From assembly GCA_010093705.1 (NCBI GenBank), contig MU006089.1, positions 1,723,561-1,787,560 of the forward strand: a stretch of 64,000 bases of DNA, written 5' to 3'. The position numbers and the translations under genes were made by a program. This DNA comes from Patellaria atrata CBS 101060. Lineage: Eukaryota. The notes below the pieces were generated by a model. The model saw only the letters and a program-made list of their open reading frames with translations, searched no databases and was not told where the DNA came from. Positions 1 to 64,000 of the stretch are shown piece by piece (position 1 is the first letter of the stretch; each line of letters opens with the position of its first letter).

Positions 1-2250
1 CGAGGTCATCAGTATCTCCAAACGTCGATTCCTTTTCCGTGATGTCGCGATCGAAATCTTCTTTGCGGACGGTCGAAGTTATCTCTTGACAGCCATCTCT
101 CCGCAACTTCGAAATGATTTGTATTCCAAATTAATGGTCCGGGCTCCTCACGTTAACAATCCATCTTCTTTGATGCTATCAGAAGATGCCTGGAGAATTG
201 AATCATTACGAAACCCAGACGACGTTCCACAAACCATAGGTTCGAGATTCACAAGCGTGTTCAATTCAACGGCATCAAACCCTGCCACTAGGAGATGGGT
301 TAAGGGCGAAATATCAAATTTTCACTATCTGATGCTCGTCAATACCTTAGCAGGAAGGACGTTTAACGATCTGACGCAATATCCTGTCTTCCCATGGGTG
401 GTAGCTGATTATACCAGTGAAGAACTAGACCTCACCAATCCCAGAACATTCCGGGACTTCTCAAAACCGATGGGTTGTCAAACTGCTGCTAGAGAAGCTG
501 AATTTAGGGATCGATATGTATCCTTTGGTGAGATGGGCGACCACAATGCTCCAGCATTTCACTACGGTACACATTACTCGTCCGCAATGATCGTTTCTTC
601 ATATCTCATTCGATTGCAACCATTTGTTCAGTCATATCTCCTATTACAAGGAGGCAGTTTCGATCATGCAGACCGACTTTTTTCGTCCATTGAACGTGCT
701 TGGCTTTCCGCCTCTCGAGACAACATGACGGACGTACGGGAACTGACTCCCGAGTTCTTTTATCTTCCGGAGTTCCTGATCAACAGTAACGGTTACAATT
801 TCGGTTTTAAACAAGGCACAGGGGAGAAGATTGACGATGTTACCTTGCCCCCTTGGGCGAAAGGAGATCCTCACATATTCATCGCAAAACACCGAGAAGC
901 CCTTGAGAGCCCATACGTCAGCAAGCACCTACACCAGTGGATTGATCTTGTCTTTGGGTTCAAGCAGCGTGGAGATACCGCCATTGATGCGGTAAACGTT
1001 TTCCATCATCTCTCTTATCACGGTGCCAAAGATCTAGACACGATAGAAGATCCAGTCGAGCGTCTTGCCACAATTGGCATCATACACAACTTCGGCCAGA
1101 CACCTCACCAAGTCTTCCAGAAATCCCACGTTCGCCGTGAAGAAGCGTCACAGCGATACAAACGGCTAGACAATGCCTCGGAATCGCTAGCCCGTCTCCC
1201 CTTCCCGCTGCTCGAGTCTCACGAGAGGGTGTCTTCGCTCCTCTACTCGCCGAAGTACGATCGTCTTCTCTGCTCCGCCGCTTTTAGAATCAATATCCCG
1301 CCAAACTATGAGAGGTACATGGAATGGGGTTTCGCGGACGGAAGCGTACGGTTCTACGCCGCAGACTCGAAGAAGTTGATCGGCTTGTTCGAGCACATAC
1401 ACCAAGGCCAGATATCTTGCGCGACCTTCCTAGATAGCAAGACCCTCATAACGGCGGGTACCGACTGCACCATCTCCACGTGGACAGTTTCGCCGGGAGC
1501 GAAGACTATCGATCTACAGCCTCGCGCTACGCTCTTCGGGCACCGGAAGCCGGTCACTGTACTCGCGGCTAGCAAGGCCTTCAGTACCTTCCTCTCCGCC
1601 GGTAGCGACGGGAAAGTTTTCCTCTGGGACCTAAACCGGCTCGAGTATATCCGGGAAGTCGACAACGGGAACCGACCCGTTGAATGCGCCAGGGTGAACA
1701 ATGTCAACGGGCAGATCATGCTCGGCTGCGGGAGACGGGTGAGGCTCTTCACGCTAAACGGCCATCTACTGCTCGATCAGGATGTCTGCGCCAAGGGCGA
1801 GGACGACGAGGTGGTTAGCTGTGCGTTCTACGAGGGCGTTGGGAACGAGTGGTTGGAGCGGGAATTGGTGTTCACGGGACACAGGAGGGGGAGGGTCAAT
1901 GTGAGTATATCATCCCGCCTTTAGTCGAGTCACTCGACTCGACACACTTCCGTCCTTCATGGTTAATCCGTTTTGCGATAGATATGGAGTAAAATCGTCG
2001 ATCCGGCTTCTGGGAAATGGACGCTCGAACTCGTCAGACGCCTCGACCACGTCGATTCAGGCAGGGAGGATAAGCAGAATTTCGCGGCTGCTATTACGTG
2101 TATTTTGCCCATGGCGCAGGTGGTCTATACGGGGGATGAGGATGGCAGAGTCGTAAGTTTCCCTTATATCTGATTGCTTGTGCTTTGGATTCGATGGACT
2201 AACTCTTTCGTTAGTCCGAGTGGGATTGTTTGCAGAGACATTCGCATTAG
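1..2250 (+). CDS. BPH1: BEACH-domain/WD40 protein (Bph1/beige-like), 3' portion; gene starts upstream of the window
   Basis: BEACH motifs (ISNFHYLMLVNTLAGRTFNDLTQYPVFPWV, FHYGTHYSS, DVRELTPEFF, WIDLVFG, NFGQTP) followed by WD40 repeats. Introns 1901-1981 (GTGAGT..ATAG) and 2153-2214 (GTAAGT..CTAAC..TTAG); final exon SEWDCLQRHSH* ends at 2250. Confidence 0.93.
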
Positions 2251-2876
2251 ATGAGGAATGAGGTGTCTTTGGGAGGAGCTTAATGTGCTGGTATGGTTAG
2301 ATGGTATGGGCGGTTATGGTGTGGCATACTTTTTCTTCAGGTCCTATGGCAGCGTCTCCATCGAGCGAGCAATAAAATAGAAGGGTATGCCTGTCTCATG
2401 CCTATTTTCTCAAGGCGTAAGATAGATAGAATAGGTGGTTTCAAATCATAGATCTTTCCAATAAATCCCCGAAACTCGAACATTTAAAAAGGCTTTGGAA
2501 TCTACCATGGTTGATGAAGGTGTTGGGTACCCTTTCTCGTTATCTTATGGCCGTCGTTATGGTTTCCACGAGATATGAAGAATCACTGGTGGTTGAGATG
2601 ATTGTTGTACATGTCTACAGTATTGACGATGAGCATTAACTGTAGGGGGTAGGTTGTTCTCTATGATTGAGGTCATGGTGCTGTTGCAACTGGAACGGTC
2701 TGCCCTTCTCGTCTAATAATAATAACTTCATGTGAAATTTTGTTGTCCTGCTACTTTGTAGTATCAACTTTCGTGTCTCGCACTCGTACATTGAGATGTA
2801 ATCATTTCGTAGCCTTTCATGGTCTGAGGATGTTCACAGACCGAGAAACAACCGAATGTTCAGTTCTAGTTCTATC

Positions 2877-2905
2877 GATAAGACGATAAGATGATAAGAT
2901 GATAG
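2877..2905 (+). promoter_or_regulatory. Cluster of four GATA motifs (GATAAG x3 + GATAG, 8-bp period), about 0.9 kb upstream of metallothionein 1
   Basis: Sequence gataag-ac-gataag-at-gataag-at-gatag; matches the HGATAR GATA-factor core. Function is inferred only. Confidence 0.3.
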
Positions 2906-3795
2906 TCAACCAGTGACGTCCACTTTTCCTTTTCCCTTGTTGTCTCACGATTTCTTCCAAAGATGACTTTCCATCACCCTATCAAAACTCATGAGATATG
3001 AGATGACATGATCAAAGACGGAAACCGACGGCGGAAAATGCGGCTTTCAACCCCTCCTCCACTCATGAAGGACGGGAAGCCCTGAAAAACTCTCTCATCC
3101 GATGATCTCGTACCGTTTCCTACGTAACCCGACTTGGTCGATTACATTTGATATTCCAGCAGTTTGTCACCACAACCCACGAAACCTGCTCAAATGACGG
3201 CTGCGGCGTCCCCTCCAGTAAATCGGGTAGGAGGAAGATGATGGGCGATGATTGGCAGCGATGTGAACCCAAGAGCTTCAAAGACCGATGTACCTGTGTA
3301 TACATCCCCATCTGTCGCTCTGACTGGCACGAAACAACACAACCCCAGACTTTTCGGTATAGTTAGGTGTGTGTATTTTCTTCCGTCTCGTCTTTCTAGA
3401 CCTTCTACATCGGATCATCGGCGGCGAGCTTCCTTCCGAAAGGCGAACCAGAACTCTCGCCACTCCTTGTCACTCGTCACGTGGAGAAGGGAAACCCGGC
3501 ACAAGGCTGTCTTTTCACTCTTTTCATGCTATCCTAACCTTCAAAGAGATAAAGGCGAGCGCGGGGGTTTTGGTCATAGGCTTTAAGCTTAGAATTTGCC
3601 CCGCCACGTGCCCGCTAGTAAGAAACTACTTATCAACACCCTTTTGCCCACCGTCCGACTGTTTTCTTTTCTCTTTTCCAGTTCATACTTCAGAAATAGC
3701 AACGATTCTACAAGACTACGCTCCTTTCGAGTATATCGAACCAAGCAACGAGACTTCTACCTTTAACAACTTTCCCCAAGAACAACATAGTCATC

Positions 3796-3958
3796 ATGGG
3801 CGGCTGCAACTGCGGAGACAACTGCACCTGTGCTGATTGCACTTGCGGCGTAAGTTTACTCCCTTCCATCTCACCCTTTCTCGCACGATACACTACGCAG
3901 TTTTTACATCCTATTGATTGCTCGAACCCTAAGCTAACATAAAACCCATTAGAAATAA
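3796..3958 (+). CDS. Metallothionein-like micro-protein, 19 aa: MGGCNCGDNCTCADCTCGK
   Basis: Exon 1 3796-3849 (catcATGG context); intron 3850-3952 (GTAAGT..GCTAAC..TTAG); exon 2 AAA TAA 3953-3958. Six Cys in three CxC motifs, typical of short fungal metallothioneins. Confidence 0.85.
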
Positions 3959-4559
3959 TCAACCTCTTCCCAACCCACCTCAACTTCCCTCATGAACCCC
4001 GCCCTATAACCCAGCAACCCTCCACCTCTCTCGCACAAACACCTTATCCACACCCTTCACGGCCTCTTTCCCTTTCGGAAACCCAGTCCCAAATATGTCC
4101 TGAATACCTTTCGTCGACCCTCCTCCCAGTCGCTCGCTCTCAGCACACGACAAGCACAAAACACTTTCACGGGGGAGTGGTCTCCTTTCGTCGGCATATC
4201 ACATTGTTTCGTTAGCATAACATTCCGGGCGTCACCTTTCGAGCACCGAGAAGAAAATAGGGGAAGATGAATCAAATTGGATAAGCATACTGGTTTACGG
4301 CGGAAGCGGTTGCGACAATTTCAAACGAGGGTAATCAGGAATGTGTATTAATCTGATTTTTCTTGTCACTGCATACTCGAAAAAAAAAGTAATTTATAAA
4401 AAAAATAAATGGACCTCGTACGGTCGTGACTGTCGGATTTTTGGTGCTCTCCAGATTTGATCTGTCACCTGGTGAGATGTGATGTAACTTGGAAACTACA
4501 CAATCAGCTTGACAGGCCTACATATCATTCATGCTCTATAAACCGGACCTACCCCTTAC

Positions 4560-5030
4560 CTTATTGGTTATGACCCCTATTCAGTATTATCTTCAACCTC
4601 GGTCAACCAGTTCCTGATTCAGTGTGATCCTTGCGCAATGCACACTGACCCTTATTCATCTTGATTTCCATTCGGTATGACTTCCACTCAGTATAAGTTT
4701 TGATTAAGTATAACCTCTATCCAATATGGCTTTCATCTCGACCCCAATCCTCACCCATCACGATCCTTACCCATCATGATCCTTACCCATCACGATCCTT
4801 CTCACTACTAAAAACCACACTCATCATAACCCTCCCCCACTAATCTGACCCCTTATTCATCATAATCATTCAGCCTCTTATCAGTCCAGCCCTCCTCCAC
4901 TCTAACGCCCGACCCCTCATAACACTCATCAAGATCTTAATCTGGTACAACCTCCACTCAACCAGATCCGCTTACTCGACGTGATCTTCGCTTCAGCATG
5001 ACCTTTCAATCAGTATGACTCTCCAGCCCT
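4560..5030. repeat. Degenerate ~16-bp minisatellite with a near-perfect core of 3 x ACCCATCAYGATCCTT at 4753-4800
   Basis: The core is three 16-bp units with one mismatch. Flanks contain related units (tatgacccctattcag, tatgacttccactcag, cttgatttccattcgg, tataacctctatccaa). Outer boundaries are approximate. Confidence 0.6.
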
Positions 5031-5628
5031 TATTTAACACCCCAGCCTCACTCAAAAACAATCCCTCACACATCCTGCTCCTCATTCCAAACCCAAAGTT
5101 CCTTGATGTGCAAAGAAAAGCTACAAACACCCAACGACAGCATGAGAAAATGTGTCGGAACGGGGACAGACGTGAGTGAGATACTGTAGCACTGTACTGT
5201 ACTATACTGTTGTTTGTGTAACACGGTAATAGTTACATTAAGTTTGAGTGGGCGCAGGAAAATGATCCATCCACCTGGAGGTGTGACCTCATAGCATTAG
5301 GTGGGCAGTGGCAGAGCTTAAAGTCACGACATGACATATTGAAGACGCATAAGAAACACAAGGCATGGGTATGTATGGTCATGATATCACGCAGGCGAAG
5401 TCACACAAAAGCACAGTTCAGCTGAGAGCAGATGTTTGTTAAGCATGATATTGACTATCCATGTCAGAACGAGTATTTGTGAATGAGTGTCTCCATTACA
5501 TTCCCGACCATGGCAGCAAGGCCAGTCTGAAACTCAAGAATCGAGCTACACCAATGAGAAGATGAGCATGTCATTGTTCAAACGTCATGAGAATTGGCAG
5601 GTGACAGTTCGAAGAGAATATGTCCCGT

Positions 5629-6146
5629 TTAGTGCTGATGAGAATGTTAGTCATCTGATACTCTGACAGAAACATGAATGGGAATGCGCGGGGTGTGTGA
5701 TGAGGGGCGAGGCGACAGGAAGAAGTAGTGTAACACAAAAGCTCATGCCCAGCAATGTTGTGTTCCAACACTCGAGAACATGCTATCATGGTGTGCTGTG
5801 TTGTCAGACGCGGGTAGGTTCGCGTAAAAGCTCCATGAAGAGAAGGGGGGTGGTTGATTGGTCAGCTGTGCACGCAGGCAAACCGTGTAGATATGCGGGG
5901 TCCGAAGTATAATAGAAAGGTGTACGGCAGAAGAGAGATGGGAAAATAACAGAGACGAGGACATGTGCGGAAAAACAACATCTGGGATGGATGAAAGTGT
6001 GAAAGGTGACTTACGCCGCAAGAGGTGCAGCTGCAGCTGTTGCAGTCGCCGGAGCAAGAGCAAGATGAGCATCCACTGTGAAAAGGCTTCATGTCAGCAA
6101 TCAAAACTCCGTAAGCTGGAGGATGGATGGCATACCAGGGAGACAT
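5629..6146 (-). CDS. Metallothionein-like micro-protein, 25 aa: MSPCGCSSCSCSGDCNSCSCTSCGH
   Basis: Exon 1 6146-6136 (ATGTCTCCCTG); intron 6135-6076 (GTATGC..GCTGAC..CACAG); exon 2 6075-6015; intron 6014-5635 (GTAAGT..GACTAAC..ATCAG); exon 3 CAC TAA 5634-5629. Eight Cys, Ser/Gly-rich, CxC/CxxC spacing. Confidence 0.85.
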
Positions 6147-7485
6147 GATGATTGAGTTGTTGAACGGAAGTTCGATGGAGTTGATATGCGAGTTTGGTTT
6201 GAGGTTGTTGTATGAGCTTGATGGAGTGTCGGTGATGGGTAGTTGTAAGAAGCTGGAAGGGGACGAGGCGCCTTTTATGTTAGAGGTGTAGTTTCCAGAT
6301 TACGTAGCGAAGCTCTCATCGGCACCGGTTTCGGGACAGAGCTAAGGCGAGGTAGGTTGGTCTTGTGGATGAAGGTGGAAGGCACGAGTGCTTGGTAGCA
6401 TACATCCCACTGCCCACCGTGCCTACCTGATCCGGCCCCATGTCACTACCTAGTAGGTAATGTCACTCATGCGGCCAGTACCCAGGTAACTTTGGTACTA
6501 CCTCAATTCTCCGCAGTCTGCGTCGAGACCATTCGAGGCATGGCTTGGTCTTTACTTGGACGGCGAATCAACAATGTCACCCACCCTTCCTTAACAGAAG
6601 TTCATCATGTCCTGATAACATGCAGTAGAGGTGGGGAAGTCTGCTGAATTTTCCTAAGACTGGCCAACGAGGTCAAAGATAAGCCCAGCTATCTTACTGG
6701 AGGAAGGAGTCGCATACGGCGGAACGCTTGGAAATCTAATAAGGTAAGCTTGCTTCCCTTGTAGCAGCTTTACCTAAATGCTAAATCAATTAAACAAAAA
6801 AAAAGCAAACGTTGCCTAGATCACAGCATGTGAAGGGCTAATGTATAATACTGACAAGCAGAAAAGACGCAGGTGCTCGTATGCAGACAAGGGTAGCTTG
6901 GCTGCCTAGGTACCTAAAGTATGTAACCGTAGCTAAGGTAAGGAAATGATGGCTACTGGTTTGACTGAGAGTGTGGGATAAGCAAAACGGCCGGAAATAT
7001 GCCGAAAGGATAGCGGAGCATTGAGATGCATAAACAAAGAGAATGAGAAAGACGGCAAGAACGTGACACCAGCTGGGAAAGAACTATCCGGAAAGAGATA
7101 TATCTCCTCAATCGGTGGATTAGATGGTACCTTAGATATAGTATGACAAGAGAAAAAATAGCAAATAGGAAGGTACGAAGGAAAAGTAAATGAAGTAAAA
7201 CGTGGGGAGGAGAGGGAATTCAACGAGGCTCCTGTATGACAGTAAGGTACTGAAAGGTAAAGGAATGGTAAGGTAGGAAAGTAGTGGCGCAAGGTGTGGA
7301 ACCCCTTCCGCACGCTAACCAATCATAGAGCGTATAGGTGAAAAGTAAACTTCAAGAGGTGGTGATAACTTACAAGCTTCAGGCATTGCTCTCGCCTCAC
7401 TTGACAGCACTCACGAATTGTCATTGGGACGATTACTTCACATGCCGCACTAGAAGTCCATCAAGGTACTCGTACTAAACACCTT

Positions 7486-9202
7486 CTAACCGAGGGACAT
7501 GGCAGCATCATCACTCAGACCCCAATCGCTTTGTTTCTGCTGTTGGAAGGAGGGAGGGCTGACAATATCATCTTCATCACTTCTCCGGCTCTCGATGCTT
7601 CCACCACTCTCTCCTGTCATCCCACTCTTTTGACTTGCGGCCTGACTGTTCCTTCGGAACCACCGTCGTTTTCGCGCTTTGTTACTCGAGTTGTCGTCGT
7701 CTTTGATGGATGGAACGTAGTCGTTTGCTGCCTCTTCAGCTGGGACTGTCTCAGCCTCCGAGAGGCCACCGTCTCCGGCTTCCTTAGGTCGAGGTGTCGC
7801 TGACGGCGTGATCTCCGTGGAAGGTGTGACCTCCACAAGCTCTGCGGCACGGTACCACTTTCGCCTACGAGTGTACCGGCCCCATCCGTCTTGTCCACGT
7901 TTGCCATCTCGCCACTGTGGATACAGTCAGTCGTAGAACATATGCATCGTGAGTGATTCGTACTTTGTTATCGTAGTAGATCCATCCGGCTCCGGACGTA
8001 TCCGCCTTGTCGCCGTCTCCTGATCCTGCTTCCCCTTCGGTTCCCTCAATTCTCCATTCGCTCCCTTGAATCCATCTCCATCTTGCGTGACCTCCTTCAA
8101 CCTCCGGTAGCTCAAAGTGATCCTTATCAGGTACAGCGTTAAGGTGCTCGTCCGTCCATGAGGCCCTCTCATAAGCAAGCATGGAAGACGTCCATCCGAT
8201 TCCAAGCCACCTACGTTGGTTTTCATATAGTGTGAACGTGAATCGTATCCCTGGAGAAGTCGGTCTCCGCTTGGCTGCAAGTGATGCTGCTACTTCATTT
8301 GCATTTTTCTTTCGCGGTGGTAACGGTGGCCTATTTTCCACAATATCCTCGTCAAGGCCGGCTATGTCCAGTCCTGTAATAGTAGCGCATACTTTTCTCA
8401 CTGTCTTTGATCTCCACATGATGATACGGGATACTCTTGCTGGTCGAGAATGCCAACTCAATATAAGCGTCCCGACAGTGAGGATGACTCTCTTGGATGT
8501 GATAATATAAAGGGGTGGTAAAGTTAGAACGATCCATATTGGGGTAACGAAGAGTATCCGGATAAATAGCGTCGTGAGTGCTGGCCTGGTTGTCGCTGAA
8601 GTAGCCGTGCTCTGCGTTGACAAGAAATCCGTAAAGCGTAGGAATGGGTCCAGAAGAATATTACATCTCGATGTAAAGAGCTTTAGAGTATCGATAATCT
8701 CGTCCAGGCTTTTGTGGTGTCTAGTACCGGCCTCAGAATCTCCCCTTTTATGTCCCTTTTGGCCTTGCCCCTTCTCGCCTGTCCATCCTGTGCTAGAGAG
8801 TGGAGAATATCTACGAGTGTACATGCCTAGAATGAGACCGCTGACGACTACTAGAGGGCCAGCATACCGCATTACGACGTCCCCATAAAGTGTGATGAAC
8901 CAGAATGAAGCAACTAGAAGGAAACTTTCCCATGGATCTCCCGTCGTCCATGATAGTAACCCGACAAACTTATTTAAAGGAGATATGAAGGGATGTGAAT
9001 ATGCAAGAGCTCGAGTTACCTGTGGAGGTGTAGCCACGAGAAGAGGTGACTTTTGATGTACGAGTATAGTGGATCGTTGCTTGTTAACGGAGGGGAAGTG
9101 GCTCAGGGTGGAAGGTGAAAATGCAGCGACAGTAGGAGTACGAAGATCAACATTTTGATGAGAGCCGTTATTATCGTCGGCTCTGGAGGGAGTGGAAGAC
9201 AT
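7486..9202 (-). CDS. Pex23/Pex30-family peroxin (reticulon-like region + dysferlin domain)
   Basis: Motifs LLSWTTGDPWESFL, FTLYENQRRWLGIGW, WTDE, GWIYYDNK|WRDG, GRYTRRRKWYR. Intron 7963-7915 (GTACGA..CTGAC..CACAG) joins ORFs 7865-9280 and 7486-7836; first ATG at 9202. Confidence 0.9.
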
Positions 9203-9960
9203 CTGTGTCAGCCAGGGAGTGTCTGTACTATATATTAGGATTCGCTGGTTGAACAGAATACCCTGATGGCGACTTGCCAAGCGCGGCCATGCATAGGCCC
9301 TTTGCAGATGCGCAAGTTGTTATAGGCGAGAGAGCGCAAGGATACTGATAAGTCGAAGGTGATAGAACCTCTTATATGCCCGAGGCGTTCATGTTTGCGT
9401 GCGTTGGGCGGAAATGGGAAGGAAAAGATGGTGAGGTAGGTGGGAACTGATATAAAGAGAAGGACGTGGGGATGACTTCGGCCCTGCGTAGATGACAGAC
9501 TCACATGCAACCCGGGAAACTGGGAGTACAGATTGTACCAGGAGTAAAGTATTTTAATAAATGACTTGTCACTGTCAAATAAAAAATTGCGAGGTGACTG
9601 GAAAATTCAAAAAGACTATAAGGGAATACAAGTCAAACGAAGAATCATCTTGTCGCAAAGAGTTATGAATCCCCCATCGCACGCGTCAAGGGGAGAATTA
9701 AGCCTCGGGGAAGATCTCGTAAAACATCGTTGAAAGTCGGACACTGCACGTGATCAGATCAGATAAGATATCTTTGATCTGTCGGGCCGTCATCTCCCGG
9801 GCGAAAAGGGTAACCTCCGATTCCCGTGACTGGGAAATTATTTCGTCGCCGCAAGAGGTACTCAACAAGCCAGCATCACGCGTTTACGCCGCTGCAGCCA
9901 TCGGATCCCCCTCTAGCTCATCAGAGTGACCAGCTCAAATTCTCATATACTCTCAGTAGC

Positions 9961-10470
9961 ATGGTGAGTCCTGGAATCCCTTTCGCATCCGATCTCACGA
10001 CACCAGAATCCGGTCCATCTCCGCTTATCCAAACTCCAATTCTAACCTCCCCTCAGGCGCATCGAATCATAACCCAGGTTGTCATCACAGGCTCGCGAGT
10101 GATCGGACGCGCCTTTGCAGAAGCATATAAACAAGCATCCGCCTCCCAGAAGTATGCAGCGGCGAACGCGAAGAACGGAAATCCCTCGCAGACGTTCGCC
10201 TCCGGCGGCTTAACACTAGACGAAGCGTGTAAAATTTTAAACGTAGCACCGCCAAAAGGAGGGAAAACTGATTTAGAAAGTGTGACAGAACGATTTAAGA
10301 AGCTCTTCGATCTCAATGAGCCGAAGAAAGGCGGAAGCTTTTATCTACAGAGCAAGATATTACGGGCGCGGGAGAGGATAGAAATGGAGGTACGGACAGC
10401 GGAGGAGAAGGCGGCAAGGGAAGCAGAGATAAAAGAAGGATGGAATCCGAAGGTGTATAAGGATAGGTGA
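9961..10470 (+). CDS. PAM16: Mitochondrial import motor subunit Pam16/Tim16
   Basis: ATG-only first coding exon 9961-9963, intron 9964-10056 (GTGAGT..CTAAC..TCAG). Product MAHRIITQVVITGSRVIGRAFAEAYKQA...LTLDEACKILNV...GGSFYLQSKILRARERI. Confidence 0.95.
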   Translation: MVSPGIPFASDLTTPESGPSPLIQTPILTSPQAHRIITQVVITGSRVIGRAFAEAYKQASASQKYAAANAKNGNPSQTFASGGLTLDEACKILNVAPPKGGKTDLESVTERFKKLFDLNEPKKGGSFYLQSKILRARERIEMEVRTAEEKAAREAEIKEGWNPKVYKDR

Positions 10471-11352
10471 TGAAAAAGGAGTGTAAGATTTTTCAAGATT
10501 ATCGAGGCTACACCGAAAGATAACTTCTTCCTTTCGTCTGTTATGTGGAAGGCCTTCTCTGTTGCATCATCTTAGGTATTATAGCATCAGCACGGCGCCG
10601 GATGGACATCATATTGCGGAGATTTAGAACTTTCATCGAAGCGCGGCTGCGACGACAGTACAGCTCCAAATCCGTTCCCTCCCATCCATCTGTGGTTGGG
10701 TTTTAGCCTCCACTTTCTCCGCTCTCCACAGAAATATACTCTCGCTGGATTTGTCTGTCGTCTAGATGTCGATTGTTTGTACAATTAGTAGACTTCAAGG
10801 GGTGGCTAGTGTGCCGTCCCGAAACAATACTATTTCAGCATAGCAGTTTTCACTCTATGGCCTGCAAAAATGTTTTTGATTATCATGAGGAGAGTTTTGT
10901 TTGTTAGTCATCAACTATTCACATATTGATAGAAAGATGGCTTAGATGGATGCGGATTTAGGGTTTTGGACAGATGTTGAACTTTTCGTACGTCCAGCCA
11001 TATACAACGCAGTCATCGTGTACTGTGCGACCATGTTATAACGTCTAATCGATTTTTACGGTATATTCATTTTCTACATTCTAGTTACTCTGTACCGTCC
11101 TGTCTTTCTGTACAATATAGTCATCATTGTCAGGTGACTTCCTATTTTTATCAGTCAATAACTCAATAAGTCACAAAGAGTAGTCATAGTTGGGATCATT
11201 TGATACTTCAACAGAAATAATGCATTTTATTACGCCGTTATCCTGGTATCACTACGTACTCCGCCTCTCCCCGGCCCCGACCATGACTCGCTACTGAAAC
11301 AATCAGAAACAAATTGAAATTGACTGAGACTAAATTATCCTAGAATGATAGC

Positions 11353-12296
11353 TTAAGCAGCTGAGGGTTTTTCAGCGACAGCAGCGTAACTAGGTTGAAG
11401 CTCATCATCATTCTTGCTGCAATTCGCGCAGGCACATTTGCCTGGAGCACACGAACACACGCTGGCCTGAGAACCACAATTGCATCTTGTCTTGTCTGTA
11501 CCCGACACTTGTTCGACCTTTTTCCCAGGTTCTTCACTTGACTTTCCCTTTTCTCCGCTATCACTCTTGCAGGTCTTCAGATCGGCGAGATGCCTAGCCT
11601 CATTGTGTACATCTAGAACCTGCTTGTTGGTATTCTCGTAGAATTGACGAAGCTTCTGGCCGGTTGGGGTACTGAGGGCCTTCTCGAAGTAGGAAGACAG
11701 GCCTTGCCATGCAGCAAGTCCTTTGTCAGTCGCACCGACTTTGGCGTCGGCTGCCTGTGCCTTTTCTGTTGCTTTGTATTTGTTGTCAAAGCTCTTCAAA
11801 GCATTTAGAAATCGCTCCGAGATCCCATGTTGTTGATCAAGCTGAATGCCCTTCTCTATAGCTTTGTCGCTAATGGTATATCCGTGGGCAAGGTATTCAG
11901 CTAGGATACGAGAACGGGGCTTCACTTCTTGCGGCACGTCGTCGTCATCTTTGTGTTCCTCAGTACCTTTGGATCCTCCTAAATCATCAATGCTTGAAGC
12001 ACTTGAGACATGAACTTGGGTCGGTCCAAGCTGGGTGTTGTCGAGCAAGATAGCAGTGTTTGCTGCGGTCTCTTTCTCGAAGGTGACAGTCGCGGATTGA
12101 GTAGCGTCGGAGGCATCCGATGTTGGCTTGACGGATATTGAACTAATCTTGCCACTAACGCCAAAATTAGCATACAATAATATAGAGAATATAGAGAAGT
12201 AATGCACGTGTGGACTCACCAGAAGCGGAAGAAGTCGTAAACCTGTTTCTCACTTGTCTCGTGAGAGATGTTGGAGACGTGGACTGTAGTAGACAT
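11353..12296 (-). CDS. Vip1-like RRM-domain protein with Cys-rich C-terminal tail
   Basis: Exon 1 12296-12220 (MSTTVHVSNISHETSEKQVYDFFRF); intron 12219-12155; then CGKISSISV..ATVTFEKETAANTAILLDNTQL..KPRSRILAEYLAHGY..DVHNEARHLA, tail CNCGSQASVCSCAPGKCACANC. Confidence 0.85.
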
Positions 12297-12920
12297 GATG
12301 GAGTTGTAGTGATGGTCGGTTTTGTTTTTTGTGTGATAGTTTTACTTTAGAGTAATCTAAGAACTTATGTGCAATGCGGAAGAAGAAGAGATTGAGGAAT
12401 TGTTTGGTATTTTAAAGGAATGAAGAGAGGGGCGAGTGAGGTAGGAGCTTTCTAGATTGCACTTGAAACGCGCGGGGCATGACGTAGGTATTCTTATGTC
12501 TATAGTGCATAGCCACAACCGACCTCATTTTGACACTGTGGCCAGTGTAAATTGCCTACTTGGGTTAGGTTCAAACAAAGGCATGGCTGTGCAACTTCCT
12601 ACGTACCATTTTTTATCCTCTGACATAATTGCATGTGAAGGGAAGAAAGATACAACCTAACATAGACAATTGTATTATCTTAACTACGGACTAGTTCTAG
12701 ATAGGTTAAACACTCTCGTTCAGTATCCTAGGTAACGGTCCATATACTTTCTGCACGTAGTTGTTAAGTCAGGGGCAAAGGGGAACAGTGATAGTTCGCC
12801 AAAGTCGCTACCATGATGACGCATTTACAGGTGTAACTCATTACGTACACCGTTGCCTTTTAGTACATACCTAATAACCTCATCGCCTTGCTCTTTAAGC
12901 GGATCACTGCTGATTTACAC

Positions 12921-14825
12921 TCATTTCTTCCACCCTTCAATAACTGCATCGATATCCTCCCTGTACTGTTGCTGAGATTCGCACTGCTCTAGAAAAACCT
13001 TGTACTTTGCCGTTAGTAGCTTCTTCAAAGTTTCATCTTTACTGGGGTAGACAGCCTTTCCGGCTTTACTAAATCGATCCATGATATCCCAAAGTGGTTC
13101 GCTTTTCCCGTCCTTGTCAGTACTGGCAGCTTTAGCACCAAGCATAGCGGCACCATGCACCACTGCAGCGTGTACGTAGCGGGGAATTAGCACCGGCATG
13201 TCGCAGGCTGCGGCAATGAGGTCCATGAGGATAGGGTTCTGGCATTGGGATCCAGACATGAATATGGACGAGATAACATGGCCGGAGTTGTTCATTGTCT
13301 CAATAATTTGATGTGTTTGTAGCGCGATGAATTCCATGGTTGCGTAATAATACAGAGCGAGACCGTCAAGGCTTTTATCTGAGCTAAGCCCAATAACAGA
13401 ACCTTTCATGTTCGCATCCGCGATCGGGGAGCGGTTGCCGAAAAGATCACCATAGAAGAAGAAGTGTCGGCCGAGCCAGCTAAGATTCGGTGCGCCAGCT
13501 TTGTCTGCCATCTCCTGAAGATGTTGATTCAGGTAATCGTAGATGTTGGTGTTGAAGGTTTTGGACACCGACTGCGCTTCTTGAAAAGCTGGGTGCGTTT
13601 CGAGAACATGTTTGAGAAGTTCTCCGGTAGCACTTTGCCCACCTTCAGCAACCCAGTACTCTGGAATTAAGACGTCACGATAAGGTCCCCAAACTCCATT
13701 TACGAAGACAGGCTTTTCGGACATTGCGAGATGGCAGGTCGAAGTTCCTGCTACAGCGGCGAGTCGGGTGAACGCTTGGGAGATATCGTTCTTAGGAACT
13801 CCAGACGATAGAGCATCTTCGCCCAAAGAAACCTTTGCGCCGACGGTACCGATCCAACCAGCATATGCATCGATTACTCCACTCCCAACGGCTATTCCTG
13901 GAGGAAGGCCCATGTCTTTCGCTGCCTTTCCGCTCAGTGTGCCGACCAGTTCACCAGCGGTGAGGTATTTGCCGTTCTGGGTTACGTCAGTAAGAGTATC
14001 TCGGAGTCCCGCACAGGGAGAGCTTCACCACCCCGTTGACTCCACCCATTCTCTTGAAATTATCCTCACAGAGATCTTGAAGACCTATCTCAGTGAGGAA
14101 ATCTTCCTGCCAACCCTTGACACTTCCGTCAACACCGACAGGTACATAGCCTTGCTTGCACACGACGCTGCAGAAACTTCGTGTTTCACCCCCTGTTGCT
14201 AGATGCGTTAAGGCGTCCGTTAAATCGTAAAATTTGCATCTACTGAATAGGTTTTTAGGCATATTATTCTTTAACCAAAGCACTTTCGGGATTTCCATCT
14301 CAATGGACATCTTACCACCTACGTATCTCAGTAGGTTATGGTTGGTAGCGTTGATCTTGTCTGTTTCCTCGACTGGACGGTGGTCTAACCACAGGATAAC
14401 ATTTCGATCGTTTCCATCTTTATTATCGAAGTTTGGGGCTGTTACGGCCACCGGTTCGTCTGTATCCTCCGAGAAAACAGCTAAGGAGCATGTGGCGTCG
14501 AAACCTATTCCTTTAATTGTACTGCTATCAATATTGTGCTGAGCCGTTGCTCGTTGAACCGATTGGCAGATACATCTCCAGATATCGGTTGTGGATTGTT
14601 CCTAAATATTATGAGTCCACTGATGCCGTTGCGTGTGGAGAATGAGCTATCCGGACTGACATAGTATCCTGTTTGCGGTTGCCACAATCCGATATTCTCA
14701 GACGCCAGTCCGACGATGTCACCAAGATTATTCATAATACATGCTCTTGCACTACCGGTACCAACATCGATCCCAATGTAATGCTCAACATTGGGGTGAA
14801 GTTCATTTCGTCGATCTGAAGACAT
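12921..14825 (-). CDS. FGGY-family carbohydrate kinase (D-ribulokinase/YDR109C-like)
   Basis: YIGIDVGTGSARA, GIGFDATCSL, LWLDHR, EMEIPKVLWLK, IDAYAG, AGTSTCH, EGGQSATG, GNRSP motifs. Introns 14660-14602 and ~14028-13977 join the three ORFs in frame. Confidence 0.93.
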
Positions 14826-15717
14826 CTGGTGCGATTACTGATAAACTTTGATAAATCCCTTGTGATGAGGGTAATAAATTCTTTTGTAAGTTTTTGAATG
14901 AAGACTCAATTAGATATTACGAAGCTTAAGTTGATTGACTATGGAGGCAAAGACAGGGCGGAAAGAAATATATTGAGAGAAGGTCACCTTAGCTGCTCAA
15001 TGTGTCTACCTTAATCATCAAGCCTGTGAAAATTCGGCTGAGCTTAAGGTAACTTTACCTTAAAGGAGCTACCTTATGGGACTGGAAGCTGTACCTACCT
15101 TACTGTACAGCTCCGGCTGAGATCATGATGCAGAAATAGAGGGGTAGAGTTGTAATATGCCCCTCATTGTGGAAAAGTCCGCCGGGCATTGAATGTCAGC
15201 ATAACCAGGACCGCATAGTAATTGTTCCCGTCGTCCTGCCTCCTCCAGTTGCAGCGGTACTGTCCTAGATCACTGAATATAACGTAGTTTCAGCATGCGC
15301 GTAGGAGGATACCTATCATCTCATCTCTTTGCATATTACTCTTTTCGCCGTCGGATTTAGATAGTCGCCACGGATGTTGAATTGACGCTGTCCTTCCCCT
15401 CACGATCTTGATTCATAAGGTAGGCTATGGGTCGGGACGTTTACGAAATACCTTATAAGGAGCGGAACGCGTTTACTTGAATGAAACGCGTCTGACGGAG
15501 AGGATATCTTGGGTCGGTTATTCTTCGGCGTTCATTTACTAACGGCATCTTCGAGAATCAAAAATGCTGCCTTCGAATTGTCAGCATTGATCAATGTCAA
15601 CAATAATGTAGAACACTTTGTAAACCCCTTCATTGCTTTAATCTTCTCCCCTTTTTTTTTTTTGGAATTGTGATACCCCTTTTCTTTGCTCAACTTATAG
15701 ATTTTAGAGGCTCTGTA

Positions 15718-18093
15718 ATGTCTACAGAGATCAATATCCCTGATCTGAAATGGTCCGCTCAGTTCAAAGTGGCACCTCCGACACGAACGCCTCAACTACC
15801 CGGTGATAAGATCCTTTTACCTCCTTCTGCTTTGGAAGGTTTACTGGCCGCCGCCCCCGTCGTCACGAATGAAAGGTCAAATAATCGTTCACAAACCTCT
15901 ACCTTCGACCCATACAATCCATACACTTTCGCCGCAGAACGCTACGCCCGTGAACAGTTCGCAGAGCGTCAGCAACAGCTACCACATCCTTTGACGTTCC
16001 GGTTGGTAAATCCTGACAACGGGCGCATAGTCTATGCCGGAATCCGAGAGTTTTCTGCTGGAGATGACGAGGTGACTTTAAACCCGTTTCTGAAGGAAGC
16101 GTTGGGCCTAAAAGATGGCCCAATTTTGGAATCATCGAAGAAGAAAAGGAATGAACTCTTCAAAGGCGGAGATGAAGTAATGCTAGATTCTGAGGAAGAG
16201 CTGAGAGATGTAGAAGAAAACAGTCCCAGGATAACGGTTCACGCAAAACAGCTACCCAAAGGCACATACGTTAAGTTACGCCCTTTAGAAGCGGGCTACG
16301 ACCCGGAGGACTGGAAATCCCTTCTAGAGCAGCATTTACGATCAAACTTTACGACGCTAACTAATGGAGAAGTTATGGTCGTTCCTGGTGGTCGAGGGGT
16401 TGGCGGTCAGAGAGAAGAGTTTAGATTTCTGGTAGACGGATTCAGGCCTGAGGGCGATGGAATCTGTGTAGTTGATACTGATTTGGAAGTTGACATAGAG
16501 GCCTTGAACGACGAGCAAGCTCGAGAGACGCTAAGAAAGATTGCAGCAAAGGCGCATAAGGCTCCTGAAACCCAACAGGGTAGTTCTGTCGGGGGTGCTC
16601 TGGACATATTCAATGCGAAGGAAGGCCAAGTTCTAGATGGCGAGTACGTCGACTATGAGATCCCATCATGGAACAGATCCCAAGGGCTCGAAGTCGAGCT
16701 TAACACAGTTGATGGGGAAGCTGAGCTTGACTTACTCGTCAGTCCTTATTCATCTAGACAGCAAGCTCGACCGAGGGAAGATGAGTTCGTTTTCGGTGAC
16801 TTTGCGAGTAGGAAAACCAAACGAATACGGCTTCAACCAACGAATGTAGAATTGGAGGACGCTGAAGCTGTCTGGGTGTCTGTTCGATCATACCCAGCTT
16901 CTTCTGAAAGCTCTCAAGGTCGACCAAATCCGTTTACCATAAGGGCTTCCGTCTATGATCCTAAGGAGACTATCACATCCCAAGATCTTTCAGACACTCC
17001 TCCGAACCCTGACGAAGTACGATGTAAGAATTGCCGCCAGTGGATTCCCCAACGGACGCTTTTCCTTCATGAAAACTTTTGCTACCGTAATAATGTTCTT
17101 TGCCCTCAAGGATGCGGTACTTTGTTCCAAAAGCGATCTCCTGCTTTTGAAAGCCACTGGCATTGCTCGCACAATGACGGCTTCCGCGGGGACAGCCCTG
17201 CGAGCCGCAAGAAACACGATGAAATGTACCACACTCCCCAATCGTGTCCAAACTGCAGTTTGCAATTTCCCTCCATGATCAAACTGGCCCATCATCGTAC
17301 CACAACTTGTCCTGGCAAGTTAATTCTGTGCCAATTCTGCCATCTTGTTGTACCTCAAGAAGGTGATCCACTAGATCCGTCTCCCGAAGCGCTACTATCA
17401 AACCTGACTCATCACGAGCTCATTGATGGCGGTAGAACTACAGAGTGTCATCTCTGTGATAAGATAGTACGTCTTCGGGACATGTCAACGCATCTCAAGA
17501 ACCATGAGTTCGAACGTCTCTCGCGTCCTACCCCACGCCTGTGCCGGAACGTCAATTGTGGCCGCACTTTAGACGGAGTTAGCAAAGGCGGTGATACAAG
17601 AGCCGGAACCCGTATGGGCCAAGGCCCTGGTAATGATATCGGTCTCTGTAGCGTCTGCTACGGACCGCTATACGTAAGCCTCTACGACCCGGACGGCAAA
17701 GCCTTACGGAGGAGGGTGGAGCGCCGGTATCTCTCACAGCTATTAACCGGCTGTAGCAAGAACTGGTGTAAAAACGAGTTCTGCAAAACTGGGCGGAAGA
17801 ACAGGGGTATAGAAGGATCTTTAGCGACGAAGGATGCTCTGCCGATGGTAAAGCCTTTCCTCGACGGCTTATACACTGGAGAGAGGAACATGCCGCTACA
17901 TTTTTGTGCGGACGAGGCAAGTCAGCGGCGGAGGGGGGTGGCGGCTTTATTAGCGGCCGAAAATGGCCTCACGGGCAAAGGTGGATATGCGGAGGAGTGG
18001 TGTGTCGCCGCGCTGGAAGCAGAGGGTGGAGATTTGGATAAGGCGAGGGAATGGTTGAAGAACTGGGCACCTCAGAGGACGGAGGTTGTATGA
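15718..18093 (+). CDS. UFD1-domain protein with TRAF-type zinc-finger repeats and C-terminal Cys-rich/UBA-like region
   Basis: GDKILLPPSALE, HPLTFRL, GIREFSA, LPKGTYVKLRP, VDTDLEVDI (UFD1-like); repeated CxxC..H..C motifs; YLSQLLTGCSKNWCKNEFC; terminal ALEAEGGDLDKAREWL. First ATG at 15718; intronless. Confidence 0.85.
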   Translation: MSTEINIPDLKWSAQFKVAPPTRTPQLPGDKILLPPSALEGLLAAAPVVTNERSNNRSQTSTFDPYNPYTFAAERYAREQFAERQQQLPHPLTFRLVNPDNGRIVYAGIREFSAGDDEVTLNPFLKEALGLKDGPILESSKKKRNELFKGGDEVMLDSEEELRDVEENSPRITVHAKQLPKGTYVKLRPLEAGYDPEDWKSLLEQHLRSNFTTLTNGEVMVVPGGRGVGGQREEFRFLVDGFRPEGDGICVVDTDLEVDIEALNDEQARETLRKIAAKAHKAPETQQGSSVGGALDIFNAKEGQVLDGEYVDYEIPSWNRSQGLEVELNTVDGEAELDLLVSPYSSRQQARPREDEFVFGDFASRKTKRIRLQPTNVELEDAEAVWVSVRSYPASSESSQGRPNPFTIRASVYDPKETITSQDLSDTPPNPDEVRCKNCRQWIPQRTLFLHENFCYRNNVLCPQGCGTLFQKRSPAFESHWHCSHNDGFRGDSPASRKKHDEMYHTPQSCPNCSLQFPSMIKLAHHRTTTCPGKLILCQFCHLVVPQEGDPLDPSPEALLSNLTHHELIDGGRTTECHLCDKIVRLRDMSTHLKNHEFERLSRPTPRLCRNVNCGRTLDGVSKGGDTRAGTRMGQGPGNDIGLCSVCYGPLYVSLYDPDGKALRRRVERRYLSQLLTGCSKNWCKNEFCKTGRKNRGIEGSLATKDALPMVKPFLDGLYTGERNMPLHFCADEASQRRRGVAALLAAENGLTGKGGYAEEWCVAALEAEGGDLDKAREWLKNWAPQRTEVV

Positions 18094-18906
18094 ATGTATG
18101 AGATATGTGATAATGTACTGATGCATTTCGAATAGATAGAATAACCCCTTGACCATGTTAGAGGTGAACCTAGTAGTGGTGATGCATTGAGTTGATTACA
18201 AAGTACAATCAATTGAGCTATTCTTCTGTCAAATTGACACGAATTATCTTGAAATATGCTATAGATTCCGTCACATTATTATTGTATCATGACTTAGACC
18301 TAATAATGTACCTCATTGGGGTATAAGAGCGTGACAGGTCAATATCAGAGTCAGTTTAACTGATGATCAAATTTGAGTCTTTCCACGTATTCCCCGCCAT
18401 TCCGGCCAACCATGTACTCGATAGTCGTCATATTCTTATTATATATCTAAGACAATCTCATTCTAACAGCGGGTACTGTCCAACCAGTCAGTATATGAAG
18501 TGAGATAGATACCCACATGTGATTCGGTAAGCTGGACTGTGAGTCTGTGACACGTCCGACATGGGTCTAAGAATCTAAATTCAAGTGCAATCCTACCACT
18601 AGGTACCAAACAATCACAATACTCACTACGCACCCCTCAAAGAAAAACAAAATGCTTTTAGTCCCAGACCAAGAGTCACCGTCACGCCTTCAGTTCTCCT
18701 CCCTCTTCGTCTCTATCCGATGGTGTGATTGCTGTCCTTTCCGGGTGTGAGCTCATTCCTCCAGAAACGCGGTGGACGGCCCAAAACATCTCCTTCAGCC
18801 GCGCAGATCGCGGAAACTTCCACTCCCTCTTGGGTGACGTCTTCTCCGCCTTTCGCGAGCTACCCTCCGCCGCTGGCCTCTTTCTCTCTTTTTTTACCAA
18901 CCGACC

Positions 18907-19912
18907 ATGACAAACAGCCTCGAGGCCAAAATAGTTGTACTCGGTTCGCAAGGCGTGGGCAAGACGAGCTTGGTACACCGCTATGTCAAGAATCAGTTCA
19001 CACCACCTACGACCACTTCGACGGTCGGCGCATCGTTCCTCACGAAACGCGTAGTGGATATTGATACCTCGTCCGTGGTTAGGTTGCAGATATGGGATAC
19101 GGCGGGTCAGGAAAGGTTCAGGAGTATCTCTAAACTCTACTACAGAGGTACGCCCCGCTCCACCTACATATGCAACATCTTAAAGCATAAACTAACTATA
19201 CACTCTCTCAGGCGCAAATGCAGGAGTCCTTTGCTATGATATTACTGACCCTCACTCGTTCGAAGAAATGGGTCGCTGGCTCCATGAGCTCAAGGAAAAC
19301 CTGGGCGACGATATTATACTACACATCGTAGGCACCAAATCCGATATCGTAGCTGAAGACCCTTCAAAACGAAAGATCCCTTTTGAACGCTGCATAGCCT
19401 ACGTCGCAGAACACCTCTACCCACCTCAACAACAATCGGCGCAGTCCCAAGTCTCTCCCCCAACTTCATGGGGAGCAACCTTAGGCCCGAGCAGTACCAC
19501 ACAAACGGGCATGGCGTCTCCACAGAGTAATAGAAGTAGTGGGTTCTGGGGTCAGGACATCGGATGGGATTGCTGCCACGAAATATCCGCCAAAGACGGA
19601 GAGGGCGTAGAAGAGGTATTTCGAGTGATTACCCGTAAACTGGTCGAACAACGGAATAAACGCTTAGAAGCGGAAGAGCAGTTGAACGCATTGGCAGGGA
19701 CACCGGGCGCGTCTGGCAGCGCTGGACAGAACGGGGGATACTTCGACTATAGGAAGGGAGACGGTAATGGAAGCTTCAGGGTAGGCCTGGGGGATAAGAG
19801 ACGAAGCTGGTTGGGGTTCCCGACGCCTGGTGGGTTGAGTACTACGGGAACTGAAGGGTATGACGGTGATCTAGATCAGATAATGCAGAGTAGGGGAGGG
19901 AAGTGCTGTTGA
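18907..19912 (+). CDS. Rab-family small GTPase (Rab5/Rab21-like)
   Basis: GSQGVGKTS P-loop, TVGASF effector motif, IWDTAGQERF, GTKSD, EISAK, C-terminal CC prenylation site. Intron 19148-19211 (GTACGC..CTAAC..TCAG). Confidence 0.93.
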
Positions 19913-20415
19913 GAGGAAGAAGGCATACTTAGGTATTGCATTATATTATCTGCAGCGTCTACGGAGCATATCTGGCGCATTGGGTATGGGTCTAATCAGG
20001 TCTGGGATGTATTATAGAAGGATCGGCGTGGCATTTTGTTTCGGTTCTGCGGATTTTTCTTGACATCGCGGTGCGGGTCACAGTTTTGGACGAATATGCA
20101 TTTGATAATCCGCCCTCAAAGGGTATTGGCTTTAGGATTGTCTCTTAGTTTCCTGACTTTCTCGGATCTCACGGAGTTTTTGACCGTATTTAAAGCTTCC
20201 TGATCCCATTGACAACCACGCGTTCGCAACATTAACCTAGGGTTGCTTACTATTCGAGCCTTAAACAGAAATTCATCCTGACGTCCACTCTTTATCCATG
20301 TGACGTTGCCATCCCAATGCCTCAAGTCCTCAATATCATGAATACCGCCTACATCCACCACGACGCGCCTGAGAACGTGGATAGAGGAAATTATCCCTCT
20401 CAATGACTTTGCTGC

Positions 20416-21073
20416 TTATTCCTTTCCACCAGGAGCAGCAATCTGCACCAACAAAAACAGCGCAATAGCCCACCAATACCTATAACACAAGTCAGCAAAT
20501 GAGTAACTAACCACACCACCACATCAGCACCCCTATTTCCCCTCTGAAAAAAGAAAAACACTGAACTCACTTCTGCAAAAACGTCTTCTCAGGCTCCTTC
20601 CCCTCAATCTTCCCCTCCGCATTCAACACCACAGGCTTATTAAGCACCGGCTGCGCACCCCTCTGCATCGGCACAACCACAACCTCCACCTCTTCACTTC
20701 TCCCTTTCCCGTCCCTTCGCCCAGCCGTAGTGAACCCCACAGCGTACACCGCGCCCTCCAGATCCGTATGAAGCGCCACCCTCTTCTTCCACTCGACCCC
20801 AAAGCTCTTCGCCGACGTAACGACGCCGGACCATTGATTTGTCGTCGGGTCCCGAAGACCGACCCGCACGAGGTGTGCGGAAGTGGGGAGCGAGGGTGCG
20901 GTGTAGGAGGTTAGGTTTGCAGTGCCGGTGACGGCGTTGTAGCTGATTTGTGCGAGGGGGGCGGGTGAGGGGAGGTTAAGGGGCCATGAGGAGATGGTGA
21001 CGGTTTGGTCAGTCGGGGAGGCGGAGGTGGGGAGGATGGAGACAGCGAGGGTTATGAGGTTGAGGAGGCGCAT
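20416..21073 (-). CDS. EMC10: ER membrane protein complex subunit 10-like protein
   Basis: Signal peptide MRLLNLITLAVSILPTSA; C-terminal PVLNKPVVL..EKTFLQK|YWW followed by a TM helix. Intron 20570-20480; last exon ends GGKE* at 20416. Confidence 0.75.
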
Positions 21074-21243
21074 TGTTGTGGTTATGTAGAGTTGGGGAGA
21101 TGTAGGTAGGTAGGTAGTTATAATTATTGGGATGCGGCAAAGACCGATGGTCCAATCGGAGTGCGGAAAACGAGCCAAGAATTGTTTGGGGAGCTAAACA
21201 ATTATATTTATGAGTTTTCTTTATTCTATAGCATCATAAATTA

Positions 21244-21333
21244 GCCGGGGTAGCTCAATCGGTAGAGCGTGTGGCTCTTAGCCCTCTTGCTAAGGTTACC
21301 TCAAGGTCGCGAGTTCGAGCCTCGCCTTCGGCT
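21244..21333 (+). tRNA. tRNA-Lys(CTT) with a 17-nt intron (21281-21297)
   Basis: Acceptor stem GCCGGGG/CTTCGGC, D arm GCTC-AATCGGTA-GAGC, anticodon CTT at 21277-21279, T arm GCGAG-TTCGAGC-CTCGC, T-tract just downstream. Confidence 0.93.
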
Positions 21334-21544
21334 TCTTCTTTTGCTCTTGCAGCTTTGGTGGATATCTTTTTGCGTTTGGGATTCATCTTTTGCCGCCCAT
21401 TAGGATGCTAAATCGCTCAAATGAAAGGATCTGATTGGTTATGCTGGGGAGCCGAAGTTTTACCCTCGAATTGCTCCTGAGCTCTATAATTTTGATCTTT
21501 TGCAAATATCATTTGATAGATCTCTCAACTCAGTATTTCATATC

Positions 21545-22020
21545 GTTAGACTCGATATCGACACCTCATAGGAATCGCTATAGCCCTACCTAGAATTGGA
21601 TATTTGGATAATACAAACTTGAAACCAAAAAAGCCATCAGAGTTACTGAAATGAAATATCATTATTCTTAATTTCTCATATACTCGATATAAGCATCTCT
21701 ATTTTATCTCAGTCTCCTTTCCTTTAAGCTTCACTACTCGGACTTGCGGAGCTCTCTCTTATATATTCTTTGCTTCTAGTTCATTATTATGTCTCGTATT
21801 CCCCTATTTTCCCTTCCACTTCTATTCCTCTTTCTGCCTTTGCTTCTTATTCCGCTTTTTGGCCGCTATTTACTGTTATATGACGTTTTGTTTCTTCCAT
21901 ATTGCTTCTATTACTTCTTTCTTTTGATGTATGTTAACTTTCTCCTCGGATTCTGTTTTTGCGCACTGTCTAATCCGCGGAGATCCTTCAAAACCTATTG
22001 CAATAAGAGGCGAGGACGGT
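21545..22020 (-). pseudogene. Possible RIP-decayed K/E/Q-rich reading frame
   Basis: One minus-strand frame reads ..KTESEEKVNIHQKKEVIEAIWKKQNVI*Q*IAAKKRNKKQRQKEE*KWKGK*GNT..AKNI*ERAPQVRVVKLKGKETEIK*RCL..; all six internal stops are TAA/TAG. No family recognised. Confidence 0.3.
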
Positions 22021-23883
22021 ATCGATTTTAGCACCTAGAGACATAATACTCGGCGCATCCAAGGAGCAGTCTTTTAGGGAACTACGAGTCATCTTGATAT
22101 TGACGGTACCTATACTGTATTGTATAGTTTAGGAGAAGAACCGAATCTGCAATTTGGACAATATCAATAGGCACCAGAATTCTTGATACTGGAGAAAGGT
22201 TATCAGGATGCTCCAATTCTAGGTTTACAAGTTTTTATAAGAAAGTAGGGCTCTATCAGCAACTTGCCCTATTGACTGATTTTTGAAAGGGAACGAGGTA
22301 GGACTGGAGTACTCTTTCAGAGGTTGCTCCAAACCCCGGGTACCATTCAAATTTCAGCATGGAATTGAACATCGCAATTCACATAAGTTTCGCTACTTCC
22401 ACGCACGATCCAAAATTTTGCACTGTACAAGGTCTGGATACCTCCGAATGGAACAGATAATGCAGTCACTGTCCAGAAGAAACCAGCCCGAAAGTCCCAA
22501 CAATGGATCCAGAATAACCACAACGGTCTGACTTACAAAGGACCCCTGTCTTTAGGTCTCCAATACTCTCTCTGTTCTTTAACATGCAAAACTAGAAACT
22601 AACTCTCTCACGGAATTTCATTCGATATCCACATCAGACCTTCCATAACATCATGCTGTCATTCATGGATCCAATCTTCAATTATTGACAGGAGTTCTGA
22701 ATTTGAAAATTTACGTTAGTAGCACTCCCTCCTAGTGCTTCGGAATCCCTTTAATTATTACCAGTCTTGGCGACATTATTTTCACTGTACCTTACATATC
22801 GACGGGAGGTATCATGCATCCTTTCTCCAACTTATGGAATAGAAGGGTGCCATCGAGGGCTGGTCACTCGAATAGATAAGCAATACAAGATCATTATACT
22901 TTACTAATTAACATCTTCTCCCTCTGTCCTTATTTTTCCTACTACTTTAGGAGACTTCCCCTTTTTGTCACTCTACTCTTTCCCTATGCCTTCTCTACTT
23001 TCTTTATTTTTAGGTTTATTTTTTGTAGAATATTTCTCGAGACTTTCATCTGAATGATTTCCATTTAGCCTCTACTTGTATAGGTTGTTAGCCGTGATGA
23101 AGGGAATGACGGAAGCAACGGACATAGCCACAGACCATCAGATATGGACTTATTGGAGCTTGAGAAAATGGGGTGGTAAAGCCAGTCACAAATCCCTTAT
23201 CTTGTCCCCAAGTACAACAATACTGCTGCGAATTTCCTGCCTGATAGAGCTGTGGCTGCTGTAGGAAATATTCCTTTTCATGTTGGGCACTGATCTGGAC
23301 TCTTTCTTGACAAGCTTCACCAAAGTCTTTAGCCAAGCCGCGCGTTATACAAGCCCTCCCAAGCCCAGATGAACGAATAGGCGATTATTGAAGCTGACAG
23401 TCCTGATGAAGATATGTCCGCGCCCTGTTACAGTGAGCAAAAGGAAGCGGGTGTCGCGGTGTGTTGGATTTAAGCGGACGTATCGAGGTGTCCGTACAAT
23501 TTTCCCCGCCGTTTATCCTACAGCTCAGTATAATACATTACTGGTACAAGCATTCCTGATCTGGTAAGGTAAGCTAAGCTTTCGAATAAGGGTCTCATCC
23601 TAGCTCCAACTTTGATCCAAGTCCCCAACTTCTCTAAACCCCGGAAGTTTCGCTGGGAAGCTCCAATGCAGTCAATGCAGCTGCAGTCATGCAACCCATT
23701 CTCATGCATCGAGACTTCGACTTATTAAACATAACTATATGATTTCTTTGCTTTTTCTAGGCGCCTCTGTATAATACGTGTCTCATTAGTTCCTCTTAGC
23801 TCTTATATCTCATTTAATATCCTGTATAACATTCCCTTCTCATCCCATCAAAATCCAAATAAAAATCACCCGTAAGGGTAGAC

Positions 23884-25272
23884 ATGGCAAGATCATCACC
23901 AGACGGAGCTATATCTATCACCCTCCTAGATCTATTCTCCAATTCTCTGGTCCTCCATCAGACCGCGCCTTATCTATCCGTCTCATCTCTGTTCGCCCTC
24001 GGCGCAACATGCAGGTCATTCCAGAATCTGGTCCTCCAGTCCCCAGAACCTATTCGCCATCTCGATCTCTCCCCCGTCAAATCTGCAATCACACCAGATG
24101 TAAAGCCATTAGATTCCGGCGGTATCAACTGGCGAGCTGAGCGGATGGATGAATCCCTTACTGAAGATGACTTTTACACGGGTCCTTTGCGCGGAATATT
24201 CTCGAACCTGGGGAGACGAAACCTCCTTGTCAATGTTAATACATTGGTGTTAGATGGTCTCAGCGTGACTGCTGAAATCGTCAGGGAGATCATCTGTGAA
24301 GACAGGTTCAATGTCAGAATACTATCAATACGCGAAGCAAAGAATCTCAATGAGAGGAAGTTGATGCAAGTTCTCAAATACGCTGTTCGTCCATCAAGGC
24401 CCAAGAATACGCCGCGATTGAGGGGCCTATACTTTTTCACACCGAGAGATAAGGACGCGCAAGAGACGGATAGTGCACAGAGATACACGCGATCCCCGGT
24501 GAGAAACCGGTCTCCTGTTGGAATTACTTCATCCCAGGGTGCTCAGATCGGTGCCGAGTGGAACCAGCGCTCTATCGATACACTTACAACGGTTCTTGCT
24601 AGGACAAATGATAAGTGGTACAAAGCTTCCGGCCGCATTCTACCACGGCCTCCAATCCCTGAATGGGCTGAGACGTTACAAGCCTGCGAGGGCATCATCC
24701 ATTTTGATGCTGTTATATGTCGAGGACCACGGCACAATGCGGATACGGCTGTTCACCAGAGCGTTGTAGATCCACGACGCGTACACCCTCTCTCATATCT
24801 TCCCCCAGCTATTGCAACAGTCGCTCTTGGACCTAGTGGATGTACAACTTGTCATTCCTGCCCCGAGGGTGCCGGTGTCTTTGGAGAATCTCCATCGCAT
24901 CACTTACCACTTCTAGCTCCACCACCTCTGCATTCTACTTTAATCCGTGTTGCTCAAGGCCCTTCGACAATTGATGGATCAGCACCTCCCCCATTGATTG
25001 TTCGATGCGAAGGATGTCTCCGTGGACGATGGTGTGAGCGTTGTAATAAGTGGTGGGACGAATCATGTTTCTATGGGTCACTCAATGGAACTCGGACACA
25101 CATGCAACAACTGGAATACATAAGCGAGCTCATGAACTCGATGGGAATACACCAGCATGAAAGTGACGAGCATAAGCTTGTTGAAGTCAAGGTACATATG
25201 GGTCTCTGCATAGAAAATTGTCTGGTTGGCGAAATGATAGCTGGAGCCGGGAGCAGTGGTATGTGGGGTTGA
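23884..25272 (+). CDS. F-box-like, Cys-rich fungal protein (unspliced form, 462 aa, ends GAGSSGMWG)
   Basis: N-terminal F-box-like segment (LLDLFSNSLVLHQTAPYLSVSSLFALGATCRSF), LRR-like TLVLDGL/ILSIRE, C-terminal CEGC..WCERCNKWW. Family assignment by resemblance only. Confidence 0.7.
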   Translation: MARSSPDGAISITLLDLFSNSLVLHQTAPYLSVSSLFALGATCRSFQNLVLQSPEPIRHLDLSPVKSAITPDVKPLDSGGINWRAERMDESLTEDDFYTGPLRGIFSNLGRRNLLVNVNTLVLDGLSVTAEIVREIICEDRFNVRILSIREAKNLNERKLMQVLKYAVRPSRPKNTPRLRGLYFFTPRDKDAQETDSAQRYTRSPVRNRSPVGITSSQGAQIGAEWNQRSIDTLTTVLARTNDKWYKASGRILPRPPIPEWAETLQACEGIIHFDAVICRGPRHNADTAVHQSVVDPRRVHPLSYLPPAIATVALGPSGCTTCHSCPEGAGVFGESPSHHLPLLAPPPLHSTLIRVAQGPSTIDGSAPPPLIVRCEGCLRGRWCERCNKWWDESCFYGSLNGTRTHMQQLEYISELMNSMGIHQHESDEHKLVEVKVHMGLCIENCLVGEMIAGAGSSGMWG

Positions 25273-25499
25273 TCAATCTTAGAATTCTAGGAAATCAGCA
25301 CCCATACTACTGAAGGAGCATTTACGAAGTAGTTGGACCTGATACGGCCCGTTGGCCGGCTGAAGAGCCGACTATAAGTAAACCGCACCTCGACATAATG
25401 TCCCGGCGCGCTAAGGTATGCGCAACTGCGCTGGATTAGCAATCGAACGCTCTCATCGAAACTTAGTTCATGGAAGAATTTACTAACATTTTCTTCCAG

Positions 25500-25784
25500 G
25501 TTGGCTCCCAACGTGATTGCTTCGGCTGTGGACACACTGTACGTCTTTCTGAACAAGTTTTGGTTTTCTAATACTAATCTTTCTTGATCAGTGTGCCGAA
25601 TGCAAGGAGATTTACATCCGTAGATGCAAATTTTGTAGGAACGAGTACTGCGTCGAGGACAACGACGGATCCTCGGATGTTGCTGTAAGTCCGGGATTCC
25701 AATTTCAAGTCTTCCCTGGCTAACGAGTCTTCTTAGTGTGACTGGTGCAATTATAGTGGAAGAAGAACAAGAGAACTTTATTGA
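25500..25784 (+). CDS. Three hidden spliced exons encoding a Cys-rich zinc-finger tail VGSQRDCFGCGHT|CAECKEIYIRRCKFCRNEYCVEDNDGSSDVA|CDWCNYSGRRTRELY*
   Basis: Exons 25500-25538, 25592-25684 and 25737-25784, all phase 0. Each is preceded by a CTAAY branch site and YAG; donors GTACGT (25539) and GTAAGT (25685). The joined frame is stop-free with four CxxC motifs. Confidence 0.8.
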
Positions 25785-26383
25785 ATGTCAATCAGGGTTG
25801 GTACGAGTACTTGGTAAAATCTAGGTAAAATCGACTTCCCTAGATACAAGGGCCGCGAGGATTAAGGGGGAGATCTCCACTCAGATACAAAAAGAGGAGG
25901 ATTATTTCTGAGCTCATACACTCTGATGCTGGTCATTGGAGTCGGCGTGTAATACCCATCTTACGAATTCCATTCTTCTCACTCCTATATAATTTCAATA
26001 AACTACACCTTTCTTCTAAATATTGATAGTAATTTGCAAAGTATTGGGGAGTTTTCAATTAAAGAACAACAAACCACTTACCAACACAGGGACTTACTGC
26101 GTTTTCCAGAATTTATATCCATTGCTAAGGTACGACTTCACCGAAAACTCACAAAGATAGATAAGTAGCTCCCTAGTAACTCAAGGCATCCTTATGTGGC
26201 CCCGAATCCAGAGAGCTTCATAGGTTCCCATCCCAAGAATCCACATCTCCGCAATAATTCAACACAAAACCCTCAATAGCTTCACGACTCAAACTCTGAC
26301 TCTCAAAATATCCCCCTAGACATTTAAATAATTCATCTTCCTGCCACATCTCATCTGCAACTTATAGACCCGCTGAGGCCGTC

Positions 26384-27419
26384 ATGGCCAACTACTACCA
26401 GCAGCAGCAACAACCGTACGGCGCGCAAAACCTTCAATTCTACCCTTCCTCATATTCAGGTCAACCTGTATCCGGTCATTCAACTCCGTTTCAAGCATAC
26501 AATGGCGGAGCACAGTCGAATTCCTTTGGTGGAGCTACTTTCGGCGCGGGTTTTGGTAGTCAGCCGGCTGTGAGTGGTAGAATGGGTGAACAAGGAGGAT
26601 TGAGGACAGGATGGCTGGCAGCATTTGGAACAGAGGGTTATGAGGGAGAGCCTCCACTATTGGAAGAGCTAGGGGTTAACTTTGGACATATTAAAATGAA
26701 GGTTTGTTCACCCAACCTCTTATTAACTACCATGAGGCTGCTGGCATAGCTATGACGATGAACTTGGCGAAATAGACAACAATTAACAACTTATCTATAC
26801 ACAGACTCTTACAGTATTAAACCCACTTGCCCGAATAGATCAACATATCATGGATGACTCCGACTTGGCTGGACCTATACTCTTCTTCCTCCTTTTTGGC
26901 ACGTTCTTGCTTTTTGTAAGTATCAAGAAAGATTCATTGTAGGAGCAAGCTACTAACATCATACAGTCGGGCAAAGTGCATTTCGGTTATATTTACGGAC
27001 TCGCGCTTCTCGGAAGTACTTCACTACACATGATCCTTTCCTTAATGTCTCCACCCTTAACATCGGCTGAACAAGCAGCTGTGCAAGATCATCGAGCTAG
27101 TAGCTCACACTTCTCTTCAAACCTTACTTTCCCGCGCTCCGCTTCGGTCTTGGGCTATTGCCTTCTCCCTCTAGTCCTCACATCTCTAGTTGGCATAGCC
27201 GTTCCAATGGATGGTCTTTTCGGATATCTACTCACGAGCGCTGCGATTATGTGGTGTACTTATAGTTCTAGCGCAATGTTCTGTGCTGTTGGCAGAATGA
27301 GTGGGATGAGAGGTTTGGTAGCGTATCCATTGGCTCTATTTTACGTTGGATTCGGAATCATGGCTATATTCAGCTCAAGAGGGACAGGTACATTAGCAGC
27401 GAAAGCTGCTGGCGCTTAA
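26384..27419 (+). CDS. YIP1: Yip1-family ER-Golgi trafficking membrane protein
   Basis: EPPLLEELGVNFGHIKMK|TLTVLNP..MDDSDLAGP..GKVHFGYIYG..SVLGYCLLP..LVAYPLALFY. Introns 26702-26804 and 26916-26966. Confidence 0.95.
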
Positions 27420-27784
27420 GTGTCGTAACTGTACCTCTAATGTGTTGTTGGAGGATTCATTGATACGGTCAGATAAAAACTAGATACAATCGGCAGACTT
27501 CGTGATGCCAGAGATGAAATGTATATGACAATATGTTCTACGTGTTTATGAATTATGAATACAATGACTACTTTCGTACACTAATACGATATTATACTAT
27601 ATGACGGAGTCTTTCGAGATATTTTAGCTAGATAGCATGGTTGATATAGAGGGTCCCGCTTTCCCGAAGCTCCTCCGCTTCTCTAATCTTTGGATCGCCG
27701 CAGACCACCGCATTCATCGTTCACCTCTTCAACACTTACCCGTCCATACCCTCGATCCTTTCCCGCACAGTGAATATAATCGAT

Positions 27785-28869
27785 ATGGGTTGGTTCTGGG
27801 CGGATTCTGTTTCCTCTCTGGCGCCTGAGACACGGCCTCCTCGTACCGTCTCGAAATCAGATGCATCTCCTCCGGTAAGTGGCTTAGGATAACGTTCCAA
27901 AGGTGAAGACAGTATATTCAAGATTACTAACACGCCCAAAAGCCAGGATGTCCAATGCACAAATCTTCACCATTTACACCACCGCCTCCTCCTCCGACAG
28001 CAGCATTAGCAGACGGCGCATGCCCGTACGTTCCCCCCGACGCCACACCTTCAACCGCAGCCTCCAAGACACCCTCCGCGCATCCACCCACCTCATCATC
28101 CTCCACATCCACGCTCTCAAGACTTAATCCCCTCAACTACATGCCCTTCGAGCTCTCCCAATCCCGCGCCAAGCACCAGACCATTGACCTCCCCACCTCG
28201 CGAGAAGTAAGCACGATCCCCAAAGGCGACGGCTCGAAATGGGAATACCCCTCTCCGCAGCAAATGTACAACGCGATGTTGAGGAAGGGGTACACCGACA
28301 CGCCGCAGGATGCGGTCGAGAGCATGGTTGCGGTTCACAACTTCTTGAACGAGGGCGCCTGGGCCGAGATCGTGGAGTGGGAGCGCCGCTTTGGCCGGGG
28401 TCTTGCGCACGGCTGGGCGGAATGTCGACGGGGTGAGGAGGGCAGTCGGTCCGGTGCCGATATCACGACGGATTGGACGGATGCGGAGATCGAGCAACCT
28501 AAGTTGCTGAGGTTCATGGGACGTCCTGGGGAGATGACCCCGAAGGCGTCGGTGTTGCAGATGCTGGGGAAGGTGTATCCGGCTCGCTTTGGGGGTGAGC
28601 CGCCCTTTGATAGGCATGATTGGTTCGTACAGAGGTGTACGAGGGATGGAACAAAGAAGGAGGTGCGGTATGTGATTGATTATTATTCGGGGCCGCCGGA
28701 GCCGACGGGGGAGCCGGTTTTCTATCTGGATGTTAGGCCAGCTGTAGATACACCTAGTGCGGCGATTGAGAGAGCGATGAGGTGGGGTGGAGATGTTTGG
28801 TGGAGGGCTAGTGGTGGTTCTGCTAGAGGACGTGGAGGATCAACATGGCCTTCGTTCGGGAGCTCTTAG
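27785..28869 (+). CDS. CYC3: Holocytochrome c synthase (cytochrome c heme lyase)
   Basis: N-terminus MGWFWAD as in yeast Cyc3; intron 27875-27942; CPM/CPY heme-regulatory motifs; [43 protein letters not shown]. Confidence 0.93.
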
Positions 28870-29851
28870 CTGTATTGTGGACGGTTTAAAGGCAACTTGT
28901 ACAGTATTTTGAAGCGGGTATATTCGGGTCTTCGGCGTATGCGGTCTCACTCGCCTCTCTGCTAGGGATTAGGGGGGCGCTGGGAATGCGAAGATGGGTA
29001 TGCCTTTCTCGACCAGGTCCTTTTTGGGACTTTTCTCCTACTTACTTCAACTCACTTTTTTCGTCGTTCTTCAGTATAGTCGTATTTCTATTAATATACG
29101 AAACAACAATTGACTCAAGATCACATGCAGCTCTTCCACACATTTACTTCCAACTTTTCAACTCCATCAACGACAGCTTACGAATGGCCACCATGCCTTA
29201 TGTTCCAGATTATACCCACGCTTCTCTCAGAAAGATTCAGATATCTGATCCCTAAAACGAACACTCCGCTATCACGAAAAACCACGAGGACAGAAACAGA
29301 GCAATCCTTAAGAAACAAGCCACATAGACAACCCCCCAACCAGACCCCCCAAAACAAAGCATTCCCACCGCCTCAACCCAACCCAGCCCAAAGCAACATC
29401 ACGAACACCACTTCCTTTGTCTCCAATACCCGCAATCCCAGCGTCCACACGTCCCATCCACATGGCTCTCGCCGCTTTCGGAATAGAACAAAGCGCGTCG
29501 GATCCCACTGACAATTGGATCACTCTCGCTTTTTAAGTTATTCGGGACGTGGTGTGAGAGATTAGAGTAGAGGGGAGGGTATATATAAGCTTTGTTCGTC
29601 CCCTGGTTTGATACATGTCCAGCCGTGACGTCTCACTGGATTTCTCTTTTTTCACTGGACGGCACATACTTGGCTATAAGTACAGGACATTCGTTACGAT
29701 ATTGCTCGATCAGAAGAGGGTGTCAATACGGTACGGTACGCGATTGGGGGTATCTCCAGCCTTGCATCGTACAACTCCGAGATATCCACAGACTCAGGAT
29801 ACAAAGATACCTCTTACTCTATCTTATCCTATTTGCTTCCAGAAACGATAA

Positions 29852-30058
29852 ATGCACCCCCTCTACATCTTCCTCTCCCTCCTCTCCCTCACTTACGCTC
29901 GCGCTATCCCCGATGCCCCAGCCGCTTGTACCGGGCTCTCGTGCGCGCTAGGCTGCGAGGCCGCAATGGGGACCTGTATCGTATCGGCCGAGATGGAAGA
30001 AAAGGCCGCCGTGATCCTGGCGCACTGGGGAGAATTCATGGTTCATAGGGGTGAATGA
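29852..30058 (+). CDS. Putative small secreted Cys-containing protein (68 aa)
   Basis: Hydrophobic signal-like N-terminus (MHPLYIFLSLLSLTYARA), 4 Cys, and the C-rich to G-rich codon pattern seen in real genes here. No family recognised. Confidence 0.4.
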   Translation: MHPLYIFLSLLSLTYARAIPDAPAACTGLSCALGCEAAMGTCIVSAEMEEKAAVILAHWGEFMVHRGE

Positions 30059-30186
30059 ATGAGGTGATTGAAAAGAAATCAGAAGTGGTCGAAGGGAACC
30101 TGAAAGTGACCGAAAAGAACCTAGAGGGGATATGGAACCCAAAGGAGGATTATATTTCCTTATGTTGATTTTAAAGCTGTACTATT

Positions 30187-32563
30187 CTACACCTTCCGCA
30201 TAACCAACCCCCTAAAAAAGTCAAAAGAATTACTATCGCTCTGAAGCTGCCACACCTTGCCCGTGGGGCGATCCTGCCAGCCCAGCTCCTCGGCGAGCAG
30301 GAGGCCCCAGTCGCGCGTGATGCCTTGGATGCGGGCGCGCACGCCACCTGCGGTTTCGAGGGTGACGGTTTGGCCTCTGTGCTCGTTAGATCTAGCTCCA
30401 CCATGTTGAAATATAGTATGGGGCATTAGAAATGGAAAGGGATGACCCACGTATGCAACCAGAGCCGATAATAGGTCTCCTCGACCGTCCTGTCCCACCC
30501 CCTCTCGCAAAACCGGCGATATACCTCCTCGAATCTGCACATGATACACGCAAGCAGCTTCTCTGCGGCAAATGGCGGTAAGTTTCTAGCCTTCGCCAGC
30601 GCGTTCAGACTCGTCGTTGGTGCAGCGTTGGCGACGTTGACGCCAACGCCGACGACGAGACTGTACTCGCTGCCGCTGTAGCTGCTATTGACCAGGACGC
30701 CGCCGATCTTGACGTAGGGTTCCTTCTCCGCGTTCGCACGTCCCGTCTTAGATGCGACGGCGGGGTCTAGGGCGTAGATGTCGTTGGGCCATTTCAGGCG
30801 GACGTGCAGTTGCGCGTACCCGGGGCCGTAGGATTGGATGCCCAGGACGGTGGCGAGAGCAGCAAGGTATTGGATGAAGACGACAGGTGCGGCTTGGTTG
30901 AGAAGGAGGCCGTGGCGGATCACGGTGCTGTATAATAGGCTCCCTGGGGGGGCTACCCAGACGTTGGATCCGCGGCCGCGACCTGCGATTTGGGTTGTTG
31001 CGGTTGCGGTGAAGCCGGTGGGGAGGTGGGAGAGGAGTGAGGGGTTTCTGGTTGATGTTAGACTTGTATAGCGGTTGGGTCATAAGGCGAGGAAGGAAAG
31101 AAATGGACGGGGAAAGAAGGAGAACAGGGGAGGAGAGGAGTTGATTACTTTTCGAGGATGGTGTTTGTGCTGGTGACGACTTCACCATAGAGGAGATACT
31201 TCCCAAACTCGGGCTCGAAATTGCGGGAGTGTGTATTATAGTGTTCTAAATTTGCGAAGTAGGCGTGATGGTTGAAGTTTGGCGTTTCCCTGTTGCTTGG
31301 GAGGTCGGTTTCATGAGCGATGAGACGTTTGATGACTTTGTCATAGTCGAGGATTCTGTCCGGATTATCAATAGGAGTTTCGTCAGCTTCCTCACTTTGA
31401 TTTCTATTTGAAGTGATAGAGGGAGTGATCATAGGCGCGACGGAAGTGACAGCGTTGGTGAGAGAGTTCATCGACCATCTTGAAGAGACTTCCTCGATGT
31501 GGAAGGTATCATTCTCTCCTTTGATGTACTCTTCTCCATCGTCTGACTTAGTGATAATTTCGCTCCAGGATGAAACAAGTTCTGCTACATCCGATGCTTT
31601 TTGGGAGGAAAGGTGTAGATGGGAGAGGGATGGTACCGCTTGCTCCTCCGAGTTCACCTGAAGCCCAAGTTTGTGTAGACAAGCTTTTAGAAATGCAATC
31701 CTTGCTTTGTCGTCCTCTGCTATCGCATCGATTGTCTTATTATAATCCTTGCTACCCGAATTTCTGTTGAGATTGATGGCTGCGAATCTGTCTATAGTAA
31801 GTTCTCAGTCTTGTTTACTAAGGGGTGGCCCTACTCGGGATGTGGGCCAGTCAGTATTACGCCTCCTTCTCCAATCTTACGATAGATAATGGCTGCGTTA
31901 GCTTCACCGGCATCTATCTTCAACTTCTCTGTATAGCTCGCTAAGATTTCGACTCCTCGATCCTTGAACTTTTCGGCGTTTACAAAAGCACCTCCACCGT
32001 TGTAGTACGATTTGAACGAATCCTGGAAAGTTTCTCCATACTTTGGTAGGGCAATTTTGTTCACCTTTAAATCCACAGCTCTTGCACCGGCTTCAGAATG
32101 GTAGACAAAACCTGGAAATGCAAGTCCACGACAGGTACCTGGAAAGAAAGCTAATTCACGATCTCCAACGACTTCCATTCTCTTGTCACCAACTTCAAAC
32201 TCGCACCGACTAGTACCGTAGTAGCCACCAGCACAAAATCCTAAGTAGTTACCTCCTCGATTGACGTATTGGGATATTCGGCGGTTGCCCTCGCCGTTTA
32301 ACGTCCTACAGTAAGCCATATCCGCGCCCCCTGGGAGAACAAGGAGCGCACATGATGCAGTCCATGGTTCTTTTATAATTGCATCTGAGTTTACGGGCAC
32401 AACAGCATAGTTGGGGGAAAGCAATCGACGTAAGGTGTAGAGACAGTGACGAACGGATTCCACAGTACTTCCGTTCCCTAATTCGAGATCAGTATGATCA
32501 CGATAGAAGAAATCCTAACTACGAACCGGAGTAGACGAGAACATTAATACGTCTGTTCGCCAT
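30187..32563 (-). CDS. BPL1: Biotin-protein ligase (holocarboxylase synthetase)
   Basis: BPL_N domain (INVLVYSG.G, LVLPGGAD, YLGFCAGGY, TGPHPE) plus catalytic domain (TSTNT, QIAGRGRGSNVWVAP, KWPNDIY, KIGGVL, SFDFF). Introns 32526-32478, 31834-31788, 31148-31048, 30450-30377. Confidence 0.95.
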
Positions 32564-32716
32564 CTTAGTGGTGATACGTTTTGTAAAAGTTGTTTAAGAA
32601 TCTCCTTGTTCGGGTTTTAACTCTTCTTCGGAGTGACCGAACGATAGTTTTCTCTCTCTGTTTAAATAACGATATCAACCCTCGAATCAAAATCTTATTG
32701 GAAAACAAGAGAAGAA

Positions 32717-33169
32717 ATGTCAAATAATCCAAAAGACAATAATATTCAATCAATTGATCCTGACGATGAACCAGATGACTGGTATGAAACGTGCAACACA
32801 GCAATGCCGCCCACTCCGACTAATTGTCTACAGGGACAAGAGAATATTTAGTACAGGTTGTTCAGGTACTTGGAAATAGAAAAATTTAAGGGACCTTGCT
32901 GAATGAACAAAGTCGAAAACGCAAAGATGACGGACTGCTACTACGAGAAGAGAGACTGGAGAGCTTGTAAGAAGGAGGTGAGTTGAAGAAGTCCGCCCGA
33001 ATCCCAAGGCAATGCGATGTAAAGAGTAGTAGCTACACCCAGCCACTTTGAGACCTTCCAACAATCTTAAGTATAGCTTAACTGACAATGATTGTACTAG
33101 ATGGAGGCCTTCAAGCAATGTTGGAAGAGGCAGGGGAATGATCAGAGAACCTCCACGAAGGATGTTTGA
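32717..33169 (+). CDS. COA4: Cytochrome c oxidase assembly factor 4 (twin CX9C protein); absent from the ORF track
   Basis: Exons 32717-32781, 32834-32865, 32913-32977, 33101-33169 give MSNNPKDNNIQSIDPDDEPDDWDKRIFSTGCSVENAKMTDCYYEKRDWRACKKEMEAFKQCWKRQGNDQRTSTKDV, with the Coa4 pattern DxWDxRIxxTGC-X9-C..DWRxC-X9-CW. Confidence 0.9.
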
Positions 33170-33450
33170 TATTTACAAAAGGAAGCTGTATTGGGAAATA
33201 TGGATCTCAACTCAGCCAACCTGAACCTATTCAACTGCAAAACTCATATTTCTCGTTTACTACGAGAATAATAATTCATCTTCATAGATATCAACAAGCT
33301 TCGAAAATGTAATAATGTCAATATCAACTCTTGATAGCTTCTGATTGGCTCCCTTGCCCCTCTCAAACCGCAGCATCAGAAAAAAGTTCAAGACGCGACC
33401 CTTCTGCTCTAAACTTCCCATCCCCTAGGTATCAATACCACCACTCTACT

Positions 33451-34429
33451 ATGACTTTCTCCTGCGCCCAAAAAGCGTCACGGAGCCTCCAATCATGCTA
33501 CCGGACACAATATTCCTCCAACCTCATACGATATAACAGTAGTTCTTACGCTACCTTCTCATCAACCACCAGACCTCAACAAACACCCTCCAAACCCGCC
33601 TCCAGCACGACCACTCCAACATCTTCCATGCCATCCACGCCATCCACGCCATCTACATCCTCTACAACCTCGACAACACGTCCCGCAAAACCCCCTCCCC
33701 CACCCACCTCCTCACCCCCCAAACCCATCCCCGACCCAGAAACCCGCTCCCTGACCTCCGGCCTCGACGACGAACCCCTCATCCTCCGCGAAGACGAAAA
33801 GCAAGTCGACTGGTCACGCTCCTTCCACGGGCTCTCCTCCTCGCCCTTCTCAGCCGAACAAGCCGCGATCCTGCTCGAGCCCGTCGACCCCGAAGACATC
33901 GAGATCAAGCCGGACGGGATAATCTACCTGCCGGAGATAAAGTACCGGCGGATACTGACGCGGGCGTTCGGGCCGGGGGGTTGGGGCCTGGCGCCGCGGG
34001 GCGAGACGATCGTGACGAGCAAGAGCGTGACAAGGGAGTATGGGTTGGTTGTTGGGGGACGGTGAGTTGTGATCCACATCCCTACTTCTACCTTGTTGCA
34101 ATATGGGTGGGAAATACTGATTTGTGATGGTTAGGCTCGTTTCGATCGCGAGGGGTGAACAGCAATATTTTGATCCCGAGGGCATCCCGACTGCTACCGA
34201 GGGCTGCAAGTCGAATGCGCTGATGCGCTGTTGTAAGGATCTGGGTATCGCGTCTGAGTTGTGGGATCCGCGGTATATCCGGAAGTATATGACAAAATAT
34301 GCCAAGGAGACTTTTGTGGAGCATGTGGTTACGAAGAAGAGGCGGAAGCATATCATGAGGAAGGATGATGTGATTAAGTATCCGTTTAAGGAGGTTAAGA
34401 TGGGAGGGACGAGTGGTGCGTTCAATTAG
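33451..34429 (+). CDS. MGM101: Mitochondrial genome maintenance protein Mgm101 (Rad52-like)
   Basis: Presequence-like N-terminus; [68 protein letters not shown]. Intron 34062-34134. Confidence 0.95.
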
Positions 34430-34723
34430 GAACATGGAATCAGGGTTCAATACAGAAAAGCATGGATCGAAGACGCCATATTAGGTTTGGGTGATTGTAA
34501 AATATTGTAAATGACTTTCCTATTCGGTCATATGCTCGGCATCAGCTACAGAAAATTGTATAGTACATAGATAGGGCTTGCGCCTCTAACCCCTTGATGT
34601 CTAACTTTAAGATAGATAAGGTATTTGATCATATACAGCCCATCCATAGCCCGCACGTCTTATAGGGCTCTTAAACGCCGTCTTTGTTACTCATGATCCT
34701 GTACCGTAAAATCATAACCATCA

Positions 34724-35921
34724 TTAATATGCAAGATCATTGTTATTAGGTGCTCCACGATTAATGTCCTCAGAAGAAGGGCTACGAGGATAGGGTGGCC
34801 TCTTCACAGTCCTTGCCCCTGAATTTTGACCTGCGTTCCAATTCCACGGCATCCAACCAGCTTGACCATCTTTATTGGGAATTGGAACGGTCAATGGAGG
34901 AGTAGGCCGTCTTTCACCTACTTCGGATGGATCGATAGTATCGAATTCCAACTCACTACGACTCTTTGCTAGGCCGGATGATCTCATGTCTCCAGATACA
35001 TCTCTGCTTCCTCTGCTTTCTCTCGTCCGCTCGTAGTACCCATCATCTGATGCCAAATTGTACGCTTCTCGGTCGTACGCTTGCAAAAGGGTACGCAGAC
35101 GTTCCCGAGTATTTGATACGTAGTTTAACCTCTCATCATTGTCACGGATATTGTCCGGGATAAGAGTATTGCTCCTATTAAGGCCTCCTACTTGTGGCTC
35201 ACGTGTGCTAGCTGGCCCGGCTGCAGCAGATGCCACAACTTGGCTAAGTAAGCTGTAGATATCGCTTGCGGCACCCACACTTCCTGCACGTGCAGACGGT
35301 ATGCTGAATCGTGACATCAATGACTGAGCATAGGTGGTTTGACGGTTGAGAGGTGGTGAGGGCCGACTGGGTGGCAATCCTAACGCATTGACTTTCACCC
35401 ATTCGATAGCTTTGTGCATATATGACAGTCCAGCAGCTTTCGCCTTTTCGTGTGCGTCACCGATAAATTCATCAATTTCTTTTTCGTGGTGTTCGAGAAA
35501 TGGGTGGACGTATGCTTGGTAGAGGTATGGAGCGCCTTGACTGCCTGGCATGACAAGATACATGTAGACGAAAAGTCGAAGCCATGAGTAGAATGGTAGC
35601 CAGTCGATTATGAAGCCGAGGTTATACTCAAAAAGGTGTGCTAAGCTGAATATAACCCAATACATGAGCCATGGTGTCAATTCAGCCGGGTCCCCGTGCT
35701 CGAGAGCCTTATAAGATGCGAAGACGGGAAAGAGGATAGAAATGACAGAACTATAACATTGTTAGCACATCCTAGATATATAAAGCATTCTAAGCGTGAT
35801 TATGCCGAATTAATCTTTGCTATGCTCGGAGGGGAAGAAGATATGGCGCCTTTTCGTAGCGGGGCAGGCATGAAGCTTTGTTGAAGACGTACGTAATTAG
35901 GTCTGCGATGAAGCCGAACAT
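34724..35921 (-). CDS. TB2/DP1/HVA22 (REEP-family) protein with long C-terminal tail
   Basis: Exon 1 MFGFIADLIT, intron GTACGT..CTAAC..ATAG ending at 35751, then SILFPVFASYKAL..PWLMYWV..WLPFY..GAPYLYQAYVHPFL..EIDEFI. Confidence 0.85.
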
Positions 35922-36680
35922 GGTGTGTATCTAGGTGAGCGTAATAGTAGAAATATCTGATAGTAAGGGATTGGTTCCGTCTCCAGTTTGAGGGTGTCCG
36001 CGGCCAGATAGGGAGGAGACAAACTCTGAGAGGGGCTTGAGGCACGAAGTATCTGGTTGAAGCTCAGGCGCTTTCGGTGAAGTGAAGCGCGAGTCAGGGC
36101 AAGATCAGTCAGCTACAGACCCCGGCCCGTGATATCATCTATTTGGTGTTGACCTGGACGAAAAGATCCTGTGCATTCAGGGACCAAGATCGTTCTGAAT
36201 TCGATTCTGCTTCATGATGAGGGAGACAGGGGAAGCAGAGAGAAGAAAACAGTTTGTTCTATCTTAGAGAGCAATCATGGCTTCTGTTTGTCTCCACAGC
36301 GGCCGTTCTTCCCGACACCCCCTAGAACTAACAGAACTGTCGGGGAAACATATATCCTAACATCATTTCGACTCGTATTTGTATGACCATCTGTGAGTGC
36401 ACCAGGAAGGTGAATATCATCGTCATCAATTTCTTGATAACTGGTCTCTTGTGTTTGCTCATCCATACCGTCAGTTGCCGAACGCGAACTCATTTATGCT
36501 CACTCTCGGCATACCGTACAGGTATCTTTCAACGGTGTGGCAGCAGACCAAAAAAAAAGTTGTGCAACTCTTGATAAAGCACATACCTGCCCAGAGGACT
36601 GGTTTGACAACGATTTACTGCCTATCAGTTCAAACTTATTGGACATCTGATTAAGGGGTACGGAGGGCACTGGGATAAGC

Positions 36681-37680
36681 ATGTGTATCGCCATTGTGAC
36701 CACTGCTCATCCCCAGTTTCCATTTATACTGCTCAGTAACCGCGACGTAAGCTCTCCTCACAAGAAAGAAGATCGCCTATACCAACGGATTGCAGGAGTT
36801 TCTTGGCCGGCCTACTGCGCCTGCAGGCTGGTGGCAGACGCCAAATGAACATGTCCTTGGGGGTCGTGATCTTCGACGTCCAGAGCAGGGTACTTGGCTT
36901 GGAATCAATCGTGATGGTCGGTTTGCTGTTCTTACAAATTATCGGGAAGAAGGGCAAGTGATATACGGGGTTAAAAGCAGAGGGGGCATTATCAAAGACT
37001 TCCTCACAACTCCTCTTAGTTCTGAAGAGACGACAGAAGAATATGCACGTCAATTGTTCGATGGCGAAGGCGTCAATGCAGTAGGCGGCTTCAACCTTCT
37101 ATTTGGCAAAATTCAGGATATTGTTCTACGAACTAATAAGGGACTTGCAATTGTCTCTAATCGTACAGCAGATATCCACAGTGTGAGCTGGATCGCTTCT
37201 CAACCAGGTGAAACCCACGCAATGAGCAACTCTTGGTATGGCGACAACAGTTGGCCAAAGATTGTACACGGCGAGCGTCTTACAAAGGAAGCCATCAGTG
37301 AAAGCGTCGAGAAGGAAGAAGACAAGGATACTTTAATCGAACGATTGTTCGTGGTTCTTCATACCGACACACTTCCCCGTCCGAAACCTGGAGAGACCTT
37401 GGAGATTTATCTTCGTCAACTGCAAAATAGCATCTTTATTCCGACCATAGGTGGACCTGAGTTGGACGGCACACCAGCTGATGCGGTAGCGGCAGCTAAG
37501 GATCACAAAGCTGTCGAAGTTGATGGTGGTCTTTATGGTACGCATCAGCAGTCTATCATTCTTGTCGACCAGAAAGGAATGGTTACGTATGTCGAAAGGA
37601 CTTTGGCTCGCACTGGTGACAATCCAAACCATGAGAAGGATACGGAAAAGAAGTATGAGTTCCGAATTGAAGGGTGGTAG
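36681..37680 (+). CDS. NRDE-family protein (TANGO2/DUF833)
   Basis: MCI..LSNRD|EFLGRPT (intron 36747-36795 splits the NRDE motif), GTWLGINRDGRFAVLTN, SRG, GGFNL, MSNS, SIFIP, YGT. Confidence 0.92.
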
Positions 37681-38281
37681 AGACGGATTCGCTTATGCAT
37701 CAGGAAAAGCTCAGAGGTTGGTGATATCGGGCTCCGAAGTTATGAATTCTAAGCTAACTTTGTAATAAGTAGGAGATTGGTTCGTGCTTCGCTAGGTCGA
37801 AGAATCACGTTCACGAGTGAAAGGTTATTACTCTCTCACCTGGTCCATATCGATCTCAGCCGTCTTGCTGTTAATGCATTGCTAGAGCAACACTCCATAG
37901 GAATTTTATGTCCCTATCCAAATTCCATGGTTCGAAGTTGCTCAGTGTTAGTCAAGGCTCCTCCATCGGCATCTGGCGCGGGCTCATGTGACTATAGCAG
38001 CTCACCGCATTCACTCATCTCCCTTGAATGAGCGTTCTTTCCAAATGGACAACAGACTGTGAGATTTGCTTGGAACTAGACTCCTTCAACAAGCCCGCTT
38101 AGCATCACCTACAAACAAATGTCCCACAACAGCCTTTCGAAATTTTTTTCTTCCAAAACATCTCTCTCTCGCTCAGCTTTCTTCATCACCCATTGCACTG
38201 AGCCATCACGCCTCTCTACCAGTCGCCATACATCAATTCCAAACCATCAGATCTCTCTCGTTACGCTTGAGCTTTGTTAGT

Positions 38282-39183
38282 ATGTCTCACGTAGTCGATC
38301 TGGAGCTCAAGGGCACCGATTTCACAGACATGAGCGGCCGGGAGCCAAAATACCCAATGTCCCCTACGTCCGTACGCAGGCTTATCAATATCTCGCGTGC
38401 ATACCTTGGTCTTCCTGTGCGCCCTGATACTCCACCACCACCAGTGGTTGAAAAGGTAATGTCTCCTCATAAAGTTCTGTACAGTATCAAACTAATTCAT
38501 ACCAGCCCTCTGAAGCATCGACGGTCAGGATACCAAGTTCTGTGCCAGACTTTCCAGTTCGGGGCCTTAACGATTGCCCCGTAAATTGGGGTCTTTCAGA
38601 CTTTCCCTGCCCGTTCTGCGTTGCAGACGCAGATGCTGTCCTGGGCTCTCCCGCGCCTGCTCCGGCGGCGCTAACGGGTGGGGAAAGTTCCCATACAGCA
38701 AGCCCGGCCGTACAATTATTTCCGCTCGCGGAAAGCAGCGAAACGGCACCGCCCCCCGCAGCCCAGTATCCCGCTCCCGGCCTCCTCCACGCCGGTTCTC
38801 CCGCTGGTACGGCAGCAACACATACCGTACAGAACACTCCTGGACAGAACGCCCAGTCAGCTCCCGTACCGCTGTACGCCGCTGTACATCCGGAGCACGG
38901 CTTTCTCGGCACCTTCGCTCCGTGGATGCCGCCTGTGCCGGGATATCAAGGGCAGACATTCTACTATCCGGTCCTGTACGGACAGCAGTTCGTAAAACCT
39001 GCTCCCGGAGCGCCTTCGGCGGCTCCAGTCGAGCCTGTACCGACTGGCCGCGGTTCGGCTTCCTGGTGGGTCTCGAGGATGCAGGAGAGGAGGGGTGTGG
39101 GCCCTCGTGGTGGCCGTGAGGACGGTGGTGCTGCTGGGGCTCCTGGTGTGGGTTCTCGGGCTGGGAGGAGGAATTTGGTTTAA
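38282..39183 (+). CDS. Pro/Ala-rich hypothetical protein with a CxxC motif
   Basis: Exon 38282-38455, intron 38456-38505 (GTAATG..CTAAT..CCAG), then an in-frame exon 38506-39183 containing CPVNWGLSDFPCPFC. No family recognised. Confidence 0.55.
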
Positions 39184-39931
39184 GGGCCTTAGGTTGTGGT
39201 GTTGCGGGAGTTGTGTGGAGTTTCCCTTGGTGTGGCTTCCTTTGTATGTTTGTGTACGGGCTTTTGTCCCGTGGGAGGAGTTCTTGTCGGTGGCTTTCTG
39301 ATTTCAAAAATGGTGTTTTGCGATGGGACTTTCTGGGGTGGATTTCTGCTTCTCGGTTGCGAGGTAGTATGATTTCTTATTCTGTATCACGTATAGTTTG
39401 TATTACTATGATTAGTGCCTGATTCTTCTTAATATTACGAAAAGTACATGCATAACTATTGAGTCCGTTCTTATACAGTACAACCAAGTGATACCGTATC
39501 TACATCACTACTAATTCGGTCACTGTAATCCCCCTCAATCAAAGTGGAAGTGTACATCTCACATTCAAAGCACGGTAGCTAATCTTCAGTGTTGTGTTAT
39601 TTTCTATGGTCTACCATAGTACTCTCGACATTATCCCATTCCAGATTCCTGGAAAGACCCCATTTCAAAAGGGTCGTAGCAATTTGTACCTACCTTTTGA
39701 TGAATCCATTAAAATGCACAAGATGCCGCCCAAGAAAAGATGCTGAACTCCACGCTTGAAAACCATGATCAGTACCCCACCCCATGAGATAACCCTGTAC
39801 AATCTGTAGGCAATCCATACAAAATTATAAGCAGAATAGAGAGAAGCATGTACGAATTGTAGGCTCCCCGTACTAAAGTATAAAGGAAAATATTAGTTGT
39901 CGATACCGCAGGAGAGGTACCGTACGTCCAT

Positions 39932-41079
39932 CTAGGCTGGGGGAAGTTTGCTCATGTCAGCACCCTTCTCCTTCAACCAGACCGGATCCAGAAGGTTGTT
40001 CTTCTCCGCGTATAAGTACTTATACGCTGTACGGATCGTACCATCACTGACGCCAGCAATGGCAGCGATATCCTTAGGGGTCTTCGGTTCACCTTTGAGA
40101 TGCGACACCATGTAGATGCATGAAGCCGCGATAGACAAAGGCGAGCGTCCAGCAAGTGAACCCGCATCCTTCATTTTATCGGCCACATTCTCCGCCATCT
40201 GCGAGGTGGATTTGCTAAGGCCGAGCTGGTTGCAGAAGCGGCGACAGAGTTCAGAAGGCCTAGTGTTTTCGGATGGTGCGTAGTTGGTTTCTGTAGCAAC
40301 GAGCCCTTCAAATACCGTGTTAATATTGAATAGAAATAGGAAAATATAAAACGGGAAGTGCTGCAAGTCTTACCTCCTTGCAGTGAAAGATCCTTCTGGC
40401 TCGTCAGGAACTTCTCCAAAGTCTTGAACGTGCGACCGAGCTCTTTCTTGGGAACTTTCGTGAGCTGTTGAATCTCGCGGAAGGATCGAGGTACGTTGTT
40501 CTGTCGACAGGCGATGAAGAGGCAAGCGCCGATGAGAGCATCTTGCGATTTGCCGCGGAACGCTTTAGAGTCATCCGCTTTCATGAAGATATGCTTCGCG
40601 GTGTCCGACACGATATGAGCAAGGTGGATGGCATCACAGTATGAGCTGATCTGCTTGTAGGCCGCTGTCAAATGTGCCTTACTCTTGTCGTGGGTTACTT
40701 TGTTCTGAGCGCGATGGAGCTCACGGCCTCTCGCATTTCCACCGTCGAATGCAATAGAGGTTTGAAGTTGCGAACCATGCTGGAACGGATCCGATGCGTC
40801 TCCAACACGGGACGGATCGTCACCGCCCTGATCGTCGTTTGAGAATGTACGCCATTCAGAGCGGGTATCAACGATACGATTTGAGAGCACTAATCCGCAC
40901 GAAGCGCAGACTACATCTCCTGAGGCAAACTCTTCCACAAGGTCCGGAGGACTTTCTCTACAATCTGGACATATAAGGTGTATGTTCAGATTCTCTTGCC
41001 ACTCCTGTTCCACAGGTGCAACAACTTCGGTGATCACTTCACCGGGGGATAGTACGCGACCGTTTTGTACAGCCGTCAT
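39932..41079 (-). CDS. SUA7: General transcription factor TFIIB
   Basis: Zn ribbon CPDC..GDVVCASCGLV, B-reader DTRSEWRTFSND..DPSRVG, two cyclin folds (ACRQNNVPRSFREI; GRSPLSIAA; GVSDGTIRTAYK). Intron 40373-40306. Confidence 0.96.
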
Positions 41080-41744
41080 GGCGAAAAGAGGTTTCCTGAA
41101 TCTTTCACTCGCTCGTTTCTTGACTCCTTTGGATGATTTCTTGAGATGATGTTTCTGGACAAGGCAACGAATGAAGAGTGGTGAGTGCAGGTTGCCGGTT
41201 GAAGGTTAACGAGTGGGGAAAAGGTTCGATGAGATGAAAGTGAACGGTGGACGGTATAAGGTTAGGTGTATAGCAGAGTAAAGAGTGTATTATAGATATG
41301 CTGCAAATATGAAGGGAGAGAATGCTGCCAGGCCGACTGAGAACCAGTGAAGGCTTCCACAAGAATCCGCGCGGCGGAATCTCACAGAGATCTGTCGTTG
41401 AAAGTCGTCTCGAACTGTGACTCGCTCAAATCTGAAGCCAGTGAGTATGAATCCAGTCGTTAAAAAGGTTTTTGACGATTTTCAAGTTCGGTAGCAAGAT
41501 AGTTGGTGGTATGAGAAGTGGATGGAGTAGAACAAAGGTAGTTGTGAGTAGAAAATCCTACTTTGCTTGCGGTCAGGCGCCAAGACATGAGAGTCAGAAA
41601 TTGAATGCCGAAAATGCTCCGACGAATCGATTTGTCACGTGATAGCTTCCTTCGACTTGACCAGGGCTGAGGGACGTTTTCCTCCTCACCATGGACATTT
41701 GAAGCTTCATCCAATCACACAATTGAAGACATCAAGCATCAAAT

Positions 41745-42234
41745 ATGCTTGCGCAATCGATCAAGGCTTCGGTTTGTATATCAGAAACAAATCTTTCCTG
41801 TATCAATTGCTAACTGAACTTCTCCAGCGCCAACCTCTCGCCCGTATCGTCCGGCAGCATGCTTTCACCACACGACGGACTTTTATCACCGCAACTGCTG
41901 TTCGTCAAGGTGGGAAGCTCTGAAGTTGGACCCTTTTACATCTAGTTGACCTGTATGACCAGCCGATATTGTGCAAGACCTGTATCTCCGCGAATTGAAG
42001 GCCTATAAGCTTCCTCAAGTCAAACCCTCAGATGCCGAAGGCAGCGTCCAGAAATTCTCATCCCCAAAGCCTCCGAAATCACCGGAAGAGACAGACCTTG
42101 CGAATGATCTGAAAGCATACGAGACACAACAGGTTGAGGTTGAGGGACAGTCGAGCGATGGCGAAGCTACAGCTACTTCCGACGATTGGTTTGAGGACGA
42201 CGACTTCGATGAGGTGACATCAAAGGCTCATTAG
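41745..42234 (+). CDS. ATP14: Mitochondrial ATP synthase subunit h
   Basis: Presequence exons 41745-41771 and 41828-41909, then from 41963 ADIVQDLYLRELKAYK..DAEGSVQKFSSPKPP..LKAYE with an acidic tail. Confidence 0.92.
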
Positions 42235-44117
42235 ATGTATTAAGGAATGATGTGTACAAATAGACCCTTGATGCAATAGCGATATAACTGTTTCCTTGTT
42301 CCATAACGTCCGCGCGTATACCTGGTGTACCCCAAGCGTCCATGCTCTGGCCATTTCTAGCTGGGAAGACTGTTCATGAGCTGAAAGATATGGGCTCTAG
42401 AATTCACATTTCTTCAAATCTGCCAGAAACTAGGAATCACGCCGCATAATTTTAGTTTCTATGGAACAAGATATGCGAGTTACTGATTACGAGTTTCGAC
42501 TAAATCATACCTCCATACTAACACCTTGAAGCATATTTCGTCCAGTGATAATGCTATTCCAGGTAGTAGAAGTTATACATAGTTCCACGGACATTATATC
42601 TCAAGACATGCCGATCGGGCTACATGCTTAAGTTAATCACAAGAATACGTTCCTATATGGTAGTGGGAGCATCAAAACGGACGACAGTACAGAAGAAAGG
42701 TAAATTGAATGCAAGGGCTATAGAATCTTCCGCACTTGACTAAGTACCGGATATAAAGAGCTCCACGCGGGATAATGACCTCCTTCACGTCCCAAATGTC
42801 TGGCTTGGTCAGGTTATGGAGGAACGTACTTTTGATCTGCAGTAAAAAGCTAAGTTACTTCTATTTGTTATACGACATCATCGATATGCTCCTACAATAC
42901 CTTAAAACAACGCGAGCATTTTGTACAGCGAAGTGGCCAGAGTTACCGGGCCAAGTCGCGTGCATTACATAGTAGACGCCGTTAGATTGCGTATCCGAGT
43001 TGTACAGTGTGCGGGAGGAAGAGTAGGATCGGAACGGCGATAGGAATATGTCTTAGGTTAAAGAGGCAAAAGGAAGTATGCCTTATAGTTGCAAGGATAT
43101 GCATGACCAAGCAACCGAGTTGCCAACTCTCAGTGAGACGGGTTGTGATGGTGTGCTGTCTGAATGTCTTTGCAAGTTCGCCGAGAAGACACAACCTGGC
43201 AACCTATCCCGGCCAAATTGGAGGGTTTTCCTTGCGATTTGCGATGGTTTTCGATCGGTGGATATAACAATCGGCGCGACAGATAATAACTAGATTTCCC
43301 ATACCTGTTTATCCGCCTATAAAGTAGAACAGTGGTAGTAGAACATTTCAAGTGAAGTAGTGAATACTGTAGGATACCGTACAAAACATAAAACGGTCGG
43401 AAGCGGCTATACGTTAGTAGCGATTCGTGCAATTACGGTGTTGCAGCTGTAGAAAGATAAGCGCAGGAAAGTCCCGTTACCGAATCGGGATTGCAGGCGA
43501 GGTCACCCTTAAGTTTTTCAGAGAGGATCTTCGAAACCTCTAGCTATCCCTGCTATTATTAGAGTGAGCGGCGAATTCAACAAGCCTCCTGTGCCTCCCC
43601 CGTCTGTCATCGTAGGCCACTTGCTGATACCACACTACCCCGTACACGATACAAAAAGTCCTAGGCGTTTCCTCCGCAAAATGTCATAACCCTCACATCC
43701 CAGAACCCGCCTAGGACGGCTATCAAGCGACCGTTATCACCAGTTCGCCGAATCCATCCTTAAAGCAGTTCACTTGGCTCCTGAAACCTATTGCTCTGTA
43801 TATTCGTAGCAGTACAGTAATCCCAAGTCGCAGGTCAAGTCGACCTCGCTGCCAGTCGTTACCTCGTCCTTGTCACCGACGCCCGTTCACAACCACCATT
43901 AGCTGTCACGCTCAGTGGATCCTCCTATGACCCCGAGAGACCTCCTTTAAGACGTACTATCATACAGAATCTCTGTACATGATCCTCGACGAATCCAGAC
44001 GACATCCATAACCACGTTCGCGATTCTAGTAGACCTAGGGCAGCAATGAACTGTAGACATTAAACCAAACGAACGTCTGCGACGAAAAGCTATAGGGGAC
44101 ATAAATCTTTATTCGCA

Positions 44118-47100
44118 ATGCCATCACTTAGTCTGGTTCGAAACCAAACGGAAGGCTTGACTAAATATGAATGCACAACAGAGCGAACTCCTCTCGAGTA
44201 CGGTCATACAACAAATGAACCGCAGCCCCCAGACGCTGTATACCTTCCGCGAGCTGCTGGTTACACATATTTCCCTTCACCTAAATCCTCGTTGTTCGAA
44301 GACCACACTGTGCTGGAGTTGAAGGGTACAATTTCTGAAGATGACTTGACTACCAGCACGAGCGACACGGAATCTTACACCTCGTCTGCCGGCACGACTC
44401 CTCTGACCGAACCAAATAGTTTGAATGAGGATTTTCACTTTGAATTTGGGGAGACGGACCCCGCCGTTACGATGTTACGACTTATGCGTCTCAACAAGAA
44501 AGATTCCCAGGAAACAACATCTCCGAACCAAAATGTAGAGGGTAACAGTTCGGAAGCAAGAAGTCGTAAAGTGACAAAAACGACTTCTCCTGTTAGGCGC
44601 TCACTTTCGAACTTCAGACGCAAATCTTGGCTGGGAACTTCTCGATCACCTTCTCCACCCAAACCCATGCAAAAAGAGCCGATCAAGACAGAGACGGAAA
44701 CCCCCTCCGATGTGGCCCCTGGTGTAGCACGTCGCATGTCTTTTGCTCTGCGTCGCCGAAGTTCCAGTCACGGGCCATCGCAAAACAGGAAGCGGGATAT
44801 GTCGAATGGCGGAGATACTACAAAGCTCGATGTGAAGCCAAAACGGCCGTCAAGCGTTTTTCTGAAAGATCCAGGGTCAAACCCTACTTCCCTTCAAGAT
44901 GAAAAATTACCGGCTGTTCCATCTCTACCCAAGTCTTTTTCTTCAGACAGGTTAAGGCGACTTCCCACAGCCCAATCCGTCAAGGATCACAAACCTCTAG
45001 TCCCAACTAGCCTATCTTCAGACAAGCTCAAAAGTTTAAAGACGGATTTGAGTAAGAAAAGGGACGACTTGTGGACAGTCTTTAGAAACTTGGACTCTGA
45101 ATATCATAAGTAAGCAAATCCAAAAACAAAAAAACAATTACTGCATGCCGCTCACCTTTCCCCAAAACAGGTTCCAAAACAAAACAACTATTGCCCTAAA
45201 AGCCAGTATTGTCCGCACAGCTCTTTTGCCATTTCTCAAGGGCTACAGGGTTCACCCGTCAAATAAACAGTTACGGCCCGAAGATCTTGATCGGCGCATC
45301 AACATTTTGAACCGATGGTGGACCGGACTGTTGGATATGTTGCACGGCAAGAATAACCAATCTTTAACCGGAACCGACCGTCCTGCTGTCTTAGATGCCA
45401 TTATCGGAATCATGGAACGTCTGGAGTGGAGACATGCACCTTCCCCCTTTAGCCCCTTATCTGAACGTTCAAAATCCCAGAGTATCCCAAGTTCCATTTC
45501 ATCGACGTCGGTATCGTCAAGTTCGTCTGATTTCCTGATTGAATCTGTACATCATAACGTGCGAAACACTTTCATTCAGAATTTACTAGGTCAAATGGCC
45601 TTTGTTATCGAAAAGATGTCTCTCCGCACAACCCCTGCAAGTGTTGTTGCATTTTGTGGGAAAACTTGTGCCTATGCTTTCTTCTTCTGTCCTGGAGTTG
45701 CCGAAATTCTCGTAAGACTCTGGAATCCTTCTATGAATACAATGAGACGGATAACTGAAGAAGCTGGTCTCGCCCGTAACGCGAAGCCGTCCACTACTCA
45801 TCCGAATATATTACCTGCATTCCCTTCACACCTTCATCGGCTTAGGTTTGGGAGTCTTCTTCAACTGTCACGGGAACTTCGAAAACCATCTCAGCTACCA
45901 TTGGGAACGAACGATTTTGATTGGCGTGGCCCATGGGTTAAACGCTGGTGTGGGAGAGAAACTGACTTGTTCTACGTTTTTGTTAAACACTATCATATTT
46001 TGGCAATGGAGTTCTTACCTGAGGACGCTTCCAAAATTGAGAGACTTTGTGTTCCTGGATTAGTTATTGTTCACGCTCAGATACTTGAGAATCTGGATGC
46101 TACCATTCATCGGAGTACCACTTCGAGTCAACGACCGGAGGAGCCAACACAAGGTCCTGCGACTATCACTTTTGATGATGTCCTTACAGATCCAGATACC
46201 TCTGCATCTGCTTTAGCTGTACTACCGGCCAACGCCATTCGTTTAATGGCAGAAAACCGCATCATCATGTCGATCCGTGACTATCTATCTGGAAGGGGCT
46301 CGAAGTACCTTTTAGGCCGTCACGTCTTCGCACAAGCTTTCAGCGACATCATGAAAGCATGTGCGAAAAATACCTCTATTTACGATTTTAATGCTTGTTC
46401 TCTGCTCTGCGATTTTCTTGAAGAAGCACTTGTAATATTAGTTCGATATGAATTTACGCTCACGACTGAACAACCAGTGTTAGATTGGCCGTTCTGGCTC
46501 TCAGTGTTCCAGCGCTTGGCTGAGAGCGAAAACACACTCACTGAGATTAGACTCTATTCCTTTTTGTACAGTAATTGGCCGATGCTCATTCAAGATCCTA
46601 CTCGTCGGTCTAGTCTTTGTCTTGATTTTCTTTTAGATCCTCAGTTTTTTCAGTCTAGGTTCAACCATTGGTGTCCTATGGTTCGGGCGTACTATATGCG
46701 TTTACTCTGTTGGCGCGTTGCCAGATTGGACGGTGATGGTTCAAGTGTCGAGTTGTAAGTGATCAAGCCCGCAGTCAAGATGGTGGCACTAACTTGGTAT
46801 AGGGAAATATTACAGAGGCTAGCTAGCCAGTTGAGTGTTGTGTGGTCTCATTATCTCTTCCTCATGCAAGAAGCCCAATCCGATCAGAAAGGTTTCCCAT
46901 CCAGCATCCCTTGTCCTCCTGCCCCAAACCGACGTCTACTCATAATCCGGACGGACGGTATTCCATCTCCTAACAACAATGTCTTTTTTTCTGATTCTAT
47001 GGATTCATCTCAAAAGAATTTGATGACGAGCAGCGAGGTTTCGCTTGATTCGAGACCGTGGTCTTCCCACTCTGACTCCTCGGACTCCTCAGACGTCCCG

Positions 47101-47652
47101 ACAGACACCAAAAGCAAAAAATGGAATATTCTTCGTGCTTTAATAGGTCCCATAAAACCCGCAGTAAAATCGCCGTCGAGCTCTCCAGGGTCCAGTCCGC
47201 CACCCAAACAAGCTCAAACACAGCGCGATTCAACTCCGACCAATACGGTGAAATCCGCTTCAAGCACTGGGGCAAATGGCAGTAGTGTCCAGCAAACCCC
47301 TATAAGTCAGCCACCGTCATATAACAGTTACTGCTTCAAGTTCTCGCTTGAGTCTGTTGAACGACGGCATCAGCCACATTCTAATATGCGTCTTTTTCCT
47401 CCCCGCCTCCCGATGGCAGCACAGCTGTTCTTACAGTCTCAGGTGCCGATCTCTCTACCTTCGTATAAGACTAAGCCCGCTAGGTCAGCAGCTCAGTCTG
47501 GAACATATGCCGGCCGCGCGCTCGCGGAATGGACCTTAGTAGTCAACGAAAGCCATAATTTCTTCAATCGGCGCAAGATCGAAGGAGTTCCAAATAACAA
47601 ACTGGTCGAGACACCATCTCTCGGTGTCGAGACATTCAAAAGACTAAGCTAA
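44118..47652 (+). CDS. DUF1765-family protein
   Basis: Three ORFs joined in frame by introns 45110-45170 and 46755-46802. Motifs LNRWWTGLL, FCGKTCAYAFFFCPGVA, FNHWCPMVRAYYMRLLCWR, YAGRALAEW. Confidence 0.8.
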
Positions 47653-49768
47653 TCTTTTCTGACTTTTCCCGAATGGGTAGGGTTTTGTACAATACAAGCA
47701 CATGATTTTCTTTTCATACATAACGAACACAGGATGGCAATTGTATTAGTTTCTTGCATTCGGTTGGATTTGAGCGTTGAGTTGGTTAACTGATATGATC
47801 TCATTTCGGCTCGAGATCTTGTAATTATAAAGATAGGTACATGCATGGTGGACGGGCGTTAGGCGTGTACAGTACAGTACAGTACACATCAGTACATATA
47901 ATGACTCTAGGCAACGAACAGGGCAGTCAATTTGAACAGGAAGTTTCAGTTTTCTCCATTATTCCCCTTATTATGTTTTGAAGTTGGTCCTACTGATTTT
48001 AGACCACACTGCAACTTCTGCTAACTCGAACTCGAACTCTCAACCCCAAGATCTTTATATCAGGCATCAACGGCTAACCGCTGACGGAATGGCTTGCCTT
48101 GGTTTAGCCGGTAAAGTATACAGTACTTGTAGACGATGGTGAAATTATTCAAAGGTACTTTTGTACAGATTTGCACAAGGAAGCCTTCTAGAATCACCCA
48201 CGCGTGCCATTCCGCCGGTTCGGAAACCAGAGTGCAACATGGATCTCCCACAGCTCCTACTCACAACTACACCTCATCCGAACCACTCTCATCAACCTCA
48301 CAAATTTACGAACATCTTCCAAAGTGCTGACTGCATCACCATCTGCAAACCTTCCTCATCCTTCCAAACATTTCACAACTCACAGGATGACCTCCTAGAT
48401 TTTGTCCTTTCAACCCGGGAAAAGATCATCGTTCCACCCTGAGGGACAATACTTGCGTGCATGAGCGACGTACTGTACCATTCGCATAGGGGAAGCTTAT
48501 CGGTCGGCGTGGAAGCATTCAGCGTGAATACAAAGGTGAGATTTAATCAATTGCGCAAGAAACTTCTTCGAGAAATTCGGCTCAGACGGGGCATTCTCGA
48601 TCAGGCAGAATCATGTTCTCTTTTTAGAGAAAATTTCAAAGTCTACGGCGCGCTCAGCGCCTGAATTTTCCCGTCTATTCATGTTATTACCTTACGCTAC
48701 TGTTGAGGTTGATGAGGGCAAAAGCCACAGGTTTGAGCGATCTTTCTTCTTCAGTGTTCTCGGATATTAAGTTTTAATTTATACTGCGTCAAAACTGCGG
48801 TATCTTACCCAAGCGTCTACTCCAGTCTCTCATAATCCAGCAGGCCAGCCTTGGCCTTCATTTGGCGAATCCGTTAGTACAAAAGACAACCACACGTCTT
48901 CTAGGTAGCCCTGGAAATATCCATATTGCTTGCGACCTTTAGTCCGGTCATTGGTCTGTCCTTTAAGATAGTCGAAAGTGTTTTTGCTTCTTTTTTTGGA
49001 TCATGTTGCTTTCCCTTCATCAATACCGAATGCTCAACCTTGTGCTATCAGGTTTTCCAGGAACCGAGTGCATATTGCAACCTCTCAAACCCGTCTCTTT
49101 CAATTATCAGAAACACGTTCTCTTTTGTCATAGCTGTGAATGGGACAGTCAAGCTTTCTTGATCGGCTCTCCATTACCATACTCCGTTTTACCTCCCTGT
49201 CAGCCATGCTTTACATTTCCTACCTTCGATACACTACGCTTACCACAACAAACCCGGAGATATAGGGAACACTTGGTGATCATGTCTGGAGCAATCCGGA
49301 TCGTTTGATAGGCAGTTCTTCTAGTGTCCTAAATGAGTGTGGGCCAATGATTATTGCATACTGCGAGGCGAAGACCCAAAGTTGTCCCATATCGGGAAGA
49401 TCTACGCTTTGAGAGTCCCATACTAACCACATGATGCATATTACTTCGTGAACTGCAGATTTGTACAGCTCGTATCCGGCTTGAGATGAGGAGAGACCGC
49501 TTCCTGTCATCTCGACTTCAATTAGCTTCTCTACAATTGGTCCAGATGCTCTGTTTCACTACGAGCGCTTCCGCTATCGTACACATCCCCTGCTGTTAAA
49601 GATCCTAATACTTGAGTGATCTTACTGTAGTCTGGACCCGGCAGTGATAGAATATAAAAACGATGTATGCTCACGACATCTCTTTTTGTTCTATACTCTA
49701 TACCCATCACTCATTTTACACTTGACCCAATATCTGTTTCTTTCCATTCTTTGCAACATCTTTTCAAT

Positions 49769-50826
49769 ATGAAGGTCTCTTTCGTTTGCTTAGTAGCTGC
49801 AACAGCTACCGTCCAAGGTTTCCAACTACCAGACCTCTCCAACTGGACGAGAGACCTTAAAGTTCCAAGTCTTGAAGACCTCAAACGTAGAGTTCTTCCA
49901 GAATCACTAAGGCCAAGAGCCACATGCCCGGCTGTCTGGAGCGATGTCTCCAAAGACCTTATCGCCCTCTTCAAGGTCACTGGAGCATGCAACGCTGACG
50001 CTCGTCATGCCATCCGTGCCGCTTTCCACGATTGCTTCAACAACGGATGTGATGGTTCCATCTACCTGGCTCAAGAATATAATCGTCCCGAGAATGTTGG
50101 TACCCCCGACGTTGTGAAAAAGCTCGGCACTCTTGCAACCTTCCGCAGAGTCGGTGTTGCAGATATGATCCAGTTCGCAAATGGTATGTTTTGATTTATT
50201 CTCTCTACTATATCTATTTTAACATATCAATCAGCCGTCGCTATCGCCACCTGTCCCTCCGGCCCAAGGATCCCTGCCTATGTTGGCCGCAAAGACTCCT
50301 CCGTTGCCGCCACCGAAGGTCAGCTTCCCAGCCCCTTCGCCAGCGGAGACACTCTCGTCGCCCAATTCAAAGCAAAGGGCTTCACCCCAACTGAGTTCGC
50401 AGCACTCTTGGGCGCCCACACCGTCTCCGAGCAGCTCCACGTCGACAGCAGCAAGGTTGGCGCTACCCAGGACGACACCCCCGGCCAATGGGACAACAAG
50501 TACTTCCAGCAAACCATCGATGGAAGTGCCCCATTCAGATTCCAGAGCGACATCAACGTCGCGAACCACGCCGAGACCAGCTCGAAGTTCAGGAGTTATG
50601 CAAGCAGCCAGGCTGCGTGGAATCGAGACTTCATCCCTGCGTAAGTCATTCCTGTTGCGTGTAATCTCCAGGAAAGGTAGCTAATAAGATTTTCAGCGTC
50701 ACGAAGATGTCTGTCCTCGGTGTCTCGGGCGGCGTCGGTGCCCTTACGGATTGCAGTCAGTACATCCCGGCTGTGAGCGCCAAGAGGGACATCAGGAACG
50801 CTCCGATCAACAATCGTGCTGTTTAA
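49769..50826 (+). CDS. Secreted class II fungal heme peroxidase (generic type)
   Basis: Signal peptide and propeptide (..LKRR..PRATCP); distal RAAFHD, GCDGS, RPEN, VADMIQFA, CPSGP, GRKDS, proximal LLGAHT, DDTPGQWDNKYF, FQSD. Introns 50184-50234 and 50641-50696. Confidence 0.92.
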
Positions 50827-51443
50827 TGCGTAGACGAATTACATATGGGTGGACTTGGAGTCGATTGGTATAGGTTTGGGCGTTTTCAGGGGTTCGTGTT
50901 ATTTGATAAGGGGCAATAAACTACTTCAAGATCGTTGGTATTACGGCAGGGCTTAGGGTTAGGTGAATAATAACAATCGATTTTCTCGGTCTGGTGTCGG
51001 ATCTAAGTCCATTCGTTCAAACATCCCACCGCAGCATTTAGCTAAACTTGGAACTGTTCGAGATTTTATAGTAGCACGCGAGATGAGGATTGATATAGAC
51101 ATTTTTCATCGCTTTTAAAAAGGGTTGAAGTAGAGGGGAGTCATGTCCCATCTCCCCAAATATTCCAAAACCACCTACTCGGCCACCCCCCGTCATTCCG
51201 ACATTCAACAACAGGTTCTTCCATCCTATAAACCAATCCCTAGATTCTAAGAACCCGATATCTTAATCCCCCTGAGATATTCACCACCCCACAAGATGCT
51301 ATTCTGCATTCGGTTCCAACCTCTCACACTCATTCCCGATACTTCGGGAGCAATAAGATGGGGTTTAGAGAAATTCGAACCAAAATATTAGATGGTGCTG
51401 GATAGAGCTGGGTGTTAGATAGAACTGGTTGTTGTGGCAGTAG

Positions 51444-51550
51444 CGCTAGGATGGAGTAGAGTAGAGTGTAGGGTTTGGTGAAGGAGTGTAGGTCGCTGGG
51501 ATGGAGTGGAGTGGAGTGTAGGGTTTGGTGAAGGAGTGTAGGTCGCTGGG
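51444..51550. repeat. Tandem duplication, 2.1 x 50 bp
   Basis: cgctRggatggagtRgagtRgagtgtagggtttggtgaaggagtgtaggt occurs twice; the copies differ at only three A/G sites. Confidence 0.9.
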
Positions 51551-52061
51551 TATAGGACTGCGGAGAGGGGGTGGGTGCTATGGTCTAGTTGGGAGTTGTT
51601 TAGTAGTAGTGTCTGGTCGGTTTGTAGGGTCGTGGTATGTGTTTTGTTTTGATATTAGGGGTTGAGTTGTTATCAGGTCCTGTGTTGTCATTAGGTACTG
51701 TCCGGTCGTTTGGTACTGTACAATCATGTTAATATTTTCAGGGCTGTTAAATATGTAACCGTCTTAGTTTATACGGTTTGGTGGGAGTGTATTGTTCTAT
51801 GATAGTACAAAGTTCTACTGACATGTGAGATGCAAACAGATTAAGTAGCTGAAAAGTAATGTCTTTATACAGCAAGCACGTGTCTCTCAGTAAATATACA
51901 ATAATTAGCAATGATTACCTCTACAAACTGGGAAATATATATATGGTCAGACCCGGACGAAGCAACCGACGTGTACAACCAACAGCAGTACTGTACGAGT
52001 GAATTATTCTCCGACCTTATATTCCATCACTATCTTGTACGACTGATCGGAATAAACAGAT

Positions 52062-52119
52062 TGACTGTATAGAACGACTACATAGAATGACTGTATAGAA
52101 TGACTGTACAAAATGACTG
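52062..52119. repeat. 13-bp minisatellite (TGACTGTATAGAA)x~4.5
   Basis: tgactgtatagaa cgactacatagaa tgactgtatagaa tgactgtacaaaa tgactg. Confidence 0.85.
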
Positions 52120-53276
52120 GACTGTGCAAATTGGCGAACCCTATAACATTTCGTCTATAGCAATGACTACTTACTTATTCGAAATGATTTACATATACCC
52201 TCCAATATCTCGTACAAGAAGACGAATTCATGCGAAATGGTTGACTCGTATCAACTTACCAATTCACCTCAGTAAATTCTTATACCAAATTGCTGACGCA
52301 CAGGAAACGAGTAAATCGTGCTGACTCGAGCAGTCTAGTACAGTTTCCATCGCCACATTTTTCTTCGGCGTGTATCGTACTCGTCGTAGGAGACAAGAAA
52401 AATTTAATAGAAAGAGATGAGATAAATAACCTCATACAGTAACTCCAGGTCCTGTCGACCCCGCTTAGTCACTCCTCAGGGGCAAAAAGAACATCGCATT
52501 CCAATCTATATAAAATAAACCACGCGCAGATCTAGATCGCCTAGCACGCAACCCTCATAGAACCTATCGTCTCTAAAAAACTCTATATCACCTTCACCGC
52601 ACACCGTGGCCCTTATCAAGACCCTAAGGTACAGTACATAAGCGCAAATACATACTTCTCCAACTCCCCCTGCGTAAACCACATACAACATATTAAAGCG
52701 CCCGGAAAACGCACTCTGTGCGAAACCCCGGCTATACATGCACGCACATTCCCCATCTCAGTCCCTTACAATCTCGTAGATGACGAGCTTATCCAAGTTC
52801 ATTTCCCGTAGATTTTCTCTCTCAACTTTCGCGCTCCGCTGCCGCTCTAAAAACATCCCCACCTGCCAAGAGAGCGAACCTGCGTCAATTAAAACGTCGA
52901 GGGAGAGAGAGGGACGGAGAGGGCCAATGGGAGGCGCGGGATTAATAAAGAGCTCGGGACGTTGTAATCAAAGTCCCCCTTCGAACGGACATGCTTCACG
53001 CTGTCTAAACCGAATTGCGGGATACGCGAATCGTAGAGATTGAGCGTACGGAGTGCGGATACTCTCCATCTGCGGGGGGGATAGATGAGATGATGAGTTG
53101 GGGGAGGGTAAAAGTGCGAAACTTACGGGGATAGAGGATGTTCTTAAGACGAAGACTCTCCAGTGCGGATTTCTCGAATATCGAGGACGTGTTTAGACCA
53201 TCAATTCACCTCTCTTATACCGATATCCCCCTTGTACCCCCTCCCTTCCCTCGGATACCAGCAGCACCCCAATACA

Positions 53277-54090
53277 ATGCGGCTCCCAACCCTCCTTCTC
53301 CCCCTCGTGGCCCTCTTCTCCTCCTCCACCGCTCAAGCCCAAGTATCCCCCTACACCGACACGCGCACAGGTATATCCTTCCAAGGGATCTCCGGCTCAA
53401 ACGGGTACCGACTAGGCCTCGTCCTGCCCCCAGCGAATACAACCTCCTCAGACGTGTTGGTCCAACTCGTCGGCCAGGGCAAGGGATGGGCCGGCGTGTC
53501 CCTGGGCGGCTCGATGCTGAACCACCTCCTCGTGGCCGCGTGGCCGAACGGGCAGAACGTCATGGGGAGTCTGAGGTTCACGGCGTAAGTTTGATTTTTT
53601 ATTTATTTATTTATTTCTCCTATAACCCATCCATACACCCCCCATAACTCCTGCTCCCCATCCCTATAAAGCTCCCGACTAACCCCCTCCCCCCGCCCCA
53701 CCCCAAACGACCAAAACCCGCCCTAACACCCGCAGTAACTACGGCTCCCCACCCGTGGCCCCTGCCACAACCCCCGCCCGCTCCCTCCTCCCCATCCTCA
53801 ACGGCACCTACGTGAACAGCACGCACTTCAGCTACACCTTCCTCTGCAAGTCCTGCCTGACGACCGACGGCAAGACCTTCGCGCCGGGCGTGACGTCGGC
53901 GCCAATCGGATGGGCGCAGGCGGCCAGCGCGCCTGTGCAAGTCACCAACGCGGCTACGGCACTGGGGAGGCATAATGTCCAGGGTCTGGTTCGGGATGTC
54001 GATTTGAGTGTTGCGCGGAAGGGGGAGTTTGCAAAGTGGGCGGGGTATGCGAGCGCGACTGTGAGGGTGGGGAGGAGGTGGGATGCGTGA
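53277..54090 (+). CDS. Secreted stand-alone cellobiose-dehydrogenase-type cytochrome b domain protein (CAZy AA8-like)
   Basis: Signal peptide; YTDTRTGISFQ, GWAGVSLGGSM (Met ligand), LLVAAWPNG, VNSTHFSYTFLCKSC, IGWAQA, LGRHN (His ligand). Intron 53585-53735. No flavin domain or CBM1. Confidence 0.88.
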
Positions 54091-54505
54091 GGGAGCAATG
54101 AGGGGAGGAAGGAGGGAAGGGGGAGGGGGAAAAAGGCGAACGGCATAGAAGTGGGAAGACTTAGGTCGTTATGGTTATATGTCATGATATCTGTGCGGAG
54201 AGATAGATATGTATTTTGCTCCTTGAGGCTGATATTAGAAGGGGTGACGGCTGTTCCTTAGTGAGATATAAAGAGAATATCATGTGAAATTTCCGGTTAT
54301 GAATTAAGAAAAAAGTTACCTTGTAATCTTGACTTTAAGTGAGATAGATAGTGTTATGCACATTGTAATAAGCTGTTCTTATCGAACATAATCAATTGAG
54401 GTGTGCATCTAGGGGTGTAATTTTATTAAGCTAAAGTTGCTTGAACTGCTATACATTTATAAACGCGACCGCGTACAAATTTTAGCCGCCGCACAGGTAC
54501 GTTTT

Positions 54506-55939
54506 TCAGAGATCTTCGCGATACCTAACTCTTCTCTTGGAATCCAACTCGGCAACAGGGTGAGGAGACTGAAAATATAACCGCTGATACTTTTCCAGGA
54601 TGTTAAGAATAACCCGTTCAGGAACATGTCCCACACCATTCAGTCTGTCAGCATCTTCTTCCGTTACACGCGGGCCCCAGAAGACCTTGATTGTGATGGG
54701 GATTTGCAGGAAAAGGTTCACAATTAGGCCCCCTAGAAGAACGAAGTCTCCCTGTCGGGACTCAATTAGATGTTGAATATCGGCACTCTCACTTGAGTAT
54801 GGTGATATTTCCTTATTATTTTTTACTGGATATGAGATGATGTACCGAATGACTTTCACCGACAACGATTTTAGGAAATCAGAGATATGCGTAAGAATGA
54901 GTCCACAGTGGGTCGGGGAGATTCTGATGTCAATGGAAAGTCTCGCAATCCTTCGGTAATTGAGTCCAAATATCTGTTCAGCTTTTCCCGGGGTAAGGAT
55001 ATAGCCAAGCTGGCGAGGTCCTCCTTCGAAGTCGACACTGAGATGATCTCCACCGAGATAGATAGAGAAAGTGTTGGACTTAAAGAGGACTTCTAATGCT
55101 TCATCTCTTACAACAGAGAATGTTCTTAGGATTGCGGTATTAGCACCTAAACCGCTCCAGGGTTTACGTTTTGCACCAGCTAAATCCATTATCGCCCGAC
55201 CTTTAGGATTGACAAGTAGAAACCGATATATTCGCTTTCTAGCCTTGAGAGAAAGTTGGAGAAAGTGAAATATGCTAGCAGGAGTTTCACTACTAGGTAG
55301 TATAACTATCAGTGGCAAAGAATAAACGATTCAGCTAGTCAAGCCATACCTTTCAACAATTTCTTCGGCTTCTTGCTCCTTCCGTGGACGTTGTCGTTTC
55401 GCAGGGGTTTGTTGAGAGGTAGGAGAGATTTCGCCCAATGACTGCTTAGATGCCGTGCCAGAATCTGTTGATATCGGATGAGAAATATGGGAAGTTTTCT
55501 CCCCGGATCTCCTGGGTGTAGTGTCGGGATTCGTAGCTATCGGGCGAGGAATATGGGTAGTCTGCTCTACGGATCCTCCAGGTATGACGAACGGGGTGGA
55601 TGTACTGGATTCTGGACCAGAGTGCGGCATTGCCGGAATCCTCAAGCCTTTTGGGGGTTTAGAGTTTGGAAAAAACCCTCGGAAAGGAACTGAAGGATAA
55701 AGGATTAGGGTAAGTGTAACACAATGAGACCGAAGTAGTCGCGTTCAATAGGAGGTTATATGACTTCTAAACTCACCTTTGTCGATGGTGGAAGATGGAA
55801 AGTTGGGGTTGAAAATTGGGATGGTACCGATGAGAAGCATTTCAAGTAGAGCCGAGTTGAGAGATCCGATGGATATGAGAATGAAAATTTCACGAACGAT
55901 GATATGAAATTGACGTAAGGTTACAACGAAAGCGTCCAT
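54506..55939 (-). CDS. Hypothetical protein with an F-box-like FLxL..RxRIYxxLL segment; 5' end uncertain
   Basis: A 57-nt intron 55349-55293 (GTATGG..CCTAG) removes the in-frame TGA between ORFs 55331-55645 and 54506-55318. A further GTGAGT..TTCAG intron can join ORF 55745-55939 in frame; alternative start at ATG 55630. Confidence 0.55.
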
Positions 55940-56106
55940 ATAGGGAAGAAAGTCAGGAGTAACGTGCTTGCCCTGCGAAAAACGGTACTCACACGACAGT
56001 TCTCAGAAATGACGTTACACATACAAACCATAGATATGCAGTCGGTGAGATATTCATATTCTTCAGTTCTTAAACTCATAACCATACAAAACCCTGTAAA
56101 GATCCC

Positions 56107-57590
56107 CTAATCCTTCTCCAAAGACAACTGCGTCGAGATCTCCCACTTCTGCCCACCAGTCCCATACCCACCACCCAATCTATTCCTTACGAGACTCGAA
56201 ATCCGATCTCTCAACCTAGTCATATCATCCAGACTCCTTACCCTGAGCTTGAAGTTAGCCTGACAAAGCCCGTAATGCACCTGCCAGACCTTGGCCTCCT
56301 CGATCGTGGTGACGGATGGGTCATTCTCGATATCCCGTAGGACGGCTTCTAGACCCGGCCCGGAGTAGGACTGCATGAGCATTTTGCCCAAGGTCCAGCC
56401 GAGATTCCAACCGAGGCCGATCATGGCGGACGCGATGACGGCCCCGATGGAGCGGTCGAGCCAGAGGTAGATTTTCACTTCGAATAGAGGGAGGAGGAGT
56501 AATAAGGTGGAGCAGGATAGAGTTAGGAGGTGAGAGGGATTGCTTAGTACCGCTGGTAGAGAACTGAAGTATGAAAGTTGCATGACTTTCCCTATGCGGG
56601 AGTGGTTCTTTAGGATGATGGCTGAAACCAGCGTTGATCCAATCGCGGAGAGCGCAGCGATGTCGATTTCTCCAGCTGAGACGCGCTCGTGGCCGTGTGC
56701 ATGGTGAGCCTCATGCCCTCCTGTGTTCTCCAAGGCGTGGGTGAGGCCGTGGCTGATTAAATCAAGACCCATGAATAGGAGAGCTACCGCCATCCCGAGA
56801 CCCGCGAGAACCTCCATTCGTTCTAGACTAGGGCCAAAGTTAGCTAGTATTCCTATATTCAGGAATTGTAGACCACAAACCCGAAAGGATATTGGAGTGA
56901 AGTTGATTTCCACACTGGAAAGTTGTTATATACATCCACATATACACATAGCATAGCGCCAACTGCATCATAGAACAGCATATGGGATAAGGCCGTCATC
57001 AACAGTGATTCATGCCCGCTCCACTGAACAAACGCAGCAATTGCCAAATGACAAAGACTCCACGCAGCTCTATACTTCTGCTCTACCGACATACTGGCGC
57101 GCATCTCTTTGTGCGTAGGTTTTGGAAGTGCAGACGGAACCTGTAACGGTTCCTTGCGCACCGGCTCTAGAAAGATCTGGTGGGAGACACTGCTATGTTT
57201 ATATTTGTGACCGCGTCTGCGCCCAATATCTTGTTTTGGCGGCGGCTTGCCAATCGTATATTCCACCGTCTGAAACTTGAACGGGCTCTTCGAATTCTCC
57301 AAATCGTTCGTCAAAGGTGTTTCTGTGGCATTCCCCCCGCTCATCGAACTATATGAGATACTCGCTGGACTCAGGGGACTATTTGGACCATGTGAAGACG
57401 ACGTAGGCGCACCAAGCGTGGCATAACGGTGGGACGGAAAGGTCGCAGACGTCGGCGATAGAGCATCAGGGTTAAAACCCATCTCTGCGACCGTATCGTG
57501 GATACCCAGTCCATGTGGATTCTGCTCTATATCTTCAGGAGGAGGGGTTGGTGTCTGAGGTGGGACAGGAAGCGGCATGCTAGATGCCAT
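56107..57590 (-). CDS. ZRG17: Cation diffusion facilitator, Zrg17-like ER zinc transporter subunit
   Basis: RRRGHKYKHSSVSHQIF, SHMLFYDAVGA, YPFG|LERMEVLAG (intron ~56881-56828), His-rich loop GGHEAHHAHGH, WQVHYGL. Confidence 0.82.
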
Positions 57591-57910
57591 GGTGCGAAAT
57601 CTTGCTGTATATCACTATCATCTAGAAAACAATGCTCTCTGATATGCTATTATAGTATAAGCTAGAATGAGTGCGCCGGCTTGCGCTGTGGTGCCGTAGA
57701 GTAAGAAATGCCACGATGTTGTTTGTTTGGAGTGAGTGGCGGATGCACATCAAAGGAGCGACCTTCCACAACCGTCAATCCCGCACTCTCCTCCGCACCA
57801 CCTCCTTTCTCAACATCAACCACACCATCACTTCGCTCCACGACACATCTAGATGGTCCCCCTAACCAAGTGATTCCATTCCACCGGATGGGCCTGAATA
57901 CGGCAAAGGC

Positions 57911-58981
57911 ATGGAGAATGGCTCTCCATCGACCCCAAACTACGGCACCAGCACCAATCAACCGCACCATCAAGGCTCCTCCCACATCATGAAGCCGCCC
58001 AAACCCTCACCCAGCGCACAAGCCCCGAGCAACAGCGGACACAAACGCTCCCTCTCCGGCAGCATCCTCGCCAAACTCCCCTTCCTCCGCACATCCTTCG
58101 AAGAGCTGCCCCCGGCCACGGAAACCGCACCAGGCCTCGACGGCGCAGACGAAGACGCAGCACCCAAACGCGGCGGCGCGATGGCAAACGCGATGAGAGG
58201 CGCGGCCAGCAAGACCCGAAAGCGCAAGGGCTCGCTGAGGAAGACGGCGATACTAGGGACCGGGAAACTACGCCTAGAAGGACGCGAGCGACGCAACACG
58301 CTCGAGCGACGTCCCGAGCTGCCCGACATGCCTCTCGCGAGTCCGACCTCACCAGAGTCAAGTCTGAAACCGCGACCCTTCGGCTACGACTCCCCGTCCG
58401 CGGCCTCGTCTTCAGATGGAGGATGGCCGACAGGTCTGGCAGTCGACACGACAGCGCCACCGCTCGGAAGCGGATCTGCAGCGTCGTCGTTGCTGGCGTC
58501 GCCGATCACGAGCCCGACGAGCAATACCTACGCCTCGACCACCGACGACGACGACGGTCTCACCTTCTCTCGTCCCTCCACCACCGGTCCCCCACCTCCT
58601 GTTTACTTCCCGCCGAGCGGGATCCAGCGCCGCCGCAGCGCGCAAAAGCACCTCTCGTCCCCACTGTCGCAATCCACGCTCATCGAGGAGGAGTGGGATT
58701 ACAGCGAGACGGCGTGGTGGGGCTGGGTCGTGCTGATCGTGACGTGGATCGTGTTCGTCGTCGGCATGGGCAGCTGTCTGGGCGTCTGGAGCTGGGCGTG
58801 GGATGTCGGGGAGACGCCGTATGCGCCGCCGGAGTTGGAAGACGATGCTACGTTGCCGATTGTTGGGTATTATCCTGCGCTTATCATTTTGACGGCTGTC
58901 ATGGCTTGGGTTTGGGTTGTTATCGCGTGGGTTGGTATGAAGTATTTTAGGCACGCGAAGGTTGTTGGGGAGGACGATTAG
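57911..58981 (+). CDS. PIG-Y/Eri1-like two-TM domain protein with long disordered N-terminus
   Basis: C-terminal WWGWVVLIVTWIVFVVGMGS..GYYPALIILT..WVWVVIAWVGMKYFRHA resembles the PIG-Y family; Ser/Pro/Arg-rich N-terminus. Confidence 0.72.
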   Translation: MENGSPSTPNYGTSTNQPHHQGSSHIMKPPKPSPSAQAPSNSGHKRSLSGSILAKLPFLRTSFEELPPATETAPGLDGADEDAAPKRGGAMANAMRGAASKTRKRKGSLRKTAILGTGKLRLEGRERRNTLERRPELPDMPLASPTSPESSLKPRPFGYDSPSAASSSDGGWPTGLAVDTTAPPLGSGSAASSLLASPITSPTSNTYASTTDDDDGLTFSRPSTTGPPPPVYFPPSGIQRRRSAQKHLSSPLSQSTLIEEEWDYSETAWWGWVVLIVTWIVFVVGMGSCLGVWSWAWDVGETPYAPPELEDDATLPIVGYYPALIILTAVMAWVWVVIAWVGMKYFRHAKVVGEDD

Positions 58982-59276
58982 GAGTGGCACACTATGGATG
59001 TTTGAAATATTACGATACGTATGATATACACATTTCGCTTCTCCAGGACCCTATTTCCATAGTTCAAGCTCAGCACCTCGTCGCTTCTGATATCTCCCAA
59101 CCTTGAACAATGTCGAATTCAGCAGACGAGCTATGCTGAACTTCAAGCACCGGGTATTCACTGCTATCGAGACAACTGGTCAGAACATTCCAATGCATCT
59201 GGGTAGTGAGCGGTTCCACATAGCTCACACTCAATCTATCCGTCAAAGTTGCCAGAACAGGTATCTGTAATGTACG

Positions 59277-61264
59277 TTACGTGTGAAACTTCTCTAAATC
59301 TCCGACCTGACCGACGCCCCCATGCTTCTCCACATCTACCCCCTCCACCACCTCCCCCCTCTCCTGCCGCATTCCCGCATCCTCAACAACCCTCTCCCCC
59401 AACCTCCTCCCCTCCACCGTCCTCCCATCCGCACTCCCCACCTCCCTCTTCCGCATCCCCCACCCCCCCCTCCACCCACACCAGCCCTCCTCCCACGGTC
59501 CCCTAGCCAGACAAACCACGCCCGCCGCCCCAACAAAGCCCACACTAACACTCCCACTCCCGACCCACCCCTTCACCGCATAAACCCTATTCCCAACCGC
59601 CGTGCCAACCAACTGCCCACAAAACGTCGCGAGCATGAACGCCGTGTTGACTCTATTCCTGGCCCTGGGCTCGATGGCATAAATGGCGGATCTGTTCGCG
59701 ATCTGGGCGGTCTGGATCCCGAAGTCGGCGAGCAGGGCCTGGAACACGGGTCCCGCGACGGTGAAAGGGCCGGTGTACGTGCCTATCACGATGCCGAGGA
59801 GGCAGGCAGAGACGCCAACGAGGACGGAGAAGAGGGGAACGTGGGCGTCTGTTACAAGCCGGGCGTAGAGGGGGTTGAGGAGCATAGAGGCGATGCCGAT
59901 GAGGCCGAAGAGCCCGATTACGAGGGGGGTGTAGTGGTATGGTGACCCGGATAGGAGGAACGTCAGGGTCGTCCAGAAGGAGGTGAAGGTTGCGGAGGTG
60001 AGAAGGGCGATGAGACAGGCTTGGACGAGGACGGGGTGGGTGGTTAGCATTACGGGAATGGAGCGGAGGATGTGGAGGTAGGAGAGGCCGGAGGGGTTGG
60101 TGGAGGGGTAGTCGGGCATGTGGAGCCAGAGGAGGAGGAAGATGAGGTATTGGAGGCCCAGGGAGGTCCAGTAGATGCTGCGCCAGGTGGTGTAGTTTGT
60201 GAGGGTGCCGGAGAGGATGCGCGCGAGGAGGATGCCGAGCATGAGGCCTGAGACGACAATGGAGAGTGCGGTGGCGCGGCGGTGGGGTGGGGCGAGGTCC
60301 CCGACGAGGGGGAGCATTAGTTGGGGGGTTACGGTTGTTATGGCGGTGATGAAGGAGATGGCGGTGAAGACTGCGAGGGACTTTGTGATGCAGAGGCCGA
60401 TCCTGGGTTCTTGTCAGATACGGATATCTCGTTATTATAATGTACCCCCGCTTCCTTTAGGTTATCTCTCGCCTACTGTACGCTCGGTCTCCAGATAGTC
60501 TTCTACTCACACGTACCAGAAAGTTGAAAACATACGGATAGTGTCTAGCTGTATGTACGAATTGGCTGTACGGACAATGAAGACCTGTAGATTGTATGAT
60601 TTGAATAATCTACCGGTAGCTATATCTCGAGTGTAAAGGAACCGAAAAATGCCAACCAGCAGGGGGAAAGGAGATAATAACAAAAAGCAGAGTATCCTTA
60701 CCACATTGTAGACGTAAAGAAGACCAAAAACAGCGTAAACGGTCTCCTTTTGAAGAGATCCCCAAGGGGACATAAGAACAACAGTCCTGCAGCATATCCC
60801 GCTTGCATAACCGTAGGAATCTGAGCAACCTTCTCATAAGGTACATCGAAATCATAAGCTAATATATTGAGGATAGGGTGGTTATAGTAGAGATTCGCAA
60901 CCGTAAATGCTCCAGCAAACGCAAATAGGACGTTCAGGCTCATAGAGAACTGGGGAGGGTCCTTGGGGTCCCAGCGACAATTAGGAGGTGTCCATGATAG
61001 GACATTGTATACTATACTCCATGCTGAACGGAGACTCGAAGTTTTTGAATCCGTTGTATTGGTCCCTCCCTTTGGATTTCCGGGACAATAGGGAGGTGTG
61101 CTTGGTACTGTGTTGTGTACTGTACTCCGTACTGAACGGATACTTAACGATTTGGCATCTGTATGCTTGAGGGTTGGTGAGGGCTTTTGAGGATAAGTAG
61201 GGTTATCAGTTTCCGTGGGGTTACCCGATTCGGCAAGCCGGCGGGTCAACGGATATGTCGTCAT
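59277..61264 (-). CDS. Major facilitator superfamily transporter
   Basis: VANLYYNHPIL, QAGYAAGLLFLCPLGDLFKRR, then after a 299-nt intron (60701-60403) WIGLC..TVTPQLMLPLVGDLAP..GILLARILSG..WR..FWTTLTFLL..RNRVNT. Start at ATG 61264 is inferred. Confidence 0.9.
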
Positions 61265-61656
61265 TTCCGAACAGAACAGCGAAAAGAAGAAATGGTTTGC
61301 ATGTACAACATCTTGAAGAAGTACTCTTTGATGTACTGAGCGGGGATTGGGATGTGAATTTTGATGACGAACTATTACTATCACGAAAACGGTTCTGTAG
61401 GTTCGGGATTTGAACATGCTTGACAAGTTTGACAGCAGCCGAACTACGAGTTGATTGCTAGCTACATATGCGGCTCTCCGCACTATAGAATGGATTTTAA
61501 ACTCGACGCCGATCCATTCCCGATGATAACGCTTCATGAGGTAATATGCGGACAAAACAAAACCTCCAATACGCCATTTGCTTTGCTTCCAGTAGAAAAA
61601 TGAAATGCCCATCTAACCCAATTTTTGGATTTTGATGCCAGACCCGTACAGACCCC

Positions 61657-62571
61657 CTACTCGTTAGAAAGCTGGTCGTCCATCAGGTCCCATTCCGAAC
61701 CAGATCCCTCAGCGTTAATACAAGTATCCACCCACTGGTACGGTGAACCCAAGGAAACAACCCTCGAGTGTACGGGGGTGGAGAAGGGTGAATTGGCCAG
61801 CGATGTGGCGGTACTGAATACCTCGTCGAGGGCGTCGGGTTGGGTAAGGCCCTCGCCATTCTCTGTCTCGTACGCTGGGAGCTGGAGTATCTCCATGGCT
61901 CCTTCATCCTGAAAGTTGCGCTCGAAATTTGTACGGCACAAGTCGGTATGGAACGGCACGAGATCGAATGCCAACTGACGGAACTCCGGATTTCCTCCAA
62001 GATCATGGTAGGAAAAACAACCAACGCAGTAATTTATAACTGTATCTATTAGCTCTCTGTTCTTCGATAGATGCTTGTACAGGTACGCGATAGTCTCGCA
62101 AATATCGGCTGGGGGGGTAGGTTGGCTACAAGCCAGTTCGGTCTCGCGGGTCATGTTTGCCCTCGCCGAGACTTGCAACTCGGGAAGGTCAAACAGTACA
62201 CCCATACGGAAGAGTTGGGCGTGAATGAGAAGTGAGTAGTAGGCTTGGTCCTGAATCGTGATATCGTCGGGGGAGGCAGCAGGGGCTTCGGTATTCTGAG
62301 ATCGACAAAGGCAATGGATATCCTCAAGCAGGTAGTCTCCCATGAACAAGAATCGTAGGAAACAGATGACGGCAGTACGGGAGTCAGCTTCAATAATTCC
62401 CCTCATGTTGAAGGATTCATCGAACTCGAATGTGTAACCTAGCAATGGACATTTGGGGCCCAGAACGCGAACGTCCAAGTTTTCGATTTTTGAAACAGAT
62501 CCGTCAGGTGTGCGAATTGTAAGTGAATCGTTTCCAACTGCGAAGGGACCTAAGAAGCAAAGACCTTCCAT
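61657..62571 (-). CDS. Hypothetical protein with a divergent BTB/POZ-like fold; 5' exons possible
   Basis: FLRFLFMGDY..LLIHAQLFRMGVLFDLPELQ..ETIAYLY..FHTDL pattern typical of fungal BTB proteins; 304-aa ORF. Confidence 0.65.
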   Translation of the reverse strand: MEGLCFLGPFAVGNDSLTIRTPDGSVSKIENLDVRVLGPKCPLLGYTFEFDESFNMRGIIEADSRTAVICFLRFLFMGDYLLEDIHCLCRSQNTEAPAASPDDITIQDQAYYSLLIHAQLFRMGVLFDLPELQVSARANMTRETELACSQPTPPADICETIAYLYKHLSKNRELIDTVINYCVGCFSYHDLGGNPEFRQLAFDLVPFHTDLCRTNFERNFQDEGAMEILQLPAYETENGEGLTQPDALDEVFSTATSLANSPFSTPVHSRVVSLGSPYQWVDTCINAEGSGSEWDLMDDQLSNE

Positions 62572-64000
62572 GGCTAGTATGAATTGCGCTGAATTATCTT
62601 GTAGAGGTAAGTAGAATTACGGCTCTGGTGAGTGATTTCAAGAGCGGATAGGTGAAACGCGATGAGAGCGGAATGGTGGTAATGGTTCCCGAACCGGAAG
62701 ATGTTCAAAAATGCAGTATGGTATATGTCTGTCGTGGTTGCGTTCTGGCTTACCAGTGAGAAAGCTATGGCGAGAGATGGTGGGTGAAATGCGGCTTCAG
62801 TCGTGATTGCGAAGTTTCTGACTAGTGGTGGTGTTGTTTCAAAACGAACCAAAAAGAGTAAGTGGAGGTAGAGAAGAAGTTTAGAAGATTCAGGTCGTTC
62901 AACTCAGGTGGTCAAGGCTGAAGAGATAGATTGGGCTACTTGTTCCAAAACTAGGCAACGATGACTACCTTAGAGCTCGATGTGAGGTAGTAAGGTAAGA
63001 GAAAATGAGAGAAAACAAAACCAATAGAACTCAATCTTACTCACCTTACGTCATTCAATAATTTCCACTGGGCGGACCTTCTCCCGGGCCTTGTCCTACT
63101 GTCTTGCAATAGCTATACAAAACCCGTGACTTTGACGAGTCCATGTAGTCTATAAGACCAGCAGAACGGTTTGTAGTCAGCAACCTTGAGGCCGCGGCAT
63201 AGAACCCGGCTCCCGGACCGAATGTGAAGCATGAGAGGTCTCAACGAATGACAGTCAATTGAAAAGAGGAAGAAAAATTCCTAACCGTTCACCTGTTGGG
63301 GGCCATTTGTTCTGAGATCTCATAAGGTATTAAAATACTGCAGTAAGGTAAAACAACTAGATCCTTTTTAAGTTAGACTCGACCGGGATTCAGCTGCAAC
63401 CTTAAATCGCCAAGCAGTATCTCAGAGTAGCTGTTAGTAGGTATGCTGAGGTGCAGACCGGCTGAGTGATTATAATTTGGAGTAGATTCGGGAGATTTTC
63501 TTTCAGCTAGGGTATTGAGGTGAGGTGTGAGATATGCCGAATAAGATTTCTTGTTTGGTCGACTGGAGTCTTTCCCTTCTCAAGAAGACCTTAAAGTATC
63601 TGAAATGACACGGAACGGAATGGAGCTTTGCTTATAGTGGAGGTTCGGTAGACTGTCTCCAGAGGTAGACAAGTGGAATTGAGTACTGAGATAAACAGAA
63701 GCCTCGAAAACCGAAGAGTCCAAGGTAAGTTTCGAGAATTGCCGGTATTTTTGAACCTTACGTGTGGAACCAGATATTAGCCCAGTTTACGTCACTGAAG
63801 AATGCCTCATACCCATTCCCCATCACGCTATTTCTCGCCTACTGTACACTCACCCTTAAAGGTGTCCTCGACTGTACTGTAGAGAGGAGAATATACTGGG
63901 CGTCCGTAACTGTGCGAACATGCTCAAGATATCGATCTCCTTGCATACTTCCCCTACTCAAGAGGTCTCTAACTCTTGTGTACAATAAAGTCGAAATATA

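Follow-up and report, generated by a model that had tools for sequence, protein, structure and literature searches.

Two predicted cysteine-rich genes arranged tail to tail

The window (the whole 64,000-nt stretch of filamentous-ascomycete DNA analysed here) contains two short cysteine-rich reading frames, hereafter gene 1 (plus strand, 3796..3958) and gene 2 (minus strand, 6146..5629), which are arranged tail to tail. Both frames were found at the coordinates given in the initial annotation, each with its ATG and with GT..CTAAC..AG signals for the predicted introns, and the proposed separation of about 1.7 kb corresponds to a stop-to-stop distance of 1670 nt. Likewise, both predicted models have, as had been described, a Cys-Gly pair before the last intron and one terminal codon before TAA; the donor reads GTAAGT in each. 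The accompanying label "micro-exon" is apt for the tiny coding parts and otherwise overstates the situation, since the first and last exons carry untranslated regions as well.

Gene 1 starts with an ATG at 3796 in the context TAGTCATCATGGGC, and its coding exon 1 (3796..3849) comprises 18 codons, six of which encode cysteine (translation MGGCNCGDNCTCADCTCG). The predicted phase 0 intron of 103 nt (3850..3952) carries GTAAGT at 3850, CTAAC at 3934-3938 and TAG at 3950-3952, and the last codon, AAA (Lys), is found together with TAA at 3953..3958, in an exon that continues into the 3' UTR. Among the seven YAG sites scanned, the TAG at 3950-3952 is the sole acceptor with a branch motif at normal distance. 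The leader is poor in G (4.8th percentile), and C occupies the third position in 12 of 17 codons. Removal of this one 103-nt intron would yield a 19-residue peptide ending in Lys, with six cysteines in the arrangement X3-[CXC]-X3-[CXC]-X2-[CXC]-X2.

On the opposite strand, the coding part of gene 2 exon 1 (6136..6146) reads ATG TCT CCC TG, with the ATG at 6146-6144 in the context CAATCATCATGTCT, which matches that of the neighbouring RRM gene; a CATCATG start context is common to gene 1, gene 2 and this neighbour. The predicted intron 1 (6076..6135, 60 nt; GTATGC, CTGAC at 6097-6093, CAG) is in frame, stop-free and contains an ATG at 6092-6090. Exon 2 (6015..6075, 61 nt) holds seven whole Cys codons and the last base of the eighth, with C at the third position in 15 of 20 codons. 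It is followed by the predicted intron 2 (5635..6014, 380 nt; GTAAGT, CTAAC at 5650-5646, CAG) and by the last codon, CAC (His), with TAA (5629..5634). Transcription from the G-poor leader (G content at the 0.4th percentile), translation from the ATG at 6146 and loss of the 60-nt and 380-nt introns would yield a 25-residue peptide with a C-terminal His and eight cysteines arranged as X3-[CXC]-X2-[CXC]-X3-C-X2-[CXC]-X2-C-X2. With its 380 nt, intron 2 is long for a fungus. This intron has a second candidate acceptor, a TAG at 5782 preceded by a CTGAC branch at a distance of 19 nt, and its use would lead to a 43-residue tail that is not metallothionein-like. In each gene, the proposed acceptor of the terminal intron is the only one that combines a branch motif at normal distance with a metallothionein-like end, and canonical splice signals are present at all three predicted introns. 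Two sequencing runs that matched the window (100% and 99% of words) are DNA contigs and show no joints.

With six cysteines in 19 residues (gene 1) and eight in 25 (gene 2), both predicted peptides have the make-up of the metallothionein class, whose members are small, have few or no aromatic residues and carry about 30% Cys, arranged in CxC/CxxC motifs. The Cys content is 32% in each; both are built on CxC motifs, contain no Phe, Tyr or Trp, and gene 2 has one His.

Coding signature and chance controls

Frames with at least six cysteines in 18 stop-free codons occur three times in the window, and two of these are gene 1 and gene 2. Across 100 Markov shuffles of the window the mean number of such frames was 0.21, with 16 of the 100 containing at least one. 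The motif CxC..CxC..CxxC is present at two places in the window, namely in gene 1 and in the tail of the RRM protein, and had no match in 427,778 nt from 37 related fungal loci. A scan for the conserved exon-end-plus-donor pattern returned nine matches in prokaryote genomes, which is about the chance expectation, and three in viral contigs, none of them in a metallothionein context, while the scan with the gene 1 pattern returned none.

Codon usage sets the two frames apart from their surroundings. Over both genes, C is found at the third codon position in 27 of 37 codons, compared to a frequency of 0.278 in four neighbouring genes (p 1.6e-8), and the bias persists if only non-Cys codons are considered (15/24, p 4e-4). 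Conversely, G is absent from the third position (0/37 codons versus 0.232 in the neighbouring genes).

Database searches with gene 1 did not reveal a relative. A word-based protein search returned none, and an Rfam search at E values up to 10, which included the Afu_254 model discussed below, gave no match. The exon scored 13.3 bits (E 0.17) against Pfam Metallothio_2 (PF01439), below the curated cut-off of 23, and matches in the PDB were obtained only at E 1.8 and E 5.4, the latter being a fish metallothionein. In a protein language-model comparison, which we regard as a lead only, the neighbours of the unspliced gene 1 frame were all metallothionein clusters (scores 0.79-0.80). What speaks for gene 1 is confined to codon bias, start context and splice signals. 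For gene 2, PDB searches with the single sequence and with a two-row profile gave no match, and the exon had no match in Pfam, Metallothio_2 (PF01439) included. Protein searches with read-through frames of the window (40 aa and 94 aa) likewise found no relative. Neither product is present, within the lengths searched, in a collection of 5.8 billion proteins, and the literal peptide motifs of the two products had no match in the literature searched.

Relatives of gene 2 in Claviceps and Aspergillus

A phmmer search of 1,835,955,588 representative proteins (E <= 0.001) with gene 2 returned two matches. One of them (E 2.9e-4, 28% identity, 10 stretches) is a repeat protein of 850 aa and was dismissed as compositional. 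The other is a 92-aa hypothetical protein of Claviceps sp. (KAG6049376.1; E 4.2e-4), with 77% identity across query residues 21-46. When compared to gene 2 exon 2, 17 of 20 residues are identical and all seven cysteines (7/7) are aligned; the likeness starts near the predicted acceptor and stops at a Gly-Val that corresponds to the GT donor of intron 2. The Claviceps protein thus shares with gene 2 the Cys-rich exon 2 and its borders. A composition-corrected pairwise BLASTP of the gene 2 frame against KAG6049376.1 recovered 5 identical residues only (E 36). The annotated protein is a 92-aa read-through that starts (MKP) at an in-frame ATG equivalent to one within intron 1 in the window; we regard this Claviceps relative of gene 2 as a mis-annotated gene.

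A further relative was encountered among RNA families. The Rfam model RF01504 "Afu_254" matches the minus strand at 6005..6215, a region that runs from the gene 2 leader through the first two exons, with intron 1 between them, to the following donor. The match covers model positions 1-158 of 158 with 57.7 bits (E 5.3e-8 when 4 kb were searched and 1.5e-8 for 1.1 kb). This score does not reach the gathering score of 60, and the match is accordingly absent from a gathering-threshold scan of the whole window; the shortfall of 2.3 bits accompanies a 66-nt insert in the window. The net insert is located at intron 1 and equals the 60-nt intron plus two codons. Some caution applies to weak scores, as the 3' Cys-codon half of the model is prone to weak matches (39.1 bits in a Flectobacillus genome), and of 14 control prokaryote genomes, 7 gave matches at E <= 1, without any exceeding the cut-off. 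Three other fungal loci, 65,795 nt in total, contained no match to the model.

The Afu_254 consensus itself contains a 23-codon frame with eight cysteines, which reads AUG UCU CCC UGC ... UGC GGU CUG UAA. Over the ATG and immediate leader of gene 2, 22 of 27 positions are identical to the consensus. Along exon 2, 14 codons could be aligned, of which 7 are identical, 4 are synonymous, including two AGC/UCC serine switches, and 3 are replacements; the aligned Cys codons are common to both except at one position, with Cys in the consensus and Thr in the window. Following UGC GGU, the consensus has exactly one codon before the stop, as in the spliced gene 2 model. The two differ in that the consensus lacks an insert at the position of intron 1 as well as an intron before the last codon, is two codons shorter and ends in Leu, whereas gene 2 ends in His. 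Initiation of gene 2 at the ATG of MKP (6092) was considered and rejected in view of the alignment of Afu_254 to the ATG at 6146.

Taken together, the exon borders and start codon predicted for gene 2 are supported, at the level of sequence comparison, by two independent relatives, the Claviceps protein and the Afu_254 consensus. The gene 2 family is likely to be conserved across Pezizomycotina, with the Claviceps gene and the Afu_254/afu-254 locus among its members. Afu_254 is catalogued as an sRNA/lncRNA of Aspergillus fumigatus and not as a protein gene, whereas we read gene 2 as coding. We lean towards the view that RF01504/afu-254 is the mRNA of a metallothionein of 23-25 residues conserved across Pezizomycotina, of which gene 2 would be the orthologue.

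Comparison with known fungal metallothioneins

According to the available text of PMC4755600, family 8 (fungi-I) metallothioneins follow the pattern X2-[CXC]-X5-[CXC]-X3-[CXC]-X2-C-X3 with seven cysteines, and about six Cu(I) are bound by the seven Cys of the Cu-thioneins of Neurospora crassa and Agaricus bisporus (excerpts of PMC4755600 and PMC13107397). The predicted products of both genes resemble these Cu-thioneins in being very short peptides with CxC motifs. The family 8 pattern as given there does not describe gene 1, which has 6 Cys and spacers of 3 and 2, nor gene 2, with its 8 Cys, an additional C-X2 and 2 residues instead of 5 in the first spacer. Gene 2 does share with it the X3 spacer and the tail [CXC]-X2-C-X2/3, so that only its C-terminal half fits.

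A closer parallel to gene 2 may be offered by the metallothionein of Heliscus lugdunensis, described in the available part of PMC13107397 as small, with eight Cys and cadmium detoxification as its major function, and referred to in the titles of cited papers as cadmium-specific, with a His residue that has been studied. Compared by description only, gene 2 as spliced is of this kind (a 25-residue peptide with one His and eight Cys). We take the Heliscus protein to comprise 24 residues, to start with Ser-Pro-Cys, to end in His and to have the Cys spacing of gene 2.

Very small metallothioneins are routinely missing from fungal annotations. That such genes escape gene callers, as the initial annotation had noted, is stated for Magnaporthe oryzae MMT1, a 23-aa protein which, in the accessible text of a preprint (bioRxiv 10.64898/2026.05.04.722827), is said to have been missed by pipelines with a 50-aa minimum. 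In the portion of PMC9036806 available, MMT1 is associated with the cell wall, with antioxidant defence and with pathogenicity. The predicted products of gene 1 and gene 2 would be like MMT1 in being very small metallothioneins. MMT1 has six Cys.

In Podospora anserina, PaMT1 is a copper-induced small ascomycete metallothionein, as far as the accessible text goes (PMC2654708). The primers given there indicate a Met-Gly-Gly start, as in gene 1, even though the NcoI site of the forward primer may fix the second codon, and a Cys-Lys end (PMC2654708). In the genomic primer, CTATAG precedes the last six codons, which would place an intron seemingly six codons before the stop, compared to one codon here (PMC2654708).

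Both predicted genes probably belong to a kind of metallothionein already known and are new members of it, the added point being that afu-254 is probably coding.

Proposed function of the predicted peptides

Given the features described above, both loci most likely have the character of real, unannotated and tiny metallothionein genes, and we estimate at about three in four the probability that two convergent, unannotated genes in this window encode very small metallothioneins. As we infer, all introns would be spliced in the source fungus and both frames translated. The initiator Met is as a general rule removed before Gly or Ser, and would be removed from both peptides. The cysteine thiolates would then bind metal ions as small metal-thiolate clusters, by analogy with the 7-Cys Cu(I) proteins of Neurospora and Agaricus. 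The 6-Cys peptide of gene 1 may favour Cu(I) or Zn, while the 8-Cys peptide of gene 2 with its His may favour divalent Cd/Zn, as does the Heliscus lugdunensis protein to which it is likened here.

For Aspergillus, the implications concern a locus with reported phenotypes. A 2026 mSphere paper, whose title speaks of the "long non-coding RNA afu-254", reports in its available text that responses to oxidative and cell-wall stress, azole susceptibility and virulence depend on afu-254 (PMC13317194). Should the afu-254 frame be translated, these phenotypes would stem from the loss of a tiny metal/redox-buffering peptide, much as for Magnaporthe MMT1, and what has been attributed to a lncRNA in stress and virulence would have a simple biochemical cause. 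Moreover, in the accessible passages of copper-tolerance work on Aspergillus, a small metallothionein is described as not identified so far, and a translated afu-254 frame would supply it (PMC5447758). On this reading, the last residue and the stop would in some lineages be split off behind an intron.

Alternative explanations

Could the gene 2 locus instead make a non-coding RNA with a function of its own, in line with the catalogue entry for Afu_254/afu-254, the short frame being untranslated or irrelevant? RF01504 is typed "Gene; sRNA" in Rfam, the mSphere title is explicit, and in the available text of PMC13317194 the word counts are zero for "metallothionein" and for "cmtA", the name of an annotated A. 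fumigatus gene, and one for "coding potential". We nevertheless consider this very unlikely, because the frame is kept in three lineages (the window, Claviceps and the Aspergillus consensus) with all aligned Cys codons but the single Cys/Thr exchange retained. Moreover, 4 of 7 codon differences are synonymous, among them the two AGC/UCC switches, and once the intron is discounted the lengths differ by 6 nt. The ATG is conserved together with its context, and the bias for C at third positions is strong. That chance or sequence decay accounts for one of the frames or for both, which would be most plausible for gene 1, appears highly improbable: although the proportion of shuffles with a comparable frame and the lack of a gene 1 homologue in any search (PDB, Pfam, word-based protein, Rfam) would be compatible with it, gene 1 joins a strong start context, a G-poor leader, C-rich third positions and a canonical intron one codon before TAA, and gene 2 is conserved in the Claviceps protein and in Afu_254.

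A related question is whether the genes are real and the models differ, through a retained terminal intron, through acceptors at 3901 (gene 1) and 5782 (gene 2), or through initiation of gene 2 at 6092. The splice sites are predicted here from the sequence alone, these further candidate acceptors exist, gene 2 intron 1 is in frame and without a stop, and the Claviceps annotation starts at MKP and runs through the donor. Against this, the Afu_254 consensus has AUG UCU CCC UGC contiguous and aligned to the ATG at 6146 with its leader, and it stops one codon past Cys-Gly, like the spliced models; in addition, the hydrophobic read-through tails are neither rich in Cys nor conserved in Claviceps, and the site at 3901 lacks a branch motif. 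We thus regard different models as quite unlikely and retain the spliced ones. For reference, retention of the terminal intron would give a product of 49 aa (gene 1) or 94 aa (gene 2), and a gene 2 start at 6092 (MKP...) would leave 7 Cys.

Origin and genomic setting of the pair

The initial annotation went further and saw in the pair an old duplication and a co-ordinated two-gene module for metal buffering whose members prefer different metals, to be looked for in relatives at a conserved position between BPH1 and the Pex30-like gene. The common arrangement of Cys-Gly, GTAAGT and a single terminal codon in both genes can be cited in its favour, as can the difference between them in Cys number and last residue and, in the available text on H. 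lugdunensis, the precedent of a cadmium-specific 8-Cys metallothionein with a studied His. However, an old duplication could not be demonstrated, as the two genes are alike in DNA over only 14 nt, at the Cys-Gly/GTAAGT border, no relationship of gene 1 to the Afu_254 family was detected, and the Podospora intron, inferred from the genomic primer in the accessible text, seemingly lies elsewhere (PMC2654708). As to co-ordination, the two promoters have two 10-mers in common, versus a shuffle mean of 0.97, which is chance level. No Ace1/AceA, Mac1, Zap1/ZafA, MRE, Yap or HSE motif was common to both promoters, and none of the Cu/Zn-responsive motifs looked for was found at gene 1 or gene 2. Of the module with different metals, the co-ordination finds no backing in the promoters, whereas the preference suggested by His and eight Cys retains, by analogy, its H. 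lugdunensis parallel. Overall, we consider the module as a whole unlikely.

The genomic setting was compared in 37 metagenome loci of related fungi, found by the BPH1 C-terminus (32-83% identity). None of these loci has the pair downstream of BPH1: a metallothionein-like frame or Pex24 downstream was found in 0 of 37, with at least 4.5 kb of downstream sequence available in 12 of them, and the conserved position was therefore not borne out. A scan for six Cys in 16 codons returned six places in six of the loci, all of them Arg/Trp-rich or CC-run frames and none metallothionein-like. When 122 frames of the window were compared to the 37 loci, matches were obtained only for BPH1 and its antisense frame, and Pex24, Pam16 and RRM genes were found in none; because only these two frames match and the other neighbours are missing there, the BPH1 loci carry no information on the pair itself.

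Irrespective of its origin, the pair offers two natural peptides, one with 6 Cys and a terminal Lys and one with 8 Cys and a terminal His, for a comparison of metal preference. As a minor observation, the promoter of gene 1 contains two CACGTG boxes.

Two convergent small genes with metallothionein make-up

Between the end of a BEACH/WD40 gene (2-1924) and a Pex24p-family gene (7865-9319, minus strand), beyond which Pam16 comes next, lie two small genes in convergent orientation whose make-up is that of metallothioneins; one, gene 2, is conserved. These neighbours, together with the frames, ATGs, intron signals and terminal codons of both genes, are all present where the initial annotation had placed them, and the proposed splicing is predicted to yield peptides of 19 and 25 residues. 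Gene 1 (plus strand) begins with the ATG at 3796 (MGGCNCGDNCTCADCTCG), its 18 codons being directly followed by a predicted donor GTAAGT at 3850, a predicted branch box CTAAC at 3934-3938, a predicted acceptor TAG at 3950-3952, and the last codon AAA with TAA at 3953-3958. Gene 2 (minus strand) comprises a first coding segment ATG TCT CCC TG (6146-6136), a predicted 60-nt intron with GTATGC, CTGAC and CAG after 6136, a 61-nt exon (6075-6015) with final codons TGC GGC, a predicted 380-nt intron after 6015 (GTAAGT start, CTAAC at 5650-5646, CAG end), and the last codon CAC with TAA at 5634-5629. The stop codons stand tail to tail with 1670 nt between them. Since UTRs form part of the exons as transcribed, the term micro-exon in its usual sense does not apply to them.

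Short tandem repeats occur between the two genes, namely a 16-nt unit (ATCCTTACCCATCACG) repeated 3.4 times, a second 16-nt unit repeated 2.1 times and an ACTGT run (4662-4694, 4747-4800 and 5191-5210), and an A-rich tract at ~4380-4410 may be the polyadenylation region of gene 1.

Frames with at least six cysteines in 18 stop-free codons were found three times in the window, two of them being gene 1 and gene 2, compared to a mean of 0.21 in 100 Markov shuffles (any in 16 of the 100). The third, at 45624-45689 on the plus strand (PHNPCKCCCILWENLCLCFLLL), is hydrophobic, has no CxC periodicity and is probably due to chance. Third-position C was present in 27 of the 37 codons of the two genes versus a fraction of 0.278 in four neighbouring genes (p 1.6e-8), also when Cys codons were left out (15/24, p 4e-4), and third-position G in 0/37 versus 0.232. 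Both ATGs lie in the context CATCATG, as does that of a nearby bona fide RRM gene, and the leaders are poor in G (4.8th and 0.4th percentile of 120-nt windows for gene 1 and gene 2, respectively).

Gene 2 and the Afu_254 sequence family

An Rfam scan of 3000-7000 returned a single match, RF01504 'Afu_254', an Aspergillus fumigatus sRNA, at 6215..6005 on the minus strand. The match covers the whole model (positions 1-158 of 158) with E 5.3e-8, and with 1.5e-8 when 1.1 kb was searched; its score of 57.7 bits falls below the curated cut-off, the gathering score being 60. The Afu_254 consensus consists of a leader, AUG UCU CCC UGC UCC UGC, six bases, and UGC UCC AGC AAC UGC AAC UCC UGC UCC UGC UGC UCC UGC GGU CUG UAA, i.e. 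a frame of 23 codons with eight cysteines that starts Met-Ser-Pro-Cys and ends Cys-Gly-Leu-stop. The leader and ATG TCT CCC TG of the window agree with this consensus at 22 of 27 positions, whereas the distance from CCCUG to the next aligned UGC is 79 nt in the window and 13 nt in the consensus; the 66 extra nt of the window amount to the predicted 60-nt intron and two further codons. Among the 14 codons aligned downstream, seven are identical, four synonymous (two being AGC/UCC serine switches) and three change the residue, the pattern of a conserved protein frame.

Codons containing UGC make up essentially all of the 3′ half of RF01504 (positions 81-158), and this Cys-codon half gave a weak match of 39.1 bits in a Flectobacillus genome; matches with E <= 1 occurred in 7 of 14 control prokaryote genomes, none above the cut-off. 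The weight of the link is therefore carried by the full-length match and the leader/start region. Three other fungal loci, 65,795 nt in total, contained no Afu_254 match. Gene 2 is by homology a member of the family filed by Rfam as Afu_254, though just below its curated cut-off.

Word-based protein searches with gene 2 gave no match. Its 94-residue read-through frame, compared to 1.84 billion representatives, gave two matches at E <= 0.001, one of which, an 850-aa repeat protein, was put down to composition and discarded. The second match (E 4.2e-4) is KAG6049376.1 from a Claviceps species, 92 aa long and annotated as 'hypothetical protein'. Its residues 12-31 share 17 of 20 residues with gene 2 exon 2, and all seven cysteines align; this match was not seen by BLASTP with composition correction. 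No likeness extends beyond Gly-Val, the GT of the donor. Hence the Claviceps model reads through the end of this same exon, whose border is conserved.

Two alternatives to the gene 2 model were weighed. The Claviceps annotation uses a start that corresponds to an in-frame ATG at 6092, and the Afu_254 alignment rules this out and sets the start at 6146. Regarding the end, every YAG site following a terminal donor was scanned: for gene 1 the proposed acceptor is the sole one with a branch motif, while for gene 2 there are two such sites, the proposed one and a TAG at 5782. Splicing at 5782 would append 43 residues not rich in cysteine; the Afu_254 frame stops one codon past Cys-Gly, and in the window such an ending is regained only by the proposed splice. 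We put the probability that gene 2 is real at about 0.9.

The in-frame ATG AAG CC (Met-Lys-Pro, 6090-6092, minus strand) lies within predicted intron 1, directly behind the CTGAC branch box; KAG6049376.1 likewise begins Met-Lys-Pro at the corresponding place, and Phe-x-Ser immediately precedes the exon in both. This likeness could reflect shared splice-signal sequence or chance.

Gene 1, class assignment and conservation of the pair

Gene 1 had no relative in a protein word search, no Rfam match even at E 10, 13.3 bits against Pfam Metallothio_2 (cut-off 23), and a fish metallothionein as best PDB match (E 5.4); its language-model neighbours are all metallothionein clusters, with scores of only 0.79-0.80. 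The case for gene 1 hence rests on internal evidence, namely start context, leader, codon bias and a canonical predicted 103-nt intron ending one codon ahead of TAA, and we consider it likely to be a real gene.

Both genes probably encode very small fungal metallothioneins, a known kind, and are not strict family 8 members since neither peptide has the cysteine spacing of that family. The observations of the initial annotation were confirmed, and its interpretation was partly supported. A last coding segment of a single codon is not a general feature of this class: in the Afu_254 consensus no intron is present at this place, and the intron of Podospora PaMt1 apparently lies elsewhere, six codons ahead of the stop as suggested by a genomic primer (PMC2654708). 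The proposed old duplication is unproven, the DNA shared by the two genes amounting to 14 nt at the donor, and a common origin is possible. A conserved place beside BPH1 found no support, as the pair is missing from 37 loci of related fungi retrieved through the BPH1 C-terminus (12 with at least 4.5 kb downstream); these loci share no other gene of the window and thus say little about the pair. Within 1900-7900, DNA likeness to them is confined to 2011-2165 (plus strand; 8 of 37 loci, 70-80% identity), directly beyond the stop codon of the long BEACH/WD40 frame; that gene therefore probably has one further short exon in this place.

Putative metal binding and relation to the published afu-254 RNA

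Transcription, splicing and translation would give the 19- and 25-residue peptides, from which the initiator Met would probably be removed, as is the general rule before Gly or Ser, and whose cysteine thiolates would bind metal ions in small clusters. With its eight cysteines and C-terminal His, the gene 2 peptide resembles the small metallothionein of Heliscus lugdunensis, which also has eight cysteines (PMC13107397). To judge from reference titles, that protein is said to be cadmium-specific, with cadmium detoxification as its major function and a His residue that has been studied. This likeness makes a preference of the gene 2 peptide for divalent ions plausible. The Ser-Pro-Cys start, His end and cysteine spacing are presumably the same in the H. 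lugdunensis protein as well. For comparison, Cu(I) uptake is six for the 7-Cys Neurospora protein and about 5.8 for the Agaricus protein (PMC13107397). None of the Cu- or Zn-responsive motifs looked for was present in the two promoters, which share k-mers at chance level only.

The consequence of greatest interest reaches beyond the window: the published 'lncRNA' afu-254 probably encodes a peptide of the gene 2 type. The name occurs in Jöchl et al. 2008 (PMC2377427), and according to the title of a 2026 mSphere paper (PMC13317194), Aspergillus fumigatus requires the long non-coding RNA afu-254 for its responses to oxidative and cell wall stress, for azole susceptibility and for virulence. In the accessible text of the latter, 'afu-254' occurs 117 times, 'coding potential' once, and 'metallothionein' and 'cmtA' not at all; the metallothionein frame is apparently undiscussed there.

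Other elements in the window

A gene of two exons (11353-12296, minus strand) codes for an ascomycete protein with an RRM domain (nearest Atlas cluster 'RRM domain-containing protein' 0.93, Pfam RRM_1 E 0.006). It has a Cys-rich part at 11419-11484, and the C-terminal end of its product is a 7-Cys module, C-N-C-x6-C-S-C-A-P-G-K-C-A-C-A-N-C. In the window, a CxC-based motif matched gene 1 and this tail only, with 0 matches in 427,778 nt of the 37 related loci. This 7-Cys module is closely similar to the unit CXCX3CSCPPGXCXCAXCP, also with seven cysteines, of the long Tremella and Cryptococcus metallothioneins (PMC4755600) and would thus be a third metallothionein-like element, less than 8 kb from the pair and here part of an RNA-binding fusion protein. 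At 21244-21333 the plus strand carries a tRNA gene (Rfam RF00005, 50.8 bits); its match of 90 nt to a 71-position model indicates that it probably contains an intron.

Follow-up and report, generated by a model that had tools for sequence, protein, structure and literature searches.

Unspliced PTC7 mRNA is translated through its intron. Marshall et al. (2013; PMC3597508) present PTC7 and SKI7/HBS1 as old and conserved cases of fungal alternative splicing in which one gene gives two distinct proteins, and call such protein diversification 'much rarer in fungi'. SKI7/HBS1 depends on alternative 3′ sites, whereas the gene described here, as known from its sequence, has two 5′ sites and one acceptor and differs in the C-terminal module. 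Conserved alternative splicing with two functional proteins is regarded as rare in fungi (PMC3597508), and this gene is an unusually clear sequence case. In Neurospora crassa, the TPP riboswitch determines through long-range base pairing which of several alternative 5′ splice sites is used (Li and Breaker, 2013; PMC3597705). As in that case, an intron region between alternative 5′ sites carries a conserved base-paired element that touches one of them; unlike it, our locus has no TPP aptamer or Rfam match, and a strong predicted helix occurs only in Pleosporales-like relatives.

The nearest known counterparts are the genes DBV05_g1333 of Lasiodiplodia theobromae and DIS24_g1576 of L. hormozganensis, which belong to the same gene family and show the same three endings as the splicing routes considered below: a 452-aa form ending in GMWG, a form with the join DIK^IGVKRECFGC (the caret marks a splice junction throughout), and a form in which ..AGSA and a linker precede GVKREC. 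The isoform models have 485 and 532 aa in DBV05_g1333 and 485 and 520 aa in DIS24_g1576, and other annotations have 452 aa. These isoforms are database gene models from a group to which the window protein is ~58–60% identical, and our literature search found no paper describing the Lasiodiplodia isoforms. The two-tail event of this gene is undescribed, and its kind is already known.

Anatomy of the locus

The window, i.e., the whole stretch of Patellaria atrata CBS 101060 DNA that was analysed, is 64,000 nt long. An unspliced reading frame of 462 aa runs from the ATG at 23884 to a stop codon at 25270–25272 and ends in VHMGLCIENCLVGEMIAGAGSSGMWG. Three clean exons lie 3′ of this stop (25500–25538, 25592–25684, and 25737–25784) and read VGSQRDCFGCGHT, CAECKEIYIRRCKFCRNEYCVEDNDGSSDVA, and CDWCNYSGRRTRELY, a tail that holds nine Cys and one His. 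The introns between them, of 53 and 52 nt, have the donors GTACGT and GTAAGT, the branch sites TACTAAT and GCTAAC, and the acceptors CAG and TAG. A preliminary description of the locus had proposed three routes to these exons. Route A (25191^25500) removes a 308-nt intron (GTACAT..TACTAAC..CAG) for a 495-aa product, route B (25258^25333 and 25415^25500) removes introns of 74 and 84 nt for a 545-aa product, and route C starts from the ATG at 25398 for a 65-aa product. This anatomy was confirmed in full, from the GMWG end through the nine-Cys exons to the three routes, all of which are in frame at the positions given.

The acceptor CAG at 25497–25499 is common to the donors at 25192 and 25416, with products of 495 and 462 aa. 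From the comparisons presented below, we consider it likely that the gene has two alternative 5′ splice sites which share this acceptor (25499) and lead to two conserved C-termini (Table 1). Use of the proximal donor AAG^GTACAT (25192) would remove 308 nt and join K436 to the three small exons, as in route A; the product would be 495 aa long, its last 59 residues forming a Cys9-His tail of zinc type. Use of the distal, consensus-like donor AAG^GTATGC (25416), or no splicing, would leave 26 further codons before the stop at 25270–25272, giving a 462-aa protein that ends in ..GAGSSGMWG, with the Cys exons out of frame in the 3′ UTR.

Table 1. Features of the two-tail locus, in positions of the window.
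Feature	Position	Strand	Remark
Common exon, 436 codons	23884..25191	+	Weak F-box-like N-terminus, LRR-like middle, Cys-rich region ..RCEGCLRGRWCERCNKWWDESC..
Proximal weak 5′ splice site AAG^GTACAT	25192..25197	+	Overlaps the Val-His codons of tail 1
Tail 1, 26 codons VHMGLCIENCLVGEMIAGAGSSGMWG and TGA stop	25192..25272	+	Read only if the proximal donor is unused
GTATGT, route-B donor	25259..25264	+	Codons GGT ATG T
Conserved non-coding element, 107 nt	25315..25421	+	Between tail-1 stop and distal donor; covers the 'exon' 25333–25415 of the preliminary description
Predicted conserved hairpin within the element	25329..25375	+	Base GUAGU/ACUAU takes in TAG 25330–25332
ATG of route C	25398..25400	+	In-frame ATG in 5/15 loci
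Distal intron, 84 nt, donor AAG^GTATGC	25416..25499	+	Branch site TACTAAC 25481–25487, acceptor CAG 25497–25499
Zinc-tail exon 1, VGSQRDCFGCGHT	25500..25538	+	
Zinc-tail exon 2 (CAEC..CKFC..C..)	25592..25684	+	Motif conserved in relatives
Zinc-tail exon 3, CDWCNYSGRRTRELY and TGA stop	25737..25784	+	

Both tails are conserved at one locus

A homologue search with the window protein gave 1167 homologues; the comparison set, on which our verdict rests, comprised 72 related metagenome loci and ~290 homologous proteins. Tail 1 and the zinc tail were found together at one locus in 63 of the 72 loci. Because the same two tails share a locus in so many relatives, their pairing is more than chance. 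The remaining nine loci are three spliced RNA-like contigs without tail 1, five that end too early, and one (L014) in which the Cys tail is reduced to a degenerate remnant. The two-ended locus spans at least three orders of Dothideomycetes, together with lineages 43–50% identical to the window protein. Gene models for the family are split in public annotation: among the 120 homologues listed, 86 end in hydrophobic-W-G, 19 end in the zinc tail and one holds both. A model of one class only leaves half of the locus out.

Tail 1 is among the best-conserved stretches of the protein. Where tail 1 had its 27-codon form (31 loci), the first, second, and third codon positions had entropies of 0.49, 0.35, and 1.19, and the stop codon, constant in position, was TGA in 27 and TAA in four. 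This pattern, in which the third codon position is the most variable, shows that tail 1 evolves as coding sequence. An [MLF]WG end followed by the stop was present in 35 of 49 non-redundant loci, in addition to six loci of one lineage in which it is rebuilt by splicing. Some loci carry CTT or TTT for the ATG of GMWG and keep [MLF]WG, so that no GT donor could account for the conservation. The idea that GMWG is a mere footprint of the GTATGT donor was rejected on this ground, and also on the ground that 29 of 30 loci encode the Gly by GGG, GGA, or GGC.

The motif of zinc exon 2 was found in 57 of 73 sequences, 42 of those non-redundant, with entropy of 0.83, 0.92, and 1.51 at the three codon positions. 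A set of 21 annotated proteins and another of 10 intron-free tails retain all nine Cys without exception, and C471, D472, W473, C474, R479, R480, and T481 do not vary in the same 21 proteins; the putative zinc tail appears to hold a set of Cys/His ligands with conserved spacing. Considered together, the substitution patterns indicate purifying selection on both alternative coding ends.

High conservation with mostly third-position variation, and a stop fixed at one position, argue against an ordinary multi-exon gene in which only the route-A mRNA matters and the GMWG end results from a gene caller ignoring the 308-nt intron. What speaks for such a gene is that many curated-looking annotations follow route A, including 485-aa models of several Parastagonospora nodorum strains, that distant family members join the zinc domain straight to the common part, and that tail 1 has decayed, i.e., is truncated or diverged, in seven of 48 complete non-redundant loci (L024, L049, L053, L056, L061, L066, and L069). 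Tail 1 is therefore dispensable in some lineages. Two further observations, on a lineage with an altered donor and on RNA-like contigs, bear on this account and are given in the following sections; overall we regard it as unlikely.

The proximal donor is fixed within the coding tail

The proximal donor is preceded by AAG in 47 of 49 non-redundant loci. At the donor, 40 of 43 loci use GTA for Val, a choice made by 142 of 875 (16%) upstream Val codons, and 32 of 33 loci use CAT for His, a choice made by 237 of 467 (51%) upstream His codons, all these counts being drawn from related sequences that are not independent events. The remaining Val and His codons within tail 1 vary freely. This codon choice points to a route-A donor, AAG^GTACAT, that is fixed at synonymous sites inside the coding tail.

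In one lineage of eight loci the Lys position reads K-I-F, and the proximal GT is missing from it. It has an intron of 59 or 85 nt that starts as AT^GTGAGT or AT^GTTAGC and ends as TAG^GTGGGGGTAR. Removal of this intron restores ..GMWG and its stop across the junction in all eight loci, a rebuilding by splicing which counts against the ordinary multi-exon gene. In the other frame the same exon reads VGV.RDCW.., and a conserved phase-0 donor, GAG^GTGAGC, is located 39–51 nt upstream in 7/7 loci examined. By these sequence features the lineage follows the logic of the window, in which a pair of donors shares an acceptor; here both ends are preserved through the reading of one exon in two frames. 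A protein of this lineage carrying both tails was also considered and was rejected, given that translation across the junction instead yields the GMWG end.

Two mRNA forms in RNA-like contigs

We infer the RNA origin of L008, L022, L038, L045, L060, and the P0151 contig from their missing introns. The route-A join ..TLK^GVHQDC.. is found in L022, L045, and L038, which are mutually 99.5% identical, L038 retaining one upstream intron; the three are without ~330 nt, among them the stretch from KVYSNLC.. to GMWG and the stop, that are present in the genomic relatives L035–L037 (85% identity). P0151 likewise has an uninterrupted reading frame, ..DIK^MGSKRDCFGC.., on a 1360-nt contig. In L008, compared to genomic L065 and L010, three short GT..AG segments are gone, and tail 1, its stop, and ~150 nt are kept; relative to L065, L008 has also had removed the intron homologous to the distal intron 25416..25499, at whose donor stands the conserved box GCGCGC(C/T)AAG^GTATG. 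L060 resembles L008 in keeping tail 1 with the other introns removed. That tail 1 is kept in L008 and L060 while other introns are gone is a further point against the ordinary multi-exon gene.

These contigs point to a second mRNA form, which the preliminary description had missed, in which the donor at 25416 would be used without removal of the 74-nt intron, so that the protein would end in GMWG and the Cys exons would fall in the 3′ UTR. The two forms were found in different species, never together in one. For the window stretch itself, two sequencing runs are listed as containing it, neither of them RNA; they gave colinear contigs with no joints, as DNA would, and the stretch may come from them. 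The proposal that splicing swaps the C-terminal module was supported in part: the comparison favours it through the two tails, the conserved proximal donor, and the presence of both mRNA forms in RNA-like contigs of relatives, and among its three routes A stood, whereas B and C failed conservation.

Our preferred reading, two donors with a common acceptor, would have both products kept by selection in Dothideomycetes and further relatives. Because more distant family members carry the zinc domain, we infer that the ancestral adaptor was full-length and zinc-tailed; the short form would then be the version without the zinc domain, and may differ in partner or in stability, or act as a competitor. 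Nonsense-mediated decay may target an mRNA whose stop is followed by three exon junctions, so little of the short form could be present. The switch would alter the presumed substrate-facing end of the protein if this is a ubiquitin-ligase adaptor. Mammalian CRL2-KLHDC10 recognises Gly-end C-degrons of the types -WG, -AG, and -PG (PMC7458402), and the conserved hydrophobic-W-G at the end of the short isoform resembles the -WG degrons, a likeness that serves as a lead only, the pathway being described for mammals.

Routes B and C

The donor G^GTATGT of route B requires a GGT Gly codon, which is present in one of 30 loci, the window itself, and the donor is most readily read as a window-specific coincidence of neighbouring codons. 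As the main product, route B would give a 545-aa protein made of tail 1 without MWG, a 28-residue linker (25333–25415), and the zinc tail. It is in frame in the window with a consensus donor, and Lasiodiplodia annotations contain such forms (P0102, P0124, and P0126), the donor being used in P0124 and P0126. The linker exon, however, keeps neither a length class (length mod 3 across loci: 1, 2, 1, 0, 0, 2, 1, 0, 0, 1, 2) nor an open frame, with 0–11 codons open before the distal donor in 7 of 15 loci. Furthermore, the TAG acceptor sits within a conserved stem, no sequence in the 74-nt intron clearly fits the branch-site consensus, and the region scores as conserved DNA and not as protein. The 'middle exon' belongs to a non-coding element that has been conserved, and we hold route B as the main product to be very improbable.

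Even more remote is a dicistronic locus or downstream micro-gene, in which the ATG at 25398 would start a 65-aa Cys-rich protein. An in-frame ATG exists in the window, and protein libraries contain some short predicted proteins with the zinc tail, e.g., P0182 of 135 aa, but the regions upstream of the zinc match are not conserved among the short library proteins read. Neither the start nor the frame is conserved: an in-frame ATG precedes the distal donor in just 5 of 15 loci, and L007 has a stop directly before the donor. The RNA-like contigs, for their part, carry the zinc exons and the main reading frame on one molecule.

A conserved element between the donors

An nhmmer profile built from 14 relatives, with the window excluded, gave a single match in the 64-kb window, at the element (E 4.8e-12), and the reading frame of the element was not conserved across loci. 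The hairpin consensus has 16 pairs over the window and nine relatives, with both sides changed at three pairs, and the fold of 25262–25450 had a z of -3.28. The TAG at 25330–25332 that had been taken as the route-B acceptor is part of the hairpin base. The inner domain of the element is absent in two relatives, L006 and L046. An Rfam search of 25100–25800 gave no family match, with two chance-level hits (E 1.5 and 2.6), and a scan for bacterial promoters and terminators, irrelevant to a fungal gene, gave nothing.

In Pleosporales-like relatives, a predicted helix of 15–19 bp (-25 to -33 kcal/mol) forms between the distal 5′ splice site and a box 5–15 nt past the tail-1 stop, and buries the distal donor GU. 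A long-range helix of this kind was rejected for the window, where the best duplex, of -15.1 kcal/mol, was matched by 224 of 300 shuffles. The 107-nt element between the donors probably modulates donor choice. A stronger version, that it is a structured RNA switch setting the ratio of the two protein isoforms, is in our judgement quite unlikely. By that version, the helix would bury the distal GU and collapse a long intron, to the advantage of the weak proximal donor, and a helix-opening signal (temperature, protein, or small molecule) would turn production over to the short form with the GMWG end; in the window, where the inner hairpin and donor box are kept and the long helix is not, the element would act via local hairpins or not at all. 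If true, this would make the element a splice-site switch of fungi that has no relation to the TPP riboswitch.

Protein domains and the zinc tail

Seven of eight whole proteins scanned matched an F-box at residues ~18–62 with 14–22.8 bits, below the Pfam cut-off; in these eight proteins no match to PF00646 or PF12937 reached the cut-off of 24.3 bits, and P0183 had no match. The match in the common exon had 14–17 bits. Such repeated sub-threshold F-box-like matches in the N-terminal stretch, at residues ~20–55, are the feature in common with FBXL-type SCF adaptors, and the Atlas clusters into which the protein falls are named 'F-box domain-containing protein'. Structural likeness to FBXL2 and FBXL13 was weak (TM 0.31–0.35). 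Structure predictions for the isoforms reached a pLDDT of 49.7 (P0001, 25 sequences) and 43.8 (P0023, 21 sequences), with no usable model of the C-terminus.

Pfam had no model for the Cys-rich C-terminal half, and profiles of known zinc-finger families (C5HCH, AN1, treble-clef, and PHD) gave no match above cut-off. The nearest was C5HCH, at 22.1 bits for zinc exon 2 against a cut-off of 26.3, and one of 10 full tails matched C5HCH at E 0.001. A PDB sequence search found nothing significant, UHRF1 appearing at E about 0.5, and the Atlas search with the zinc tail gave no usable match. A region-limited protein search with the zinc tail returned 10 proteins, and among 1.84 billion representative proteins the tail matched 109 at E≤1e-3, as would be expected of a narrow family. 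In many long proteins the same ..RWCE.C..WWC..C motif precedes the match, which lies at the C-terminus or close to it.

Gene structure and the endings of homologous proteins

The open reading frame closed by tail 1 (26 codons and a stop at 25192..25272, ending GMWG-stop), the three small exons beyond it that encode a nine-Cys ending (the Zn tail), and three routes to that ending had been set out in the preliminary description, and every detail was reproduced when exons were joined by script from their coordinates. Route A (25191^25500) gives a protein of 495 aa, route B (25258^25333 with 25415^25500) one of 545 aa, and route C, from a separate ATG at 25398, one of 65 aa; the database protein of the window's own gene is the 462-aa form. 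The two introns that separate the small exons (53 and 52 nt) have donors GTACGT and GTAAGT, acceptors CAG and TAG, and branch sites TACTAAT and GCTAAC. Only two public runs contain the stretch, each as a single colinear contig with no joints; both resemble DNA, and the assembly may have been made from them. The evidence on splicing was drawn from proteins and loci of relatives, rather than from RNA of the window organism.

Coordinates of features in the window and in related metagenome loci (L numbers); a slash marks the exon-intron boundary
Feature	Position	Strand	Basis or remark
Main open reading frame (P0001, 462 aa)	ATG 23884 to TGA 25270-25272	+	window sequence
Zn-tail exon 1, encodes VGSQRDCFGCGHT	25500-25538	+	translation
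Zn-tail exon 2, encodes CAECKEIYIRRCKFCRNEYCVEDNDGSSDVA	25592-25684	+	translation
Zn-tail exon 3, encodes CDWCNYSGRRTRELY then stop	25737-25784	+	translation
Acceptor of first small exon, CAG	25497-25499	+	perfect TACTAAC upstream at 25481-25487
Homologous distal donor, AAG/GTATGC	25416	+	84-nt intron to shared acceptor
K-I-F junction with 85-nt intron, donor AT/GTGAGT	L018:3051-3145		also L019, L020, L021, L048, L059
K-I-F junction with 59-nt intron, donor AT/GTTAGC	L047:3835-3903		also L055
Long helix over distal donor	L001:3838-3984, L007:3842-4006, L010:3844-3987		also 10 other related loci

Among 8000 candidates scored, 1167 were homologues of P0001 at E<=1e-3. The three named sources that were checked, Lepidopterella (Mytilinidiales), Lasiodiplodia (Botryosphaeriales) and Trematosphaeria (Pleosporales), are all Dothideomycetes, as the remaining named source organisms presumably are. 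A hydrophobic-W-G end (..KVHMGLC...CLV.EMM.GAGS.GMWG) closes 86 of the 120 listed homologues, and 14 have tail 1 with a different end, six of them one residue short (..GMW) and the rest truncated or diverged. The Cys-tail end is found in 19, with the join ..IK/(V/I)IGVRRDCFGC.. of route A, and both tails occur together in a single protein, P0102. For the Lasiodiplodia ortholog, isoforms are annotated at 452 aa (unspliced), 485 aa (route A), and 520 and 532 aa (route B in two versions).

Both endings are retained at one locus

A scan of metagenome contigs yielded 72 related DNA loci. In 63 of these, tail 1 is accompanied by the Cys exons on the same locus, usually 110-350 nt away; both tails thus pass the check on joint conservation that the preliminary description had called for. 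Three of the nine exceptions (L022, L038 and L045) lack tail 1 and are RNA-like contigs that have been spliced, and in five (L013, L015, L028, L051 and L054) the contig ends before one feature. The last, L014 (2994-3340), is the sole locus with an intact GMWG-stop and decayed Cys exons, of which only a degenerate remnant like ..QCASCSQSGRRTWESC is left; this lineage may retain the short form alone.

A non-redundant set of 49 sequences with tail 1 was made up of the window and 48 loci, and 31 of them have the 27-codon form. In these 31, entropy averaged 0.49, 0.35 and 1.19 at the first, second and third codon positions; the third base of Gly, Ala, Leu and Cys codons varies freely while the residues are constant, and 27 sequences stop with TGA, the other four with TAA. 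The [MLF]WG-stop ending is retained in 35 of the 49, and six more belong to the K-I-F lineage described below; tail 1 is truncated or diverged in seven (L024, L049, L053, L056, L061, L066 and L069), and one more is cut by a contig end. Zn exon 2, present in 57 of 73 sequences (42 non-redundant), has five Cys at fixed spacing and entropies of 0.83, 0.92 and 1.51 by codon position, and all nine Zn-tail Cys are invariant across 21 annotated proteins. These patterns indicate that tail 1 and the Zn tail are both coding. A reading of GMWG as a mere footprint of a GTATGT donor was rejected: the Gly codon preceding Met is GGT in one of 30 loci, the window itself, and replacement of ATG by CTT or TTT still yields LWG-stop or FWG-stop.

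Two probable mRNA forms in relatives

The contigs L022, L045 and L038, mutually 99.5% identical, read continuously through ..ATLK/GVHQDC..CDWC..RRTRELF-stop. At the join, the genomic loci L035-L037 (85% identity to these contigs) carry ~330 nt more, a segment that starts AAG/GTATAC and contains KVYSNLC..GMWG-stop. We interpret the join as route A in RNA, and the same join is present in another lineage in P0151, whose ORF runs without a break on a contig of 1360 nt. Within the N-terminal coding part, L038 has a segment of ~351 nt (442-792) that is absent from the near-identical L022 and present in L035-L037; we take this lineage to have an upstream intron, and the L038 contig to be a partly spliced molecule. 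In L008, tail 1, its stop and ~150 nt beyond are retained, and three short GT..AG segments carried by the genomic L065 (79% identity) and L010 are missing. The first of these begins ..CGCGCCAAG/GTATGT, ~50 nt upstream of the first Cys exon, and the second and third are the Cys-exon introns. L008 would represent a second mRNA form, in which the distal donor is used, the protein ends GMWG-stop, and the Cys exons fall in the 3' UTR, out of frame; L060, from a further lineage, seems to be of this tail-1 form too. Because introns are missing from L008, L022, L038, L045, L060 and P0151, we infer that these contigs derive from RNA.

The initial interpretation is partly supported: alternative C-termini hold with regard to donors 25192 and 25416 and their one common acceptor, but neither route B nor route C is conserved. 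We consider it likely that the window locus makes two isoforms in this way. Few conserved fungal splicing choices that yield two proteins are known in the account of PMC3597508, with SKI7/HBS1 and PTC7 as examples, and the present gene would likewise offer such a choice. A full-text literature search confined to F-box, alternative splicing and Dothideomycetes found no paper on this gene.

A probable donor embedded in coding sequence, and its replacement in one lineage

Lys at the route-A junction is encoded by AAG in 47 of 49 sequences. The Val codon that follows is GTA in 40 of 43, compared to a share of 16% (142 of 875) among Val codons of the upstream ORFs in these loci, and where His comes next it is encoded by CAT in 32 of 33, compared to a background of 237 of 467, counts that are taken over related loci and are not independent. 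The remaining Val and His codons within tail 1 use all synonyms. This silent-site contrast within the same sequences is what a coding-embedded donor AAG/GTACAT (GTATAY where Tyr) should look like. The proximal donor is weak, since the usual G at +5 is missing.

In eight loci K-I-F replaces K-V-H, there is no GT at the Lys codon, and the ORF stops at ..GAGS.GM-stop. Translation across the junction of an intron with branch site GCTAAC or GCTAAT and acceptor end TAG/GTGGGGGTAR gives ..GAGS.GMWG-stop in 8/8 of these loci, and thus the conserved ending is rebuilt by splicing. The first ten Cys-exon bases (GTGGGGGTAR) are here readable in two frames, as W-G-stop or V-G-V. All seven K-I-F loci examined have a phase-0 donor GAG/GTGAGC 39-51 nt upstream of the Lys codon, and its use would give the zinc form with the join ..SE/VGV.RDCW.. 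By sequence, the positions in this lineage differ and the design of two donors, one acceptor and two ends is unchanged.

A conserved non-coding element and a predicted long helix

The stretch taken as the 28-codon exon of route B (25333-25415) is conserved, though not as protein: the length from the conserved TAG/TTGGA to the distal donor, modulo 3, is 1,2,1,0,0,2,1,0,0,1,2 in 11 sequences, and in the donor-ending frame 7 of 15 loci have an open stretch of 0-11 codons. Route B may still be a minor form in the window organism and in Lasiodiplodia, whose annotations include it; on this comparison it is not a conserved design. For route C, which had suggested a dicistronic locus, an in-frame ATG is present in 5 of 15 loci, and the dicistron reading has little support. 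A DNA profile of 14 relatives, window excluded, gave one match in the 64-kb window (25315-25421, E 4.8e-12). It contains a predicted consensus hairpin (25329-25375, 16 pairs), whose basal stem includes the TAG taken as the route-B acceptor. The element region in the window folds better than shuffles (z -3.28), and an Rfam search of the region matched no family. A local hairpin is predicted at 25262-25306 between the MWG-stop codons (UGUGGGGUUGAU) and, 30 nt further downstream, AUCAGCACCCAUA; the route-B donor GTATGT, which is specific to the window, would be covered by it.

Pleosporales-like loci carry a box ACCTTGGCGCGC that is reverse-complementary to the distal donor region GCGCGCCAAG/GTA; in most of these loci the box lies 5-15 nt past the tail-1 stop. 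The helix predicted from this pairing is GC-rich, of 15-19 bp, and takes in the distal 5' splice site together with its GU. Duplex energies range from -20.7 to -32.9 kcal/mol, and dinucleotide shuffles did as well in 0/300 cases for nine of 13 relatives and in 4, 4, 12 and 50 of 300 for the other four. Across an alignment of 14 sequences 92.4% of cells pair, compared to 22-40% with the partner slid, and both sides change at six helix pairs, a number reached by 0/500 shuffles; compensatory changes include CTATTAGCGCGC with GCGCGCTAATAG in L007 and CCTCGG with CCGAGG in L009. Whole-region folds have z of -4.5 and -4.7, and L006 and L046 keep the helix with the inner domain missing. The helix is absent from the window, where the best duplex (-15.1 kcal/mol) was equalled by 224/300 shuffles. 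Where present, it would hide the strong distal donor and shorten the long intron, and both effects would favour the weak proximal donor. Splicing of the Neurospora TPP riboswitch is described as controlled by long-range pairing at the 5' splice site (PMC3597705).

Identity of the protein and its endings

F-box-like matches at the same N-terminal place were obtained in seven of eight whole proteins scanned, at 14-22.8 bits and below the cut-off of 24.3. In the Atlas, P0001 falls into Ascomycota clusters that bear the name F-box domain-containing protein, and its structural similarity to FBXL proteins is only weak (TM 0.31-0.35). The Cys tail had no Pfam family above cut-off and no match in a sequence search of solved structures. 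A profile of ten intron-free tails, searched against 1.84 billion representatives, found no more than 109 proteins at E<=1e-3, including long proteins with the Zn domain after the same ..RWCE.C..WWC..C motif; because these long proteins carry the domain in that place, the zinc-tailed form is probably the ancestral full-length product. The C-terminus of the short form is hydrophobic-W-G. In mammals, -WG ends are described as acting as Gly-end degrons (PMC7458402); the fungal short form has the -WG end in common with these, the degron role being the one described for mammals.

The next gene downstream (26384-27419, + strand) has a Gln-rich first exon with its ATG at 26384, and one of its later exons (26943-27419) has a Yip1-domain match of 31 bits (cut-off 28.6); from this match we take it to be an ordinary multi-exon gene of the Yip1 family.
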